Of a stretch of DNA of 64,000 bases, positions 1 to 64,000 are shown in pieces (position 1 is the first letter of the stretch; each line of letters opens with the position of its first letter). The stretch is taken from contig CAIJRK010000062.1 of NCBI GenBank assembly GCA_903823025.1, positions 1,710 through 65,709 of the forward strand, given 5' to 3'. The stretch comes from an uncultured beta proteobacterium (GTDB lineage Bacteria > Pseudomonadota > Gammaproteobacteria > Burkholderiales > Burkholderiaceae_C). The notes under the pieces were generated by a model. That model saw nothing but the letters and a program-made list of their open reading frames with translations. It had not been told where the DNA came from and ran no database searches. Both the position numbers and the translations under genes were made by a program.

Positions 1-688
1 CTCCTTCCGCAAACGGTAAGATATGTGCAGCCTCAAGAACGGGGAGCGTACTTTCGCCAGTCAATGCACATCGTCTTCGGTACGCATCAGTGACCAGTAC
101 TCTGAATGCGCCTTGTCCCAGCCTAGGTTTCACCAAAACCGGGGAACCGTACCTTTCGAGCGGTTCTGGTATCAATTCTGATATCAATTGCCGTTGTCCC
201 CACGTAGCTTGACTATCAAGTCTTTCTTGAACTTGGGTCCAAAGATTGGCTTCATTCGGCTTGCTAGTTTCATAGTAGCGGCCACGAACAATATTTCCTG
301 CAAATCCTACTGGTTCTGGAATCCAAAATTCTTTTGGCCAAAAGAAAGGGGCTGAAAGTACCGTACATCCAATTTCAGGATCACGGACAGTAGGATCTTT
401 TATCAATTTGCGAATCATTGATTCAAAAATTTTTCTTGATTGCGCACCATTTTTTTGTCCAAAAGCTTCCCAAGCTATCGATAGTGGCAATGACGTAGAT
501 TTCACAAAGTAGCCACCGCCTGCAATGTGATTAAACGGTCGCTTAAGCTTAAAAAGATAGGGTGAGCCGGGCACTAAACCAGCAAAAGTGACCTTGCCTC
601 TGGGCTGCCAAAAATTGACTTCATCAACATCCGCATGACTAAGATAATCGAACCATCCGTTGTCTGTAACACCGACCCAGTATTTCAT
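1..688 (-). CDS. HNH endonuclease with N-terminal aromatic-rich domain (COG3440-like predicted restriction endonuclease); 3' end runs off the window
   Basis: Absent from the ORF track because it is truncated. Manual translation from ATG 688 (RBS GGAG upstream) is open to base 1: MKYWVGVTDNGWFDYLSHADVDEVNFWQP...RLGQGAFRVLVTDAYRRRCALTGESTLPVLEAAHILPF. RLGQGxFR...YxxRCAxTG...LEAAHI is the HNH_2 signature. Confidence 0.85.
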   Translation of the reverse strand, partial: MKYWVGVTDNGWFDYLSHADVDEVNFWQPRGKVTFAGLVPGSPYLFKLKRPFNHIAGGGYFVKSTSLPLSIAWEAFGQKNGAQSRKIFESMIRKLIKDPTVRDPEIGCTVLSAPFFWPKEFWIPEPVGFAGNIVRGRYYETSKPNEANLWTQVQERLDSQATWGQRQLISELIPEPLERYGSPVLVKPRLGQGAFRVLVTDAYRRRCALTGESTLPVLEAAHILPFAEG

Positions 689-689
689 T

Positions 690-908
690 TCAACTCTCCA
701 AATTTTGAGAAAAATAATTTGTCTCGCTGCGCCCTGCACGCCAAACCAGTTGCGGGTCCAGGTCAGTGTTGCGCGGGTAACGAACCTGCTTGGGTGCGGT
801 GTGCTCCTGTGCAGCAATAGACTGCTGCTCGACGGCCGGAGTATTTTTACGCTTGGCGTCGTCGTGCGTGAGGGTCTCGACGGACTTGGTAGGAGTTTTG
901 GTGGCCAT
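690..908 (-). pseudogene. 5' fragment of a type III R-M methyltransferase (Mod) gene
   Basis: MATKTPTKSVETLTHDDAKRKN...RNTDLDPQLVWR resembles the N-terminus of Mod subunits that accompany BPTD_3080-like Res proteins. The similarity stops near 737 and a stop follows 15 codons later; no methyltransferase motifs remain. Confidence 0.7.
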
Positions 909-949
909 GATGTTTGTGCGAAATACGGGGGTGACAGGGGCAATACAGT

Positions 950-1501
950 TCAAAGAAAACCGATAGGCGGCTTGGCTTTGCGTGTTTTGTCGTCGGTAAT
1001 GAGTTGTTTGATGGCGTCAAAAACTTGAGAAAACTGCTCGTCGTAGCGGGTTTCCATAGCCTCTATGCGCAGCCGCAAGTCACGGTTGGAGTCCATCAGG
1101 CGGCGCAATTGCACAAAGGTGCGCATGATGGCAATGTTGACCTCCACCGCACGCTGCGAGCGCAGCACGCTGGAGAGCATAGCGACACCTTGTTCGGTGA
1201 AAGCGTAGGGCAGTGTGCGCCGTCCCCCTCTGCCGTTTGAGATCACATTTTGTGATGTCAAAGCCTGAGCTGCCTCTGAACTCATCACAGTTTGTGACCG
1301 CATCGTCGTCCACTCCTCGGTCGTGAGCTGAAACATGAAGTCATCGGGAAACCGTGCGCGATTGCGCGAAACGGCCTGATTCAGAGCACGGGCCTCGACG
1401 CCATAGAGTTCGGCCAGATCTGTATCAAGCAGCACCTTCTCGCCACAGATCAGAAAAACGAGTTTCGCCAGGTTCTCTGTTTTGGGGATGATTTGAGTCA
1501 T
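950..1501 (-). CDS. ORF6N domain protein (phage antirepressor-type DNA-binding protein)
   Basis: GEKVLLDTDLAELYGVEARALNQAVSRNRARFPDDFMFQLT...GGRRTLPYAFTEQGVAMLSSVLRS...KPPIGF is the typical ORF6N pattern. Confidence 0.9.
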   Translation of the reverse strand: MTQIIPKTENLAKLVFLICGEKVLLDTDLAELYGVEARALNQAVSRNRARFPDDFMFQLTTEEWTTMRSQTVMSSEAAQALTSQNVISNGRGGRRTLPYAFTEQGVAMLSSVLRSQRAVEVNIAIMRTFVQLRRLMDSNRDLRLRIEAMETRYDEQFSQVFDAIKQLITDDKTRKAKPPIGFL

Positions 1502-1965
1502 GGCGTAAGCCTTTCTATCAATTGGTTGAAACTGGCATCTACCGTGGCCTTGAAGTCGGCCTGCATTTGAAACACCTCGGTGAACTCGGCAAAGGCCCAG
1601 CGGCCATAGCTGCCCAGATGGTTGACGCCGGGCACCCAGTAGGTGTCCATGGTGGACTTTTTCTCTATCGCGTCTTCGCCCCGGTAGCCTTTAATTTCAA
1701 CCACCAGATGCAGCGGGTCAGCGCTGCCGTGGCCGTCATCGACCAGCACGATGAAGTCGGGCAGGTATTTGCGCATGACGGAGCCAAAACGGTAGGGCAC
1801 TTCAAACCCGAGGTTGTGGTTTTTAACGTAGGCCAGCACTTTGGGGTGGGCTTCAGCCACGCGGCAAAACTCGCCCTCCCAGTCGCTGTCCAAAATCACC
1901 CAGTTCAGGTGGCAATGCCGGGCGCTGGCTTCCCAACGGTCAGTTTTGGAGGTGTTGAAGCGCCA
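1498..1965 (-). pseudogene. 3' fragment of a type III restriction endonuclease (Res, BPTD_3080-like), C-terminal PD-(D/E)XK nuclease part
   Basis: RFNTSKTDRWE...HLNWVILDSDWEGEFCRVAEAHPKVLAYVKNHNLGFEVPY...YLPDFIVLVDDG...LHLVVEIKG...YWVPGVNHLGSYGRWAFAEF. Helicase domains and a credible start are missing upstream of ~1965. Confidence 0.8.
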
Positions 1966-2186
1966 TGGGCGGTGCCTGCGTGCAGGGACTGAATGAGGGT
2001 ATCGCGTTCGCGCGAGCGTCGTGCTGGACTGAGCATATAAGTAGATTTTTTATCCCTGAAGAGGGAATCATCTTAAGCGACGAAATTTCAGTCTCCCTGG
2101 CGCGGGTCGCCTGGGTGGGTTCTGGTGCAAATCGTGCTAATCCACGCCTCGCGCTGGCGCAAAGTCAATAGGGATTGGCCGCGTGC

Positions 2187-3062
2187 TTACTGCTGATCAA
2201 ACAATTCAGCGGCGTTGCTATAAAGCAGTTTGTCGAGAATGCTTTCCTTGAAACCGAGCGCTAAAAAGTCGTCGATGGTTTGCTTGATTGGTCGAAACGG
2301 GTAGGACGAGCCGAACAGCAACTGGTCAGCCATGAAGCCGTTGGCCGCTTCTACAAAAGCACCGCTGCCGGGCAAGAACAAGTACATGTCGGGCACGATG
2401 CGCACGTTCTCGTAACGAAACGCCACGCCGATGATTTGCTGCACGTTGGGGTAATAACCGTGGTAACAGACGATGGGCAGTTGCGGAAAAGCCTGCGCTA
2501 CTTTGGCCACCGGGGCCGGATCGTTAAAACGCAAGTCGGGCGAGGTCGGCCCGCTCATCAGGAACACGGGCACGCCCAGTTGAGCGCACAACTCGTAGAT
2601 GGGAAAGTAGATCGGGTCGTCCGGGTGACGTGCCGGTGCGCCAAAACCTGGCTCCAGGTCGATACCGGCCAGCCCCAGTTGCTTGATGGCACGCTCGACC
2701 TCGGCCAGCGCAGCCGCTTCGCCCAACAGGGCTGGATCGACGGAGCCAATGCCAATCAATTCCTGGTGGCCGTGGGTGATGCTGTGAATCAAGTCGTTCG
2801 GCAAATGTTGGCTGGGGGTGTGACGTCCGACCACGACGGCGCGACTTAACCCGGCGTCATGCACTTCATCCAGAAAACCTTCAGCCGTGCGCGAGCGGGC
2901 GAAATGCTCGTCATCGCCGCGCGTGCCCACGCGCCGGTTAAGCCAGCGGGCTGTGGCGGCCCCCGAAGATTCCGGGGTAGCACCGAAGAAGTCGTGCAGG
3001 TAGGCCGGACGACAACGCATGTCGATAATGCGGCGTTCTGCGGGAAGTGTGGGGATGCTCAT
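2187..3062 (-). CDS. Amidohydrolase-2 family TIM-barrel protein with non-canonical motifs
   Basis: [56 protein letters not shown]. Start overlaps the ssuD stop by 4 nt. Confidence 0.8.
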
Positions 3063-4222
3063 ACGGTTTCTGCTTGTTGTTTTTGTTCTACCGGGCTGGG
3101 TTCGGCCAGCGTGCTGGCGTCAAACGGGCCGCCTGTAAAAGCCCGGTCGCGGGTGGTGACGGGTGTCTTGCCTGGCAGTAACGGAAAGACCAGTTCGGCA
3201 AAGCGAATCGCCTCTTCCAGATGTGGATAACCCGATAGCACAAACCGATCCACGCCCAAATCCACATATTCTTTGAGTCGGGCGGCGACCTCTTGCGGAT
3301 TGCCGACCAACGCCGTTCCTGCTCCACCGCGCACCAGTCCCACCCCGGCCCACAAATTAGGCGAGACCTCCAATTGGTCACGACGCCCGCCGTGCAAGGC
3401 CGCCATGCGGCGCTGGCCTTCGGAGTCCATGCTGCTGTAGCGTTGCTGAATCTTCGCAATGCTCTCGTCATCGAGGTTGCTGATAAGTTTGTCGGCGGCG
3501 GCCCAAGCCTCCTGAGACGTTTCACGCACGATGACATGCAGGCGCACGCCAAAGCGCACGGTACGACCCAAGGCGGCCGCGCGACGGCGCACGTCAGCGA
3601 TCTTCTCGCCCACGGCTTGCGGCGGCTCGCCCCAGCTCAAATACACGTCCACCTGTTCAGCAGCCAAAGCATGGCCTGCCGGTGAGGAGCCGCCGATATA
3701 CAGCGGTGGATGCGGTTTTTGCACCGGTGGAAAGAAGTTGCGCGCACCGACTACGCGGTGGTACTTGCCCTCGAAGTTAACGGTCTTGCCTGCCAACACA
3801 TCGCGCCAGATTTTGAGGTATTCGGCGGCGGCCTCATAGCGCTCGTCATGGTTTAAAAACACGCCATCAGCGGCGAGTTCGGCCGCATCACCACCCACCA
3901 CCACGTTGAACAACACGCGCCCGTTGCTGGCCTGATCCAGCGTTGCTGCGGCGCGGGCGTCTGCGGTCGGACTGCCCAGCGAGGTGCGCAAGGCGACCAA
4001 TAACTTCAAGCGTTTGGTCACTGCCACGGCGCTGGCCGCCACGATAAACGGGTCGTGACAACCGCTACCGGTAGGAATGAGCAGGCCGTCATAACCCAGG
4101 TTATCGGCCACCACCGCAATCTGGTTCAGATAATCGATGGTGGGTGGGCGACCAAAATCGGACTTGCCCAAGTAGCGCGTGTCCCCGGAGGTGGGAAGAA
4201 ACCAGAAAATATCGAGACCCAT
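3059..4222 (-). CDS. ssuD: FMNH2-dependent alkanesulfonate/methanesulfonate monooxygenase (SsuD/MsuD)
   Basis: [93 protein letters not shown]. Confidence 0.92.
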
Positions 4223-4330
4223 GGGATGACCTTAAAGAGTGTTGAGCGCTTGCCTGCGGACGGTACGAGAGGCGGTCGGCTCGTGTGTTGAACCCCTGAA
4301 TATCGCCGCAGTGTTACGTATTTGGCAACG

Positions 4331-4356
4331 ACTATTAATGAGTTTGCTTATTCGTT
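4331..4356 (-). promoter_or_regulatory. AT-rich upstream element of ssuD (candidate CysB/LysR-type box)
   Basis: Minus strand AACGAATAAGCAAACTCATTAATAGT shares ATAAGCAAAC...ATTAA with 33820-33840 in another sulfur-gene promoter region. Confidence 0.35.
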
Positions 4357-4377
4357 TTTTGATTGAAGAAGCCTTCT

Positions 4378-5763
4378 TTAGGACGCCTGTTCCCGCTTCA
4401 CTTTTTCAATATCGCGAAAGCGGGCTGCTGGATGGTTCTCGGGCAGGAGCGGGCCCTCGCCAAACAGTTTCTCGCGCAAGGTGCCTGCTTTGTAGGCGGT
4501 CGGATAGACGCCGCGCCGTTGCAGTTCGGGGACGAGATAAGTCACCACGTCCTCAAAAGTCTCGTGCGCCACCGCATACGCCAGGTTGAAACCATCCACA
4601 TCGGTGGCATCTACCCATTGCTCCAGAATGTCAGCCACGGTGGAGGCAGAGCCGACAAAAACGGGGCCAAGGCCACCCACGCCGCCCCATGTGGCAAGTT
4701 CTTCAATCGTCCAGGCTTTGTCGCCGCCTGCGAGATGTTCAACCGTGGACACGATGGCATTTGTCTCTACTTTGCGAATCAGATCTGTCGGCGCATATTG
4801 TCCAAAGTCGATGCCGGTCCAGCCTGACATGAACACCAGCGCGCCGTCGTAGGAGACGTAGCGTTTGTAGTCTTCAAACTTGGCGTGAGCCTTGGCATCA
4901 GTCTCGTCAACGATCACCGTTACCAAGGTGTAGGTGAGCACTTTCTTGGGGTCTCGTCCGGCCAGTGCCGCTTGTTGACGCACATCGCTCACGTAGGCCT
5001 TGAGCAGGGACTGGCTTGGTGCGGCCACGAAGACGCACTCGGCATGTTGTGCCGCAAAGGCCTTGCCTGCTCCCGAGGCACCCGCCTGATATAGCACGGG
5101 CGTGCGCTGGGGTGACGGCTCACTCAGGTGATAACCCGGCACTTCAAAATACTTGCCTTTGTGTCCGATCTCGTGAACCTTCTCGGGGTGAGCAAAGATG
5201 CGCTTGCTGCGGTCACGCACAACAGCGCCCGACTCCCAACTGCCTTCAAGCAGTTTGTAGAGAACCTCAACATATTCGTTGGCGACTTCGTAACGGTTGT
5301 CATGGCGACGAAGCCCGCCTTCGCTGATATTTTTTGCGCCGCTTTCAAGATACGACGTGACGATATTCCAGCCTAAACGACCCTTGGTGTGGTGGTCAGC
5401 GGTCGAGAGTCGCCGCGCAAAGGTGTAGGGATGCTCGAACGAGGTAGACGCAGTAATGCCAATACCCAGATGTTCGGTCACCATCGCAATGGGTGCGGCC
5501 AACTGCAGCGGATCATTCACCGGAATTTGTGCGCCTTGTTGCAGCGCATGGTAGTTGCTGCCTTTGTACACGTCGTAGTAACCGATGACGTCAGCAATGA
5601 AGATGCCGTCAAAAATGCCTTTTTCGAGTATCTTGGCTAGATCAGTCCAATACACCAGATCCTTGTATTCCCAAGACCGGTCTCGCGGATGTGACCACAG
5701 CCCAGGGGACTGGTGGCCGACACAGTTCATCTCGAACGCGTTAAATCGAATGGTTTTACTCAT
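4378..5763 (-). CDS. LLM-class flavin-dependent monooxygenase, NtaA/SnaA/DszA family
   Basis: RFNAFEMNCVGHQSPGLWSHPRD, FDGIFIADVIG, QIPVNDP, RLGWNIVTSYL, SEPSPQRTPVLYQAGASG, LVPELQRRG. Confidence 0.9.
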   Translation of the reverse strand: MSKTIRFNAFEMNCVGHQSPGLWSHPRDRSWEYKDLVYWTDLAKILEKGIFDGIFIADVIGYYDVYKGSNYHALQQGAQIPVNDPLQLAAPIAMVTEHLGIGITASTSFEHPYTFARRLSTADHHTKGRLGWNIVTSYLESGAKNISEGGLRRHDNRYEVANEYVEVLYKLLEGSWESGAVVRDRSKRIFAHPEKVHEIGHKGKYFEVPGYHLSEPSPQRTPVLYQAGASGAGKAFAAQHAECVFVAAPSQSLLKAYVSDVRQQAALAGRDPKKVLTYTLVTVIVDETDAKAHAKFEDYKRYVSYDGALVFMSGWTGIDFGQYAPTDLIRKVETNAIVSTVEHLAGGDKAWTIEELATWGGVGGLGPVFVGSASTVADILEQWVDATDVDGFNLAYAVAHETFEDVVTYLVPELQRRGVYPTAYKAGTLREKLFGEGPLLPENHPAARFRDIEKVKREQAS

Positions 5764-5781
5764 GATGTTCCTGGGTGCTGA

Positions 5782-7041
5782 TCAGTTCCACGGATGGCGT
5801 GGTGCAGGCACGCCGTTAAGGTAAAAGTTGCCCAGATGAAAGAACTTCCAGCGAACCGGGTCATGCAGGGTGTGAACGCGGGCATTGCGCCAATGGCGAT
5901 CCAGGTTGTGTTCGGCCAGCGTGGCGCGGGTGCCCGCCAACTCAAAGAGCTTGTTGGTCGCGGCAATGGCGATCTCGGTGGTCAAGACCTTGGCTTCGGC
6001 AGTCGCCAGCGTGGCGGCATTGACAAACGCTTCGGTTGGTGTTGCCAAGGCCACATCAACGGCCCGCCCGGCGCGCTCCAGCAGCGCCTCTGCCGCGTGC
6101 AAACGCAATGTCAAGTCGCCAATGGCGCTGATGGTGAAGGGGTCTTCGGAGGCGTGTTCCTTGCCGCTGTCAATCCAGGGGCGACTGCGCGTGCGTACAA
6201 ATTCAATGGTGTCCGCAATGGCGGCAGCGGCAATGCCTGAATCAATCGCCGCCTGAATGATCTGCGAAATAGAACCTGCCGCCGTGGGATGGTCAAAGGC
6301 GGTTACCGGCACCAGACGACTCAGCGGCACGCGCACATTGACGATTTTTATAGAACCCGATGCGGTGGTGCGCTGGCCAAAACTTGACCAGTCGTTATGC
6401 ACCGTCAGACCATCGGTGTCGCGTTCGGCAAAGGCCAGAAAAACCTTGCCCGCGTCATTCACGGCCACGATAGGAACAATGTGGGCGAGCAGAGCGCCCG
6501 TGGTGTAGAACTTTTCCCCATTGATCACGGCGGTGTCGCCTTCAATCTTGAACGTGGTCTCGAAGGCGGCGACGTTCTTGCTGTTCTTCTCCGAGAAGGC
6601 ATTGCCAAACCGGATGCCTTGCAGAACCAGACCAAACAACTCCGCTTTTTGTTCTGGCGTGCCATCCAGATCAATGTGAGAAACCAGTGCCAAATGGTTC
6701 TGCGATATTTGGACGATGCTGGAGTCACCTTCGGCAAGAATACGGATCACCTCGACCAGCGTGGCATAAGAAACGCCTGCCCCGCCAAAGGCTTTGGGCA
6801 CCGTGATGCCCCACAGGCCGCTTTGAGAATAAGCGTCTAACTCGGCCAGTGGCAACAGTCCTTCGCGGTCACGCAAGGCGGATTCTTTGTGGAATTCATT
6901 TGACAGGCGACGGGCGACAGCAATCGCCTCCGCATCACTGCGAATGATATGGGCGGGCTCGGTGGGTCGGGGTCGCACGGCAAAGGGAAGCAATGAGTTC
7001 ACGCGGGGGCGATCCTGGATATCTAAGGTAGAAGTTGTCAT
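5782..7041 (-). CDS. sfnB: SfnB-family sulfur-acquisition oxidoreductase (DszC-like, acyl-CoA dehydrogenase fold)
   Basis: HIIRSDAEAIAVA, DWSSFGQRTTASG, RSRPWIDSG, LDRHWRNARVHTLHDPVRWK. Confidence 0.88.
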   Translation of the reverse strand: MTTSTLDIQDRPRVNSLLPFAVRPRPTEPAHIIRSDAEAIAVARRLSNEFHKESALRDREGLLPLAELDAYSQSGLWGITVPKAFGGAGVSYATLVEVIRILAEGDSSIVQISQNHLALVSHIDLDGTPEQKAELFGLVLQGIRFGNAFSEKNSKNVAAFETTFKIEGDTAVINGEKFYTTGALLAHIVPIVAVNDAGKVFLAFAERDTDGLTVHNDWSSFGQRTTASGSIKIVNVRVPLSRLVPVTAFDHPTAAGSISQIIQAAIDSGIAAAAIADTIEFVRTRSRPWIDSGKEHASEDPFTISAIGDLTLRLHAAEALLERAGRAVDVALATPTEAFVNAATLATAEAKVLTTEIAIAATNKLFELAGTRATLAEHNLDRHWRNARVHTLHDPVRWKFFHLGNFYLNGVPAPRHPWN

Positions 7042-7104
7042 GATGTGTCTTTGGAAGTTCGGTAGGAGTTCGATAAGAATTCGATAGAAGGGTCTGAGTT
7101 TTGT

Positions 7105-8346
7105 TCAGGATTTGCGGCCCGGCCCGCTGCCGATTTGCCAGATGTAGGGCGGCTCGGTGCCATTAATTTTCCAATCCCCCACAATGCGCGCTTTGTAAAC
7201 GGTCGGGTTATGAGAGGCGATGGTGCGGGCATTGCGCCAATGGCGATCCAGGGCTTTGGTGGTACTGGCCGCTGAAGCGCCTAGCGCGTTAAAGAGGTCG
7301 CTTGCTGCACGAAGAACCAGTTCCGAGATCACGATTTGTCCCTTGGCCGATTCAATTTCAGTGTCGATATTGGCTTGACGCTCAAGGTCGGCGTTGTCCT
7401 GAAAGCGGGCTTCATACGCACGTTGCGCAGGCAGAGTTGCCCGCAAGGCGGTCGCTTCAGCCGCATAGACGAGCGCCGAAATCTGACCAACGATCTGCTG
7501 GATTTGAACGTCCTGACTGACATGAGAGGCGTTGCCATTGCTGAAGATGCGCTGGCGGTCACGCACCTGCTGCGCGACGTCGCGCTCAACCGCCCGGCCA
7601 ATGCCCGCCAGCGTGGCCAAGTGGAACAGTTGATAAAACGCGGTCTGATATTTGAAGCGTGTCTCGAACGGGAAAATGTTTTCTTCCTCGACCACTGCGT
7701 CTGTGTAAATCGAGGTGCCGCTGCCGGTGGTGCGTTGGCCGAAGCCGTCCCAGTCATCCTGATGGCGCACGTTGAGTTGCTGGCTTCTCACGGCGGCGAT
7801 GACGTCGGCATTGTTGTCGGCGCGGCGGGCATAGAGGTCGATCCAGTCGGCAAAGATGCTGCCCGTGCTGTAGAACTTGGATCCGTTTGCCACCCACTTG
7901 CCGTCCTTGAGTGAGATTTTTGTCAGCACCTCACCCACACCGACGGCTCCAACCTCAGACCAGGCGTTACCAACCAGGTCGCCTGCTACAAAACGCTGGA
8001 ACCATTTGTCACGCTGCGGACTGGCAGGTGCATTGAGCCGATCTTCAACAAAAGCAAAGTGCCCGCGCAGGGCTTGCACCACGTTAGGGTCGGCCTCGCC
8101 AAGCGCGATGAGCAATTGAAACAATTGAGGAATAGAGGCTCCGGCTCCACCAAATTGAACCGGCACGCGAACGGCCCCAAAGCCCGCCTGCTTGAGAGAT
8201 GCGATGGCGTCATAGGGCAAGGCACGATTGCGCTCACGCTCTACCGCTGTATCGGCAATCTGCTGAAATAGAGGGTTAAATTTTTGAATCAGCGCCGTGT
8301 AATCAGTACCTAAACTAAGGCTGGATGCAGCCTGTGGGGTCGTCAT
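7105..8346 (-). CDS. DszC-like acyl-CoA dehydrogenase-fold monooxygenase
   Basis: KFYSTGSIFADW, DDWDGFGQRTTGSG, ALDRHWRNARTIASHNP. First gene of the operon downstream of a sigma54 promoter. Confidence 0.85.
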   Translation of the reverse strand: MTTPQAASSLSLGTDYTALIQKFNPLFQQIADTAVERERNRALPYDAIASLKQAGFGAVRVPVQFGGAGASIPQLFQLLIALGEADPNVVQALRGHFAFVEDRLNAPASPQRDKWFQRFVAGDLVGNAWSEVGAVGVGEVLTKISLKDGKWVANGSKFYSTGSIFADWIDLYARRADNNADVIAAVRSQQLNVRHQDDWDGFGQRTTGSGTSIYTDAVVEEENIFPFETRFKYQTAFYQLFHLATLAGIGRAVERDVAQQVRDRQRIFSNGNASHVSQDVQIQQIVGQISALVYAAEATALRATLPAQRAYEARFQDNADLERQANIDTEIESAKGQIVISELVLRAASDLFNALGASAASTTKALDRHWRNARTIASHNPTVYKARIVGDWKINGTEPPYIWQIGSGPGRKS

Positions 8347-8440
8347 ATTTAATTCTCCATCTTGACTTGAGCAATAAGCAACGACACCCGGCCCAGCCTC
8401 CTTTATCCTGCGATACCGTAGCCGAATGTCTCGCTAACTC

Positions 8441-8456
8441 TGCAAGTCGTGTGCCT
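8441..8456 (-). promoter_or_regulatory. sigma54 (-24/-12) promoter
   Basis: Minus strand AGGCACACGACTTGCA (GG-N10-GC), ~95 bp upstream of the ATG at 8346. Confidence 0.75.
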
Positions 8457-8647
8457 GCTTTTTTTGTCCATAACGCCCGCGTCTATCGTTACTCTGCTTT
8501 CTTCTATAGGAGCTGAATTTGAGCTGATTTTTTGAGTGGGCAGGGTTGGGCTGGTGTTGCGACTGACTGTCTGGATAGACTCTTCACAAGTCATAGCGCG
8601 CATTGCTGGTCAATTTAAATTTGTGCCATGTAGTCTCTACATTAGGG

Positions 8648-8663
8648 TGTTGAAAACGCAGCA
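8648..8663. promoter_or_regulatory. Candidate SfnR enhancer (TGTTG-N6-CAACA type)
   Basis: TGTTGAAAACGCAGCA, ~190 bp upstream of the 8441 sigma54 promoter; same motif as at 16323, 16345, 17684 and 17715. Confidence 0.6.
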
Positions 8664-8706
8664 TATGACGGTGTAGCATTGGTGATTTTTAGTCACTTCT
8701 GCTCAG

Positions 8707-8735
8707 AAATGAGTAGCTTATGAAGATACTCATTT
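8707..8735. promoter_or_regulatory. Inverted repeat upstream of the MNT-HEPN pair (candidate TA operator)
   Basis: Perfect 9-bp arms AAATGAGTA (8707-8715) / TACTCATTT (8727-8735), 70 bp before the MNT start. Confidence 0.4.
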
Positions 8736-8804
8736 GAAAGTTTTTTAAATAATGCTCAGTTCCCTGTCATTACAATGGCAGCCGGATTAAATTGTGGAAA
8801 AACG

Positions 8805-9095
8805 ATGAAACCTTCGCTAGCGCTTAATCAAAACCGTGGTGTTATCCGTGAAGCAACAAGTCGCTGTCATGCGGCAAATCCACGCATCTTCGGCTCCGTT
8901 TTGCATGGAGAGGATCACGAAGGGAGTGATCTTGATTTGCTGGTGGATGTCATGCCGGGTGCAACTTTGTTCGATCTGGGTGGACTGCAAGACGAACTTG
9001 AAGAGTTGCTTGGGGTTCGGGTTGATTTATTGACGCCACGGGATTTACCATTGAAGTTTCGTGCCCAAGTCCTTGCAGAAGCGATTCCGGTATGA
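8805..9095 (+). CDS. Minimal nucleotidyltransferase (MNT/MntA) antitoxin
   Basis: IFGSVLHGEDHEGSDLDLLVD = GS-X10-DXD. Start placed at ATG 8805 (ORF track starts at 8775). Confidence 0.9.
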   Translation: MKPSLALNQNRGVIREATSRCHAANPRIFGSVLHGEDHEGSDLDLLVDVMPGATLFDLGGLQDELEELLGVRVDLLTPRDLPLKFRAQVLAEAIPV

Positions 9096-9511
9096 ACAAA
9101 AACAAACTTTCAGATTACCTTGACCACATCCAACAAGCCGCCACAGAGGCTGGTGACTTTATCAAGGGGATGAGTAAGGATGATTTTTTATCTGACAGGC
9201 GAACTCAAAATGCGGTGGTAATGAGCCTTATCGTTATGGGGGAAGCATCAGCGAAAGTGATGGATATCTATGCCGGTTTTGCGGTGAATCATGCGGTGGT
9301 GCCATGGCGAAAAATGCGGGGTATGCGTAACCGAATCACTCATGGCTATTTTGAAGTTGATTTTGAAATGGTATGGGACACCGTCACAACGGCCTTACCG
9401 GCGTTGCTGGAACAGCTCTCTTGCGTTCGTGAAGACGCTGACGATGAAAGCCACAATGATGACGGAAACGGCATAAACGGCATAAACGGCATAAACGGCA
9501 TCAAATCCTGA
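9092..9511 (+). CDS. HEPN/DUF86 RNase toxin (HepT-like) with repeat-derived C-terminal tail
   Basis: MRGMRNRITHGYFEVD = R-X4-H-X-Y; 4-nt overlap with MNT. Confidence 0.9.
   Translation: MNKNKLSDYLDHIQQAATEAGDFIKGMSKDDFLSDRRTQNAVVMSLIVMGEASAKVMDIYAGFAVNHAVVPWRKMRGMRNRITHGYFEVDFEMVWDTVTTALPALLEQLSCVREDADDESHNDDGNGINGINGINGIKS
9466..9501 (+). repeat. Tandem repeat (AAACGGCAT)x4
   Basis: Four exact 9-bp copies encoding NGI-NGI-NGI-NGI at the end of the HEPN gene. Confidence 0.95.
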
Positions 9512-9520
9512 CGCCACCTT

Positions 9521-10300
9521 CTAGGCTGCTACGGTTTGACCAAAATAGAAAGACTGAATATCGGCACGCTGGCGAATCTCTTGCGCGGTGCCACTGAGTA
9601 CCGCGATGCCGGTGTCGAGCACTGTCACCCGATCTGCATACTGCAGCGCCACGGCGGAATTTTGTTCGGCCACAAGAATGGACAAACCCTCTTCTTGATT
9701 GAGCCGTTTGAGTTGCCCAAAAATGTCTTGAACAATCAGCGGTGCCAATCCCATGGAGGGTTCATCCAGCACCAAGAGTTTGGGCCGCGACATCAAGGCA
9801 CGGCCAATCGCCGTCATCTGCTGTTCGCCGCCCGAGGTTAAGCCGGCATGGATGCGCCGCCGCTCTTTCAGGCGCGGGAATAGGCTGTAGATTCTTTCAA
9901 GGTCGTGGGTCAGTTCGGTACGGCTTGAACTGCGACCCAGCCCTCCGGTCAACAGGTTTTCTTCGACCGTCAGGTTACGAAAGCAGTGGCGACCTTCAAG
10001 CACTTGCACCAGCCCAAGTCGCACCAAAGCGGCCGGACTGGTACGGGCTACATCGACGCCCTGATACAGAATACGGCCCGCCGTGATCTGGCCGCGCTGG
10101 ACTGGTAGCAAGTTGGATACCGCTTTCAGCGTCGTCGATTTGCCCGCTCCATTGGCGCCCAACAAGGCGTGAATCTCGCCCGCTTGCAAGCTCAAACTCA
10201 CGCCATGCAGGGCGATGATCGCGTGCTGGTAAACGGCCTCAACCGCCTCGATGAGCAGCAAGGGTTGCGGGGCAAGCGGGGGCGTAGGCATGGCGGGCAT
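9521..10300 (-). CDS. HAAT (Liv-type) ABC transporter ATP-binding subunit (LivF-like)
   Basis: GANGAGKSTT Walker A, TSGGEQQM signature, LLVLDEPSMGLAP. Confidence 0.9.
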   Translation of the reverse strand: MPAMPTPPLAPQPLLLIEAVEAVYQHAIIALHGVSLSLQAGEIHALLGANGAGKSTTLKAVSNLLPVQRGQITAGRILYQGVDVARTSPAALVRLGLVQVLEGRHCFRNLTVEENLLTGGLGRSSSRTELTHDLERIYSLFPRLKERRRIHAGLTSGGEQQMTAIGRALMSRPKLLVLDEPSMGLAPLIVQDIFGQLKRLNQEEGLSILVAEQNSAVALQYADRVTVLDTGIAVLSGTAQEIRQRADIQSFYFGQTVAA

Positions 10301-10308
10301 TGGGTCGG

Positions 10309-11625
10309 TTAGTCATTAATGCTGGTGCGCAGCTTGATGCTTTTTTCTTTGGCATACGCCTCAGATGACTTTTCGATGATGGGGCGCAGCAACTTCCAGT
10401 CGGGCGCGATCCAGTCAGACACTACGTTCCACTTGGCACCGTCCCATTGCTGGAAGGCCACGCGCCCATTGCCTTCGTGGTTGTCCCAGGTCACGTTGAT
10501 GGAGTGGAACAGGCCTTTGGCACCCAGTGCGGCGGCGCGCGCCTCATCAATTTTGAGATTTTCAAAACTCCAGCGAATCTCATCGCCCGTCAGAGTGCGT
10601 TTACCGAATTTGGCCTGTGCAATGCGTATCGCCTCGACATTCAGAATGCCGTTCAGGACGCCCAGATTGTGATAGACGCTACCGACGCGTTTGGGGTCAG
10701 CCAGATTGCCTTTGCCTGCGTCATACACCGTCTTTTGAATCTCTTGAATGACCGGGTATTGCGCGCCTGCCGCGACCGTCGTAATCGCCACATAGCCCTT
10801 TGCTGCGTCGCCTGCGGGGATCACATCTTCTTCCGAGTTGGACCAGACGTTGCCGATGATGCGGCTGGCCGGGAAGCCTGTTTTTTGCGCGGTCTTGAGC
10901 GCCACCGGATTCATTACGCCCCAACCGCGTAACACCACATAGTCAGGCTTGGCGCGTCGGATCGTCAACCATTGCGATTGCTGTTCGTTACCGGGATGCG
11001 GCACTTCAATTTGCTGCACCGTGAAGCCGTATTTCTTGGCCAGAAGTTCATAGATCGGAATGGTCTCTTTGCCGTAGGGAGAGCCGTGGTAGAGCACCAC
11101 AATCTTCTTGCCTTTTAGTTTGTCGGTGCCGCCCTCTTTGCTGGCGAGGTAGTTGACGATGCCCGAGGTTTCGCTATAGGGGTTGAGCAGCAAGGGGAAA
11201 ACGTACTTGAAAACCCGGCCATCCGTGGTGTCGGTGCGGCCATGGTTGATGGTGAGCAGCGGCACTTTGTCAGCGCTGACGCGGTCAATCAGGGCATAGG
11301 CGATGCCGACTGACAGCGGGTTCCAGCTGGCGATGCCGGGGTGTTGTTTGAGCCGCTCATAGACCTCCACGCCACGCTCGACCTCATACTGCGTTTCACC
11401 TTCTTCCCAAGTCAACTTGACGCCGCCGACACCGCCGTCGCGGGTGTTGACGAGGTTGAGATAGTCGATAAAGCCGCCGAAAAAACCGGTGCCGCCAGCG
11501 GCATAAGCACCGACGCGGTAGCTTTGCAGCGGAAAGAATTGTTCAGCCGCCTGAACCGACTGCAAGCCGGTCACGGCCAGCACGACAGCAGCGGCCGTCA
11601 TGCGAATTTTTTTACTCAGTGACAT
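10309..11625 (-). CDS. HAAT-family periplasmic substrate-binding protein
   Basis: Signal peptide (AAAVVLAVTGLQSVQA), QFFPLQSYRVGAYA, Liv-type fold motifs; lies within the livG/H/M/F-like operon. Confidence 0.88.
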   Translation of the reverse strand: MSLSKKIRMTAAAVVLAVTGLQSVQAAEQFFPLQSYRVGAYAAGGTGFFGGFIDYLNLVNTRDGGVGGVKLTWEEGETQYEVERGVEVYERLKQHPGIASWNPLSVGIAYALIDRVSADKVPLLTINHGRTDTTDGRVFKYVFPLLLNPYSETSGIVNYLASKEGGTDKLKGKKIVVLYHGSPYGKETIPIYELLAKKYGFTVQQIEVPHPGNEQQSQWLTIRRAKPDYVVLRGWGVMNPVALKTAQKTGFPASRIIGNVWSNSEEDVIPAGDAAKGYVAITTVAAGAQYPVIQEIQKTVYDAGKGNLADPKRVGSVYHNLGVLNGILNVEAIRIAQAKFGKRTLTGDEIRWSFENLKIDEARAAALGAKGLFHSINVTWDNHEGNGRVAFQQWDGAKWNVVSDWIAPDWKLLRPIIEKSSEAYAKEKSIKLRTSIND

Positions 11626-11679
11626 GGATAAATGCTCCGGGAGTTGATAAGTTGATGGATGGACAAGGTAAGGGCGGTT

Positions 11680-12741
11680 TCACGCGGCGGGTGAGTGCGG
11701 CGGCGAAAATTTTTTCTTGACGCGTTCCCAGAGGGCGGCTAATCCGTCCGGCTCCACGATCAAAAAAACGATGATGAGAGCGCCCAGCAAGGCGTGCTGG
11801 CTCATCTCAAGAACGCCCGAGCCGAACCAGCTTCCAAACAAGAAGCTGCCGACACGGGACATCAAAATCGGAAACACCACAATCAATGCCGCGCCAAGAA
11901 ATGCGCCCCGAATCGTGGCCAGGCCACCGATGATGATGATGAAAAGAATCTGAAATGAGCGATCCAGATTGAAGCCTGCAGGCTCCACGGTACGCAGATA
12001 AACGAAGGCCCATAGCACCCCGGCGATGCCCGCGATAAAAGAGGAGATGCCGAAGGCCAGCAACTTGGTTCGTCGCACCGGTACGCCGATCACACGGGCG
12101 GCCAATTCGTTGTCGCGCACAGCGATGAAGTTGTGGCCGGTCTGGGTGTTGACCAGTCGCCAGACCAGCGTGGTCAGAATCACCACGATGGTCAACGCCA
12201 ACAGATACCGGCCCACCGGCGTGTCAAGGGTGAAACCAAAAACGTTCAGAACGGGCGCATCGATGACACCTGAGGTACTGTTGTTGGTGAACCAACTGAA
12301 CCGGGTCAGCGTCCACTGCACAAAGAACTGTGCCGCCAGCGTTGAGACCGCCAGATAGAAGCCGCGCAGGCGCAAACTGGGCAGGCCAAAAACCAGTCCG
12401 ACCAGGGTGGCTGCCAAACCCGCCAGCACGATGCTGCCCATCAGGGGCAATCCTTCTACCCGCAGGTTGAAGTTATAGGCCGCGAAGGCGCCTACCGCCA
12501 TAAAAGCCGCCGTGCCCAAAGACAATTGGCCGGCATAGCCTGTCAATAAGTTCAGGCCGACCGCAGCGAGAGAAAGCGCCAGAAATGGCAGCAAAATCGC
12601 ATCAAACCAATAAGGCGTGCCAAATAAGGGCACTACGCCATAAGCCAGCGTCAGTACCGTCAGCGGGGTTACCCACGCCCGCCAGCGCAGGCCTTGGGTG
12701 GTCTGGGGTTGCGTGTGGGTGTTGATGATCAGTGTGTTCAT
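11680..12741 (-). CDS. HAAT ABC permease (LivM-like)
   Basis: GLNLLTGYAGQLSLG, LRLRGFYLAVSTLA, AVRDNELAARVIG. Confidence 0.9.
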   Translation of the reverse strand: MNTLIINTHTQPQTTQGLRWRAWVTPLTVLTLAYGVVPLFGTPYWFDAILLPFLALSLAAVGLNLLTGYAGQLSLGTAAFMAVGAFAAYNFNLRVEGLPLMGSIVLAGLAATLVGLVFGLPSLRLRGFYLAVSTLAAQFFVQWTLTRFSWFTNNSTSGVIDAPVLNVFGFTLDTPVGRYLLALTIVVILTTLVWRLVNTQTGHNFIAVRDNELAARVIGVPVRRTKLLAFGISSFIAGIAGVLWAFVYLRTVEPAGFNLDRSFQILFIIIIGGLATIRGAFLGAALIVVFPILMSRVGSFLFGSWFGSGVLEMSQHALLGALIIVFLIVEPDGLAALWERVKKKFSPPHSPAA

Positions 12742-12744
12742 TGT

Positions 12745-13641
12745 TCAAGCCCTTTCCACCAGCTTTTGACCAAACAGTCCGCTGGGTCGAATCAGTACAA
12801 AGCTCAGGGCCACAACATAAGCGAACCAGCTTTCAATGCCGCCGCCGACAAAAGGTCCAAGGTAAACCTCGGCCAGCTTCTCCAGCGCGCCGATCAGCAA
12901 GCCCGCGACGATGGCCCCCAGAATGGAGTCAAAGCCGCCCAGCACCAGCACCGGGAGCGCCTTGAGCACGACCAGGGACAGAGAAAACTGCACGCCCAGT
13001 CGTGCGCCCCATAGCAAACCCGCCACCAGTGCAATGACCCCAGCCGTTGCCCACACCGTCGCCCAGATGCGTGGCAACCGCAGGCCCACGGTGATGGCGG
13101 CAAAGGTGTCATCGGCGACCGCCCGAAAGGCCAGTCCGACGTGGGTATAGCGGAAAAAAGCCGACAGCAAGGCCACCATCGTGCCCGCCGTAGCCGCTGC
13201 AAACAGGTCAAACTGCGAGACCATAATGCCAAAAAATAGCAGAGGTCCATCGGTGATGCCGAGTTCCAGCGCGTGAACCTGCGTGCCCCAAAGCAGTTGG
13301 GCTACACCCTCAATGACATACGACAAGCCCAGCGTCGCCATGAAAAGTGTGATTGGGGGTTGATTGACCAGCGGGCGTAAAACCGCCCGTTCAATTAGCA
13401 AACCCAGTGCCACCATCACGACAAAGGTCACCAGCAGGGCGAAGGCAAATGGCACGCCGCGTTCCACCAGACTGACAAAAGTGAGCGCGGCAAACAACAG
13501 TTGTGCACCCTGCGCAAAATTGAGTACACCGGAGGTTTTGTAGATCAGCACAAAGCCAATCGCGACCAGTGAATACATCACGCCCGAGAGCAGACCACCG
13601 ATTAAAACTTCGGTAAAAAAGACATAGTCAAATGCTTCCAT
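12745..13641 (-). CDS. HAAT ABC permease (LivH-like)
   Basis: YSLVAIGFVLIYKTSGVLNFAQG, GLAFRAVADD, LIRPSGLFG. Confidence 0.9.
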   Translation of the reverse strand: MEAFDYVFFTEVLIGGLLSGVMYSLVAIGFVLIYKTSGVLNFAQGAQLLFAALTFVSLVERGVPFAFALLVTFVVMVALGLLIERAVLRPLVNQPPITLFMATLGLSYVIEGVAQLLWGTQVHALELGITDGPLLFFGIMVSQFDLFAAATAGTMVALLSAFFRYTHVGLAFRAVADDTFAAITVGLRLPRIWATVWATAGVIALVAGLLWGARLGVQFSLSLVVLKALPVLVLGGFDSILGAIVAGLLIGALEKLAEVYLGPFVGGGIESWFAYVVALSFVLIRPSGLFGQKLVERA

Positions 13642-14444
13642 CAGTGGCTCCTGCTGTCGTCGTGGGCGACACCCAGATAGGCGTCGATGACCACCGGGTC
13701 GGCGCGCACTTGGGCCGGTGTGCCATCGGCAATTTTTCGGCCATAGTCCAGCACGGCGACCCGGTCTGACAAGCCCAGTACGACACCGATGTCATGCTCA
13801 ATCAAAAGAATCGTGGTCCCGAATTTGTCGCGGGCTGCGCGCACAAAATGCGCCATCTCCTGCTTTTCAGTGGCGGTCATGCCTGCCATGGGTTCATCCA
13901 GTAAGAGCAGCTTGGGCCGTGCGACCAAAGCCCGCGCTAATTCAACCCGTTTTTGCAAGCCATAGGGCAGGGTGCTCACCAGGCGTTCGCGTACGGCGTT
14001 CAGACCGAGAAAGTAGAGCATGTCATCGGCCTGCGTGCGGGTATCGAGCCGCTCGCGCCGGGCGCGACCAACGCCCAAAATTTGTTCGACGAAGGTGGAA
14101 CGCACCGTGTCAACCCGTCCTATCGCTACGTTGTCGCGCACGCTCAGGCCCTTGAATAAGGCGAGGTTCTGGAAGGTACGCGCCACGCCCAGACGGGCCA
14201 GTCGTGGGGTGGGCACCTGCGTGAAACTCTGAGCGCCCAACCAGACCTGACCCCGGTCTGGCCGATACAAGCCGGTGATGATGTTCACCAACGAACTTTT
14301 GCCCGCGCCATTAGGGCCAATGACCGCGCGAATTTCTCCCTCGGCAATCGACAGGTCGATCCCCGCCAGTGCGACGACGCCACCGAACGACAAATCAATG
14401 GCGTCCAGTCGCAGCACTGCGGCCCCGGTGGTTTTTTCAGACAA
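13641..14444 (-). CDS. HAAT ABC ATP-binding subunit (LivG-like)
   Basis: [31 protein letters not shown]. Start re-assigned to TTG 14444 (GAGG 6 nt upstream, overlapping the sfnG stop) rather than 14534. Confidence 0.88.
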   Translation of the reverse strand: MSEKTTGAAVLRLDAIDLSFGGVVALAGIDLSIAEGEIRAVIGPNGAGKSSLVNIITGLYRPDRGQVWLGAQSFTQVPTPRLARLGVARTFQNLALFKGLSVRDNVAIGRVDTVRSTFVEQILGVGRARRERLDTRTQADDMLYFLGLNAVRERLVSTLPYGLQKRVELARALVARPKLLLLDEPMAGMTATEKQEMAHFVRAARDKFGTTILLIEHDIGVVLGLSDRVAVLDYGRKIADGTPAQVRADPVVIDAYLGVAHDDSRSH

Positions 14445-15549
14445 GAGCGGCCTCGGTCTCTTTGGCGGGCTGACTGGCCTGCGCGGCTTCCAACTCGCGC
14501 ACCAGTGGCAACACCTTCTGGCCAAAATACTCAACTTCTTCCTGAAAGTGCAGAAAGCCGCTTAACACCAAATCCACGCCAATGGCCTTGAGGGCGACGA
14601 TGCGCTCGGCAATTTGGCGTGGCGTGCCGATCAGGTTGGTCTTGAAGCCATCGTTGTACTGAACCAAGTCCTCGAAGGTTGACTTGGCCCAATTGCCCTC
14701 GCCTTCAGGGCTAGCGTTACCGGCCTGTTTGACGGCATCACCAAATGCATGGACGGCCTCTGGATCAGCTTGAGCGATGATCTCGTTGAGCACCGCTTGT
14801 GCTTCTTCTTGCGTATCGCGCGCAATGATGAAAGCATTCACGCCAATCTTCACTTGGTGATTGTTGGCCGCCGCCTTGGTGCGAATATCGTCAACCTGCG
14901 CCTTGATGCCTTCTACCGTATTGCCGTTGGTGAAATACCAGTCAGAAACACGCGACGCCATGTCGCGTGCAGCGCGTGAGCTACCGCCCTGGAAAATTTC
15001 GGGATGCGGCTTTTGCAACGGCTTGGGACTGAGCGTGTAGTTGTTGAAGCGGTAGAAGTCGCCCCTGAATGTGAAATTATCTTGCGTCCAGATGCCTTTG
15101 AGCACTTGAATAAATTCTTCTGATCGGCGATACCGTTCGTCATGTTCCAGCCACGGTTCCCCAATGGCCGTGAACTCGCCTTTGAACCAACCGCTCACCA
15201 CGTTGATCGCCACGCGGCCTTTGGAGATGTGATCGACCGTTGCCAGTTGTTTGGCAATCACCGCCGGATGCCACGGGCCGGGCAGGATGGCGGCCAACAC
15301 TTTCAGCTTGGTCGTAGCTTGCAATAGCGCCTGACTGAAAGACACGGATTCATGCTGGTACTCAGCGCCATAGCCCGCCGTAAATCTAATCTGGGTCAAG
15401 GCATATTCAAAGCCGGCAGTCTCAGCCGTCTGGGCCAACTTCTCGTTGTATTCCAGGCTCCAGTCAGTGCGTTGTTTGATTTTGCTCACCACCAGGCCAC
15501 CACTCACATTGGGCACCCAATAGGCAAATTTGATAGGCTCTTGACTCAT
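14437..15549 (-). CDS. sfnG: Dimethylsulfone monooxygenase
   Basis: IKFAYWVPNVSGGLVVSKIKQRTDWS...QIRFTAGYGAEYQHESVSFS...QYNDGFKTNLIGTP is diagnostic of SfnG. Confidence 0.93.
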   Translation of the reverse strand: MSQEPIKFAYWVPNVSGGLVVSKIKQRTDWSLEYNEKLAQTAETAGFEYALTQIRFTAGYGAEYQHESVSFSQALLQATTKLKVLAAILPGPWHPAVIAKQLATVDHISKGRVAINVVSGWFKGEFTAIGEPWLEHDERYRRSEEFIQVLKGIWTQDNFTFRGDFYRFNNYTLSPKPLQKPHPEIFQGGSSRAARDMASRVSDWYFTNGNTVEGIKAQVDDIRTKAAANNHQVKIGVNAFIIARDTQEEAQAVLNEIIAQADPEAVHAFGDAVKQAGNASPEGEGNWAKSTFEDLVQYNDGFKTNLIGTPRQIAERIVALKAIGVDLVLSGFLHFQEEVEYFGQKVLPLVRELEAAQASQPAKETEAALV

Positions 15550-15585
15550 GTTTTTTTCTCCAGATAGAGAGGGTTGAAAAATGGA

Positions 15586-16164
15586 TTAGCTTGTCGCTGT
15601 CAAGTTGGCTGAATCAGCCACCTTCACATCACGATGACTCAGGTAGGGCCGCGCGCGATTGACCGCCAGTGAAATACGCTCGGATAGTTCCGTGCTACTG
15701 ACTTGGTAGTTGGTGAAATCGGCCTCGCTGGCATAGACGCCAACGGGCAACGTCAGCGCCTGAAAGAAGCTGAACAGGGGACGCAATTGGTGATCGATGA
15801 TCAAGGCATGACGATCACTGCCGCCCGTGGCCGCCAGCAGAACAGGTACATCTATCAGCGCTTCATGGTGAACAAAATCAAATAAGTGCTTGAACAAGCC
15901 GGTATAACTGGCGCGATAAACCGGCGTAGCGACCAGCAAGAAGTCAGCGGTTTCAATCGCATTCAAATCGTCTTGAACGTCTTGCGGCAATTCACTGCGG
16001 GTGACAGTGCCTGCCAATTTTGGACCGATTTGGCCTAGTTCGATGAGCGTTACTTCAATTGGAAGCACGGCCCCCAGACGCACCAAAATTTCTTCTACCA
16101 GTGCCAGTGTTCGCGAAGGACGTTGTGTGTTAGCGCTGACCGCGACAACCTTTAGTTTGCTCAT
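15586..16164 (-). CDS. msuE: NAD(P)H-dependent FMN reductase (MsuE/SfnF)
   Basis: RPSRTLAL, ATPVYRASYTGLFKHLFD, ATGGSDRHALIIDHQLRPLFSFFQA. Start set to ATG 16164. Confidence 0.9.
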   Translation of the reverse strand: MSKLKVVAVSANTQRPSRTLALVEEILVRLGAVLPIEVTLIELGQIGPKLAGTVTRSELPQDVQDDLNAIETADFLLVATPVYRASYTGLFKHLFDFVHHEALIDVPVLLAATGGSDRHALIIDHQLRPLFSFFQALTLPVGVYASEADFTNYQVSSTELSERISLAVNRARPYLSHRDVKVADSANLTATS

Positions 16165-16224
16165 GCAGCTTCTCCAAAACTTGAGTTGGTGCTGCACGGC
16201 ATGTGGAGCACTCCTACCGTTTAT

Positions 16225-16240
16225 TGCAGAAAGCGTGCCA
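16225..16240 (-). promoter_or_regulatory. sigma54 (-24/-12) promoter of the msuE-sfnG-ABC operon
   Basis: Minus strand TGGCACGCTTTCTGCA. Confidence 0.85.
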
Positions 16241-16322
16241 TGGCTGGAAACCGGTTTGTGAGGCGTTCATCCGTATTTTTCAAGGGATAACTGATGAATT
16301 TCATGCATTCAAAACGAGGGCT

Positions 16323-16360
16323 TGTTGCGTATTCAACTCAGCCCTGTTGAAAACCAAACA
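16323..16360. promoter_or_regulatory. Two tandem candidate SfnR enhancer sites
   Basis: TGTTGCGTATTCAACT (16323-16338) and TGTTGAAAACCAAACA (16345-16360), 80-120 bp upstream of the sigma54 promoter. Confidence 0.65.
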
Positions 16361-16370
16361 GTTATAGGAA

Positions 16371-17582
16371 TCAGGAATAAAAAGAGGGTTTAGGAATCTC
16401 GTCAGTGAGAAACCAAACGCCGAGTTCCCGCAGTTTGTAGTCCACCGGATCGTGCAAGGTGTGGGTTCGCACATTGCGCCAAAACCGATCTGAACGCAGC
16501 TTGCGTGTGGTCGCCCGCGCGCCCATCACGTCAAAGATACGACTGGAAACATTCAGGCCCGCCCGGCTGCTAATCACCTTGGCTGTCGAAACGGCAACCG
16601 CTACATCGCCCCGTATCTCTGGCGTCACACGGTCGCCCAAATCGAGCGCCTTTTGCAGCTTTGATTGCGCCTCGTCTGTCAGGGCGCGTGCGGCAGCGAC
16701 CTCGGTCCAAAGTTCGCCAAAATTGCGCAAGACATAGGGGTCGTCCTCTACCCGACTGACACCGGATGTCAGCCAAGGGCGCGCGGACTCGCGCACATAG
16801 CGCCGCGCCTCGTCCAGCGCACCTTGTGCGATGCCCAAATACACGTTGGTCAGAATCAACTGGCCGACCGTGGAGCGAAGTGAGGCGAAGGGTGAACCCA
16901 ACGGGCCAGGGCTTTGCAAAAACTCGGACTCACTCACCCGGACGTTGATAAAACTCACACTGCCACTGTCGGTTTGCCGCTGCCCCATGTTGTCCCAGTC
17001 GTCATGCACGGTGATACCGCTGCGCCCCGTAGGAATCGCCGTCACCTTGAGCACGCCATCCAGCAAAGCAGACACCACGAGCATGTCTGAATCTGTAGCG
17101 CCTGAGCAAAAACTCTTTTCGCCGTTGATCAAAAATTGCCCGTCATGGCGCGTCAAGACCGTTCGCGTGTCCAGTGGATTGAGCGCATTGCCCCAGAACC
17201 AGCCGTGTGTGGCCGTGTCTGCGAAAAGTGCTCCCCATTGTGTTTCAGGCGCATAAAAGCGCAGGGTTGCTAACTGGAAATGATGGAAGGCGAACAGGTG
17301 AGCCAGAGAACTGTCCACCGCAGCAATGCGGCGCGCCACATGGAGTGCGTCATTCAAATTGCCGCCTGCTCCGCCATAGATTTTAGGAATGGTGAGCAGG
17401 AGTAAACCACTTTGCCGAATCAAGGTGCGCTCATGCAGCGCGGTGCCACCCGTTTCATCGCGCTGTGCCGCCGTCGCTGCAATAGCGTCAAGCAAGGCCG
17501 TGAGCGCCACGCTGTAGTCATCCAGAACGGTCGATGTCGCCGGGTCGGCAGGAATAGAAATTCCGAAGTTAGATACACCCAT
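16371..17582 (-). CDS. Acyl-CoA dehydrogenase-fold monooxygenase, MsuC/SfnC-like
   Basis: LAHLFAFHHFQL, WFWGNALNPLD, KSFCSGATDSD, DDWDNMGQRQTDSGSV, FWRNVRTHTLHDPVDYK...PKPSFYS. Start ATG 17582 (CAGGAG RBS). The MsuC/SfnC subfamily call is inference. Confidence 0.8.
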   Translation of the reverse strand: MGVSNFGISIPADPATSTVLDDYSVALTALLDAIAATAAQRDETGGTALHERTLIRQSGLLLLTIPKIYGGAGGNLNDALHVARRIAAVDSSLAHLFAFHHFQLATLRFYAPETQWGALFADTATHGWFWGNALNPLDTRTVLTRHDGQFLINGEKSFCSGATDSDMLVVSALLDGVLKVTAIPTGRSGITVHDDWDNMGQRQTDSGSVSFINVRVSESEFLQSPGPLGSPFASLRSTVGQLILTNVYLGIAQGALDEARRYVRESARPWLTSGVSRVEDDPYVLRNFGELWTEVAAARALTDEAQSKLQKALDLGDRVTPEIRGDVAVAVSTAKVISSRAGLNVSSRIFDVMGARATTRKLRSDRFWRNVRTHTLHDPVDYKLRELGVWFLTDEIPKPSFYS

Positions 17583-17650
17583 ATAAGCTCCTGTCAAATG
17601 AACAACAGGCTAGACAAAACGTCCGCCTTGATGGTCAAGTTTTATCCTAA

Positions 17651-17666
17651 TGCAAAGGGTATGCCA
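17651..17666 (-). promoter_or_regulatory. sigma54 promoter of the MsuC-like gene
   Basis: Minus strand TGGCATACCCTTTGCA. Confidence 0.8.
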
Positions 17667-17683
17667 TCAAGCACTATGGGTGA

Positions 17684-17730
17684 TGTTGAAATTTCAACAA
17701 CGTAGCCTGGCTAGTGTTGAATAGGCAGCA
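17684..17730. promoter_or_regulatory. Shared enhancer pair between divergent sigma54 promoters
   Basis: Perfect palindrome TGTTGAAATTTCAACA (17684-17699) plus TGTTGAATAGGCAGCA (17715-17730). Confidence 0.7.
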
Positions 17731-17783
17731 GAAAGTTGCGCAAAAACCAGCTGTTAAACCTAAAGCATCCGGGTATTTCAGGG

Positions 17784-17799
17784 TGGCACGAATGCTGCG
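17784..17799 (+). promoter_or_regulatory. sigma54 promoter of ribA-ribH2(-sfnR)
   Basis: TGGCACGAATGCTGCG (GG-N10-GC), 57 bp before the ribA ATG. Confidence 0.8.
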
Positions 17800-17856
17800 T
17801 TATTTCGTAGAACCTTTGAGGTGAATTGATAGAAAACAGACGAGCCTGATCGACCC

Positions 17857-18507
17857 ATGAAAACAAACATCGCGATAGAGCCTAAACATAACTATCTCAC
17901 TGATTGCCCTGTGAGCGTTCGTCAGCGCGTCTTTATTCCTATCAAAAATGTTCAGAAAAAAGTTGAATTTGTCAGCTTTCATGGACTGCGGCAAGACAAT
18001 CAACCTATCGCCCTCATTTTTGGACCAATCAGTCAGAAGGCACCAATCCCTGTTCGTGTGCATTCTGAATGTCTGACCGGCGATGTATTTGGTTCATTGC
18101 GTTGTGACTGTGGAGCGCAATTGCAAGAAGTGATTGAAGAGATGAATGTCATGGGCGGCATTCTTCTCTACCTGCGCCAGGAAGGTCGTGGCATTGGCCT
18201 GTATGCCAAGCTCGATGCCTACCACCTTCAGGACGGCGGCCTTGATACGTTTCAGGCTAACCGGGCGCTAGGATTCTCGGACGACCTGCGCACCTATGAC
18301 GATGCCGCCCACATGCTGCGCGCTTTGGATATTACAAAAATTATCCTGATTTCCAACAACCCGGATAAAGCCGTTGGCCTGCAACAACTCGGCATTCAGG
18401 TGGTGTCTGTCAAAAACACAGGCGTTCATGTGAATGCCCATAACTACGACTATCTGGCTGCCAAAAAAGATCAGCATCACCACGCGCTCCAACTGGCGCG
18501 TGCCTAA
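17857..18507 (+). CDS. ribA: GTP cyclohydrolase II
   Basis: VRVHSECLTGDVFGSLRCDCG (three Zn-binding Cys), LYLRQEGRGIGL, ISNNPDK. Confidence 0.92.
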   Translation: MKTNIAIEPKHNYLTDCPVSVRQRVFIPIKNVQKKVEFVSFHGLRQDNQPIALIFGPISQKAPIPVRVHSECLTGDVFGSLRCDCGAQLQEVIEEMNVMGGILLYLRQEGRGIGLYAKLDAYHLQDGGLDTFQANRALGFSDDLRTYDDAAHMLRALDITKIILISNNPDKAVGLQQLGIQVVSVKNTGVHVNAHNYDYLAAKKDQHHHALQLARA

Positions 18508-18537
18508 ATTATCACGATAAATTTTATTTAAACCATC

Positions 18538-19056
18538 ATGTCAACATCACGTATTAATTTCTCTAACGGCACAAACCGCATCGCTTTTATCCAAGCCTCA
18601 TGGCATAAAAATATCGTTGATCAAGCCCAAAAAGGGTTTCGTGAACAGATTCAGAAACTGGGTTATTCACTGGCGGATGTTGATTTTTTTGAAGTACCAG
18701 GTGCTTTTGAAATCCCGCTTCATGCCAAGCTTCTTGCTCAGAGCGGGCAATACAAAGCGATTGTTGCGGCGGGCCTGGTGGTCGATGGTGGCATTTACCG
18801 GCACGACTTTGTCGCCCAAAGCGTGCTGACTGGCTTGATGCAAGTTCAGCTTGAGACTGCAGTTCCCGTTTTTTCTGTGGTGCTCACGCCACATCATTTC
18901 CACGCCAGTGAGGAGCACACACAATTTTTCCTCAACCACTTCGTCTTGAAAGGGCAGGAAGCGGCTGACGCTGTGGCGCAAACGCTCACCAGTTTAAAAA
19001 ATAGTGTGGGTGGGCGCGTGCAGGAGCCCAAAGGAAAGCTCTACGCCGCGCTTTGA
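18538..19056 (+). CDS. ribH: 6,7-dimethyl-8-ribityllumazine synthase, type II (RibH2)
   Basis: IQASWH, VPGAFEIP, VDGGIYRHDFVA, VPVFSVVLTPHHFH...FFLNHFVLKGQEAA matches the Brucella-type RibH2 subfamily pattern. Confidence 0.9.
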   Translation: MSTSRINFSNGTNRIAFIQASWHKNIVDQAQKGFREQIQKLGYSLADVDFFEVPGAFEIPLHAKLLAQSGQYKAIVAAGLVVDGGIYRHDFVAQSVLTGLMQVQLETAVPVFSVVLTPHHFHASEEHTQFFLNHFVLKGQEAADAVAQTLTSLKNSVGGRVQEPKGKLYAAL

Positions 19057-19156
19057 AGTTTAAATTTGGTTTGCAACTATACAAACTCGGAATTCTTCGT
19101 TTTCAAGCGGTTTGGGTCTCTATAAGCTGGCTCACTTATAACGAAGTGAGCTTGCC

Positions 19157-20290
19157 ATGAACAAACTTTTGACACTGCCCGAGGAACAGAGGTTTGCGCT
19201 CACCATACGCGCCAAGGCGCTGCTCTTTCATGACCCGCGATCTGTGGCGCTACTGGCGCAGGTAGAGCGCATTGCGCGCAGTGAGGCCACCGCCCTGATC
19301 ATTGGCGAGACGGGGACGGGCAAAGAAATCATCGCGCGCCACCTTCATGCCGAGAGCCAACGCAGTGGCCCGTTCATCGCGGTCAACTGCGGCGCTTTTA
19401 GCGAGTCCTTGATTGATGCCGAATTGTTTGGCCATGAGGCGGGGGCCTTTACCGGAGCCAAACAGGCGCGCGCCGGTTGGTTTGAAGCGGCCAACGGCGG
19501 CACACTTTTCCTTGATGAAATTGGCGACTTGTCGCTCGGACTGCAGGTTAAATTGCTGCGTGTGCTGCAAGAGCGTCAGGTGGTGCGGTTGGGGTCAAGA
19601 AAACCAGTAGCCCTCGATGTTCGGCTGGTGGCGGCAACCAACGTGCAGCTCGATCAGGCTGTCAATGCGAAACGCTTTCGCGCCGATCTCTACTACCGCT
19701 TGAGCGTGGCCACCATTCACTTGCCGCCGCTGTACCAAAGACCCGGCGACATTCTTCCCTTGGCGCATCATTTCGTCGGCATCTACCGCGAAAAACTCAA
19801 GCTTGGGCCAGTGCAACTCACCTCGGAGGCCGCGCAAGGATTGCTGGGCTATGACTGGCCCGGCAATATTCGTGAGCTTGAAAATGTCATTCACTACGCC
19901 TTGATTATTTCGCAGAACAACTGCATCAATCTGGATGATCTGCGTCTGGTGGGTGCCTTGCATCGGAAAAATAATGAGGCAGAACGGGTGGCGTCACCCG
20001 CTGTTCCATTCAATTTGGCTTCCCTGGCAAAGGAGGCTGACAGGACACTGGGTAATGACTTTCAGACCAATCTGGAAGACCTATTTTTAAAATTTCTGCA
20101 TACCTCGGAAGTCAATTTATTTGAGCAAGTCGAAGCGGTCCTTATCAAAACAGCATTTGATTTTTGCGGTGGAAACCAGGTGCAAGCCGCCAAAGCGCTG
20201 GGCATCACGCGCAACATGCTGCGTACCCAACTCAAGAACCACGGCCTGCTCGGGGTTGTGCTTGATGACGTCCCCGAGCTGGTGAGTTGA
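19157..20290 (+). CDS. sfnR: sigma54-dependent activator lacking an N-terminal sensory domain (SfnR-like)
   Basis: GETGTGKE, GAFTGA, TLFLDEIGD, WPGNIRELEN, C-terminal Fis-type HTH (NQVQAAKALGITRNMLR). Confidence 0.85.
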   Translation: MNKLLTLPEEQRFALTIRAKALLFHDPRSVALLAQVERIARSEATALIIGETGTGKEIIARHLHAESQRSGPFIAVNCGAFSESLIDAELFGHEAGAFTGAKQARAGWFEAANGGTLFLDEIGDLSLGLQVKLLRVLQERQVVRLGSRKPVALDVRLVAATNVQLDQAVNAKRFRADLYYRLSVATIHLPPLYQRPGDILPLAHHFVGIYREKLKLGPVQLTSEAAQGLLGYDWPGNIRELENVIHYALIISQNNCINLDDLRLVGALHRKNNEAERVASPAVPFNLASLAKEADRTLGNDFQTNLEDLFLKFLHTSEVNLFEQVEAVLIKTAFDFCGGNQVQAAKALGITRNMLRTQLKNHGLLGVVLDDVPELVS

Positions 20291-20310
20291 CAACATTGAC
20301 TTGACAACGT

Positions 20311-20964
20311 TCAACGGCTGCGCAAGGTGCGCACCCAGCGGTCACCGGCGAACTGCACCAGGCTCACCAAAGCAATCAGAATGACGATGACGACCAGCAT
20401 CACATCGGTGTCAAAGCGCTGGTAACCGTAGCGAATCGCAATGTCACCCAGTCCACCGGCCCCGACTGCACCGGCCATGGCAGAGGCGCCAATCATGGAG
20501 ACCAGGGTGATCGTAAAACCGCCAATGATGCCGGGCAGCGCCTCTGGCAGCAGCACATGCCACACGATGTGCCAGCGTCGGCAACCCATGGCCTGCGCGG
20601 CTTCAATCAGACCGGCATCGACCTCGCGCAAACTGACCTCGGCGATACGGGCAAAAAACGGCGTGGCACTGATGGCCAGCGGCACAATCGCCGCCCAAAC
20701 GCCAATCGTGGTGCCTGTGACCAGCCGTGTAAAGGGAATCAGGGCGACCATCAAAATAATGAACGGCGTGGCCCGAAAACCGTTGGTCACGCTGCCCAGC
20801 ACCCGATGCAGACGGGGCGAGGCGAGAATCCCGCCGGGGGCCGATAGCACCAGAAACACCGCCAGTGGAATACCGGCGAGCAAGGCAATCAGGCCCGAGA
20901 TACTGACCATGGTCAGGGTGTCCAGCAGGCCTTGCCAGATGCGTTCAATGAGGATGGGGGACAT
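20311..20964 (-). CDS. metI: Methionine-type ABC permease
   Basis: [44 protein letters not shown]. Start set to ATG 20964. Confidence 0.88.
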
Positions 20965-22123
20965 AGCCGAGTACCTTCGCCTGATGGCATAGATGTTGGG
21001 AAATAAGCGCGTCCGCCGAAGGGCCAACGCCCCCGGTGACGAGCAGCAAACGGCCATGGGCATGGCCTTGAATACGATCCACGCCGCCGTGCAGCAACCG
21101 GGTTGAGGCACCTAACGCCGCGCTGAGGTGGGCCAGATTGGGTTCGATATCGGCGTGCCCGGTAAAGCGGATTTCAATCACCCGCTCAAAGCGGCCATAG
21201 GCGGGCGGCTCGGGCAGCAGTTGTTGCGTCAGTTCTTCTGGCAGGTCATGCTCCAGCGTACGCAACAGGGCGCGGGTTGCCGCGTGCTGCGGGTTACCAA
21301 ACACCTGCCAGACCGCGCCACTTTCAGCAATGCGGCCTTTTTCCAGCACCAGCACCTGATCGCATATTTCACGAATGACGCCCATCTCGTGCGTGATGAG
21401 CACCACGGTTAACCCCAGTCGCCGGTTGATGTCGCGCAACAGTTGCAGGATGGCTTGTGTCGTTTCGGGGTCAAGCGCCGAGGTGGCCTCGTCACACAAC
21501 AGTATTTCCGGGTGATGCACCAAGGCGCGGGCAATGCCGATGCGTTGCTTCTGTCCGCCCGACAAACGACCGGGATAGGTGTCATGCTTGGTTTGCAGGC
21601 CGACCAGTTCCAGCAGTTCACCCACCCGCCGGCGAATCTCGTTTTTCTCGACACCGGCCACCTTGAGCGGCAAGGCCACGTTCTCCCAAACGGTCTTGGC
21701 CGAGAGCAGGTTGAAATGCTGAAAGATCATGCCGATGCGCCGTCGTAAGGTCACCAAGGCGTTTTCATCCAGTGTGCTGATGTCAATCTCATCGACCAGC
21801 ACGCGCCCGCTGGTCGGCTGCTCCAGCCGGTTAATCGTGCGCAACAGACTTGATTTGCCCGCCCCACTGCGCCCGATGATGCCGTAGATACTGCCCGCCG
21901 GAATGGCCAGGCTGATGTCTTGCAAGGCATGAACCGGACCGGCCGATGAATGGTAAGTTTTCCCCAGGTTATCGAACGTCACCGTGCCCGCTGGTTTGGC
22001 AGAAGTTGTGGCCTGCACGGACTGCGTGGTCGGTGTGACGGGCTGGTCTGTCGGGCGGACATTGGCTTCTTGTTGGGAAACGAAGGCGAGCGACTGCGGT
22101 AGAAAGCTTTTAAATGAGCGCAT
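20945..22123 (-). CDS. metN: Methionine-type ABC ATPase with C-terminal NIL-like domain
   Basis: [49 protein letters not shown]. Start set to ATG 22123. Confidence 0.88.
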
Positions 22124-22134
22124 AGGAGCTGTCC

Positions 22135-22953
22135 TTATTTGGCTGGCAGCTTGATCCACGCTAGTGAATAAAGCTGGGTATCGCTGGCATTTGATTTGTG
22201 CAGTTGTTCACGCACAGCGGGAAACTCCTGGTAAATCTTGATGAATTGCTTCAACCGTGGATCGTTGGCATTGTCTTGACGCGAGACAAACTGAATCGCG
22301 AAGTACACGTCATCAACCCCTGAGTAGAGGAGCGCCTTGCTGGCGAGCTGGATTTTTCCCGCGTTCACAAAATGGCCCGGGTAGCCTTGGGCCAAATCCA
22401 GATCGTCGATGGCCCGCACCAACTGCGGTCCCGGCACCTCAACAAACTTGAGTTTTTTCGGGTTGGCCACAATATCGTTTACCGTGCCACGCCAGCCGGT
22501 GCCCTCACGCAACTTGATCAGCCCGGATTTCTCCAGTAGCAGCAAGCCGCGTCCTTGATTGACCGGATCATTGGCGATGCCAACATTGGCCCCTTCCTTG
22601 AGTTCATTAAAGTGTTTGATCTTGGTTGAATAAAGACCGATATTGCCCAGAACGCCAACGGCGACGCTGCTGAACTTGTAGCCGCGTTCTTTGACCGCGT
22701 TATCAAGAAAAGCTTGATGTTGAAAGTAGTTGACATCAATATCGCCCGCCGCCAGCGCAGTATTGGGCGTGGTCCAGTCCGTGAACTCAATGACCTTGAC
22801 ATCAAGACCTTGTTTGCGCGCCTGGGCGGCGGCGACTTCAATCGAATCAGCCAGTGCGCCCGGCGTTACACCGACGATGAAAGGGGCCGCTTGGGCGGTT
22901 GCACCCAGCAGGAAAGAAGTTAAAACAGAGAGAAGCAGGCGAGAGATTTTCAT
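22135..22953 (-). CDS. metQ: MetQ/NlpA-family substrate-binding protein
   Basis: [46 protein letters not shown]. Confidence 0.88.
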
Positions 22954-22994
22954 AAGAGTTTTTGGAAGAAGTTAAATAAAAAGTGATGATTTTT

Positions 22995-24362
22995 TTAGAT
23001 CTTTTCAGCGTGTCTGAACTGGGCTGCGGTATGGCGGGCGGGCAGTTGGTCACCTTCGGCAAACAACTTGTGGCGCAGGCTACCCTCGGCATAGGCGGTC
23101 TTGTAAAGACCCCGGTTTTGCAGTTCGGGGACGACCAGATCCACAAAATCTTCATAACTTTCAGGCACCACGGTGCGGCTCAGATTAAAGCCATCAATGC
23201 CGGTCTCGCTGACCCAGGACGCCAGTTCATCGGCGACTTGTTGTGCATCTCCCACGATGGCCGGGTAGCGTCCCCCCAACTCAAACAGCTCAAGCAGCTT
23301 GCGCCGTGTCCAGCCCTGCTCTTTGGCCGTTTTCGAGGCGGATTCAATGGCGTTGTTGCTGCCGTAGTCAACCGGGGCATCCAGGTCGTAGCGGGCATAG
23401 TCAACGCCGGTGCTGGCCGAGAAGTGGGCCAGCCCGGCGTCGCGGCTGGCGTATTGGCGGTAGTCGGCATACTTTTCCTGCGCTTGGGCAGTGGTCTTGC
23501 CGGGCACCACGGAGACGCCCATGAAGATTTTGATGTCATCCGGTTGTCGGCCCGCTTGCACCAACTGTTCGCGCAAGGCCTGAACAGTCTGGCGAGCCGC
23601 TTCTTTGTTGGGCGGCGAGATGAAGACACATTCGGCGTGGCGCGCCGCAAAGCGTTGCCCTCGCCCTGAGCTTCCCGCCTGAAACAAAACCGGCGTGCGT
23701 TGCGGCGAGGGTTCAGACAAGTGATAGCCATCCACCTGGTAATAAGGGCCGCTATGACTTACCTTGTGAACTTTGGCCGGGTCGGTGAACACGCGGGCCG
23801 CCTTGTCGCGGCGAACGGCACCGTCTTCCCAGCTACCTTCCCACAGTTTGTAAAGGACTTCAAGAAAATCGTCGGCGCGCTCGTAACGCTCGTCATGGGC
23901 GATTTGCCCTGACAGACCCATGGCCTTTGCCGCGCTATCGAGATAGCCGGTGACGATGTTCCAGCCAATGCGGCCCTGGGTCAGATGGTCCAGCGTCGAA
24001 AAGCGCCGGGCCATCAAGTAGGGCGACTCATACGTGAGGTTGACGGTGACCCCGAACCCCAGGTGTTGCGTGGCCGTTGCCATGGCAGACACCAGCAGCA
24101 GTGGGTCATTGACGGGCAACTGAATGGCTTCGCGCAGCGTCACATCCACGTTGTTTTGATAGATGTCGTAAACACCCACAATGTCGGCAATAAACAGCCC
24201 GTCGAACAGGCCTCGTTCCAGCGTTTTGGCTTGATTAGTCCAGTACGCCAGCGTGTTGTAGTGTTGTGACTGATCGCGGGGATGCGTCCACAGGCCGTGG
24301 TTGATGTGGCCGACGCAGTTCATGTTGAAGCCGTTGAGAAGGATGTGTTTCTGGTGGTTCAT
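22995..24362 (-). CDS. LLM-class monooxygenase, NtaA/SnaA/DszA family (paralog of 4378-5763)
   Basis: LLNGFNMNCVGHINHGLWTHPRD, QLPVNDP, IGWNIVTGYL, LSEPSPQRTPVLFQAGSS. Start set to ATG 24362. Confidence 0.9.
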   Translation of the reverse strand: MNHQKHILLNGFNMNCVGHINHGLWTHPRDQSQHYNTLAYWTNQAKTLERGLFDGLFIADIVGVYDIYQNNVDVTLREAIQLPVNDPLLLVSAMATATQHLGFGVTVNLTYESPYLMARRFSTLDHLTQGRIGWNIVTGYLDSAAKAMGLSGQIAHDERYERADDFLEVLYKLWEGSWEDGAVRRDKAARVFTDPAKVHKVSHSGPYYQVDGYHLSEPSPQRTPVLFQAGSSGRGQRFAARHAECVFISPPNKEAARQTVQALREQLVQAGRQPDDIKIFMGVSVVPGKTTAQAQEKYADYRQYASRDAGLAHFSASTGVDYARYDLDAPVDYGSNNAIESASKTAKEQGWTRRKLLELFELGGRYPAIVGDAQQVADELASWVSETGIDGFNLSRTVVPESYEDFVDLVVPELQNRGLYKTAYAEGSLRHKLFAEGDQLPARHTAAQFRHAEKI

Positions 24363-24384
24363 AACGGTGTGGTTTCCGGAGTTT

Positions 24385-25635
24385 TTACAGCGCACCGTGG
24401 CGGGGTGGCAAGCGGTCATTGAGATAGAAGTTGCCGACGGCGTGGTATTTCCAACGCACCGGGTCGTGCAGCGTATGGGTGCGCGCGTTGCGCCAAAACC
24501 GGTCCAGACCCAAGCCATCAAGGGTGGCGGCACTACCGGCTAATTCAAACAGTTTGGTGCTGGCCGACAGCGAGGCGGTGGTGGTGAGCACGCGGGCTTC
24601 GGCTACCGCCAGAGAGGCTTGTGCCACGCTATCGGCATCCGGCGCTTGTTGTGCGGCATCAACCAGACGACCGGCGCGGCGCACCAGCGCTTGAGCAGCC
24701 TGCAGGCGCACCGCTATGTCGCCGATTTGATGGAGGGTCAGGGGGTCTTGACTGGCTTGCGCCACACCAGAATCAAGCCAGGGCCGCGCGTGTTCCCGTA
24801 CAAATTTCAGTGTCGCCTCGAAGGCACCCCGGCCAATGCCGAGGTCAATCGCGGCGTGCAGAATCTGCGCCAGCGGGCCAATGGGGGTGGGTTCCTCGAA
24901 CGAGGCGAGAAAGGGCACCACCCAGTCGGCCTGGACGGCCACGTTGTCAAAAGTCACTGAGCCACTGCCGGTGATGCGTTGGCCAAAACCGTCCCAGTCG
25001 TCGGTGATCGTGACGCCTTTGGCGTGGCGCGGCACAAAGGCCAGGTAGGTGATGTCGCGACTGCCGCCGTCTGTTACCACCAAGGTGGGAATCCAGTGGG
25101 CATAAAGTGCGCCCGTGCAATAAAACTTTTGACCGTTGATGCGAAAACCCTCTTTGTCGGGGGTGAGTCGGGTACGCCGTTTAAAGTCTTTATGGCCGAT
25201 TTCGGCCAAGGCGTTGCCAAAGCGTTCACCGGCCAGCGCACGGCTGTAGAAATAACTTTTTTGGGCATCAGTTCCGCCCACACGCAGAACTTCCAGCGCA
25301 TAAAAATGGTTTTGTGGGATTTGGGCCAATGAACTGTCGGCGGCTGAAATGAGGGCGACCACCTCCGCCAGCGTCACCGCCGAAACACTAGCACCGCCAT
25401 AGGCACGCGGCACGGTAATGCCCCACAGGCCGGTGGCACTGAAGGCGTCAAGTTCAGTCCAGGGCAGTCGTCGTTCGCGGTCGCGCAGGGCGGCCTCGGG
25501 GGCCAGCTCTGCGGCGAGGCGGCGGGCGACGATCAGGGCATGAGCATCGTCAAGAATCAGGGCTGGCGCGTGTTGTACCGGGGCGGCTGCTCTGGGTTGG
25601 GCGCTGGCAGGAAGAGGGGCAAGCAGAAGGGTCAT
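24385..25635 (-). CDS. sfnB: SfnB-family sulfur-acquisition oxidoreductase
   Basis: QIPQNHFYALE, DDWDGFGQRITGSG, ARPWLDSG, LDRFWRNARTHTLHDPVRWK. Start set to ATG 25635. Confidence 0.88.
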   Translation of the reverse strand: MTLLLAPLPASAQPRAAAPVQHAPALILDDAHALIVARRLAAELAPEAALRDRERRLPWTELDAFSATGLWGITVPRAYGGASVSAVTLAEVVALISAADSSLAQIPQNHFYALEVLRVGGTDAQKSYFYSRALAGERFGNALAEIGHKDFKRRTRLTPDKEGFRINGQKFYCTGALYAHWIPTLVVTDGGSRDITYLAFVPRHAKGVTITDDWDGFGQRITGSGSVTFDNVAVQADWVVPFLASFEEPTPIGPLAQILHAAIDLGIGRGAFEATLKFVREHARPWLDSGVAQASQDPLTLHQIGDIAVRLQAAQALVRRAGRLVDAAQQAPDADSVAQASLAVAEARVLTTTASLSASTKLFELAGSAATLDGLGLDRFWRNARTHTLHDPVRWKYHAVGNFYLNDRLPPRHGAL

Positions 25636-25639
25636 GGGT

Positions 25640-26869
25640 TTAGTTCCAGGAGTGCCGCGCGGGCAGGGTGTGGTTGAGGAGGTAGTTCCCAATCAGGTGC
25701 GTCTTCCAGCGCACGGGGTCGTGCAAGGTGTGGGTGCGCGCATTGCGCCAGTGCCGATCCAGGTTGTGTGCTGCCCGCACGGCAGCCGAACCGGCCAATT
25801 CAAAAAGTTTTTCGCTGGCTTCAAGTGCAATTTGTGTGGTGAGTACCTTGGCATACGCCACTGCCACGGAGGCCCGCGCACTGGATTCGGCGGTCACGGG
25901 AAGCGCGGCAATGGCATCAAAGGTGTAGCCGGTTTCGAGCAACACTTCGCGTGCCGCATGGAGATCAATCTGCAGGCGTCCGACATCGGCGATCAGGTAG
26001 GGGTCGTCGGTGGCGTGCGCCAGTCCTGAATCTATCCAGGGTCGGGTACGTTCGCGCACAAAGGCGATGGCATCGGCTACGGCGGCCTCGGCAATTCCTT
26101 GGTCAATAGCGGCCTGGAGGAGTTGCGAGTTGGGGCCAAACAAGCCCGGATGCGCTTCCAGTTGCCAAACGGGCAGAACATCGTCGGCATCCACCGGCAC
26201 TTGGTCAAAAACCACGGAACCGCTGGCCGTGGTGCGCTGCCCGAAAGAAGACCAGTCATCAATCACCGTCAGACCGGGGGCATCACGCGGCACCCAGACC
26301 TGAACTGCGCGACCCTGATCATCCAGCGCCCGCGTAGGAACACGGTGTGCAAACAGCGCCCCGGTTGAGTAGAAACGCTGACCACTCAAGCGCAGGCCAT
26401 CTGGGGTGTTGTGCAGACGTGTGGTGCCTTGCAGAACCGTTGGGCTGGTGGCAGAGCGGCGTTCAGGGCCCGCGTTGCCCAGACGCCTGCCAGCCAGCAC
26501 TTCGCCATAAAAACGGCGTTTTTGTTCTTCGCTGCCAATCTCCCGCAACAGGCCGAGCACGCCAAAGTGGTTTTGCGGAATCTGGCCTAGCGCCGGGTCG
26601 GCCTGGCAGAGAATCACAAAGACTTCGGCCAGCGTGGCATAGGAGACATCGGCCCCGCCGTAGTCACGTTCAATGGTGATGCCGCCCAGTCCGCTTTCAG
26701 ACCAGCGCTGAAGTTCATCCCAGGGCAGGCGTCGCTGGCGATCACGCTGCGAGGCACCGGGTGCAAATTCGGCCGCCAGTTGGTGGGCGACCGCAATGGC
26801 TTCGGCATCCGTGGCGATGCGATGCACCCGGGACGGATCAGGTAGAGGGGCGATAAGAGAGTAGGGCAT
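25640..26869 (-). CDS. sfnB: SfnB-family sulfur-acquisition oxidoreductase
   Basis: IATDAEAIAVA, DDWSSFGQRTTASG, RTRPWIDSG, LDRHWRNARTHTLHDPVRWK. Confidence 0.88.
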   Translation of the reverse strand: MPYSLIAPLPDPSRVHRIATDAEAIAVAHQLAAEFAPGASQRDRQRRLPWDELQRWSESGLGGITIERDYGGADVSYATLAEVFVILCQADPALGQIPQNHFGVLGLLREIGSEEQKRRFYGEVLAGRRLGNAGPERRSATSPTVLQGTTRLHNTPDGLRLSGQRFYSTGALFAHRVPTRALDDQGRAVQVWVPRDAPGLTVIDDWSSFGQRTTASGSVVFDQVPVDADDVLPVWQLEAHPGLFGPNSQLLQAAIDQGIAEAAVADAIAFVRERTRPWIDSGLAHATDDPYLIADVGRLQIDLHAAREVLLETGYTFDAIAALPVTAESSARASVAVAYAKVLTTQIALEASEKLFELAGSAAVRAAHNLDRHWRNARTHTLHDPVRWKTHLIGNYLLNHTLPARHSWN

Positions 26870-26944
26870 AGCTGAATTTCAGCGTACTCCTACATTTTTC
26901 ACAACGAATATTCCCGAGATTACTTATTTGTTTACTGACGCTGC

Positions 26945-26960
26945 AGGCATTTTTTCTGCA
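26945..26960 (+). promoter_or_regulatory. Possible sigma54 promoter of the tauD-ssuACB operon
   Basis: AGGCATTTTTTCTGCA has GG-N10-GC spacing, but no TGTTG-N6-CAACA site was found nearby. Confidence 0.35.
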
Positions 26961-27058
26961 TATTCATAGACGAATTTATTCGTTAGCCACAGCTTCTTGT
27001 CCGTCTATATTGGTGGTTCTAGTGCATCGCACTGCCCTTCACCTTATGGAGTTCCTAC

Positions 27059-27931
27059 ATGTCAAAAATAGAATCCCCCGTTCCAGGTTATCAGCAACTC
27101 ACGATAGAACCCTACACGCCGACGATTGGCGCGGTGGTGCATGATTTTGATTTATCCAATCTTCAGGATGAAAGTGCGCGTGCCGAACTGCGCAAGGCAT
27201 TGGCGCAATACCAAGTACTTTTCTTTCGCAATCAACAACTGAGTCCTGAAGCACAAATTGCAGTCGCCCGGGTTTTTGGCGACCCGGACAAGACCAAAGC
27301 TTTCTTTCCTCGCCATGAAACGCAAAACACCATTGAGGTGCTTGAAGTCAAACCCGGTGGTCACCGTTACGGCACTGACCAATGGCATACCGACATTACC
27401 TTTGATGCCAACCCACCCACCGGCACGGTGCTTTATTCCAAAATAATTCCTACGGTCGGCGGTGACACCGTTTGGGCCAGCGGCACCGCCGTTTATGACT
27501 CGCTGCCGCGTGCGTTGCAGCTTTATCTGCAAGAACTACAAGCCACCCACAGCTTTGAGCACAGTGGCTGGCCCGCTTATTTTGAAAGCCTGAAAGACGG
27601 TGACGCGTTGTACCGCCAGGCCCGCCATGATCATCGTCCGGTGGTACACCCTGTCATTCAAACGCACCCGGTGACGGGCAAAAAAATTGTTTATGTGAAC
27701 CCGAATTTCACCGACCGGATCAAGGGACTTTCTCGCCAGGAGAGTGATGCGCTACTGAGCTTGCTCTTTGCCCGTTTTCAGCGGCCAGAATTTCAGGCCC
27801 GACTGCGCTGGGAGAAAGATACGGTGGCCATTTGGGACAACCGCGCCACGGTTCACTACGCCGTGTCGGATTACGGCGATCAACACCGTCTTTTGCATCG
27901 GGTGACCTTCGGGGAAGACCAGGCGTTTTGA
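27059..27931 (+). CDS. TauD/AtsK-family alpha-ketoglutarate-dependent dioxygenase (sulfonate/sulfate ester)
   Basis: WHTDITF (HxD), GGDTVWAS, HPVIQTHPVTG, IWDNRATVHYA (distal His). Confidence 0.9.
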   Translation: MSKIESPVPGYQQLTIEPYTPTIGAVVHDFDLSNLQDESARAELRKALAQYQVLFFRNQQLSPEAQIAVARVFGDPDKTKAFFPRHETQNTIEVLEVKPGGHRYGTDQWHTDITFDANPPTGTVLYSKIIPTVGGDTVWASGTAVYDSLPRALQLYLQELQATHSFEHSGWPAYFESLKDGDALYRQARHDHRPVVHPVIQTHPVTGKKIVYVNPNFTDRIKGLSRQESDALLSLLFARFQRPEFQARLRWEKDTVAIWDNRATVHYAVSDYGDQHRLLHRVTFGEDQAF

Positions 27932-27951
27932 TACAACACACTGAATTCACC

Positions 27952-28923
27952 ATGAAAAAACTACTCCAGCGTGTCGTCACGACCACCACTCTTTTGTTGG
28001 CCGCTATCGGCCTGGCACAGGCCGTTGAACAACCCAAAGAAATTCGTGTTGATTGGGCGTACTACTCGCCGCCCAGTCTGGTGCTGAAGAAGTTCGGCTG
28101 GCTTGAACAAGAGTTCAAGGCCGACAACATTCCTATCAAATGGGTGCAGAGCGCGGGCAGTAATCGCGCGCTCGAATATCTCAACAGCGGGAGCGTGGAC
28201 TTCGGCTCGACAGCGGGTCTGGCTGCCGTGTTGAGTCGGGCCAACGGCAATCCGATCAAGGGCGTTTATATCTTCTCGCGTCCTGAGTGGACGGCTCTGC
28301 TGGTGCCCAAAGACTCGCCAATCAAGTCAATCAAAGACCTCAAGGGCAAAAAAATTGCGGCCACCAAGGGCACTGATCCTTACTTGTTTTTGTTGCGCAG
28401 TCTGCATCTTGAAGGCTTGAAGAAGTCCGACATCGAACACGTCAGCTTGCAACACGCCGATGGTCGTGCCGCGCTGGAGCAAGGCCGGGTCGATGCCTGG
28501 GCCGGACTTGATCCGTTGATGGCCGCCAGCGAAGTGGACGCTGGCTCAAAGATCATTTACCGCAATGTGGCGTTCAATACCTATGGTTTTCTCAACACGA
28601 CCGAAGCATTTGCCAAACAGTATCCAGAGCACGTCAAGCGCGTGATTAGCGCCTACGAAAAAGCCCGTAAGTGGATCATCGCCAACCCCGATGAGACCGC
28701 CAAGATCATTTCTGATGAAGCCAAGTTGTCACTGGCGGTGGCCAAGTTGCAACTCACCCGCAACGATTTCAGCAACCCGGTGCCGGGCGCTGAACAGATC
28801 AAGGCCTTCAAGTCAGCTGCGTCCATTCTGGTCGAGGAGGAGCTGGTCAGAAAGGGAACGGATGTGAACCACGTCATCGACACGCTGGTCGAACCAGGCT
28901 ACGCCCAAGCGGTGGTGCGTTAG
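27952..28923 (+). CDS. ssuA: Aliphatic sulfonate ABC substrate-binding protein
   Basis: IRVDWAYYSPPSL, GSNRALEYLN, ATKGTDPYLFL, DAWAGLDP. Start set to ATG 27952. Confidence 0.88.
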   Translation: MKKLLQRVVTTTTLLLAAIGLAQAVEQPKEIRVDWAYYSPPSLVLKKFGWLEQEFKADNIPIKWVQSAGSNRALEYLNSGSVDFGSTAGLAAVLSRANGNPIKGVYIFSRPEWTALLVPKDSPIKSIKDLKGKKIAATKGTDPYLFLLRSLHLEGLKKSDIEHVSLQHADGRAALEQGRVDAWAGLDPLMAASEVDAGSKIIYRNVAFNTYGFLNTTEAFAKQYPEHVKRVISAYEKARKWIIANPDETAKIISDEAKLSLAVAKLQLTRNDFSNPVPGAEQIKAFKSAASILVEEELVRKGTDVNHVIDTLVEPGYAQAVVR

Positions 28924-28926
28924 GCG

Positions 28927-29733
28927 ATGCGCATCATGCGTGAATGGCATGTTTTCAAGCTGGCCGGGCGCGCGCAGGGGCTGATTGTGCCGCTGGTGTT
29001 GCTGGTGATTTGGGAGGCGGTGGTGCGCGTGCAGTGGGTTAGCGCGCACCTGTTGCCGCCGCCGAGTGAACTGGTGGTGACGCTGGGCGACCTGGCCGGT
29101 GATGGGGCGCTGTGGGGGCACATCGGCATCAGCACGCTGCGGGTGTTGATTGGCTTCCTGATCGGTGCCGGTCTGGCCTTGCTGGTGGGGGCTGCCGTTG
29201 GTTTGTCGCGCCGCATTGAAGCGCTGTTTGACCCGACCTTTCAGGCGTTGCGGGCCATTCCTTCGTTGGCCTGGGTGCCGCTGTTGTTGCTGTTGTTGCT
29301 GTGGCTCGGCATTGACGAGTCGCCCAAAATCACGTTGATCGCCATTGGCGCTTTCTTTCCGGTCTATCTCAACTTTGTCGCCGGTATTCACAATGTAGAC
29401 CGAAAACTGGTTGAAGTGGGCGGCATCTATGGGCTTTCCGGCCTGCGGTTGGTGACCCGCATTTTTCTGCCTGCGGCTTTGCCCAATCTGTTCACCGGCC
29501 TGCGAACCGGCCTTTCACTGGCCTGGATGTTTCTGGTGGCCGCCGAACTGATCGCCGCCACGCGGGGTTTGGGCTACTTGCTCACCGATGGACGCGAGAC
29601 CGGGCGGGCTGATCTGGTGCTGGTCGCCATTCTCGTTCTGGCGCTGCTGGGCAAGCTCTCCGATAGTTTGCTGGTCGGGCTGGAGGGGCGCTGGCTGTCC
29701 TGGCGCGACACCTTTGATAACCGTCAAGTCTGA
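28927..29733 (+). CDS. ssuC: Sulfonate ABC permease
   Basis: LRAIPSLAWVP, IGAFFPVY, LPNLFTGLR, WMFLVAAELI. Confidence 0.88.
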   Translation: MRIMREWHVFKLAGRAQGLIVPLVLLVIWEAVVRVQWVSAHLLPPPSELVVTLGDLAGDGALWGHIGISTLRVLIGFLIGAGLALLVGAAVGLSRRIEALFDPTFQALRAIPSLAWVPLLLLLLLWLGIDESPKITLIAIGAFFPVYLNFVAGIHNVDRKLVEVGGIYGLSGLRLVTRIFLPAALPNLFTGLRTGLSLAWMFLVAAELIAATRGLGYLLTDGRETGRADLVLVAILVLALLGKLSDSLLVGLEGRWLSWRDTFDNRQV

Positions 29734-29742
29734 GGAATTTTC

Positions 29743-30570
29743 ATGTCAAAAACGCTACTTGATCTGACGGTGGAGGCCAAGAGTTTCGGCACTCTACAGG
29801 TTATCGACAGCATCCATTTCGAGGTTCGGCGTGGCGAGGTGGTCAGTCTGGTGGGCCCCAGCGGCTGTGGCAAAAGTACGCTGCTGCGCATCGTCGCCGG
29901 GCTTGATACCAAGTACACCGGCCAAGTGCTTGTAAAGGGTGCCCAGCCCCGGCTTCATTCCCGCGATGTCGGTTTTATCTTTCAGGAGCCGCGCCTGCTG
30001 CCTTGGCTGACGGTGGCCGAGAACGTCGGTTTTGATCTGGGGCGCAGCGGTGGCCTGCATCCGCGTGTGCGCGAATTGCTGCTTGAAGTCGGTTTGGCCG
30101 ATTTTGCCGACGCCTATCCCAAACAACTGTCGGGTGGTATGGCGCAGCGGGCGGCGATTGCGCGTGGCCTGTTCACCCAGCCCGCTTTGCTGCTGCTCGA
30201 TGAGCCTTTCAGCGCGGTGGACGCCTTCACGCGGATGCGTCTGCAAGAGCTGCTGCTGTCGATTGCGGCGCGTCATGGCATTACGCTGCTGCTGGTGACG
30301 CACGATGTCAACGAGGCCGTGTATTTGAGTGACCGTGTGCTCGTTTTTTCCAGCAACCCCGGACGCATCAGCGGTGAGGTCAAGGTGGCGATGGGGCGCG
30401 AGCGCGACCGCGACCGCCGCGACTTGCAACTCGCACGTTACGAAAACGCGGTGCTGACGCTGCTCAATGGCGGGGCGTCACGTTTTCGTGATTACCTGGA
30501 CATCAGCGAAGAGGTGGCCCGTATCCCGCGTCCGTTTGAACGAATTAGCCTCAATCGTTTTGCCATTTAG
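29743..30570 (+). CDS. ssuB: Sulfonate ABC ATP-binding protein
   Basis: GPSGCGKSTLL, FQEPRLLPWL, LSGGMAQR, LLLDEPFSAVDAFTR. Confidence 0.88.
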   Translation: MSKTLLDLTVEAKSFGTLQVIDSIHFEVRRGEVVSLVGPSGCGKSTLLRIVAGLDTKYTGQVLVKGAQPRLHSRDVGFIFQEPRLLPWLTVAENVGFDLGRSGGLHPRVRELLLEVGLADFADAYPKQLSGGMAQRAAIARGLFTQPALLLLDEPFSAVDAFTRMRLQELLLSIAARHGITLLLVTHDVNEAVYLSDRVLVFSSNPGRISGEVKVAMGRERDRDRRDLQLARYENAVLTLLNGGASRFRDYLDISEEVARIPRPFERISLNRFAI

Positions 30571-30606
30571 CGCAGAGTGTCAGTAAAACGCGCCATCTGG
30601 CTTGGC

Positions 30607-31347
30607 TCAGGCAGGGGCAAACGGCGAGCGAATATCGGACAAAAACTGCTGGGCGCGAGGATGCTGTGGGCGGTTGAAGAAGTCGTGCGGTGTGGCGCGC
30701 TCCAGCACCTGACCGCTGTCCATGAACAGCACCCGGTCAGCCACATCGCGTGCAAAACCCATTTCATGCGTGACGACGACCATCGTCATGCCATCACGCG
30801 CCAGGCCTTTCATCACAAGCAGTACTTCACCCACCATTTCGGGGTCAAGTGCGCTGGTCGGCTCGTCAAACAGCATCAGGGGCGGGGCCATGGCCAGCGC
30901 CCGGGCAATGGCCACGCGCTGCTGCTGGCCGCCGGAGAGTTCGGTGACAAAAGCCTGGGCTTTATGCACCAGGCCGACGCGATCAAGCAGGGCCAGCGCA
31001 TGTTGGCGGGCCTGCCCACGGGACATGCCGCGCAGGTGAATCGGGGCCAGCGTGCAGTTGTCCAGTGCGCTCAAGTGGGGAAACAGGTTGAACTGCTGAA
31101 ACACAAAACCGATGCGCGAACGAAAGTCATTCAGGTTCAAACCCCGTGCATGAATGTCCTGCCCGTCCACCACAATGCGCCCCGACTGAATGGGTTCCAA
31201 CCGGTTCAGCGTGCGGATCAGGGTCGATTTACCCGAGCCGGACGGGCCGCAGACCACCACGACTTCACCTTTTTGAACGCGCTCATTGACGTCCACCAGC
31301 GCTTGGTAGGCCCCAAACCATTTGTTGACTTTATCGAACTGGATCAT
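30607..31347 (-). CDS. Polar amino acid ABC ATP-binding protein
   Basis: [46 protein letters not shown]. Start set to ATG 31347 (ATGA overlap). Confidence 0.9.
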
Positions 31348-32060
31348 GCGGGAATTCTTGCAGTGAGGGGTTGAGGGGCACGACGGGAGAGTCGCCTCTC
31401 CAGCCAGTAGGCCAGGCGCGACAGGCCAAAGCACAGGACGAAATAGGTCAGTCCCAGCGTCAGATAAATTTGCGTGGGTAGGGTGAACACCAAGGTGTTG
31501 ATTTGCGTGGCAATGAAAGACACTTCGGCCAGTCCGATGATGTAGCCGAGTGACGTTTCCTTGATGCTGGAGACAAACTGGTTCACCAGCGAAGGCAGCA
31601 TGTGACGCAAGGCCTGTGGCAGCACGACCCGGCGCATGGCGCTGAAATAACTCAAACCCAGCGAGCGCGCGGCCTCAATCTGCCCTTTGGGTAGCCCCTG
31701 AATACCGGCGCGCACGATCTCGGCCAGATAAGCGGCATCAAAGACCACCAGCGCGATCAGCATGGTGGCAAATTGATCCGTTTTGACGCCGGTGATGCTG
31801 GGTAAAAAGAAGTAGGCCCAGAACACCACCATCAACAATGGCGTGCCCCGCACCACAAACACCAGTGCGCTGACCGGCCAGCGTATCCAGCGCCACGGGC
31901 TGATGCGACCCAGGCCGAGCAACAGGCCGAGCGGCAACGCCAGCAGCAGGCCCAGTGAGGCCAGCACCAGCGTGAGTGCCAAACCGCCCAGCGGGCCTTG
32001 CGGGTAGCGGCCTACCAGGAAGTAGAGCCAGTAGGTATCGACCATTTCAAGGTAGGTCAT
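31344..32060 (-). CDS. Polar amino acid ABC permease
   Basis: [34 protein letters not shown]. Start set to ATG 32060 (CAGGAG RBS). Confidence 0.88.
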
Positions 32061-32100
32061 GGGCGCGCTCCTGCCAATCCTAAAAGGGCGGGGCAATGCA

Positions 32101-32796
32101 TCACAACACCCTCACCGGATAACGGGTTTGATACCAGGCGGCCAGCCCGGTGATGAGCAGGGAGACGGTGAGATAGCAGGCAGTGGCAAAAACGAAGGCC
32201 TCAAAGCTGCGAAAGGTGGCGGTCTCTACCTTGCTGGCTTGGTACATCAATTCAGCGGCACCGATGACGGTGGCAATGCTGGTGTTCTTCCAAAGGTTGA
32301 GCGTCTGCGAGATCAGGGGTGGCACGGTAACGCGCAGAGCCTGCGGCAAGACGACCCGGCGCAGGGTGGCGATAAAGCTAAAGCCCAAGGCCCGGCTGGC
32401 TTCAAATTGCACCTGCGGCACAGCACGAATGCCGCTGCGAATGTCCTCCGACATATAGGCGGCGGTGTAGAGCGTGAGGGCACATACTGCCGCCAGCGCT
32501 TCAAAATTACCCGCATAAAGCCAGGTCTTGAATGTGTCTGGCAGCAACTCGGGCACGCCAAAATACCAGAACAACATGTGTGCCAGCAGCGGCACATTGC
32601 GGATAGCCTCTACAAAAGTCCAGCTGCACCCGCGCAAGAGGCGAAAGGTTGACAGGCGCATCAAGGCGATGAGCACTGCTAGCGGCACAGCCAAAACCAG
32701 GGTGGCCACCAACAACTGCAGCGAGAGCCAAAGGCCCGCCAGCAGCATGTCGTGGTAAGCCCCCGAGACCAGCAAAGAAAAATCAAATACGGGCAT
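32101..32796 (-). CDS. Polar amino acid ABC permease
   Basis: IRNVPLL, AYMSEDIRSGI, QFEASRALG, LWKNTSIA. Confidence 0.88.
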   Translation of the reverse strand: MPVFDFSLLVSGAYHDMLLAGLWLSLQLLVATLVLAVPLAVLIALMRLSTFRLLRGCSWTFVEAIRNVPLLAHMLFWYFGVPELLPDTFKTWLYAGNFEALAAVCALTLYTAAYMSEDIRSGIRAVPQVQFEASRALGFSFIATLRRVVLPQALRVTVPPLISQTLNLWKNTSIATVIGAAELMYQASKVETATFRSFEAFVFATACYLTVSLLITGLAAWYQTRYPVRVL

Positions 32797-32832
32797 GAAA
32801 CAGCACGATCAATCACAGCGGCCCGCGTGGGA

Positions 32833-33666
32833 TCAGCCTTCGATTTTGTCGGTATCAATCTTGAAATCCCGGCTTGGGAATTTCAGGCGGCTATCAGGGC
32901 CGTACCACTTGAGGAATATCTTTTCAGCTTCGCCTGATTTTTCCAGACTGCGCAGGGTGTCATCCACCGCCTTCTTGACGGCCACTTCGCCCTTTTTGAT
33001 ACCAAAAGCCAAAGGCTCGATGCTCAGGTTCTGCGGCAGGATGACATAGTCTTTGTTGGCTGAGCCCAGTTTGTGAAAGTCCGAGATCAAGCTGGCCTCG
33101 TCGTTGATGTAGGCCACGCCCTTGCCTTGTTGCAGCGCCTGGAAGGCTTGTTGGGTGGACTCGAAGGTCACAATCTCAGCGGTCGGCACCACCTTGAGCA
33201 GGTTCGGGCCTTGCGTGCCACCTTTGACGGTCAGCGCCTTTTTGCCCGCCAGATCAGACACATTTGTGATGCCGCTACTTTTCTTGACCAGCACTTTGGA
33301 GCCAGTCACCAAATGGGTTAAACCGAAATCAACCTGTGCTTCGCGTTCCTTGTTGTGTGTCAGCGAGGCTGCCAACACATCTACATGGCCTTGTTGTAAT
33401 TCAGGAATGCGCGCCGCCACGGCCAGTTGTTTGAACACCGGTTTGACCCCGATATGTTTGGCCACGGCTTTGGCCAAATCTACTTCGTAACCGATGTAGT
33501 CGCGGGTTTTGGGGTCAATAAAACTGTTGGGTTCATCGGTGCCGAGCACCCCAAAAACGATTTCGCCTTTTTTCTTGATGTCGGACAACTGGTCGGCATG
33601 AACCGCAAAGCTGGACAAAGCAATCAGGGCGCTGGTCAGCAGCGGCAGGATGAAGGGGATGCGCAT
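32833..33666 (-). CDS. Polar amino acid (cystine/S-amino-acid-like) ABC substrate-binding protein
   Basis: Signal peptide, GYEVDLAKAVA, RIPELQQGHVDV, EREAQVDF, PLAFGIKKG. The substrate is inferred only from the sulfur context. Confidence 0.85.
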   Translation of the reverse strand: MRIPFILPLLTSALIALSSFAVHADQLSDIKKKGEIVFGVLGTDEPNSFIDPKTRDYIGYEVDLAKAVAKHIGVKPVFKQLAVAARIPELQQGHVDVLAASLTHNKEREAQVDFGLTHLVTGSKVLVKKSSGITNVSDLAGKKALTVKGGTQGPNLLKVVPTAEIVTFESTQQAFQALQQGKGVAYINDEASLISDFHKLGSANKDYVILPQNLSIEPLAFGIKKGEVAVKKAVDDTLRSLEKSGEAEKIFLKWYGPDSRLKFPSRDFKIDTDKIEG

Positions 33667-33681
33667 GGTTTTTTTCTCCGA

Positions 33682-33759
33682 TTAGCAAAACGAACTTGAA
33701 TGTGTGTCAGGGGCAGAAAAGCTGATGCGCACCTCACATCTCTGGTTGTGGGTGCGCAT
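33682..33759 (-). other. Candidate 25-aa leader peptide MRTHNQRCEVRISFSAPDTHSSSFC
   Basis: Open frame from ATG 33759 to TAA 33682 with AGGAAGGGG just upstream; ends 15 nt before the SBP start and overlaps the hairpin at 33721-33763. Confidence 0.4.
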
Positions 33760-33763
33760 CAGC
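33715..33763 (-). terminator. Terminator-like hairpin in the 5' leader of the amino-acid ABC operon
   Basis: Perfect 13-bp arms GCTGATGCGCACC (33721-33733) / GGTGCGCATCAGC (33751-33763); followed by TTTTCT on the minus strand. Confidence 0.6.
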
Positions 33764-33965
33764 CCCTTCCTGAACGCAGGTTATCCATAAAACCAGGAGA
33801 TTTGAAATAACAAATTCACATAAGCAAACGCTATTAACGTGTTTGGTTTTTCGGTCTCTCGTTAGATGTTTTCGCTATTTAGAACTAAGTATTCATTCGT
33901 TTGAGTTTTGAGGAAGTCGATTTAGAGTGGATGCTGCCGTCTTAAGCCACCAAAGGATTTTCATC

Positions 33966-34442
33966 ATGACCGCTGTATCGGACTCTACAGACTCTATTAA
34001 CCTCGCCGAATCGCTGGATGCGGTTCGTACACAAGCGCAAGCCACGGGCCTGCTTTACGCCGGGGGCGTCTCGCCCCAACTGGCTTGGCAATTGGCCTCG
34101 ACCGGTCTTGGCGTGCTCGTGGATGTGCGCACCGCCGAGGAGCGCAAGTTTGTCGGTCATGTGCCCGGCAGTCAGCATGTGGCGTGGGCCAGCGGCACCA
34201 GCATGACGCGCAACCCGCGCTTTGTACGCGAACTCGAAACCAAGGTGGGCAAGGACGCCACGGTGCTGCTGCTGTGCCGCAGTGGCAAGCGGTCGGTGCT
34301 GGCGGCTGAAGCCGCCGCCAAGGCCGGGTTTACCAACGTCTTCAATATTCTGGAAGGTTTTGAAGGCGAGATCGACGACCAAAAACACCGGGGTAGCAGC
34401 GATGGCTGGCGCTTACAGGGCTTGCCCTGGATTCAGGATTAA
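33966..34442 (+). CDS. Single-domain rhodanese (sulfurtransferase)
   Basis: LVDVRTAEE, LLCRSGKRS active-site loop, NILEGFEG...GWR...LPW. Start set to ATG 33966. Confidence 0.9.
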   Translation: MTAVSDSTDSINLAESLDAVRTQAQATGLLYAGGVSPQLAWQLASTGLGVLVDVRTAEERKFVGHVPGSQHVAWASGTSMTRNPRFVRELETKVGKDATVLLLCRSGKRSVLAAEAAAKAGFTNVFNILEGFEGEIDDQKHRGSSDGWRLQGLPWIQD

Positions 34443-34508
34443 CCAAGTCCATCCCCCAATTTTTAGAACCCAAGCCTCAAAAAATCAACGTCAAAAAGGG
34501 AAGCCACC

Positions 34509-35483
34509 ATGTCACATATTTACGCCGACAACTCACTCTCGATTGGCCGCACACCGCTGATTCAACTCAACCGCGTCACCGACGGTGCCAAAGCCACGGT
34601 GTTGGCCAAGATCGAGGGCCGCAACCCGGCTTATTCGGTCAAATGCCGCATTGGCGCGGCCATGATTTGGGATGCCGAGAAAAAAGGGCTGCTCGGCGCA
34701 GGCAAAGAAATCGTGGAGCCAACCAGTGGCAACACCGGCATTGCGCTGGCTTTTGTCGCGGCAGCACGCGGCATTCCTATCACGCTGACGATGCCCGACA
34801 CCATGAGTATTGAGCGGCGCAAATTGTTGTTGGCCTACGGGGCCAAACTGGTGTTGACGGAAGGTGCCAAAGGCATGAAAGGCGCGATTGCCAAAGCCGA
34901 AGAAATAGCCGCCAGCGACCCCAAATATGTGTTGCTGCAACAGTTCAAGAACCCGGCTAATCCGGCGATTCATGAAACCACCACTGGCCCCGAAATATGG
35001 GAAGACACCCAAGGCGCTATCGACATCTTTGTCGCTGGTGTGGGCACTGGTGGCACCATCACGGGCGTCTCGCGTTACCTCAAAAAGACACAGGGCAAAG
35101 CGATTATTTCAGTGGCGGTAGAACCGACCACCAGCCCGGTGTTGACGCAACAACGCGCCGGAGAAGAAATTAAACCCGGCCCGCACAAGATTCAAGGTAT
35201 TGGTGCGGGTTTTGTGCCCGATGTACTCGACTTGTCGCTGATTGATGCGGTTGAATTGGTGAGCAATGAGGAGGCGGTCGATTTCGCCCGTCGTCTGGCG
35301 CGTGAGGAAGGCATTCTGGCCGGTATTTCTTGCGGCGCAGCCACTGCGGCCGCCGTGCGCTGGGCTAAAAAACCGGAGAACGAAGGTAAAACTATCGTCG
35401 TGATCCTGCCCGATTCCGGCGAACGCTACCTGAGTTCAGTCCTGTTTGAAGGTCTCTTTGATGCCACCGGGTTGCCTGCATGA
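34509..35483 (+). CDS. cysK: Cysteine synthase A (O-acetylserine sulfhydrylase)
   Basis: [12 protein letters not shown] (PLP Lys), [43 protein letters not shown]. Confidence 0.95.
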
Positions 35484-36427
35484 ATGTGCTGGCCCTCCGA
35501 CCTATCGAGGCGCGTATGCCCCTGTTTGAGATCAATCGCGTGGTCGCCGAGTTGGCCGCAGAACGCCAGCGATGGCGAGAAGCACAACAGCGTTCTACAG
35601 AACCGGGCGGGCGCGAACTACCGTCGCGCGATGCCTTGGCGCAGGTCATTGACGACCTGCGTGGCGTCTTGTTTCCGATGCGCTTAGGCCCGGCTGATTT
35701 GCGTCAGGAAAGCGAAGACTTTTATGTGGGTCACACGCTGGACACGGTTTTGCACGCGCTGCTAACGCAGGTTCGACTGGAATTGAGTTACGGCTCACGC
35801 CATTTGGATAAGCCCAACCACGCCGCGCTGGAAGACCATGCCGTGCAAATTGTGCGTGACTTCTCGTTGTCGCTGCCGTCGATTCGGGCGCTGCTCGATA
35901 GCGATGTGGTCGCCGCCTTTGAGGGCGATCCGGCGGCGCGCAATGTGGATGAAGTGCTGCTGTGCTATCCCGGCATTCTGGCCATGATTCATCACCGTTT
36001 GGCACATCGTTTGTATGAACTTGGGGTGCCGTTACTGGCCCGCATCATGGCCGAGTTGGCGCACGGTCAGACCGGTATTGACATTCATCCCGGTGCGCGC
36101 ATTGGGGCGGGTTTGTTCATTGATCACGGCACAGGCGTGGTGATTGGCGAGACGGCGGTCATTGGCGAACGTGTGCGTATTTACCAAGCCGTCACGCTGG
36201 GCGCCAAGAGTTTTCCGACCGACGATTCGGGCAATCCACGCAAGGGTTTGCCGCGTCATCCGGTGGTGGAAGACGAGGTCGTAATTTACGCCGGTGCCAC
36301 TGTGTTGGGTCGTGTCACGTTGGGTCGTGGTGCCACCATTGGCGGCAACGTTTGGCTCACGCACGATGTGGCTCCCGGGGCGCACATCACGCAAGCTCGC
36401 TCGTTGCACGATGCTGTTAAAGCTTAA
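35480..36427 (+). CDS. cysE: Serine O-acetyltransferase (SrpH/EpsC-type)
   Basis: [57 protein letters not shown]. Confidence 0.9.
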
Positions 36428-36436
36428 GGAGAAGCC

Positions 36437-36724
36437 ATGTTTTCTCCAGACACCATGAGTCAGCTGGTCAATAGTTTTGGCCTCACTGTGCGTCAATTGC
36501 GCGAGAAGCAAGGCTGGTCGCAGGAAGGCCTGGCGGAGCGGGCGGATTTGAACCGCTCCTATGTTGGCGAACTGGAGCGCGGGCAAGCGATTCCGTCGCT
36601 CTTGACGCTCAAAAAACTGAGCGTTGCCCTTGATCTCAGCCTGACAAGCCTGATCGACCACACCGAACGGATGGCGCAAACCAGACTGATTCAGGGCATT
36701 GCCTTGACGTCTATAGCATGTTGA
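36437..36724 (+). CDS. XRE-family HTH transcriptional regulator
   Basis: VRQLREKQGWSQEGLAERADLNRSYVGELERG...PSLLTLKKLS; AAGGAG RBS. Confidence 0.9.
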   Translation: MFSPDTMSQLVNSFGLTVRQLREKQGWSQEGLAERADLNRSYVGELERGQAIPSLLTLKKLSVALDLSLTSLIDHTERMAQTRLIQGIALTSIAC

Positions 36725-36789
36725 TAGATGCCTTCAGACCACAGACACTCGCTTTTGTATTTTTTTAAAACCCCTTGACGGAGTCTTTC

Positions 36790-37719
36790 ATGTCGGATAA
36801 AAACCCCTCGCAGCTCGCACTGAGTGACAACGCGGCACGGCAACTCGCCAATGCCACTAAAACCGTTCCTATTCTCTCAACCATCAGCCCGCGCTGGCTG
36901 GTGCATTTGTTGCAATGGGTGCCAGTAGAGGCCGGTATCTACCGCCTGAACAAGGTCAAGAATCCACAAGATGTGCTGGTGACTTGCGCCAAGCGTGATG
37001 AGTCGGAGTTGCCCCAAACCTTCGTCGATTACGAAGACAAACCGCGTGAATATTTTCTCAACGCCGTGTCCACCGTGCTGGATGTTCACACCCGCGTCAG
37101 CGATCTCTACAGCAGCCCGCATGACCAGATCAAAGAGCAATTGCGTCTGACGATTGAGACCATCAAAGAGAAGCAAGAATACGAACTCATCAACAACGCT
37201 GATTACGGTTTGTTGGCCAGCGTGGCCCCCGACCAGGTGATCTATCCGCTGACCGGTGCCCCGACGCCTGACGACTTGGACGAGTTGCTGACGAAGGTCT
37301 GGAAAGAACCCGCTTTCTTCCTGACACATCCGTTGGCAATTGCTGCGTTTGGGCGTGAATGCACCCGTCGCGGTGTGCCACCACCAACCGTGAGCCTGTT
37401 TGGTTCGCAGTTCCTGACCTGGCGCGGCGTGCCGCTGATTCCTAGCGACAAAGTGCCGGTGGCTGATGGCAAAACCAAAATCTTGTTGGTGCGTGTGGGC
37501 GAGAAACGTCAAGGCGTCGTCGGCATTTATCAACCCGGTTTGGCCGGTGAACAAAGCCCCGGTTTGTCGGTGCGTTTCATGGGTATCAACCGCAGCGCGA
37601 TTGCCTCCTATTTGATTAGTTTGTATTGCTCGCTGGCGGTGCAATCGGACGATGCGCTGGCTGTGCTGGACGATGTAGAAATCGGCAAGTTCCATGACTA
37701 TCCTGACACCTACAAATAA
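36790..37719 (+). CDS. Family 2A encapsulin shell protein (SrpI-like)
   Basis: LALSDNAARQLANATKTVP...ISPRWLVHLLQWVPVEAGIYRLN, DYEDKPREYFL, SDLYSSPHDQIKEQLRLTIETIKEKQE, GAPTPDDLDELL, ECTRRGVPPPTV, LSVRFMGIN. Start set to ATG 36790. Confidence 0.93.
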   Translation: MSDKNPSQLALSDNAARQLANATKTVPILSTISPRWLVHLLQWVPVEAGIYRLNKVKNPQDVLVTCAKRDESELPQTFVDYEDKPREYFLNAVSTVLDVHTRVSDLYSSPHDQIKEQLRLTIETIKEKQEYELINNADYGLLASVAPDQVIYPLTGAPTPDDLDELLTKVWKEPAFFLTHPLAIAAFGRECTRRGVPPPTVSLFGSQFLTWRGVPLIPSDKVPVADGKTKILLVRVGEKRQGVVGIYQPGLAGEQSPGLSVRFMGINRSAIASYLISLYCSLAVQSDDALAVLDDVEIGKFHDYPDTYK

Positions 37720-39616
37720 TCAGGCCGGTCTGCCTGACATTGGTCTGCTGACCCGGTTGGCAAGCGAATTTTTTGCCACGTTACCGGGTGGCTTGCCAGC
37801 GCCTGTGAACGTGTTGCCGGGCGGCACGTCGTTCGGCCCGCTGGCGCAAGGCCCGCAACTGCCGGGCACGTTAGCGCCCGGTGCCAACGTGGTGCCTCAA
37901 ACGCCACAAAGTGCGCACGCATTGGTGGCCTCCACGCCGTCATTGCTACCGCATTCAGCCGCACCCAACGGGCTGCCGGATAACGCGGCGATCATTCCGC
38001 CTGCTATGGACAGCCGCATTGGCGGACAGGCGCTCGGTGTGCCACCAGCGCACACGAATGACGTGCCCGTGACAAGCGCCAAACCGCCTGCGGGAGCCCC
38101 AGCACCAGCCTCGGCCTCGCCGTTCTACTTTCTCAGTGAAACGAATGGCTATCCCGCCAAGCCGACCGTGTTTGAGCTGCCGCGTGAAGACCGTGTGACC
38201 GCGCAATCCTTCGGCTTGCCGGGAGCCGACGATCTGCGTGCGTTGCTTAGTGACAACCCGCGCGCTACCAAAGTACAACCGGAGACGCCAGCGGTAGCTC
38301 CAGGGGGCGTTAGCCCGTTCTACTTTGTCGATACCGAGCGCTCGCCGCACGGCTACACCGGCCAAGCACCGAACGCGGACGCCGCACGTCATCCCCCATT
38401 TGATGTCAACGCTATCCGGCGGGATTTCCCGATTCTGCAGGAGCGCGTGAATGGCAAGCCGTTGGTCTGGTTTGACAACGCTGCCACTACGCACAAACCG
38501 CAGTCGGTAATTGACCGTATCGCCTATTTCTACGCACACGAGAATTCCAACATTCACCGTGCTGCGCATGAATTGGCGGCACGCGCCACCGATGCCTATG
38601 AAGGCGCGCGTGAGAAGGTGCGTAACTTTCTGGGGGCCTCCTCGGTAGAAGAAATCATCTTTGTGCGCGGCGCGACGGAAGGCATTAATCTGGTCGCGAA
38701 AAGCTGGGGTGCCCAGCATGTAGGAGCGGGAGATGAAATCATCGTCTCGCATCTGGAGCACCACGCCAACATCGTGCCGTGGCAGCAACTCGCCCTTGAA
38801 AAAGGGGCCAAGCTGCGCGTGATTTCGGTCGATGACAGCGGGCAAGTGTTGTTGGACGAGTACAAGAAGCTGCTCAACGACCGCACCAAAATTGTCGCGG
38901 TGACGCAGGTTTCCAACGCGCTCGGCACGGTGGTGCCAGTGAAGGAAATCGTGGAACTCGCGCACCGGGCGGGTGCTCTGGCGTTGGTTGATGGCGCGCA
39001 ATCCGTCAGTCACATGGCGGTCAACGTGCAAGAGATTGGCGCGGACTTCTTCGTGTTCTCGGGTCACAAGGTGTTCGGCCCGACCGGTATCGGGGTGGTC
39101 TATGGCAAACGCGCGTTGCTTGACGACATGCCGCCGTGGCAAGGTGGCGGCAACATGATTGCTGACGTGACGTTTGAGCGCACGCTGTTTCAACCACCGC
39201 CCAACAAGTTCGAGGCGGGCACCGGCAACATTGCGGATGCCGTGGGCTTGGGTGCGGCCATTGACTACGTGCAACGCATCGGGATGGAAAACATCGCCCG
39301 TTACGAGCACGATTTGCTGGCCTACGCCACATACGGGTTGCAGCCGCTGCCCGGCGTGCGGCTGGTCGGCACGGCACGCGATAAAGCCAGCGTGTTGTCG
39401 TTTGTGTTGCAGGGCTACACCACTGAAGAAGTGGGTAAAGAGCTGAACCGCGAAGGCATTGCGGTGCGCTCGGGCCACCACTGCGCGCAGCCGATTTTGC
39501 GTCGCTTGGGGCTGGAAGCCACAGTGCGGCCATCGCTGGCGTTTTACAACACCTGCGAAGAGGTGGATAAATTGGTCGCGGTGGTTCGGCGGCTGAGTTC
39601 AGCACGTCGTTTGTAG
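37694..39616 (+). CDS. Encapsulin cargo cysteine desulfurase (SufS-like) with ~235-aa disordered N-terminal cargo-loading domain
   Basis: N-terminal LTRLASEFF targeting-like motif in a Pro/Ala-rich region; WFDNAATTHKP, FSGHKVFGPTG (PLP Lys), RSGHHCAQP (catalytic Cys). Overlaps the shell gene by 26 bp. Confidence 0.93.
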   Translation: MTILTPTNNQAGLPDIGLLTRLASEFFATLPGGLPAPVNVLPGGTSFGPLAQGPQLPGTLAPGANVVPQTPQSAHALVASTPSLLPHSAAPNGLPDNAAIIPPAMDSRIGGQALGVPPAHTNDVPVTSAKPPAGAPAPASASPFYFLSETNGYPAKPTVFELPREDRVTAQSFGLPGADDLRALLSDNPRATKVQPETPAVAPGGVSPFYFVDTERSPHGYTGQAPNADAARHPPFDVNAIRRDFPILQERVNGKPLVWFDNAATTHKPQSVIDRIAYFYAHENSNIHRAAHELAARATDAYEGAREKVRNFLGASSVEEIIFVRGATEGINLVAKSWGAQHVGAGDEIIVSHLEHHANIVPWQQLALEKGAKLRVISVDDSGQVLLDEYKKLLNDRTKIVAVTQVSNALGTVVPVKEIVELAHRAGALALVDGAQSVSHMAVNVQEIGADFFVFSGHKVFGPTGIGVVYGKRALLDDMPPWQGGGNMIADVTFERTLFQPPPNKFEAGTGNIADAVGLGAAIDYVQRIGMENIARYEHDLLAYATYGLQPLPGVRLVGTARDKASVLSFVLQGYTTEEVGKELNREGIAVRSGHHCAQPILRRLGLEATVRPSLAFYNTCEEVDKLVAVVRRLSSARRL

Positions 39617-39625
39617 AAGACCTGC

Positions 39626-40528
39626 ATGAGCCTCACTCTGATCTCTCAATCTCCTCTATCAGAGTGGGGCTGGCATGACACGACCGCTCAAGCGCAAGCC
39701 TGGACCCAATTCATGGGCACCTGGTGCGAGGACTTTCAAGAAAAACCGACCATCACCCAAGCCGCCGATGGCGAGGTGTTGGCGCTGCATCGTGGCCTGC
39801 AAATGCGTTCGGTTTTTCAGCCGATTTACACGGCCAAGACGCTGCTGGAGCCTGTCGCGTTTGAGGCCTTAATTCGCGCACAAACGATAGCCAGCGGGCA
39901 AACCGTGCGGCCTGATCTGTTGTTTGCCAACGTAACCTCCGAAGCTGAAGGCGTCTTGCTGGACCGGCTTTGCCGCTTTTTGCATCTGCTGAACTTTGAG
40001 CGACAAGCGCCGGGGTCGGCAGCGCTTTACTTGAACCTGAGCACCTCTCATTTGCAGGCCTTGCAACAGGGACAACACGGCCAATTTCTCACCGCGATGC
40101 ACACGCTGTGTCCGGTTGACCCGACCCGCATCATTCTCGAAATTACAGAGACGCAATTTGACTATCCCGAGATGCTCAATTCGATTGTTTGCGCGTTCAA
40201 AGACCGGGGTTATCGGGTTGCGCTTGATGACTTTGGTGCCCGCCATTCCAACTTTGACCGCCTCTGGGCTTTGACGCCCGACATCGTCAAAATCGACCGT
40301 GAATTGCTGCTGCAAGCCCACACCAACCTGCGAGCACGCAAGGTGCTGCCCAAGGTCGTTGAGATTATTCATGACCTGGAAGCCACGGTGGTGTGCGAAG
40401 GCATCGAGACGCTGGATCAGCATCAACTAGCCGTCAGTGCTGGGGTTGACTTGGTACAGGGATTTTTGTTTGCGCGGCCTAATCGCGCGTTGCAACAGCC
40501 CTTGCCGGGTTTTCATGACATCGTCTGA
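39626..40528 (+). CDS. Stand-alone EAL-domain c-di-GMP phosphodiesterase
   Basis: FQPI, FEALIR, YLNLS, LEITE, ALDDFG, IVKIDR, VCEGIET, VQGFLF all present. Confidence 0.88.
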   Translation: MSLTLISQSPLSEWGWHDTTAQAQAWTQFMGTWCEDFQEKPTITQAADGEVLALHRGLQMRSVFQPIYTAKTLLEPVAFEALIRAQTIASGQTVRPDLLFANVTSEAEGVLLDRLCRFLHLLNFERQAPGSAALYLNLSTSHLQALQQGQHGQFLTAMHTLCPVDPTRIILEITETQFDYPEMLNSIVCAFKDRGYRVALDDFGARHSNFDRLWALTPDIVKIDRELLLQAHTNLRARKVLPKVVEIIHDLEATVVCEGIETLDQHQLAVSAGVDLVQGFLFARPNRALQQPLPGFHDIV

Positions 40529-40579
40529 GGAAAATTCAAGCGATGCCAGGAGGCCGCCCAGCTGCACGCTGGCCTGTTG

Positions 40580-41656
40580 CTACACCACCAACGGCTCCTC
40601 CTGCATGGCCTCCATCTGTTCTTCGAGCATTTGCACTTGGCCGCGCCAGTAGTCGCTGGAGCCAAACCACGGGAAGTTGATCGGAAACGTGGGGTCGTCC
40701 CAGCGGCGGGCCAGCCATGCGCTGTAGTGAATCAGGCGTAGCGTGCGCAGCGGCTCGATCAAGGCGAGTTCGCGCCGGTCGAATGCGCGGAATTGTTCAT
40801 AGCCGTCCACCAGCGCGCCGAGTTGGCGACTGCGTTGTTGACGGTCGCCACTGAGCAGCATCCATAGATCTTGCACGGCAGGGCCGCTGCGGGCGTCGTC
40901 CAAATCGACAAAGTGCGGACCGGGGCCAGCGCTGGCGGGCGACTCCAGTGGCGTCCAGAGGATGTTGCCCGGATGGCAGTCGCCATGCAGGCGCAGCCGT
41001 TGGATCGGTTCTGCGTACGGGTCTTTTGATTCAGCGGCACCGGTCAGGCTTTTGTAGCCCGCGATGAGGTCCAGCGCGTCTTGTGACGCCTTGGCCCAAG
41101 CCGACTGCACATCCAGTGGCACCTTGTCGTGGCTGAGTAACCATTCACGGGCGTCGATGCCAAAGCTTTGCAGGTCCAGCGCCGGGCGGTGCACAAACGG
41201 TCGGGCGGCCCCCACAGCGTGAATGCGCGCCAGAAAGCGGCCAATCCACTCCAGCACGTCCGGGTCGTCCAGCTCCGGCGGGCGACCGCCCCGGTTGGGA
41301 CTGACGCTAAAAGCAAAGCCGCCAAAGTGATTCAGCGTGGTGTCGTTTAACACCAGCGGCCCAACTACCGGAATTTCTGCGGCCATCAACTCGGCTGAAA
41401 AAGCGTGTTCCTCCAGAATTTGCGCCTGCGTCCAACGCTCAGGGCGATAGAACTTGGCGACGACCACCGGACCGTCTTCCAGATGTAATTGATAGACCCG
41501 GTTTTCATACGAACTGAGGGCCATTTGTCGGCCATCGCCGTAAAGCCCGACGCTGGCCAGTGCGTCCATCACGACGTCGGGCGTGAGGGTCTCAAAGGCG
41601 TGGCGTCCAGAGGGCGAAAAAGACGAAAAAGGAGAAGTTGAAGCGTGTAAAACCAT
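40580..41656 (-). CDS. srkA: Stress-response Ser/Thr kinase SrkA (RdoA/YihE)
   Basis: LSSYENRVYQ, KFYRPERW, RLHGDCHPGNILW, FVDLDD, IEPLRTLRLIHYSAWLARRWDDP. Confidence 0.9.
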   Translation of the reverse strand: MVLHASTSPFSSFSPSGRHAFETLTPDVVMDALASVGLYGDGRQMALSSYENRVYQLHLEDGPVVVAKFYRPERWTQAQILEEHAFSAELMAAEIPVVGPLVLNDTTLNHFGGFAFSVSPNRGGRPPELDDPDVLEWIGRFLARIHAVGAARPFVHRPALDLQSFGIDAREWLLSHDKVPLDVQSAWAKASQDALDLIAGYKSLTGAAESKDPYAEPIQRLRLHGDCHPGNILWTPLESPASAGPGPHFVDLDDARSGPAVQDLWMLLSGDRQQRSRQLGALVDGYEQFRAFDRRELALIEPLRTLRLIHYSAWLARRWDDPTFPINFPWFGSSDYWRGQVQMLEEQMEAMQEEPLVV

Positions 41657-41697
41657 GCCCGCATTGTCGTGCCAATAGGCACCAGGCGGGCGGCGCG

Positions 41698-44271
41698 TCA
41701 GCCGTTGCTGTTGGCGCGCACCTCTTCGATGCTGGTTAAACCTGCCAGCACTTTGTAGATGCCGTCTTGACGCAGGGTGCGCAGGTCGGCGTTTTCCATG
41801 GCTTCGCGTTGCAGTTGTTCAGGGCGGGCGCCGGTTTGAATCAGGCGGCGCAGGTTGGGGGTGACCAGCAACAATTCATGCAAACCGACACGCCCCTGCA
41901 TTCCGGTGTCCTGGCAATGACTGCAGCCTGGCGCGCTGTAGTAGTTCAACCGCCCGTCATGACCAAACTGCGTCAACCAGCCTTCCCAGACCAATTGACG
42001 TGCAGGACGCAGGTCATCCGGAAACGAACGCAGGTAGTCATCAAGCAGTTCAACCACGCGGGTATCGCTGGCATCCTCTGAAATTCGGCACTCGGGACAC
42101 AGACGGCGCACCAAGCGTTGCGCCAGCACAGCCAGCAGTGAATCAGCAAAGTTGAAAGGATCCATGCCCATATCGATCAGCCGGATGATGGTCTCGGCGG
42201 CACTGTTGGTGTGCAAGGTGGACAGCACCAAGTGGCCGGTGAGCGAGGCTTCAATCGCCATTTGGGCGGTTTCACGGTCGCGAATTTCACCCACCATGAT
42301 GATGTCCGGGTCGGCCCGCAGAAAAGCGCGCAGTGCTTTGGCAAACGTCCAGTCAATTTTTGGATTGATCTGCACCTGGCGCAGGTCGGGCTGAGTGATT
42401 TCAATAGGGTCTTCCGCCGTCCAAATCTTGCGCTGCGGTGTGTTCAGATAGCCGAGCAAAGAATGCAGCGTCGTGGTCTTGCCGGAGCCGGTCGGCCCCA
42501 CGCACAACACCATGCCATACGGTTTATTGACCGCCTCGCGCAGGTTCGTCAGGTTGCTGGGCGACAGACCGATTTTTTCCATATCAATCGGTTTGCTTGA
42601 GGACATGAGCCGCATCACCACGTCTTCCAGACCGCCAAAAGTCGGGATGGTGGCAATGCGCAGTTCCAGCTTGTGCTGACTGGAGAAGCGGGAAAAATCA
42701 ATCTTGCCGTCCTGCGGTTTGCGCCGCTCGGAGATGTCCAGGTCGGCCATGATTTTCAGGCGCGCAATCAGGGCTGCACGGTAGGTGTGGGGCAGCTCCA
42801 GGTAGTGCGACAGCACGCCGTCTTTGCGAAACCGAATCCGCGCTTTGGTGCGTCCGGGGTGCGTTTCAATGTGAATATCCGACACGCCACTGACGTGTGC
42901 CTCGCTAATCATGGTGTTGATCAGGCGTACCAGGGAGTTGTCGGATTGTTCGATCTGGGTCTCTTCATCTTCCAGATCAGGCTCATGGAGTTCCATGGTC
43001 TCCAGCAATTGGCTGGTGCTGGCCAGCGCTGCCGTATGGTTGCGGGTGCTTTGTTGCAAGCCGCCTTTGCTGTCGGTGGGCAGTCCGAATTTTTCGTAGG
43101 TTTTGAGCAGGATTTGCTGAATTTTTATCTCATCACCCAGAATGGCGCGCACCCTGACTTGCTGCACAAAGACCAATTCTTCAATCATGTCGCGCCGCGT
43201 GGGGTCAGCGGTGGCGACCACCAGCAAATTGTCATGCATTAACAACGGCATGATGCCCAGCCGCTGGGCCATGGGTAGCGAGATATTGCGCAGCACATCC
43301 ACATCAATCGGGAAATTCTGCACGTCCACCACGGGATAACCCATTTTTCGCACCAGCGCGGTGTTCAAGTCGTGCCGGGTCAGAAAACCCAGGTTGACCA
43401 GTACCTGTCCGAGGGGGATGGAACTGTCTTCTTGCTGGGTTTGCAGAGCAATTTGCAACTGCTGCTCGGTAATGAGGTTCATCCGGGTCAGTGCTTCGCC
43501 CAAGCGGATGGCGGGCAATTTGGACTGCTCATCGAGCGCCTTGATCAACTGCTCAGGCGAGCTAATGGTGCGCGCCACCCAGTGTTCGCCGAAGCCGTGA
43601 TCGGGCAGAGTATGTGGCGGTGTCGATACCGTAGCCAGTGCCGGTATCAGTGCTGGTGTCGGAGCCAGTGTCGGTGTGAGTTTGGGCGTGGGTGGCGGTG
43701 CCGGTATCGGTTGGGCGCTCGGGGCTGACCCGATGGGCGCATCGAAGCTCACTTTCTGAAAGGCATCAATCGGAATAAAGACGCGCTCCAGGCTACCGCG
43801 CGTGTTTAAAGGCGTGAATAAAAACAGGCCTAGGTGCGTTTCCACATAACCGACGGTTTGCCCGGAGACGCTGTGGCCGTGTTTGAGATGCAGATGATAT
43901 TGAACCGTGGACTGGCCCCCCAAAATGTCTGAAAACTCAGCATCAGTGATCAGATCTTCCGGCTGGATGGGCGTTTTCAAGGTCAGCCGCCGAAACTGCG
44001 AAAACGCCAGACTGATGTCCACTTTGCGAGGCGGTATCTGAACCACAAGTCTTTGTTCGGCAGGAATAATCGATGTCAACAAGCACCGGCGCGTGGTCTT
44101 GTTGAGGTCTTCAACTTCGCAAAATTGCGGCTTGTCCCAGAGAGACTCGTCACTGTAAATAGCGTAGTGGGGCGAGGGCCAATAAAACCCGCTGGACGCG
44201 CCATTCGCAGGGGCATCAAGGGCGCCCTCCGACTCTAAAAGACTCATGCCAAAGGGCGGGCGGGTCATCAT
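41698..44271 (-). CDS. GspE/PulE/PilB-family ATPase with MshEN-type region and extra N-terminal domain
   Basis: RLGEALTRMNLITEQQLQIALQTQ / PLGQVLVNLGFL, SDIHIE, LDISERRKPQDG, GPTGSGKTTTL, TAEDPIE, LRADPDIIMVGEIRD, STLHTN, CSHC. Confidence 0.9.
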   Translation of the reverse strand: MMTRPPFGMSLLESEGALDAPANGASSGFYWPSPHYAIYSDESLWDKPQFCEVEDLNKTTRRCLLTSIIPAEQRLVVQIPPRKVDISLAFSQFRRLTLKTPIQPEDLITDAEFSDILGGQSTVQYHLHLKHGHSVSGQTVGYVETHLGLFLFTPLNTRGSLERVFIPIDAFQKVSFDAPIGSAPSAQPIPAPPPTPKLTPTLAPTPALIPALATVSTPPHTLPDHGFGEHWVARTISSPEQLIKALDEQSKLPAIRLGEALTRMNLITEQQLQIALQTQQEDSSIPLGQVLVNLGFLTRHDLNTALVRKMGYPVVDVQNFPIDVDVLRNISLPMAQRLGIMPLLMHDNLLVVATADPTRRDMIEELVFVQQVRVRAILGDEIKIQQILLKTYEKFGLPTDSKGGLQQSTRNHTAALASTSQLLETMELHEPDLEDEETQIEQSDNSLVRLINTMISEAHVSGVSDIHIETHPGRTKARIRFRKDGVLSHYLELPHTYRAALIARLKIMADLDISERRKPQDGKIDFSRFSSQHKLELRIATIPTFGGLEDVVMRLMSSSKPIDMEKIGLSPSNLTNLREAVNKPYGMVLCVGPTGSGKTTTLHSLLGYLNTPQRKIWTAEDPIEITQPDLRQVQINPKIDWTFAKALRAFLRADPDIIMVGEIRDRETAQMAIEASLTGHLVLSTLHTNSAAETIIRLIDMGMDPFNFADSLLAVLAQRLVRRLCPECRISEDASDTRVVELLDDYLRSFPDDLRPARQLVWEGWLTQFGHDGRLNYYSAPGCSHCQDTGMQGRVGLHELLLVTPNLRRLIQTGARPEQLQREAMENADLRTLRQDGIYKVLAGLTSIEEVRANSNG

Positions 44272-44385
44272 GGCAGATGACGCATCAAGCAGCGTGTCGC
44301 ACGGCTGACGTTGACCGATCCCAAGGAACGGGGGCTGAGGAGGTAATTAATCAACAACATATATAACTATCGTAACAAGTCTGAC

Positions 44386-44399
44386 TTGACATCTGTCAA
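44386..44399. promoter_or_regulatory. FNR/CRP-family-like palindrome
   Basis: TTGAC-ATCT-GTCAA, a perfect inverted repeat resembling the FNR box TTGAT-N4-ATCAA, in the divergent gspE/ccp intergenic region. Confidence 0.5.
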
Positions 44400-44752
44400 A
44401 AAATGCTATTTTTTGGCTGCGATACAGGGCGACCAATCTGCCCGCTTGGTTGCGGTGTCACGCCGACGGCAATGTCACTGCAACGTTGGCGCGGGTGGTT
44501 TTTTTAAAAACGGTTTCTTTTGATATTTCGCAACATGCCATGTTGTAAAGCAATGTTACGAACAGGGTCTTTAAACCCTTCTATTGACCTGAGACAGGGT
44601 TTCCCCTTGTTGCATCGCCTAAAGTGCAACTGCCGTTTGTGCTGAGTCTTAAATGCCTCCAGCAACTTATCTGGCGACTCCCAGGCACAACGGTCATGTG
44701 TGGCACAAGCAACCAAACGTGGAGTTAGCGGCCAGACAACCCAGGAGTTTTC

Positions 44753-45763
44753 ATGAAAATCAGAGTCACCCCCTTCGCTACCGCCTTATTGGCTGTGACG
44801 GCACTGTCTGCCGCCTTCGCCACTCAAGCTGCCGAGAAAGAACCTATTTCACCGATACCCGCTGCCGTGATTACCCAGCCAGCCATGGTGGAACTTGGCA
44901 AGAAGCTGTTTTTTGATCCCCGCCTCTCCAAATCAGGTTTTATCTCTTGCAACTCATGCCACAACCTCAGCATGGGCGGCAGCGACAATCTGACCTCGTC
45001 GATTGGGCATCAATGGCAGCAAGGCCCCATCAACTCGCCCACCGTGCTCAACTCCAGCATGAATCTGGCTCAGTTCTGGGATGGCCGGGCCAAGGACTTG
45101 CAAGAGCAGGCAGGCGGCCCGATTGCCAATCCGGGCGAAATGGCGTTCACACATGAACTGGCTATCAACATGCTGGCCTCCATTCCGGCCTATCGCAGTG
45201 AATTCAAGGCCGCCTTCAAAGCCGAGCCTATCGACATCGGGCAAGTTACGCTGGCCATTGCCGCCTTTGAAGAAACGCTGGTCACCCCCAATTCACGCTT
45301 TGATCAGTGGCTGGTGGGCAAGACTGACGCCATCACGAAAGATGAACTCGCAGGCTATCAACTGTTCAAAACCAGTGGCTGTGTAGCTTGCCATAACGGT
45401 GTCGCAGTGGGCGGCAATTCGTTTCAAAAAATGGGGGTTGTTGAACCCTACAAGGCCACCAACGACGCTGAAGGACGCTTTGCCGTCACAGGCAAAGACG
45501 CTGACCGTTTCAATTTCAAAGTGCCCACGCTGCGCAATGTCGAACTCACCTACCCCTACTTTCATGATGGCGGTGCCGACACGTTGAGCGAAGCGGTGGA
45601 CACCATGGGTCGCTTGCAATTGGGCCGCAAATTCACAAACGATGAGAACGGCAAAATTGTGGCGTTTCTCAAAACCCTGACCGGCGATCAACCTCAATTT
45701 ATGTTGCCAATTTTGCCGCCGTCAAGCGACAAAACGGTGCGCCCCAACCCTTTCGATAAATAA
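44753..45763 (+). CDS. Di-heme cytochrome c peroxidase
   Basis: Signal peptide; two CxxCH motifs (CNSCH, CVACH); LFFDPRLS, QFWDGRA, FKVPTLRNV, PYFHDG. Confidence 0.93.
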   Translation: MKIRVTPFATALLAVTALSAAFATQAAEKEPISPIPAAVITQPAMVELGKKLFFDPRLSKSGFISCNSCHNLSMGGSDNLTSSIGHQWQQGPINSPTVLNSSMNLAQFWDGRAKDLQEQAGGPIANPGEMAFTHELAINMLASIPAYRSEFKAAFKAEPIDIGQVTLAIAAFEETLVTPNSRFDQWLVGKTDAITKDELAGYQLFKTSGCVACHNGVAVGGNSFQKMGVVEPYKATNDAEGRFAVTGKDADRFNFKVPTLRNVELTYPYFHDGGADTLSEAVDTMGRLQLGRKFTNDENGKIVAFLKTLTGDQPQFMLPILPPSSDKTVRPNPFDK

Positions 45764-45782
45764 ACACCTCACGCGTTCATTT

Positions 45783-45820
45783 AAAACCTGCCGGATGCTT
45801 TGTATCCGGCAGGTTTTTTT
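45783..45820 (+). terminator. Rho-independent terminator after the peroxidase gene
   Basis: AAAACCTGCCGGAT-N7-ATCCGGCAGGTTTT followed by a T-run. Confidence 0.85.
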
Positions 45821-46071
45821 GTGCCGGTCAACCACGTTTAAAAATGGTCCATAAAAACCATGGGGAGTCGTGCTGAACGCGCAAAAACGCAGGCGCTGGC
45901 GCTGCATAATCATTGGCAGGCAGTGAGGCCTACTAAAAAACAACAAAATTTCACAAAAATAGCAACCATCAACCTCCGAACAAGAGATGAAACAAGCAGC
46001 GCTGGTCATGAAACCATCGTGCCGCCTGATCCCAAATAACTCCCGAAAAACCTGCGGATACCCAGCACTTA

Positions 46072-46419
46072 ATGGATTCAGACCCCTTCAAACAAGCATC
46101 AATGCAGCCGCGTGCAGCGGCCAGAAAAATGATTCGGGGTCGTGCCCGAATTTCAATAGAAGAAGGCCCCGCCATTTTTGGCAAGCTGGTGGACATCTCT
46201 CAATTCGGGATTTGTATTCTGTTTGAAAACATCATCGCCAGTCAAAAAATGTGTGTGATTGATGCTGAATTAATGCAGGGCGGCAAACGCATCACTTTTA
46301 CAGTGCACGCCATCTCCATCTACAGTATTTTGGTCAGCGACCAAGGCTTCAGAGTTGGCTTTAATTTTGGGCCACTCGACAGCACCACCGAAAAAATTAT
46401 TCATGACTTGATGACGTGA
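46072..46419 (+). CDS. Single-domain PilZ protein
   Basis: PRAAARK (RxxxR) and DISQFG (DxSxxG) c-di-GMP-binding motifs; C-terminal VGFNF. Confidence 0.82.
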   Translation: MDSDPFKQASMQPRAAARKMIRGRARISIEEGPAIFGKLVDISQFGICILFENIIASQKMCVIDAELMQGGKRITFTVHAISIYSILVSDQGFRVGFNFGPLDSTTEKIIHDLMT

Positions 46420-46535
46420 GTTCGTCAATAGATGGCTTGACTTTTTCCGTCACCGTGCTTGAGTCAAAAGCGCGCGTATTCTTTGAGTAAGACGCGTCGT
46501 CCATAATCACCCTGTCAATAACAGGGAGATCATCA

Positions 46536-48044
46536 ATGGTTGTTACCAACTCGCGCCGTTATCTAACGGCACTCGGAATCGTGCTGACTTTGTCTGGCTG
46601 CGCCAACATGAAGAGTCATGACGCACTCACAGGTCAAATGCAGGCGTCTCAAAAGACCGGCGGTGTGCCCGCTGCGCTCAAAACGCTTGAGGCCTCGGCC
46701 ACCACCGAAGATCAAAAAATCGCCCTGCTCTACAACATGGAACGCGGCGAATTACTGCGACTCGATCGCAACTACAAAGACAGCACCCAAGCCTTCTTGC
46801 TGGCCGACAACAAGGTCAAAGAATGGGAAGAAGCCACCAAGACCAATCCGCAAAAATTATGGGGAACTTTGGGTGCCGCCACCATCAGCGAGCGCCTGAA
46901 AGTTTATGAAGGTCAAGATTACGAGAAGGTCTGGTTAACGACTCGTCTGGCGTTGAACCGGGTCGCCGCAGGTGATATGGAAAACGCCCGCGTTGACATC
47001 AAACGCACCCACGAGCGCGAGGCCGTGATTGCCGAGTTCCGCGCCAAAGAAACGGCTGCGGCCGAAGAAGAGGCCAAGGCCAAAGGGGCAAGTGCTACGG
47101 GTAAGGAAATCAATGGCTACCCGGTTGAAACGCTGAACGATCCCGAGGTTCTGGCGCTTAAAAACGGCTACCAAAATGCCTTGAGTCACTACCTCGCCGG
47201 TTTCTTGTACGAAGTGATGAACGAGCCGGGCATGGCCGCACCGGGTTACCGCAAGGCCATCGAACTCAAGCCTGAAACCGGCGTGCTGGAAGAAGGTCTG
47301 CGCGGTCTTGATGACCGCACCAGCTTCACTCACAAGCGCGGCCAGCGCATGACGGATGTGCTGTTTGTAGTCGAGGCAGGTGATGCACCGTCCCGCAAGC
47401 CGAAAGCATTCACTATTCCCGTGCCCACGGGCAGAGGTTTGCGCACCGTGAGTATTTCTTACCCGACGATTGAACCTTCTACCGACCCGGTGCTGAGTAA
47501 TCTCTCGGTCGCTGGCCGTGACTTCAAGCTGGAAAAAGTAGTTGACATTAACGTGATGGCACGTCGTGCGCTTAAGGACGAGATGCCCGGTATGGTGCTT
47601 CGCGGTGTGACGCGTGCCATTGTCAAGGGTGTCATGCAAGACCAGCTAGAAAAAAATGCGGGCGTCCTGGGTCTCCTCGTTGGTACCATCGCGTCAGCGG
47701 TGACCGAGCAGGCCGATGACCGTTTGTGGCGCATGTTGCCAGGTCGGGTCTATGTGGCGCGTGGCTATTTGCCCGAAGGGGAGCACAAGGTGGCCATTAA
47801 TGGGCGTGACTTCAATATCAATGTCAAGGTCGGCGGGCAATATGCCGTCGTGCCCTTACGCCTGTATGAGCAAAATGCGATTGTTGGCGATGTCGGAAAC
47901 TTTGGTTTTCTTGCCGCGCCGTTGTTGGCTGTAGCCGAAGAAGCTAAACCTGTTGCCGCACCCGCTAAAACATCAAATGCCAGGGTCAAAACGACCGTCA
48001 AGAAACCACCAACAAAGTCGGTTTCCTCTGCTACCGCTCCATGA
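46536..48044 (+). CDS. Outer-membrane lipoprotein, COG3014-like
   Basis: Lipobox LTLSGC; YEGQDYEKV, WRMLPG. First gene of a four-gene envelope operon. Confidence 0.7.
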   Translation: MVVTNSRRYLTALGIVLTLSGCANMKSHDALTGQMQASQKTGGVPAALKTLEASATTEDQKIALLYNMERGELLRLDRNYKDSTQAFLLADNKVKEWEEATKTNPQKLWGTLGAATISERLKVYEGQDYEKVWLTTRLALNRVAAGDMENARVDIKRTHEREAVIAEFRAKETAAAEEEAKAKGASATGKEINGYPVETLNDPEVLALKNGYQNALSHYLAGFLYEVMNEPGMAAPGYRKAIELKPETGVLEEGLRGLDDRTSFTHKRGQRMTDVLFVVEAGDAPSRKPKAFTIPVPTGRGLRTVSISYPTIEPSTDPVLSNLSVAGRDFKLEKVVDINVMARRALKDEMPGMVLRGVTRAIVKGVMQDQLEKNAGVLGLLVGTIASAVTEQADDRLWRMLPGRVYVARGYLPEGEHKVAINGRDFNINVKVGGQYAVVPLRLYEQNAIVGDVGNFGFLAAPLLAVAEEAKPVAAPAKTSNARVKTTVKKPPTKSVSSATAP

Positions 48045-48457
48045 CCCCTTCTCAAAAAATTAAAACGATGAATACTGCAAAAAAACTACTGCTAGCGCTG
48101 GTCACCACGCTGGCATTCAACGCCCAAACGCACGCCCAACAAGACCCTGGCACACCGTTCTCTGTCGCTGCCAAAGTGGTGCTGCGCGGCGATGCCTATG
48201 GTGTTCGTATTCCTGAAATGCGGGTGGTTAGGCGCAACGATATTTTGATTGTTCAGGCTGATCTGGCCAATATGGGTAACTCCGACCGGACAGTGTTCTA
48301 CCGTTTTCGCTGGCTTGACAGCATCGGTAGTCAAGTGGGCGATGGCGAGTCCTGGAAGCAACTCGGCTTATTGGGCCAAGCCCAGCAAACCATTAAAAGC
48401 GTGGCGCCATCGTCGGTCGTCACCGATTTCCGCCTCGAAATGAATGTGGAGCGCTGA
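48041..48457 (+). CDS. YcfL/DUF1425-like periplasmic protein
   Basis: Signal peptide; VFYRFRWLD...G pattern; immediately upstream of lpoB, as ycfL precedes ycfM/lpoB. Confidence 0.75.
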   Translation: MTPSQKIKTMNTAKKLLLALVTTLAFNAQTHAQQDPGTPFSVAAKVVLRGDAYGVRIPEMRVVRRNDILIVQADLANMGNSDRTVFYRFRWLDSIGSQVGDGESWKQLGLLGQAQQTIKSVAPSSVVTDFRLEMNVER

Positions 48458-48517
48458 GTTCATCTCACCGCGCCGCCGACACACGCCTACCCTTAAAAAT
48501 TTTAACGAGAACTATCA

Positions 48518-49117
48518 ATGTCCCGACTCATCACTTCTACACTTCTACTATGCGCCGCTTTAGGCCTCTCGGCGTGCCAATCCCTCTCCTCGCCGGTCGT
48601 CCGGCTGGACCGTCAAGTGAACTACGGCGATGCCAAAGCCGTTGAACTCGTCACCAACGAATTCGGTTCTACGGACCTGCAAATGATTGCCGAAAAAATG
48701 GTCGGTAGTCTGCTGGAAACCGGCATCTTTCAAGGTCGCCCCACCGTCACTATTTCTACGGTCAAGAACAAGACCAGCGAGTACATCGACACCACCAACG
48801 TGATGAACTCGATTCAGACCACGCTGGTGAAGTCGGGCAAGGTGCGCTTTGTTCGCTCGATTGCTGAAATGCAGCAAGGCGTTGACGAACTGCAACGCCA
48901 AAACCAAAGCGGCCTCTACAAGCAAACCAGCACCGCCAAAGTCGGCAATATGAAAGCGGCCAAATACACGCTGGAAGGCGAGCTGACCAGCATCGTCAAA
49001 CAAAGTTCTACGACCAAAGATGTGTTCTACAAATTCACACTCAAGATGATTGATGTGGAAGAAGGCATCATCGAATGGCAGGATGAGAAAGAAATTAGAA
49101 AATCCAGCAAACGCTGA
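48518..49117 (+). CDS. lpoB: Penicillin-binding protein activator LpoB
   Basis: Lipobox LGLSAC; EFGSTDLQMIAEKMV, VKNKTSEYIDT, GIIEWQDEKEIRK. Confidence 0.85.
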   Translation: MSRLITSTLLLCAALGLSACQSLSSPVVRLDRQVNYGDAKAVELVTNEFGSTDLQMIAEKMVGSLLETGIFQGRPTVTISTVKNKTSEYIDTTNVMNSIQTTLVKSGKVRFVRSIAEMQQGVDELQRQNQSGLYKQTSTAKVGNMKAAKYTLEGELTSIVKQSSTTKDVFYKFTLKMIDVEEGIIEWQDEKEIRKSSKR

Positions 49118-49131
49118 ATCGGGAACGCCTC

Positions 49132-50028
49132 ATGAAAAGACGCACTTTTATTCCTACGTTCTCGGTGTTGGCCCTGTCCCTCGGCTTGTTATCTACCGCG
49201 CAGGCGCAACCTTTGCCGCGCATTGCCGTGACTGATCTGGCCTATACCCAAGCGGTCTCTCAATACTTTGAAGCGGCCACCTTCAAAGAAAGCGCCCACA
49301 TCCAGGCCAACCGCTACAGCGCATCGGGCAGCTACCAAGCCAGCGGCACCTATGTGGCGGGCAGCTACAGCTATCTGGAGCAACGCGAGCTTGGGTCGTT
49401 CACCAACGACATCAAGGGCCTCTTGCTCAAGGGCACGGCGTTCCGGCTGGTTCAGGGCAAAGGCTTTGATGAGGGCAACCCCCAGCCAACCAAAGCCGAG
49501 CAAGCACTCAACCAAATTCAAACCGGAAAAATGGCCAAACCGGTGCGCCAACCCGAGGTGAAGGACATCATCGCCCGCATCAAAAAAGGCGAGTTCAGCG
49601 GCGCTGACTATGTGTTGTTTGGCACCTTGTCGCACATTGAATTCAGCGACCAGTTCTCGCCCTTGCAAGGCACCACCAGCGCCACGATGCAGTATGGCTT
49701 GGACTTGCTGGCTGACTTCACGCTGATCAACACTAAGACCTTTGAAATCAAGGCGGCTTTCTCGGCACAAGGCGCTGGCAACGACACCAAGTTGCTGTCC
49801 AACCGGGGCGATATTCAGCCGCCTAACCGGGTCAAGGTGATGCGTGAAACCTCGAAAAGTCTGGCGTTGGATGTCTATGAGCAATTTGTCTCACAACTGG
49901 GTTACTCCGATCCCAACATGGCGCGAGGCGTGCGCGATGAGGTTCAGATGATGCCCGGACAAGACAGGCCGATGCATCATCAAAGGCCGCAAGTTCAGCC
50001 GACTGAACAGGTGATGATTCTGAGATAA
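49132..50028 (+). CDS. Exported LpoB/CsgG-fold-like protein
   Basis: Signal peptide, PRIAVTDL, GADYVLFGTL, LINTKTFEIKAAF. The fold call is inference. Confidence 0.6.
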   Translation: MKRRTFIPTFSVLALSLGLLSTAQAQPLPRIAVTDLAYTQAVSQYFEAATFKESAHIQANRYSASGSYQASGTYVAGSYSYLEQRELGSFTNDIKGLLLKGTAFRLVQGKGFDEGNPQPTKAEQALNQIQTGKMAKPVRQPEVKDIIARIKKGEFSGADYVLFGTLSHIEFSDQFSPLQGTTSATMQYGLDLLADFTLINTKTFEIKAAFSAQGAGNDTKLLSNRGDIQPPNRVKVMRETSKSLALDVYEQFVSQLGYSDPNMARGVRDEVQMMPGQDRPMHHQRPQVQPTEQVMILR

Positions 50029-50086
50029 CGCGGGTGTTCAACATCGTTCGATAGCTTCAACGCAACCCGTTCGTCACCTCCTACAA

Positions 50087-51064
50087 ATGCGCTGGCATTG
50101 CTTGGTGTTGAGGCTGGCGGCGGGCTTGTTGAGCGCAAGTGCGGCAATGCAAGCCGCATCCGGCACGCTCAAAACCACAACGCCAGCGCTGCCCGCCGGC
50201 TGGTCGCTAGAGGCCTTGCCCGGTGCCCACGCGGGTGTCGAGCTAATCGTTCTCAAACGTGCGGCTTTAACCCCGCCGACACGTTATCGGGTGGTGGTGG
50301 TGCCGGGTTCGGGTTGCACCGGCTGGTTGCCTGTGGCGCCGCGCTATTTTGCCGGACTGCTGCACGCCGAGTTGTTGGTGCTGCACAAGCCAAACGTCCA
50401 TATTGGCGCGGGCTTGGCGGCTGATTGCCCGGCGGATTTTGTTCAAAATGACAGGCTATCTTTTTGGCGCAATCACGCACGGGCAGCATTGCACAGCGCG
50501 AACAATATCCGTTTTCAGCCGCCCGGTCCCAAGCTCCCGGTGCTGCTGGTGGGCATTTCCGAAGGTGCTGAACTCTTGCCCGACCTGGCCCCTGAAGTGG
50601 CTGATCTGGCTGGCGTGGTGATGATTTCTGCGCCCGGACTTAATCCCCGCGAAGCCGGTGAACTGCAAGCCCAACGGCTGGGTCAATGGCCCGCATGGCA
50701 GGCGCTGGCCCATGCCCAAGCCTCAGACGCCAGCGACGACACTGGGTTAGAAGGTCGCACGCTGGGGTATTGGCGCGACTTTTGGGACTGGCAACTTGAG
50801 CAGCCTTTGTTGGACGCGCCTTGGCCGTTACTGCGTGTTTGGGGCGATGCCGATGGGCAGGTTTCCGCGACGGCTTATCAGCGTTTTAAGCAGTCATCCC
50901 AAACCCGTTCTGCCCCGTTTTGCGACCTGCGTTTGCCCGGTGCAGACCACGGTTTGCAGATTAAACAACCCGCTCCCCGCGATGGGCTGCAGTGGTTGTG
51001 GGCGAGGCTTGAAGTGTGGGCGCGCCACCCGAAGGCCGGTTTCTGCGAACAGGTGCTGCCTTGA
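50087..51064 (+). CDS. Secreted alpha/beta hydrolase
   Basis: Signal peptide; VGISEG (GxSxG), WGDAD, LPGADHG. Confidence 0.75.
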   Translation: MRWHCLVLRLAAGLLSASAAMQAASGTLKTTTPALPAGWSLEALPGAHAGVELIVLKRAALTPPTRYRVVVVPGSGCTGWLPVAPRYFAGLLHAELLVLHKPNVHIGAGLAADCPADFVQNDRLSFWRNHARAALHSANNIRFQPPGPKLPVLLVGISEGAELLPDLAPEVADLAGVVMISAPGLNPREAGELQAQRLGQWPAWQALAHAQASDASDDTGLEGRTLGYWRDFWDWQLEQPLLDAPWPLLRVWGDADGQVSATAYQRFKQSSQTRSAPFCDLRLPGADHGLQIKQPAPRDGLQWLWARLEVWARHPKAGFCEQVLP

Positions 51065-51104
51065 TGACTCGCCGGACTTCAGACGGTCAAAAGACCTCTC
51101 GTGC

Positions 51105-51923
51105 TTATCCCTGAAACCGCTTGCGCGTCAACGCCAACGCCAACCAAAACCCGCTCACGGTGTAGGCCACCAGCACCAGCACATGCCGCAGCGCATGGTC
51201 GGGCCACTGGTCCATAAACAGGGGTCGCACCAACTCCACCGCGTTGGTCAGCGGTAGCCATTCCGAGATGGCGCGCACAAAAGGCGGCAGTTGTTCCAGC
51301 GGAAAAAAGACGCCGCTCAAGAACATCATGGGCGTGAGAAACAGCGTGAAATAGTAGGTAAAAAAGTCATAGCCTTTGGCCAGCGCGTTAAAGATCAGCG
51401 CCAGGCAACTGAAGGTGATGCCCACGCCCAACAGCACCGGCCACGCCACCAACAACTTAGGCGAATAACTGATGCCCAGCACCAGCATCACGCCCAGAAT
51501 TGCGGTTACGGTGAACAGCGCCTTGAACGCGGCCCACAGCATTTCGGCTAGCACCACGTCGTCCAGATTGACGGGTGCGTTCATGATGCCGTCCCACGTT
51601 TTTTGGACGTGCATCCGTGAAAACGCAGAGTACAAGGCCTCAAAAGAGGCCGCCTGCATGGCGCTCATACAGATTGAGCCGCTGGCTAAAAACAAGATGT
51701 AGGGCACCTTCACATCGCCCTGCGGCCCCGGCAGCGTGATTTGCCCGACCAGCGCGCCCATGCCGTAACCAAAGGCCAGCAGCCACATCAGCGGCTCGGC
51801 AATATTGCCCACCAAACTGGGAATTGCCAGCTTGCGCCACACCAGCAGGTTGCGCAAAAAAACAGGCCAAAAGCGCATCGACAATTCCGGTGTGCGCCAG
51901 ATGTTTTGTGTTTTATTTGTCAT
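51105..51923 (-). CDS. nodJ: ABC-2 permease, NodJ-like
   Basis: VFLRNLLVWRKLA, FEALYSAFSRMHVQKTWDGIM, PMMFLSGVFFP. Confidence 0.8.
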   Translation of the reverse strand: MTNKTQNIWRTPELSMRFWPVFLRNLLVWRKLAIPSLVGNIAEPLMWLLAFGYGMGALVGQITLPGPQGDVKVPYILFLASGSICMSAMQAASFEALYSAFSRMHVQKTWDGIMNAPVNLDDVVLAEMLWAAFKALFTVTAILGVMLVLGISYSPKLLVAWPVLLGVGITFSCLALIFNALAKGYDFFTYYFTLFLTPMMFLSGVFFPLEQLPPFVRAISEWLPLTNAVELVRPLFMDQWPDHALRHVLVLVAYTVSGFWLALALTRKRFQG

Positions 51924-51938
51924 AGTTTGAGCTGCCTA

Positions 51939-52862
51939 TCAGGCGTCCTCTCTGATTTGGCGACCGGTGAGTTTGAGGAATAAATCCTCCAGATTGGCAG
52001 GCCGGTGCAGGGTGCGCAATTGCGGATAAGCCGCCAGCGCTTGCAGCAGCGGTTTGGCGTCTTGCGTGTAGAAAAACACGGTTTCGCCGCTCACCTCCAC
52101 ACGGGTGGCCAGCGCTTTCAGCGTTGCATCCACCAAGGCCAACGCGCCAGTGCCATAGACCTCCACCACGTCAGGCTCCAGATATTTGGCGATTAAATCA
52201 CGCGGCGCGCCTTCGGCAATCTTTTTACCGTGGTCGAGCACCAGCAAGCGTGTGCACAGACGCTCGGCCTCGTCCATAAAGTGCGTGGTCAGCAAGATCG
52301 ACTTGCCTTCTTGCAACAACAATTGCAGGCGCTCCCACATCAGGTGGCGCGCCTGCGGATCGAGTCCGGTAGTCGGCTCGTCCAGCAACAAAAGCCGGGG
52401 ATTGTTGACCAGCGCCCGGGCCAAACTCAGGCGCCGCTTCATGCCGCCGGAGAGTTCACCCGGCTTGGCGTTCGCCTTGTTTGTCAGCGACGCGAACTCC
52501 AGTAGCGCCGGAATGCGTTCTCTAATTTGCGCGCTTTTCATACCAAAGTAACGGCCATACACCAGCAGGTTTTCGGCACAACTGAAGTCGGGGTCGAGCG
52601 TGTCCATTTGCGTCACCACGCCCAACTGTGCCTTGATGGCCAGCGCATCCGCAGGCATCTGCAGCCCAAAGGCGGTGATGGTGCCCGCGTCCGGCACGCT
52701 CAGACCCAGACACATACGAATGGTGGTGGTTTTGCCCGCGCCATTAGGGCCAATCACGCCCAGACATTCGCCCGGCTGGATGGTGAACGAGAGGTCATCG
52801 ATCACCGTGCTGTCGCCATAACATTTGCGCAAATTCTGCACCGATAAAATTGAAGATTCCAT
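51939..52862 (-). CDS. nodI: ABC ATP-binding protein, NodI-like
   Basis: [59 protein letters not shown]. Confidence 0.8.
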
Positions 52863-52949
52863 GGCTGGATTGTGACTCAGGCCTTAAACCCTGCCCCGCA
52901 ACTCTGTCATTTTCTAACCCTTTTTTGGACGCGGCAACGCGCTTTTTTC

Positions 52950-54176
52950 ATGACCCCCATCGGCACCCCTCTTTCTCCCCACGCCAGCAAAGTCATGCTG
53001 CTGGGTTCTGGTGAACTAGGCAAAGAAGTCCTGATTGCGCTGCAGCGTCTGGGCGTGGAAACCATCGCTGTGGACCGTTACGACAACGCGCCCGGTCAGC
53101 AAGTGGCACACCACGCCCGCACCCTCACGATGAGCGACCCGGCGCAACTTAAAGCCTTGATTGAGCAAGACCAACCCCACTTGGTGGTGCCCGAAATCGA
53201 GGCCATCGCCACGCCCATGCTCGAAGAACTGGAAGCCGCTGGCGTGGTGCGCGTCGTCCCCACCGCCCGCGCCGCCCGCCTGACCATGGACCGCGAAGGC
53301 ATCCGCCGCCTGGCCGCCGAAACCTTGGGCCAGCCCACCAGCCCCTACCAGTTTTGCGACTCGCTGGTCGAATTGCAAGCCGCCATTGACCAAGGCATCG
53401 GCTACCCCTGCGTCGTCAAACCGGTGATGAGTTCGTCGGGCAAAGGCCAAAGCAAAATCGACGGCCCCGCCGATGTGCAAAAAGCCTGGGACTACGCCAT
53501 GGCCGGTGGCCGCGTGAACCGGGGCCGCGTCATCGTGGAAGGCTTCATCGACTTTGACTACGAAATCACGCTGCTCACGGTGCGCGCGCGAGGTGCCGAG
53601 GGTCAGATTGAAACCCATTTTTGCGAACCGATTGGTCACATCCAAGTCAACGGCGACTATGTAGAAAGCTGGCAGCCGCACCCGATGCCCGCAGCGGCGT
53701 TGGAACTGTCACGCCACATCGCCAAAACCGTGACCGACGACCTCGGCATGGGTTTGGACGGCCAGCCGTCCGGGCTGGGTTTGTATGGCGTGGAACTGTT
53801 CGTCAAAGGCGACCAAGTGTGGTTCAGCGAAGTCAGCCCGCGTCCGCATGACACCGGTCTGGTGACGCTCACGACGCAACATCAAAGCGAGTTTGAGTTG
53901 CACGCCCGCGCCATTTTGGGCCTGCCCGTCAACACCGCGCTACGCAGTCCGGGTGCCAGTGCCGTGATTTACGGCGGTGTGGATGCGCAAGGCGTGGTGT
54001 TCGACGGTGTGGCCGAAGCGCTGCGCGTGCCCAACACCGACCTGCGTTTGTTCGGCAAGCCCGAGAGTTTTGTGAAACGCCGCATGGGCGTAGCGCTGGC
54101 GTTTGATGCGGATGTAGAAGTGGCGCGAGTCAACGCGAAGCTGGCGGCATCCAAGGTGAAACCTCGGGTGGTTTGA
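52950..54176 (+). CDS. purT: Formate-dependent phosphoribosylglycinamide formyltransferase
   Basis: [53 protein letters not shown]...RRMGVALA. Start set to ATG 52950. Confidence 0.95.
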
Positions 54177-54262
54177 GGACGTAGGAGTGGACATATTTCA
54201 AATATTTGCATAACTTCTCCAGCTGTGTACTTGTTGTAAGCCCTGTTTGAAACATATTGCTT

Positions 54263-54470
54263 ATGAACAAAGTCGCCTTGAACCTCAACTTCAACGTAAA
54301 GAAAACCCGCAAGCAAGTGTTCCTGCAACAGATGGATCAAGTGGTCCATGGGCTGCGCTGGTTTAACTCATCGCCCCGTAGTGTCCCAAAGGTCGTACCG
54401 ACAGGCCATACTTTTCCTTGTTGACGATGCTGTACATCCACTTCCTGCAGCAATAGTTCACGCGATCTAA
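54263..54470 (+). pseudogene. Degraded IS5-group transposase, 5' part
   Basis: MNKVALNLNFNVKKTRKQVFLQQMDQVV, frameshift, WAALV*LIAP*CPKGRTDRP...MLYIHFLQQ*F. Resembles IS5 KTRKREFLxEMExVVPW...MLRIHFLQQWF with stops. Confidence 0.8.
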
Positions 54471-54571
54471 CTTGTGGATGATGCGCAGCAAATTAATGGG
54501 AGCCGGGCATGCGTGTACCCGAAAACAGGGAAGTGTTTCTTCATTGAGGAATACCGATTTCGCTGCACAAC

Positions 54572-54931
54572 GGCGTTGTTGAACAAATCAGAAATTGGCT
54601 AAAGCGCCCCCGGTTTTCAACTCTTTTTAGATTTTTACCGACACGGGTATCCATAGGCTGGTCATCATGTTCAGTGTACTGCGCAAGTCGTAGTCGGTTT
54701 TCTTTTGCCAGCTGATTCACCTGGCCTCTTTAATGGCGCGGATGTGCCCGTCACGTTGCGTGTCTCCTGCAGCTGAACGCACGGTTGTTTTGTGCGTTGG
54801 CACGACCACTTGGGCCTCTGGCTGTTGGGTCAATACGGCATTGGCTACCGGTTCTCCATCGTAGGCGCCATCGTCCATGAAGGTCTCAAACGGAGTGTCA
54901 ATTTTCGTCTTTTGATTTATTCAACAAGATC
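54572..54931 (-). mobile_element. Internally deleted IS903-group (IS5 family) element retaining both terminal inverted repeats
   Basis: GGCGTTGTTGAACAAATC (54572-54589) and GATTTATTCAACAA (54914-54927) resemble the IS903 IR GGCTTTGTTGAATAAATC. Between them the minus strand reads DDGAYDG...TQRDGHI...SWQKKTDY...LNMMTSLWIPVSVKI* with an in-frame stop. Confidence 0.75.
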
Positions 54932-55092
54932 GATAGGCTAACCGCTTGCTTACGTTATTATTAGCGACTTGTTACAAACTAATACTATGCAGTAGAAGCT
55001 GTGTTCTCCAATGAAGAGACACGTTAGCGATTTACTTCCCTCGTTGGAGAGTGTGTAACAGCAGTTATTAAAAAATTCAAGGAGGATTTATT

Positions 55093-56262
55093 TTGAGTTC
55101 AGTTGTTACACAGCCCATGTACTTTGATACGGCATCAACAACTCAGATTGCTCAAGAGGTGCTTGACGAAATGGTTGCTTGCCTTAGTTCTAATGGATGT
55201 CATGGCAATCCTTCGTCGCTCATGCACCAGCCTGGTCGTGCTGCTGCGGCGGTAGTTGCTGCAGCGCGCAAGCAGATGGCCGCTGAGTTGGGCTGTGAGG
55301 CTGGAGAAATTTTGTTTACCTCAGGCGCTACCGAGGCAAACAACCTCGCAATTCAAGGTGTAGCGCTCGCGCATGCAGAACAAGGTCGCCACCTGATCAC
55401 GTCGAAAATAGAGCACAAATCTGTCCTTGAAACATGTCAAGCGTTAGAGCGACAAGGATTTGATGTGACCTATTTGACGCCTAATCGTGCGGGATGGATT
55501 GAGCTAGAAGATGTGAAGAATGCCTTGCGAACGGATACCTTGCTCGTCTCGTTAATGCACACTAACAATGAAACCGGTATTCAGCAACCGTTGGAGGCTG
55601 TGGCCGACTTGATAGCGAATGCTGGAGTACTTTTTCATGTTGATGCATCACAGGCTGCTGGCAAGTTTCGTATTGATCTCAATAGTATCCCCATTGATTT
55701 ACTATCGATTTCCGCACACAAATTTCACGGTCCCAAAGGTGCAGGATGTCTGTTTATCCGCAACCGGAGGCGATTAAAAATTCAGCCACTTGTCTTTGGT
55801 GGAGGACAAGAGTTTGGGCTGCGCTCTGGCACACTGGCAACCCACCAAATTGTTGGTTTGAGTGAAGCGATGCATCTTGCCGCATCTCGACGAGATGCTG
55901 ATTTTTTTCATGTCGTAGAACTAAAAAGTTTTTTCTTAGAGCGGCTTGCAATGCAGATCAAGATCAAGATTCATGGTGATCCACGATGCTGCTCACCCTA
56001 TCTCGTCAATATATCTATCGCTGGGATCAGCAGCGATGCACTGATTAATCAACTTTTAAACGATGTTGCCATCTCGTCTGGGGCAGCCTGTTCATCCGGA
56101 ACGATTGACTCTTCATACGTATTGCGGGCGATGGGCATAGATGGTGATGATTTGTATGGCGCGGTAAGGATAGGTTTTAGTCGATACCACACAATTTCCG
56201 ACGTTCTGAAGGCAGCACAACACATAGTTTCTGCTGTACATCGCATGCAAGAATTGGATTAG
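55093..56262 (+). CDS. sspA: IscS/DndA-type cysteine desulfurase of the PT system (SspA)
   Basis: YFDTASTT, FTSGATEANN, SAHKFHGPKG (PLP Lys), LRSGT, SSGAACSSG (catalytic Cys); TTG start after GGAGG; heads the DUF4007-ATPase-PAPS reductase operon. Confidence 0.85.
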   Translation: MSSVVTQPMYFDTASTTQIAQEVLDEMVACLSSNGCHGNPSSLMHQPGRAAAAVVAAARKQMAAELGCEAGEILFTSGATEANNLAIQGVALAHAEQGRHLITSKIEHKSVLETCQALERQGFDVTYLTPNRAGWIELEDVKNALRTDTLLVSLMHTNNETGIQQPLEAVADLIANAGVLFHVDASQAAGKFRIDLNSIPIDLLSISAHKFHGPKGAGCLFIRNRRRLKIQPLVFGGGQEFGLRSGTLATHQIVGLSEAMHLAASRRDADFFHVVELKSFFLERLAMQIKIKIHGDPRCCSPYLVNISIAGISSDALINQLLNDVAISSGAACSSGTIDSSYVLRAMGIDGDDLYGAVRIGFSRYHTISDVLKAAQHIVSAVHRMQELD

Positions 56263-56266
56263 ATTT

Positions 56267-57163
56267 ATGAAGATCAATAGAGAAAAAGCTACTTTTGGAC
56301 AACATGAAACCTTTCCATTACGTTATGGCTGGATGACGAAAGGAATTGAAGCAGTTACCAAAGCACCTAGTATTTTTACCACGCCTGAAAAAGCGATGAT
56401 TGAATTAGGAATAGGCAGCAACATGGTTAATGCGCTGCAATACTGGTTACGTGTTACTGGTATTGTTCGCTTTGAACAAGGCATATGCTCCGTCACTAGC
56501 CTTGGCAAGGTTCTTCTTGGTGATGAAGGTGATCCGTATCTGGAAGATGAAGCTACTCTTTGGATAATCCATTGGTTGATAGCATCAAATGCAGAACTTG
56601 CTACCGGATTTTTCTGGTTTTTTAATTACTTTGTTACGCCGCGCTTTCAAGATAAAGATACGTTGCAAGCTTTGGGCGAATTTGTCTCATTAGAACTCAA
56701 AGCAAATCGTTCACACAGCACGCTTAAGTCAGATATTTCGACACTTTTTCGTATGTACGCGCCAGCAACAGGCAAGGCGGACGAACACCTTGATTCGCCG
56801 CTTTCTCAATTGCAGTTGGTTGACAGGGAAGAGGGATATGGACATTGCAGCGTGCGCCGTGCGCGCCCGTTTCTACCATCAATTGCACTGCATTTTGCAC
56901 TGCAGGCGTGCTTTTCTGCACAGCCAGAACAGCCCGCCCTTTCAATCCGAGCACTCCTGTACGGCGGTGAGGGTCGTGCTGCTCCTGGTGCGATCTTTCG
57001 TTTGAATGAAGAGGGATTCATGAGCGCACTGGCGCGTGTCATTGCGTCTTACCCTGACATTTATGAGTTGCGTGAAACTGCTGGCTTGCATCAACTTTAC
57101 CGCCGTAACAAGACCAGCGATGCTGTGCCCGTGTTGCGTGCCTATTATCAAAAGGCTGCTTAA
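56267..57163 (+). CDS. sspB: DUF4007 protein (SspB nicking endonuclease)
   Basis: FGQHETFPLRYGWMTKG, LGIGSNMVNALQYWL, DPYLEDEATLWIIHW, GAIFRLNEE, ETAGLHQL. Confidence 0.87.
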   Translation: MKINREKATFGQHETFPLRYGWMTKGIEAVTKAPSIFTTPEKAMIELGIGSNMVNALQYWLRVTGIVRFEQGICSVTSLGKVLLGDEGDPYLEDEATLWIIHWLIASNAELATGFFWFFNYFVTPRFQDKDTLQALGEFVSLELKANRSHSTLKSDISTLFRMYAPATGKADEHLDSPLSQLQLVDREEGYGHCSVRRARPFLPSIALHFALQACFSAQPEQPALSIRALLYGGEGRAAPGAIFRLNEEGFMSALARVIASYPDIYELRETAGLHQLYRRNKTSDAVPVLRAYYQKAA

Positions 57164-60100
57164 TGGCTAGCTTAAACCATCAAATTCATATCCGTTCAAC
57201 CTATACGCGCTCAATTAATTTACAACGTGATAGTGATAATCTAGAGCTAATTCAGGCATACGTGCTTACGTCCAAGGCAATTCAGGCACTTGAGCGAATT
57301 GCGGAAGGTTTTACGTCGGTAGCGCATGAAAGATCATTGGCTTTAATTGGTCCCTATGGTTCTGGGAAATCGGCTTTTGCGCTTTTCCTATCGGTTTTGC
57401 TGAATGCAGGAAAGTGTGCTGCACACAGAGTTGCGCTTACCAAACTTCAAATAAGCGCACCGCATCTCTTTCCTGTTTTTCAAAAAACGCTGGTTGGTCG
57501 GAGAGGATTTCTGCGGGTTGTAATCAACGGCATTCCGACCTCCCTGAAGCAGCAAGTGATGTCTGCACTTGCACTCGCAGTGGAGCGAGAAAAAATCAAC
57601 CCACGTCTTGTCGCTAAAATTCGCGCGGCGGTGTTGGCGGACGCGGCAATGGATAAGCTCATCTTGCTTTTTGGCGATGTACAAAATGCATGGGCTTTGA
57701 TTGGCGGCAGTGGCGTCTTGCTTGAAATCGACGAACTAGGCAAGTTCTTGGAGTATGAGTCTTATCATCCGCAGCATAGCGAAATACACCTGTTGCAATT
57801 ACTTGCGGAACATGCTCAGCAAGCCCACGCAGCACCCCTGCATTTGGTGGTAATGCTGCATCAGGCTTTTGAGGAATACACCAACAGAGTGGGCAAACAC
57901 TTACGTGATGAATGGCAAAAAGTGCAGGGTCGTTTTAGTGCTATTGCTTTTCTAGAGCCTGCAGAGCAGGCGCTGCGTGTGGTATCGGCTGCTTTTGACA
58001 GTAATCACGTACTATTGCCAGCGACAAGAACTGCAGTCGATGTGATCACCGAAACACTGGTACGCGAAGGTGCTCTAGCGTATGGACTCAAGGCAAACCA
58101 AGCACGAAAATTATTCAAAAGTTGCTATCCGCTACATCCCTTGACAACGTTGATTCTGCCAGTGCTGTGTCAGAAGGTTGCACAAAACGAACGCACCATG
58201 TTTTCTTATCTCAGCAGCAAAGAGCCGTTTGGACTCTGCCTGCGGCTTGAGCAGATTACTTCTGGCGACTGGATTGAGCCATCCGAGTTGTATGACTATT
58301 TCATCCATAACCAGATGGGCGGATTCTCAGATCCGCTAACTTACCATCGTTGGATGGAAGTTATCACCGCGCTGGAACGCTTTGATGCGGAACCATCTGA
58401 CGCAGCCGTGCGGTTGCTCAAAACAATCGGTGTATTGAATTTGATTGGTGCACAGCGTGGGCTGAAAGCCAGCCCCGCGCTGTTGAAATGCCTGTTTAGT
58501 GACAAATTTGATGAGTTAATTACAAGACTAGAACAAGCCTCTGTCATTCATTATCGTAGTTACAGTCAAGAATATCGAGTCTGGCAAGGTACTGACTTTG
58601 ACTTAAGCGGGGCGCTGCGCGCTGTTGTTGCCGAATTTTCGAGTTTGCCGCTGGTGCAAACTTTGAATCAGTTGGCACTGATGAAGCCCATCGTCGCACG
58701 CCGTGCAAGCATTGTTACTGGATCCCTGCGGTGCTTCATTCCCCGCTTTATTGATCAGCATACGCGTTCGGATGATGTCGAAGGTGATGGTAAAACCGGG
58801 TTGCGACTTTGGTTTTATCTTGCAGAGAGCGATGAGCAACAGCCGAATCTAGCAGATCTATCTGAATTCGATGTTGTCGCAGTTTGTCAGTTCACCGAGC
58901 GTCTGCGTGAATCGGTCATCAACACCATGGCGTTGCGTGAGTTGCCAAAACGCCATGCGACTCTGCATAACGATCCAGTTGCCCAGCGTGAGCATCGCGC
59001 ATGGCTTGCCAATGCGGAAGCAGAAACAGAGCAATTGTTTCGCACGCTGCTCAATGAGCCTAACCAGCTGTGCTGGTTTTGGGGCCGCAATGAAGCGCGG
59101 GTGCTTAACCGGCGTGATTTGCAAGAACATCTATCCGATTGGGCGCAGGAACATTGTTTTTCAAAATCACCTCACTTGCGTAATGAACTGATTAATTGGG
59201 ACTCGCCTTCTCCAAGCGCTAACACCGGGCGCAAGCGGTTGCTAGTTGCAATGCTCAGTGCTGCTGATCAGGTCAATCTTGGCATTGAAAAAACACCGGC
59301 TGAGATGAGTCTGTATTTGTCGCTACTGAAGGCTAGCCACCTGCATCGCCAAGAAAACGGGCGGTGGGGTTTTCACGCTCCTGATAAGGAAGACCCTTGC
59401 CGACTCAAGGAAGTGTGGCACGCTATCATGCGCTTGCTTGGCAATAGCGGCGGGCGCCAAGTACAAATATCGGCAATCTACCAACACCTGCGTAGTGCGC
59501 CGTTTGGCGTCAAATTAGGCGTATTGCCGGTGTTGATCGTCGCTTATCTGCTCGCCCATCGTCGCGAAGTTGCTCTTTATCAAGAGGGCAGTTTTTGTGA
59601 CACATTGACAATGGACCAAGCCGAGTTGTTATGCCGCCGTCCCGAGCTGTTCGCCATTGAGCGCTTTGATATGGCGGGATTGCGCGGAAACTTATTCAAC
59701 CGCTATATCAGTTCAGTGGTAGGCGAAGTCAGAGAAGACGCTTCTCTACTCGATATTGTTCGACCACTTGTGCAATTCATTTCAAATCTTCCGCTTTACA
59801 CCAGGCAATGTAAAGGCTTGAGCAAAGAAGCTATGCAGGTACGCGACGCTTTTTCTAATGCAAAAAGTCCAGGCGTGCTGTTGTTTGAAGCGCTACCCCA
59901 AGCGTGTGGCTTGGCACATGGTGCCTTTTCTTCCAACGACCCGTCCATCGTAGAGCAATTTATAGACCACCTTGTACGCGTCTTGCGCGAGTTGAAAGAC
60001 GCGTATGCGTTGATGCTGAAAGGGTGGCAAAGTGCCCTCAATCTTTCATTATTAGATGAAGAAATTCCTCAGCTGTCGCTATTGCGCCAGACACTTGCAC

Positions 60101-60561
60101 GCCGTTACCTCGACCTTGAACGCTACACCCCAGATCGTATGGGCGCTGGGGCGTTGATTTGTCGACTTGGTGAGACAAGTCACAGTTCAGACCAGGCATG
60201 GCTTGAGTCTTTGGGAACCTTGCTTGGCCGTGTACCGCCCCATAAATGGCGCGAAGAAAACCGACTGCAAGCCGAATTGCGTTTGCATGAGATGGCGGAG
60301 AAATTGCGTGAACTTGAGCAATTGCGTTTGGCCGTGCCTGGACACTTGAATTCTGCGAATGGGACATTGCTGGTGAAGATGGTGGATGCCGAGCGCGGAG
60401 AGTTTAGCCGCGTGATACAGGTTTCTAGCGCGCAAAGGGCTGTCGCCGTCACCAATGCTGACAAAGTTGCCAAGAGTTTGGTTGGACTTGACGAGGCTGC
60501 ACAGCTAGCGGTCGTCGCCATTTTGCTGGAGCGCCTGTCTAAGACTGTTTCTAAATTGTGA
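57163..60561 (+). CDS. sspC: Large P-loop ATPase (SspC)
   Basis: YTRSINLQRD, GPYGSGKS Walker A, IDELGKFLE, EWQKVQGRF, YPLHP, AQNERTMFSYL; 1132 aa between DUF4007 and the PAPS reductase. Confidence 0.85.
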   Translation: MASLNHQIHIRSTYTRSINLQRDSDNLELIQAYVLTSKAIQALERIAEGFTSVAHERSLALIGPYGSGKSAFALFLSVLLNAGKCAAHRVALTKLQISAPHLFPVFQKTLVGRRGFLRVVINGIPTSLKQQVMSALALAVEREKINPRLVAKIRAAVLADAAMDKLILLFGDVQNAWALIGGSGVLLEIDELGKFLEYESYHPQHSEIHLLQLLAEHAQQAHAAPLHLVVMLHQAFEEYTNRVGKHLRDEWQKVQGRFSAIAFLEPAEQALRVVSAAFDSNHVLLPATRTAVDVITETLVREGALAYGLKANQARKLFKSCYPLHPLTTLILPVLCQKVAQNERTMFSYLSSKEPFGLCLRLEQITSGDWIEPSELYDYFIHNQMGGFSDPLTYHRWMEVITALERFDAEPSDAAVRLLKTIGVLNLIGAQRGLKASPALLKCLFSDKFDELITRLEQASVIHYRSYSQEYRVWQGTDFDLSGALRAVVAEFSSLPLVQTLNQLALMKPIVARRASIVTGSLRCFIPRFIDQHTRSDDVEGDGKTGLRLWFYLAESDEQQPNLADLSEFDVVAVCQFTERLRESVINTMALRELPKRHATLHNDPVAQREHRAWLANAEAETEQLFRTLLNEPNQLCWFWGRNEARVLNRRDLQEHLSDWAQEHCFSKSPHLRNELINWDSPSPSANTGRKRLLVAMLSAADQVNLGIEKTPAEMSLYLSLLKASHLHRQENGRWGFHAPDKEDPCRLKEVWHAIMRLLGNSGGRQVQISAIYQHLRSAPFGVKLGVLPVLIVAYLLAHRREVALYQEGSFCDTLTMDQAELLCRRPELFAIERFDMAGLRGNLFNRYISSVVGEVREDASLLDIVRPLVQFISNLPLYTRQCKGLSKEAMQVRDAFSNAKSPGVLLFEALPQACGLAHGAFSSNDPSIVEQFIDHLVRVLRELKDAYALMLKGWQSALNLSLLDEEIPQLSLLRQTLARRYLDLERYTPDRMGAGALICRLGETSHSSDQAWLESLGTLLGRVPPHKWREENRLQAELRLHEMAEKLRELEQLRLAVPGHLNSANGTLLVKMVDAERGEFSRVIQVSSAQRAVAVTNADKVAKSLVGLDEAAQLAVVAILLERLSKTVSKL

Positions 60562-60638
60562 CATCAGCTAAAAATATAAACGAATAGATTGAAGTAAAAA
60601 TCTCGTATATTTATTATCGTATTAAAAAGGATTTAATA

Positions 60639-61454
60639 ATGAGTGAGATAGTTAACAAAAAGCCAGTACGTCATTTATTAGGACTATCAGGTGGAAAAGA
60701 TAGTTCTGCACTGGCGATTTATTTGAGAGACAAAGTTCCTGAGATGGAGTACTTTTTTAGCGACACAGGCGCTGAATTGCCGGAAACTTTAGAGTTTATA
60801 GATATGCTTGAGGATTACCTAGGTAAGCCAATTGTTCGATTAAATGCCGGTCGAGATTTTGATTATTATTTAAAGCTAAATGGAAATTTTTTACCAACTG
60901 CACAAGCAAGATGGTGCACTATAAATTTAAAAATAAAGCCATTTGAAGAATATGTTGGAAATGATGAAGCAATCACATACGTTGGCATACGAGCTGATGA
61001 AACTTATCGTCAAGGTTATCTTTCAAAGAAAAAAAATATTTCTGCAAGATATCCATTTATTGAAGATGGAATAGCAAAAGATGATGTTTTTGAGATATTA
61101 AAATTATCTGGCATTGGTGTACCAAAATATTATGAATGGCGAAGTCGATCCGGCTGTTATTTTTGCTTTTTTCAAAGAAAAGATGAATGGGTTGGATTAA
61201 ATGAAAGACATCCTGATTTATATAAAAAAGCAATGTCATATGAAGATTTTCATAAGGAAAATGGCAGAGATCACACCTGGTCTCAGGGGGAACGTCTTGA
61301 GAATCTAATGAAAAGATCTATAGAAATTAAAAACAATGCGAATGTACAAAAAAATGCTGAAGCAAGCAAGCCAAAAAAGAAACTTTTAGATAAATTTTCT
61401 GATGATGATGATAATAGTAGTGATGATGACTCATGTTTAATGTGTCATTTATAG
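60639..61454 (+). CDS. sspD: PAPS-reductase-family ATP pyrophosphatase (SspD)
   Basis: LSGGKDSSALA PP-loop, DTGAELPET, RWCT, YVGIRADE, RSRSGCYFCFFQRKDEW, C-terminal CLMCHL. Confidence 0.88.
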   Translation: MSEIVNKKPVRHLLGLSGGKDSSALAIYLRDKVPEMEYFFSDTGAELPETLEFIDMLEDYLGKPIVRLNAGRDFDYYLKLNGNFLPTAQARWCTINLKIKPFEEYVGNDEAITYVGIRADETYRQGYLSKKKNISARYPFIEDGIAKDDVFEILKLSGIGVPKYYEWRSRSGCYFCFFQRKDEWVGLNERHPDLYKKAMSYEDFHKENGRDHTWSQGERLENLMKRSIEIKNNANVQKNAEASKPKKKLLDKFSDDDDNSSDDDSCLMCHL

Positions 61455-61460
61455 AAATTC

Positions 61461-63773
61461 ATGGAAAAAATAATTTCTAAATTTAATAAAATTATAATCG
61501 GTAAAAATAATAAAAATTATTCACCACATAAACCTATATTAATTTTAATATCTTTGCATAAGTGTTTTTATGGAAAAGATAGGTTAGTTAAATTTTCTGA
61601 ATATGAGGAATTATTTGAATTGATATCAAATGCATTTGATATAAAAATAATTCTTCAGTATCCATTTATTAGATTGGTCTCAGATGGAATATGGGAGGTT
61701 GAAAATTTTAATAACTTATTAAAAAATAAGTCAGGCGATGTTTCAAGAAAAATATTAATTGATCTGGAAATTAGGGGCGGTTTTACGCATCAACTATATA
61801 AGTTTTTATTTGAAAATAAAAATACTTTATTGTTGATTTATGAAAATGTGTTGACGAAATTTTTTGAAAAAGAGAAGCAAAGTATTATTAGTAATATACT
61901 TAAATTTCCAGCTTATTGTATTTCAAAAAATTATTTAGAAAAAGATATAAAAATTAGGGAGGTTTCAATGTCCTACGCCGAAGAAGTTAATCCTAGAAAA
62001 ATAAATAATAACGGTTTTATCTCTTATCTAAATTCTTTGCATAATATACAGGCAAGCGGAGCTAATGCATTAGCAGAATCACAAGTTCTAAATCCTTATT
62101 TTTTAGAACTATATAAACCGTTTCCATTAGTTGATATAGTTTTCAATGCTCTGATTGATGATGTTCCGCGCGTTATAGTACTTACTGGCCATGCTGGTGA
62201 TGGAAAATCGACGATAGCATTTGATGTTTTGAAGAAATTGCGTAGTCTTGCCAGCGATAAAGCGCTTGATACTGCGATCAACGAACGGGAAGACATCCCT
62301 CATGCAAGTGGACCTGTTTCAATTATTAAAGATATGAGTGAGCTAACTGCTGCGCAACGTTTGATATGGTTAGGGCAAGCGTTTAATGAGGTGGGCTGTT
62401 GGTTGATTGTAAGCAATACGGGGCCATTACTTAATAGTTTAAATGAGTATGCAAAATTAATTAATAAAGATGATTATCTTGAAAGCGAAATATTAGAATT
62501 ACTTAACCAGCCGTATGAAGGCGGCAGTCTAGATCGATATACGCTCCCCGGTTTTTCAAAAGAATTAGTTGTTTTGAATATGGCAAGATTGGATAACGTA
62601 AATCTTGGTGCAAGTTTGTTGACACGCATGCTTGAGCACTCTGCATGGGATGAATGCGACGGGTGCGAAGCAAAATCTATCTGTCCATTAAGGCAGAATC
62701 GTGAAGCGTTACAGCAAGCTGGAGAGATTGTGGAGGATAGGATACGCTGGGTTTACCAGCGTATTACTGCTTATGAGCAGCGTTTAACTTTGCGTCAAAT
62801 GGTGGGTCATTTGGCATTGAGTCTGACTGGCGGTATGAGTTGCGCAACTATACGTAGTAATAATTTAGACAGTGGGGTTGATGGCTTAGAAGAAATTCTA
62901 TTCAGCGAAAATTTTTTCGGTTGCAGACGTGGTGTACCTTGGATCGAGGCTGAAGAATTACGGGTGATCAAGTTGATACGTAATCTGGTATTCGGTGGCC
63001 CAATAGCCCCGAATTTTGAGCGACTATTTTTTACCCCACAAGTAGATTCATGGATAGCGATGCCTACTGCATTATTAGATATTCAAACGAAATGGAATAT
63101 TGGTGCTCGTGATTCAACCGGTATTCGGTGGCGTTTCGCTTTACGCCGTATGATTTATTTTTTCGCATATACAGTTAATAAAAATAAAATTTTAGAGTCA
63201 GTATTTATAGATACATTTCTTCAATCAGCTAAGTTACGTAGTCTTGATAAATGGCAGCAGGAATGCAGTTTTCAATCATCGACAACAAGCGAACAAAATA
63301 AATTAAAAAAAGAATGTTTACAGGTATTACTTGAGACTTATTCAGGTTTCAGCGCAGGACAGTTTGACTCCCATCAAGGACGGTTATATCTTACTTTACG
63401 CCGCCCAGATCGAACTGTGGTTCAGCCAACTCAATTAGTTGTAGCAGAGTTAGATTATTATGATTTCTCGATAGAATATGATTCTGAACGCAGAATTCCA
63501 TTTTTACGATTTAAACCAAACAAAACTGACCTTCTATTAACTTTGCCGCTCCTTGATTATATTAATGCCAGAAGCATTGGGAATTTTGGTAATAGTTTAG
63601 CGCCTATTCATCTTGCTCAACTAGAAATTTTTCGTGCATCATTGCTGATATTTTTTAATAACCGTGGCTATATAGATGGAGAAATAGATCTTCTTTGTGC
63701 AGAAATTGATGGAAGTGTAAAATTACATAGATATTTTTTAGATGAAAATAACAATAACCTAGAGCTACGTTAA
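61461..63773 (+). CDS. SspF/DndF-like P-loop ATPase with in-frame N-terminal ScoMcrA-type sulfur-binding domain (SBD)
   Basis: aa 1-~150: SPHKPILIL, QYPFIRLVSDGIWEV, RGGF...LTKFF (SBD-HNH family motifs). From aa 170: FISYLNSL...GANALAESQ, LTGHAGDGKST, IIKDMSE, IVSNTGPL, RLTLRQMVGHLA. Confidence 0.75.
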   Translation: MEKIISKFNKIIIGKNNKNYSPHKPILILISLHKCFYGKDRLVKFSEYEELFELISNAFDIKIILQYPFIRLVSDGIWEVENFNNLLKNKSGDVSRKILIDLEIRGGFTHQLYKFLFENKNTLLLIYENVLTKFFEKEKQSIISNILKFPAYCISKNYLEKDIKIREVSMSYAEEVNPRKINNNGFISYLNSLHNIQASGANALAESQVLNPYFLELYKPFPLVDIVFNALIDDVPRVIVLTGHAGDGKSTIAFDVLKKLRSLASDKALDTAINEREDIPHASGPVSIIKDMSELTAAQRLIWLGQAFNEVGCWLIVSNTGPLLNSLNEYAKLINKDDYLESEILELLNQPYEGGSLDRYTLPGFSKELVVLNMARLDNVNLGASLLTRMLEHSAWDECDGCEAKSICPLRQNREALQQAGEIVEDRIRWVYQRITAYEQRLTLRQMVGHLALSLTGGMSCATIRSNNLDSGVDGLEEILFSENFFGCRRGVPWIEAEELRVIKLIRNLVFGGPIAPNFERLFFTPQVDSWIAMPTALLDIQTKWNIGARDSTGIRWRFALRRMIYFFAYTVNKNKILESVFIDTFLQSAKLRSLDKWQQECSFQSSTTSEQNKLKKECLQVLLETYSGFSAGQFDSHQGRLYLTLRRPDRTVVQPTQLVVAELDYYDFSIEYDSERRIPFLRFKPNKTDLLLTLPLLDYINARSIGNFGNSLAPIHLAQLEIFRASLLIFFNNRGYIDGEIDLLCAEIDGSVKLHRYFLDENNNNLELR

Positions 63774-64000
63774 TGAATAACAAAAAATTATCTACAGTAG
63801 ATCAGGATATTTTAAAACGTTTTCCAATTAATAAAGAAAGTAGTGAATCAAATTCAGAAGAATGCAATCCTGCAATATTATTGTATGGCAGACGATTTTA
63901 TAAAGATCAAACATTAGTTGAGTACCTTTCAGAGTTTTTATTAGCCTTCTCATCTCCAAAAAAAGTAAATGGTGATTATTCATATAAATTCAATATAGGA
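63773..64000 (+). CDS. Start of the next PT-restriction gene (SspG-like by position), truncated by the window end
   Basis: TAATG stop/start overlap; open frame to the edge: MNNKKLSTVDQDILKRFP...NPAILLYGRRFYKDQTLVEYLSEFLLAFSSPK. Identity inferred from synteny only. Confidence 0.6.
   Translation, partial: MNNKKLSTVDQDILKRFPINKESSESNSEECNPAILLYGRRFYKDQTLVEYLSEFLLAFSSPKKVNGDYSYKFNIG

Follow-up and report, generated by a model that had tools for sequence, protein, structure and literature searches.

The open reading frame at positions 61461 to 63773 of the forward strand of the window (the whole stretch of 64,000 nucleotides analysed here) encodes a 770-residue protein in which a ScoMcrA-type sulfur-binding domain (SBD) precedes an SspF-family P-loop NTPase. 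We propose that this protein is the SspF of an SspABCD-SspFGH phosphorothioate (PT) system and that its SBD reads the host's own PT and restrains the restriction complex on self DNA, a reading to which we give a probability of about 0.55. An in-frame fusion of an SBD to the SspF-like ATPase of a PT-writing system had been put forward in the original prediction; the domain assignment bears it out, inside an sspABCD-sspFGH operon and with the coordinates exact. The protein divides into the SBD (aa 1-152; 61461..61916, +), a flexible, disordered linker (aa 153-180; 61917..62000, +) and the SspF core (aa 181-770; 62001..63773, +). The linker has pLDDT <50 in both models and differs in length and sequence from homologue to homologue, and the core is modelled at pLDDT ~85-95 and carries invariant columns across 65 homologues.

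The SBD assignment draws on family models, profile comparison, structure and pocket mapping. The NCBIfam model NF045808 ('phosphorothioated DNA-binding restriction endonuclease') matches aa 4-167 over profile positions 3-167 of 284 (E 1.4e-18), and a precomputed Pfam label, PF26340 (DNA-SBD_ScoMcrA), is attached to the window protein and its homologues. Two Pfam scans were silent on the SBD, but the model set scanned did not contain PF26340 and so their silence is no sign of absence. A profile of 18 homologous N-termini compared with the PDB matches the ScoMcrA SBD 5ZMO (E 3.8e-14), the SprMcrA SBDs 7CC9/7CCD/7CCJ (~1e-8) and 8H0L (0.11). Such a family profile is needed to recover SBD relatives, as a single-sequence phmmer search of the protein against the PDB returned spurious CDK12 matches only. 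The AlphaFold model of the domain has pLDDT >86 across aa 1-150 and matches 5ZMO_A in Foldseek with E 2.1e-8, probability 1.00, TMq 0.67 and TMt 0.78; the top 15 matches are all SBDs, and the next are MarR winged helix-turn-helix (wHTH) proteins with E >0.1. The N-terminus, which the original prediction had singled out for this kind of structural comparison, has the SBD fold, described in a comparative analysis as a winged-helix variant, and its likeness to characterised SBDs is well beyond chance.

The motifs from which an SBD was first suspected are all present, namely SPHKPILIL at aa 21-29, QYPFIRLVSDGIWEV at aa 66-80, RGGF at 105-108 and LTKFF at 131-135, and with them the expected sulfur-pocket His and Tyr-Pro (H23, Y67, P68) plus K24. 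Together, the pocket residues H23, K24, P25, Y67, P68 and R71 map onto H116/R117/Y164/P165 of ScoMcrA, where the pocket is defined by H116, R117 or Lys, Y164 and P165 and the A168 position is variable. Most homologues have Lys in place of R117, and A168R is tolerated (Liu 2018). Across 48 SspF-linked SBDs the His is retained in 39, the Lys in 45 and the Pro in 45; His23 is replaced by Y/N/D in 9/48 and Pro68 by Ala in 3/48. The domain diverges at about double the rate of the SspF core (27-34% against 51-57% identity), and the loop matching the base-reading S187-R191 of ScoMcrA is highly variable. The window SBD is predicted to bind PT. The prediction that HNH is missing also held, since the NF045808 match covers the SBD half only and leaves the HNH half unmatched, and neither HNH nor any other nuclease family was found in the protein with Pfam, NCBIfam or PADLOC. 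The C-terminal HNH or PD-(D/E)XK nuclease that marks type IV SBD-HNH enzymes is therefore lacking here. Searches for other SBDs or SBD-HNH enzymes in the host found none.

Five PADLOC SspF models match aa 186-509 (best E 1e-25, over aa 186-489), with an alignment that covers the N-terminal half of the profiles only; the C-terminal 280 aa are family-specific, and the core ends in a beta-rich C-terminal domain. The match begins at profile position 3, and the SBD is therefore extra relative to canonical SspF. The anticipated P-loop motif, GHAGDGKST, lies at aa 243-251 (nt 62187-62213) as a Walker A that is invariant in the 65 homologues, as is a cluster formed by H393/C399/C402/C408, and a Walker-B-like KDMSE is found at aa 290-294. 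Structure comparison of the core gave no convincing solved relatives, only weak IRG-GTPase, ORC and AAA+ matches, and the PADLOC DndF models did not match the fusion protein's SspF.

The PT writer, sspA-D (55093-61454), lies directly upstream, giving the gene order sspA-B-C-D, SBD-sspF, sspG, sspH. The first gene, sspA (55093..56262, +), encodes a cysteine desulfurase of 389 aa (PADLOC SspA E 3.4e-137; Pfam Aminotran_5), followed by sspB (56267..57163, +; DUF4007, 298 aa; PADLOC SspB E 5e-74, Pfam DUF4007 E 1.9e-71), sspC (57163..60561, +; BrxC-like ATPase, 1132 aa; PADLOC SspC at 1213 bits over the full length) and sspD (60639..61454, +; PAPS-reductase-family sulfur transferase, 271 aa; PADLOC SspD E 2.5e-111, Pfam PAPS_reduct). 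Downstream, the open reading frame of sspG (531 aa) shares 1 nt with the sspF stop and continues past the window end (63773..64000, +, within the window), and its product is matched by PADLOC in the C-terminal part only (E 9e-14). Beyond the window, sspH encodes 1764 aa with a HerA/FtsK-like C-terminus (SspH E 1.6e-22), whose ATPase also matches PADLOC DndH (E 3.5e-60, aa 1385-1683) and Pfam DUF87, AAA_10 and FtsK. Next, still outside the window, come genes for a DUF4007-like protein (302 aa) and an SspC/BrxC-like protein (1499 aa), and this second DUF4007/SspC-like pair 3' of the cassette is conserved. The genes sspD, sspF and sspG form a low-GC block, which at first suggested a recombined segment; this reading was set aside, as per-gene identities to relatives, all at 45-75%, do not bear on it. 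At the locus, PHROGs gave no matches, a plasmid search gave one weak match only, and no tRNA was found at the island border.

The fusion is neither an artefact nor a rarity. Among the best 120 homologous clusters, 112 are full length at 45-66% identity and labelled PF26340, so that at least 112 protein clusters carry the fusion and the single-strain sequencing artefact considered in the original prediction is ruled out. In a set of 81 loci (80 species-representative genomes plus the window's own locus), the SBD is present on SspF in 52, spread over about a dozen phyla, and 13 of these 52 SBD-bearing SspFs also have a NERD-tandem-kinase insert. The N-terminus of SspF is thus a swap site that holds nothing, an SBD, a NERD-kinase or an SBD-NERD-kinase, and the SBD has been gained or lost at least 5 times. 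At each of the 35 SBD-bearing loci whose upstream flank was long enough, sspBCD lies immediately upstream in the same direction. Hosts of SBD-SspF include Methylobacter marinus A45 and Thiothrix lacustris DSM 21227. Close SspF relatives without an SBD (Thiodiazotropha, Endozoicomonas, Motiliproteus, Psychrobacter, Acinetobacter and others) also adjoin sspBCD writers, and the SBD is therefore an accessory module, not the defining principle. Furthermore, the experimentally studied Vibrio SspF is reported with a Walker A motif and nothing else; together with the SBD-less relatives beside writers, this means that PT discrimination does not require an SBD.

The idea that SBD-less cassettes are PT-independent was first suggested by the frequency of an adjacent writer (3/17 against 35/35 for SBD-bearing loci, Fisher p 4e-10). 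It was rejected: all but one of 13 such genomes encode SspD, and a convergent sspD-C-B lies just past the 10-kb flank in 9 of the 12 regions retrieved around SspD. The association of the SBD is with gene arrangement and not with writer presence, the writer usually being convergent downstream in SBD-less relatives, whereas it is upstream and co-directional in the window's locus. A partial Mantel analysis of the SBD against SspB/C/D divergence, with the SspF core controlled, was positive for every gene including SspG and is thus non-specific.

In CP032507.1, the first gene after sspD joins DUF4007 to a related SBD of 43% identity, and it heads a PglZ/BrxL effector module (BREX-4-like) that follows sspABCD. 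This is an independent recurrence of SBD placement after sspD. It is quite possible, and put forward here tentatively, that PT-writing systems use the SBD as a portable 'self-mark reader', repeatedly adding it to the leading gene of the effector module, whatever its type, that comes after sspD. Platforms observed in this analysis are SspF, alone or with the NERD-tandem-kinase insert, and the DUF4007 protein heading the PglZ/BrxL module. The window SBD and the SBD-DUF4007 share an 'SGDVSRKIL' loop, which was considered as a sign of writer-tracking and dropped as evidence, the CP032507.1 writer being no closer to the window's than others are.

The original prediction had offered licensing or self-recognition on the one hand and detection of foreign PT patterns on the other. 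In the mechanism that we favour, SspABCD would write the host's single-strand PT mark, and SspF, SspG and SspH, probably with the downstream DUF4007/SspC-like pair, would form a DNA-scanning, damage-inflicting complex directed against unmarked DNA. The SBD, tethered by its linker of roughly 30 residues, would dock on Rp-PT linkages of host DNA, and this contact could alter the NTPase state of SspF and make the complex stall on self DNA or come off it. The same reader that guides type IV enzymes to cut PT DNA would here bring about its sparing. In favour of this mechanism are the homology, fold and conserved pocket of the SBD, the complete operon in a host where no second SBD was found, the writer linkage at 35 loci and the recurrence on DUF4007; against it count the SBD-less SspFs beside writers, the repeated gain or loss of the SBD and the substitutions at His23 and Pro68. 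SspFGH inflicts damage on non-PT DNA and is toxic when PT is missing (PMC8092258), and the stalling would be analogous to the repression by PT of the ATPase and translocation of DndFGH (PMC11662687). The direction of the effect, restraint rather than activation, is argued from this analogy.

PT could instead act positively, in the manner of SspE, with the SBD anchoring or licensing the complex on host PT, PT stimulating the NTPase, so that defence would need the host mark to be present, and no brake on self-attack being involved. SspE and DndI are PT-stimulated NTPases whose defence requires host PT or is tuned by it, and both the flexible tether, which suits docking or anchoring, and the strict co-directional linkage of SBD-SspF with the writer would fit such a role. 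However, the SspFGH that has been studied is active and toxic without PT, which speaks against a PT requirement in the family, and SBD-less relatives with the same partners exist; we regard activation as unlikely. It is distinctly unlikely, in our view, that the domain is a generic wHTH, a non-specific DNA anchor for SspF with PT discrimination elsewhere in the complex. The winged-helix character of SBDs, the MarR-type matches that come next in the fold comparison, the discrimination of PT by SBD-less systems and the substitution of His23 or Pro68 in some family members are all compatible with such an anchor, but within this fast-evolving domain the sulfur-pocket residues show the highest conservation, and among the loci examined the domain occurs in PT-writer contexts only.

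The placement after sspD also bears on a third possibility, that the SBD reads non-host PT, for example of the double-strand Dnd type, and recruits SspFGH to it, adding a modification-dependent arm of the type IV kind. Here the family background is favourable: HNH enzymes attacking PT DNA account for 94% of the SBDs surveyed, HNH_2 is present in 43 of the 78 closest SBD relatives with a length of 230 aa or more, their scores falling among those of SspF-linked SBDs, and the loop at the S187-R191 position is highly variable. A sensor of this kind would need no writer linkage, yet SBD-SspF follows sspD directly in all 35 informative loci and the placement recurs in a second effector type. The risk of self-targeting would also be high, since an SBD usually accepts several sequence contexts, and we consider a foreign-PT detector very unlikely.

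If SBDs do serve PT-writing systems as self-mark readers, a domain that means 'cut PT DNA' in type IV enzymes has been rewired to 'spare PT DNA', and type IV enzymes and R-M-like systems put one reader domain to opposite use. SspFGH-class restriction would thereby gain its first defined PT sensor. The way in which SspFGH and DndFGH recognise a sparse PT mark, with only 10-15% of sites modified, is an acknowledged question, and they are said to sense PT "by poorly understood mechanisms" (PMC12914056, January 2026). These SBDs would then also provide natural reading domains with specificity for the single-strand mark of the Ssp type; they point to new specificities and could serve PT-detection tools. 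With a structurally defined pocket on a large, phylogenetically wide branch of SspF, the proposal is directly testable through point mutants (H23, K24, P68) and natural SBD-less controls.

The literature search found no link between SBDs and SspF, in agreement with the earlier statement that SspF/DndF subunits carrying an SBD are undescribed. The suggestion of an undescribed system does not hold in the strong sense, since the known SspFGH family has a large branch in which this is the common architecture. Proteins with the SBD-SspF fusion are already tagged by PF26340 and by a UniRef name. It had also been anticipated that surveys may already list the fusion, which is partly so: a 2023 survey contains a clade of "SBD + unknown + kinase", very probably the SBD-NERD-tandem Ser/Thr kinase-SspF proteins of 13 genomes here. 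The unknown domain was not identified there as SspF and the clade was not tied to Ssp systems, and the window protein is a shorter SBD-SspF form without NERD or kinase.

Among known systems, the HerA/FtsK-centred BREX-related capture (BRC) systems and type 4 BREX (NAR 2026, PMC12839542) have in common with the window cassette a STAND-like NTPase, DUF4007, a BrxC/DUF6079-like ATPase and a HerA/FtsK translocase; the cassette differs in having no PglZ, BrxL, GNAT or TGT, and the papers examined on BRC and type 4 BREX, including PMC12839542, do not mention an SBD. DndFGH, too, accompanies a PT writer as an ATPase/translocase restriction module of three subunits, but no SBD is reported there and it pairs with double-strand PT. 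The closest counterpart is SspABCD-SspFGH of Vibrio anguillarum FF-93 (Wang et al., 2021, PMC8092258), which has the same sspA/B/C/D, P-loop SspF, SspG and SspH and presumably the same logic of attack on DNA without the PT mark. The window SspF differs by an extra 185-residue N-terminus (SBD and linker) that is absent from PADLOC SspF profiles, and the cassette by the conserved second DUF4007/SspC-like pair that follows it. Finally, the SBD-HNH enzymes of the ScoMcrA/SprMcrA/EcoWI type (PDB 5ZMO, 7CC9) have a homologous reader that shares the fold (TM 0.7-0.78) and the His/Lys(Arg)/Tyr/Pro sulfur pocket, whereas in the window protein the SBD is joined to an NTPase with no recognisable nuclease. 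As this NTPase belongs to a PT-writing system, the window SBD must coexist with the host's PT and not attack it.

The open reading frame of the fusion (61461-63773, plus strand) comprises 770 uninterrupted codons, and the motifs quoted in the original prediction were all found at their predicted positions. Residues 4-167 align to positions 3-167 of 284 in NF045808 (E 1.4e-18), an NCBIfam model named 'phosphorothioated DNA-binding restriction endonuclease', of which the sulfur-binding domain (SBD) half alone is matched; the score falls under the model cut-off because the HNH half is absent. Five PADLOC SspF models match from residue 186 on (best E 1e-25), with alignments that begin at profile position 3, and residues 1-185 are therefore extra relative to canonical SspF. 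Together with Pfam, NCBIfam and PADLOC scans that detected no nuclease family across the whole protein, these matches bear out the proposed joining of an SBD without HNH to SspF. The SspF core also holds H393, C399, C402 and C408 (HSAWDECDGCEAKSICP; aa 393-408, window 62637-62684), which are invariant in 65 SspF homologues and possibly form a zinc-binding site.

A single-sequence PDB search with the N-terminus recovered no SBD relative. A profile of 18 homologous N-termini recovered the ScoMcrA SBD (5ZMO; E 3.8e-14), followed by those of SprMcrA (E about 1e-8) and Hga (E 0.11). AlphaFold2 models of the full-length fusion (65-sequence alignment; mean pLDDT 84.9, pTM 0.72) and of the SBD alone (pLDDT >86 over aa 1-150) agree on the layout: aa 1-152 fold into a compact helical/winged domain, aa 153-180 are a disordered linker, and the NTPase follows. 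With Foldseek, the SBD model matched 5ZMO_A at E 2.1e-8 (probability 1.00, TMt 0.78); its top 15 matches were SBDs without exception, MarR-type winged helices came next at E >0.1, and the full-length model gave identical top matches. The N-terminus thus has the predicted SBD fold.

The sulfur pocket was mapped by HMMER alignment to ScoMcrA using the residue roles of Liu et al. (2018; PMC6224610), whereby H116, R117 and P118 of ScoMcrA correspond to H23, K24 and P25 of the fusion protein, Y164 and P165 to Y67 and P68, and A168 to R71. According to the same study, R117 is Lys in most homologues, Y164 is kept in a subset of homologues only and the A168R substitution is tolerated. The pocket is conserved among 48 SspF-linked SBDs (His 39/48, Lys 45/48, Pro 45/48, Tyr 28/48), with F69, L72 and W78 nearly invariant. 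Two sequences (rows 7 and 9 of A1, the alignment of the 18 N-termini) carry His to Tyr and Pro to Ala changes together (LYKP ... HYAFGRL), which may represent a compensated pocket variant. Overall, the SBD evolves at roughly double the rate of the SspF core, with identities to the nearest relatives of 27-34% for the SBD and 51-57% for the core.

The window corresponds to positions 1710-65709 of contig C62 in an assembly of 89 contigs. The host is a gammaproteobacterium, as the related locus L027 (Candidatus Competibacteraceae) coincides with G224, to which the genome search assigns the class of the host. Immediately upstream of SBD-sspF lie sspA, sspB (DUF4007), sspC and sspD, all matched very strongly by PADLOC models; 6 bases separate the sspD stop from the sspF ATG, sspG overlaps the sspF stop by 1 base, and sspH follows (1764 aa, C-terminal ATPase DndH/HerA/FtsK-like). 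Beyond sspH are a second DUF4007/SspB-like gene (302 aa; C62 72645-73553, or 9646-10554 of L002, a fetched stretch of this contig) and an SspC/BrxC-like gene (1499 aa; C62 73574-78073, L002 10575-15074). Across phyla, most related loci keep this pair behind sspFGH, but Psychrobacter-type loci lack it; given this conservation, the functional cassette may comprise five genes and not the described three. No second SBD or SBD-HNH enzyme was found in the host genome.

The ssp island is foreign by base composition. GC content is 0.55-0.60 in flanking genes, 0.46-0.53 in sspA-C, 0.24-0.44 in sspD, SBD-sspF and sspG, and 0.44-0.51 from sspH onward, steps that suggest a horizontally acquired mosaic. 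The trough is sharp (window 60500-64000, continuing to about 65400; L002 1-4100) and is deepest in the SBD-coding part (0.24). Among relatives, the SspB/SspC type is reshuffled against the rest of the system (L014, L020 and L024 vs L015, L021 and L027): some share about 40% identity with the window in SspB and about 38% in SspC, yet about 65% in SspD and 52-64% in SspG, and others 56-63% in SspB and about 60% in SspC.

The possibility of a single-strain artefact was addressed by a word-indexed search with the fusion protein, which returned 591 homologous clusters; the fusion recurs, as 112 of the best 120 are 750-821 aa long, 44-66% identical and labelled PF26340, and a few are about 600 aa long without that label. 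A scan of one genome per GTDB species yielded 214 loci, and architectures were called in the best 80, a set skewed to query-like sequences, plus the window's locus, using an iterated SBD profile and NERD/kinase probes. These comprised 35 SBD-SspF, 13 SBD-NERD-tandem Ser/Thr kinase-SspF, 9 NERD-kinase-SspF, 3 kinase-bearing loci cut off at contig ends and 21 without extension. Four of the 21 (L031, L033, L037, L046) retain SBD sequence immediately before the SspF core, either as an 86-aa remnant or as an SBD in its own frame, which could reflect frameshifts, assembly errors or ongoing decay. The long frames of 1350-1555 aa (L041, L044, L047, L048, L050, L056, L058, L062, L066-L073, L075, L078, L089, L092) place a NERD nuclease-related domain and tandem Ser/Thr kinase before the core, with the SBD at the extreme N-terminus in 13; both NCBIfam MAD6 (to E 9e-112) and PglW match in their kinase region.

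SBD-bearing SspF occurs in Methylococcaceae, Chromatiaceae, Thiotrichaceae/Thiolinaceae and Competibacteraceae and, at 26-30% identity, in Thermodesulfobacteriota, Acidobacteriota, Verrucomicrobiota, Elusimicrobiota, Cloacimonadota, Bacillota, Planctomycetota and several candidate phyla. The distribution is wide but sparse: among 400 genomes sampled evenly from the class, the complete fusion is present in just two, one of them that of the host. In a maximum-likelihood tree of SspF cores, the window protein falls within a gammaproteobacterial clade (support 98) whose 19 members all carry the SBD, neighbouring SBD-less SspF of Thiodiazotropha, Endozoicomonas and Motiliproteus. On this tree SBD presence changes at least five times, with about as many changes for the NERD-kinase insert, a pattern that makes the SspF N-terminus a swap site and the SBD an accessory module.

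Within 10-kb flanks, sspBCD is adjacent in 35/35 SBD-bearing loci vs 3/17 SBD-less loci. PT independence of the SBD-less cassettes was considered and rejected, as whole-genome searches found SspD encoded in 12 of 13 cases. SBD-bearing loci are co-directional (sspABCD > SBD-sspF-G-H; L014-L035), and SBD-less ones mostly have the writer convergent just past the cassette (F-G-H-DUF4007-SspC-like > < D-C-B; L093-L100, L103); in Psychrobacter it lies elsewhere or co-directionally behind sspH. The SBD therefore tracks the arrangement, sspD then SBD-sspF, and not writer presence. The fetched neighbourhoods of SBD-less SspF encode no SBD, and PT-coupled SspFGH can evidently work without one.

Searched exhaustively with HMMER, aa 1-152 gave 472 representative clusters, in the best 150 of which SspF-length proteins and proteins about 300 aa long interleave by score; of 78 relatives with 230 aa or more, 43 carry HNH_2 and 5 carry DUF4007. 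A 460-aa SBD-DUF4007 protein of the complete genome CP032507.1 (GCA_008375315.1; 10001-11383 of the fetched region L105) is the first gene after the ssp writer, in the order sspA, sspB, sspC, a small Polbeta pair, sspD, SBD-DUF4007, a 148-aa gene, a 1312-aa BrxC-like gene, PglZ and BrxL. Its SBD is 43% identical to that of the window, above every SspF-linked SBD of the representative set. This locus couples an Ssp writer to an SBD-headed, BREX-4-like effector module. Two distinct post-sspD effector modules thus open with SBD fusions, which argues for an SBD role linked to the PT mark of the host itself.

The best-supported reading, held at a probability of roughly 55%, is that the SBD, on its tether, reads the PT mark of the host itself, contact with which would restrain the SspF-G-H complex on self DNA; PT binding and the sign of the effect are what we infer here. 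A PT-dependent activation or anchoring, resembling SspE, in which host PT and defence are also linked, seems unlikely. A generic DNA anchor, to be weighed against the conserved pocket, is somewhat more doubtful still, and a detector of foreign PT patterns, set against the argument for the host's own mark, is the least probable. Since writer-linked relatives without an SBD exist, the SBD most likely sharpens or supplements discrimination already present in the core complex.

The original prediction was correct as an observation and reasonable in its central idea; the fusion is, however, the common architecture of a large SspF branch and not a unique system, and its domain is already tagged by Pfam PF26340 and UniRef names. 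An SBD on SspF does appear new to the literature: none of the publications searched combines SspF or SspFGH with an SBD (one cites both, separately), and SBD-SspF goes unmentioned in the two large comparative analyses of the Dnd and BREX machinery. The founding SspFGH paper gives Walker A as the only motif of SspF (PMC8092258). The long SBD-NERD-kinase forms are probably the 'SBD + unknown + kinase' clade of a 2023 SBD survey, whose 'unknown domain' went unrecognised as SspF. PT sensing by DndFGH and SspFGH was described in January 2026 as occurring 'by poorly understood mechanisms' (PMC12914056). In DndFGH, ATP hydrolysis and translocation are repressed by PT (PMC11662687). The SBD on SspF offers a concrete, mutable candidate PT sensor for SspFGH-type restriction.
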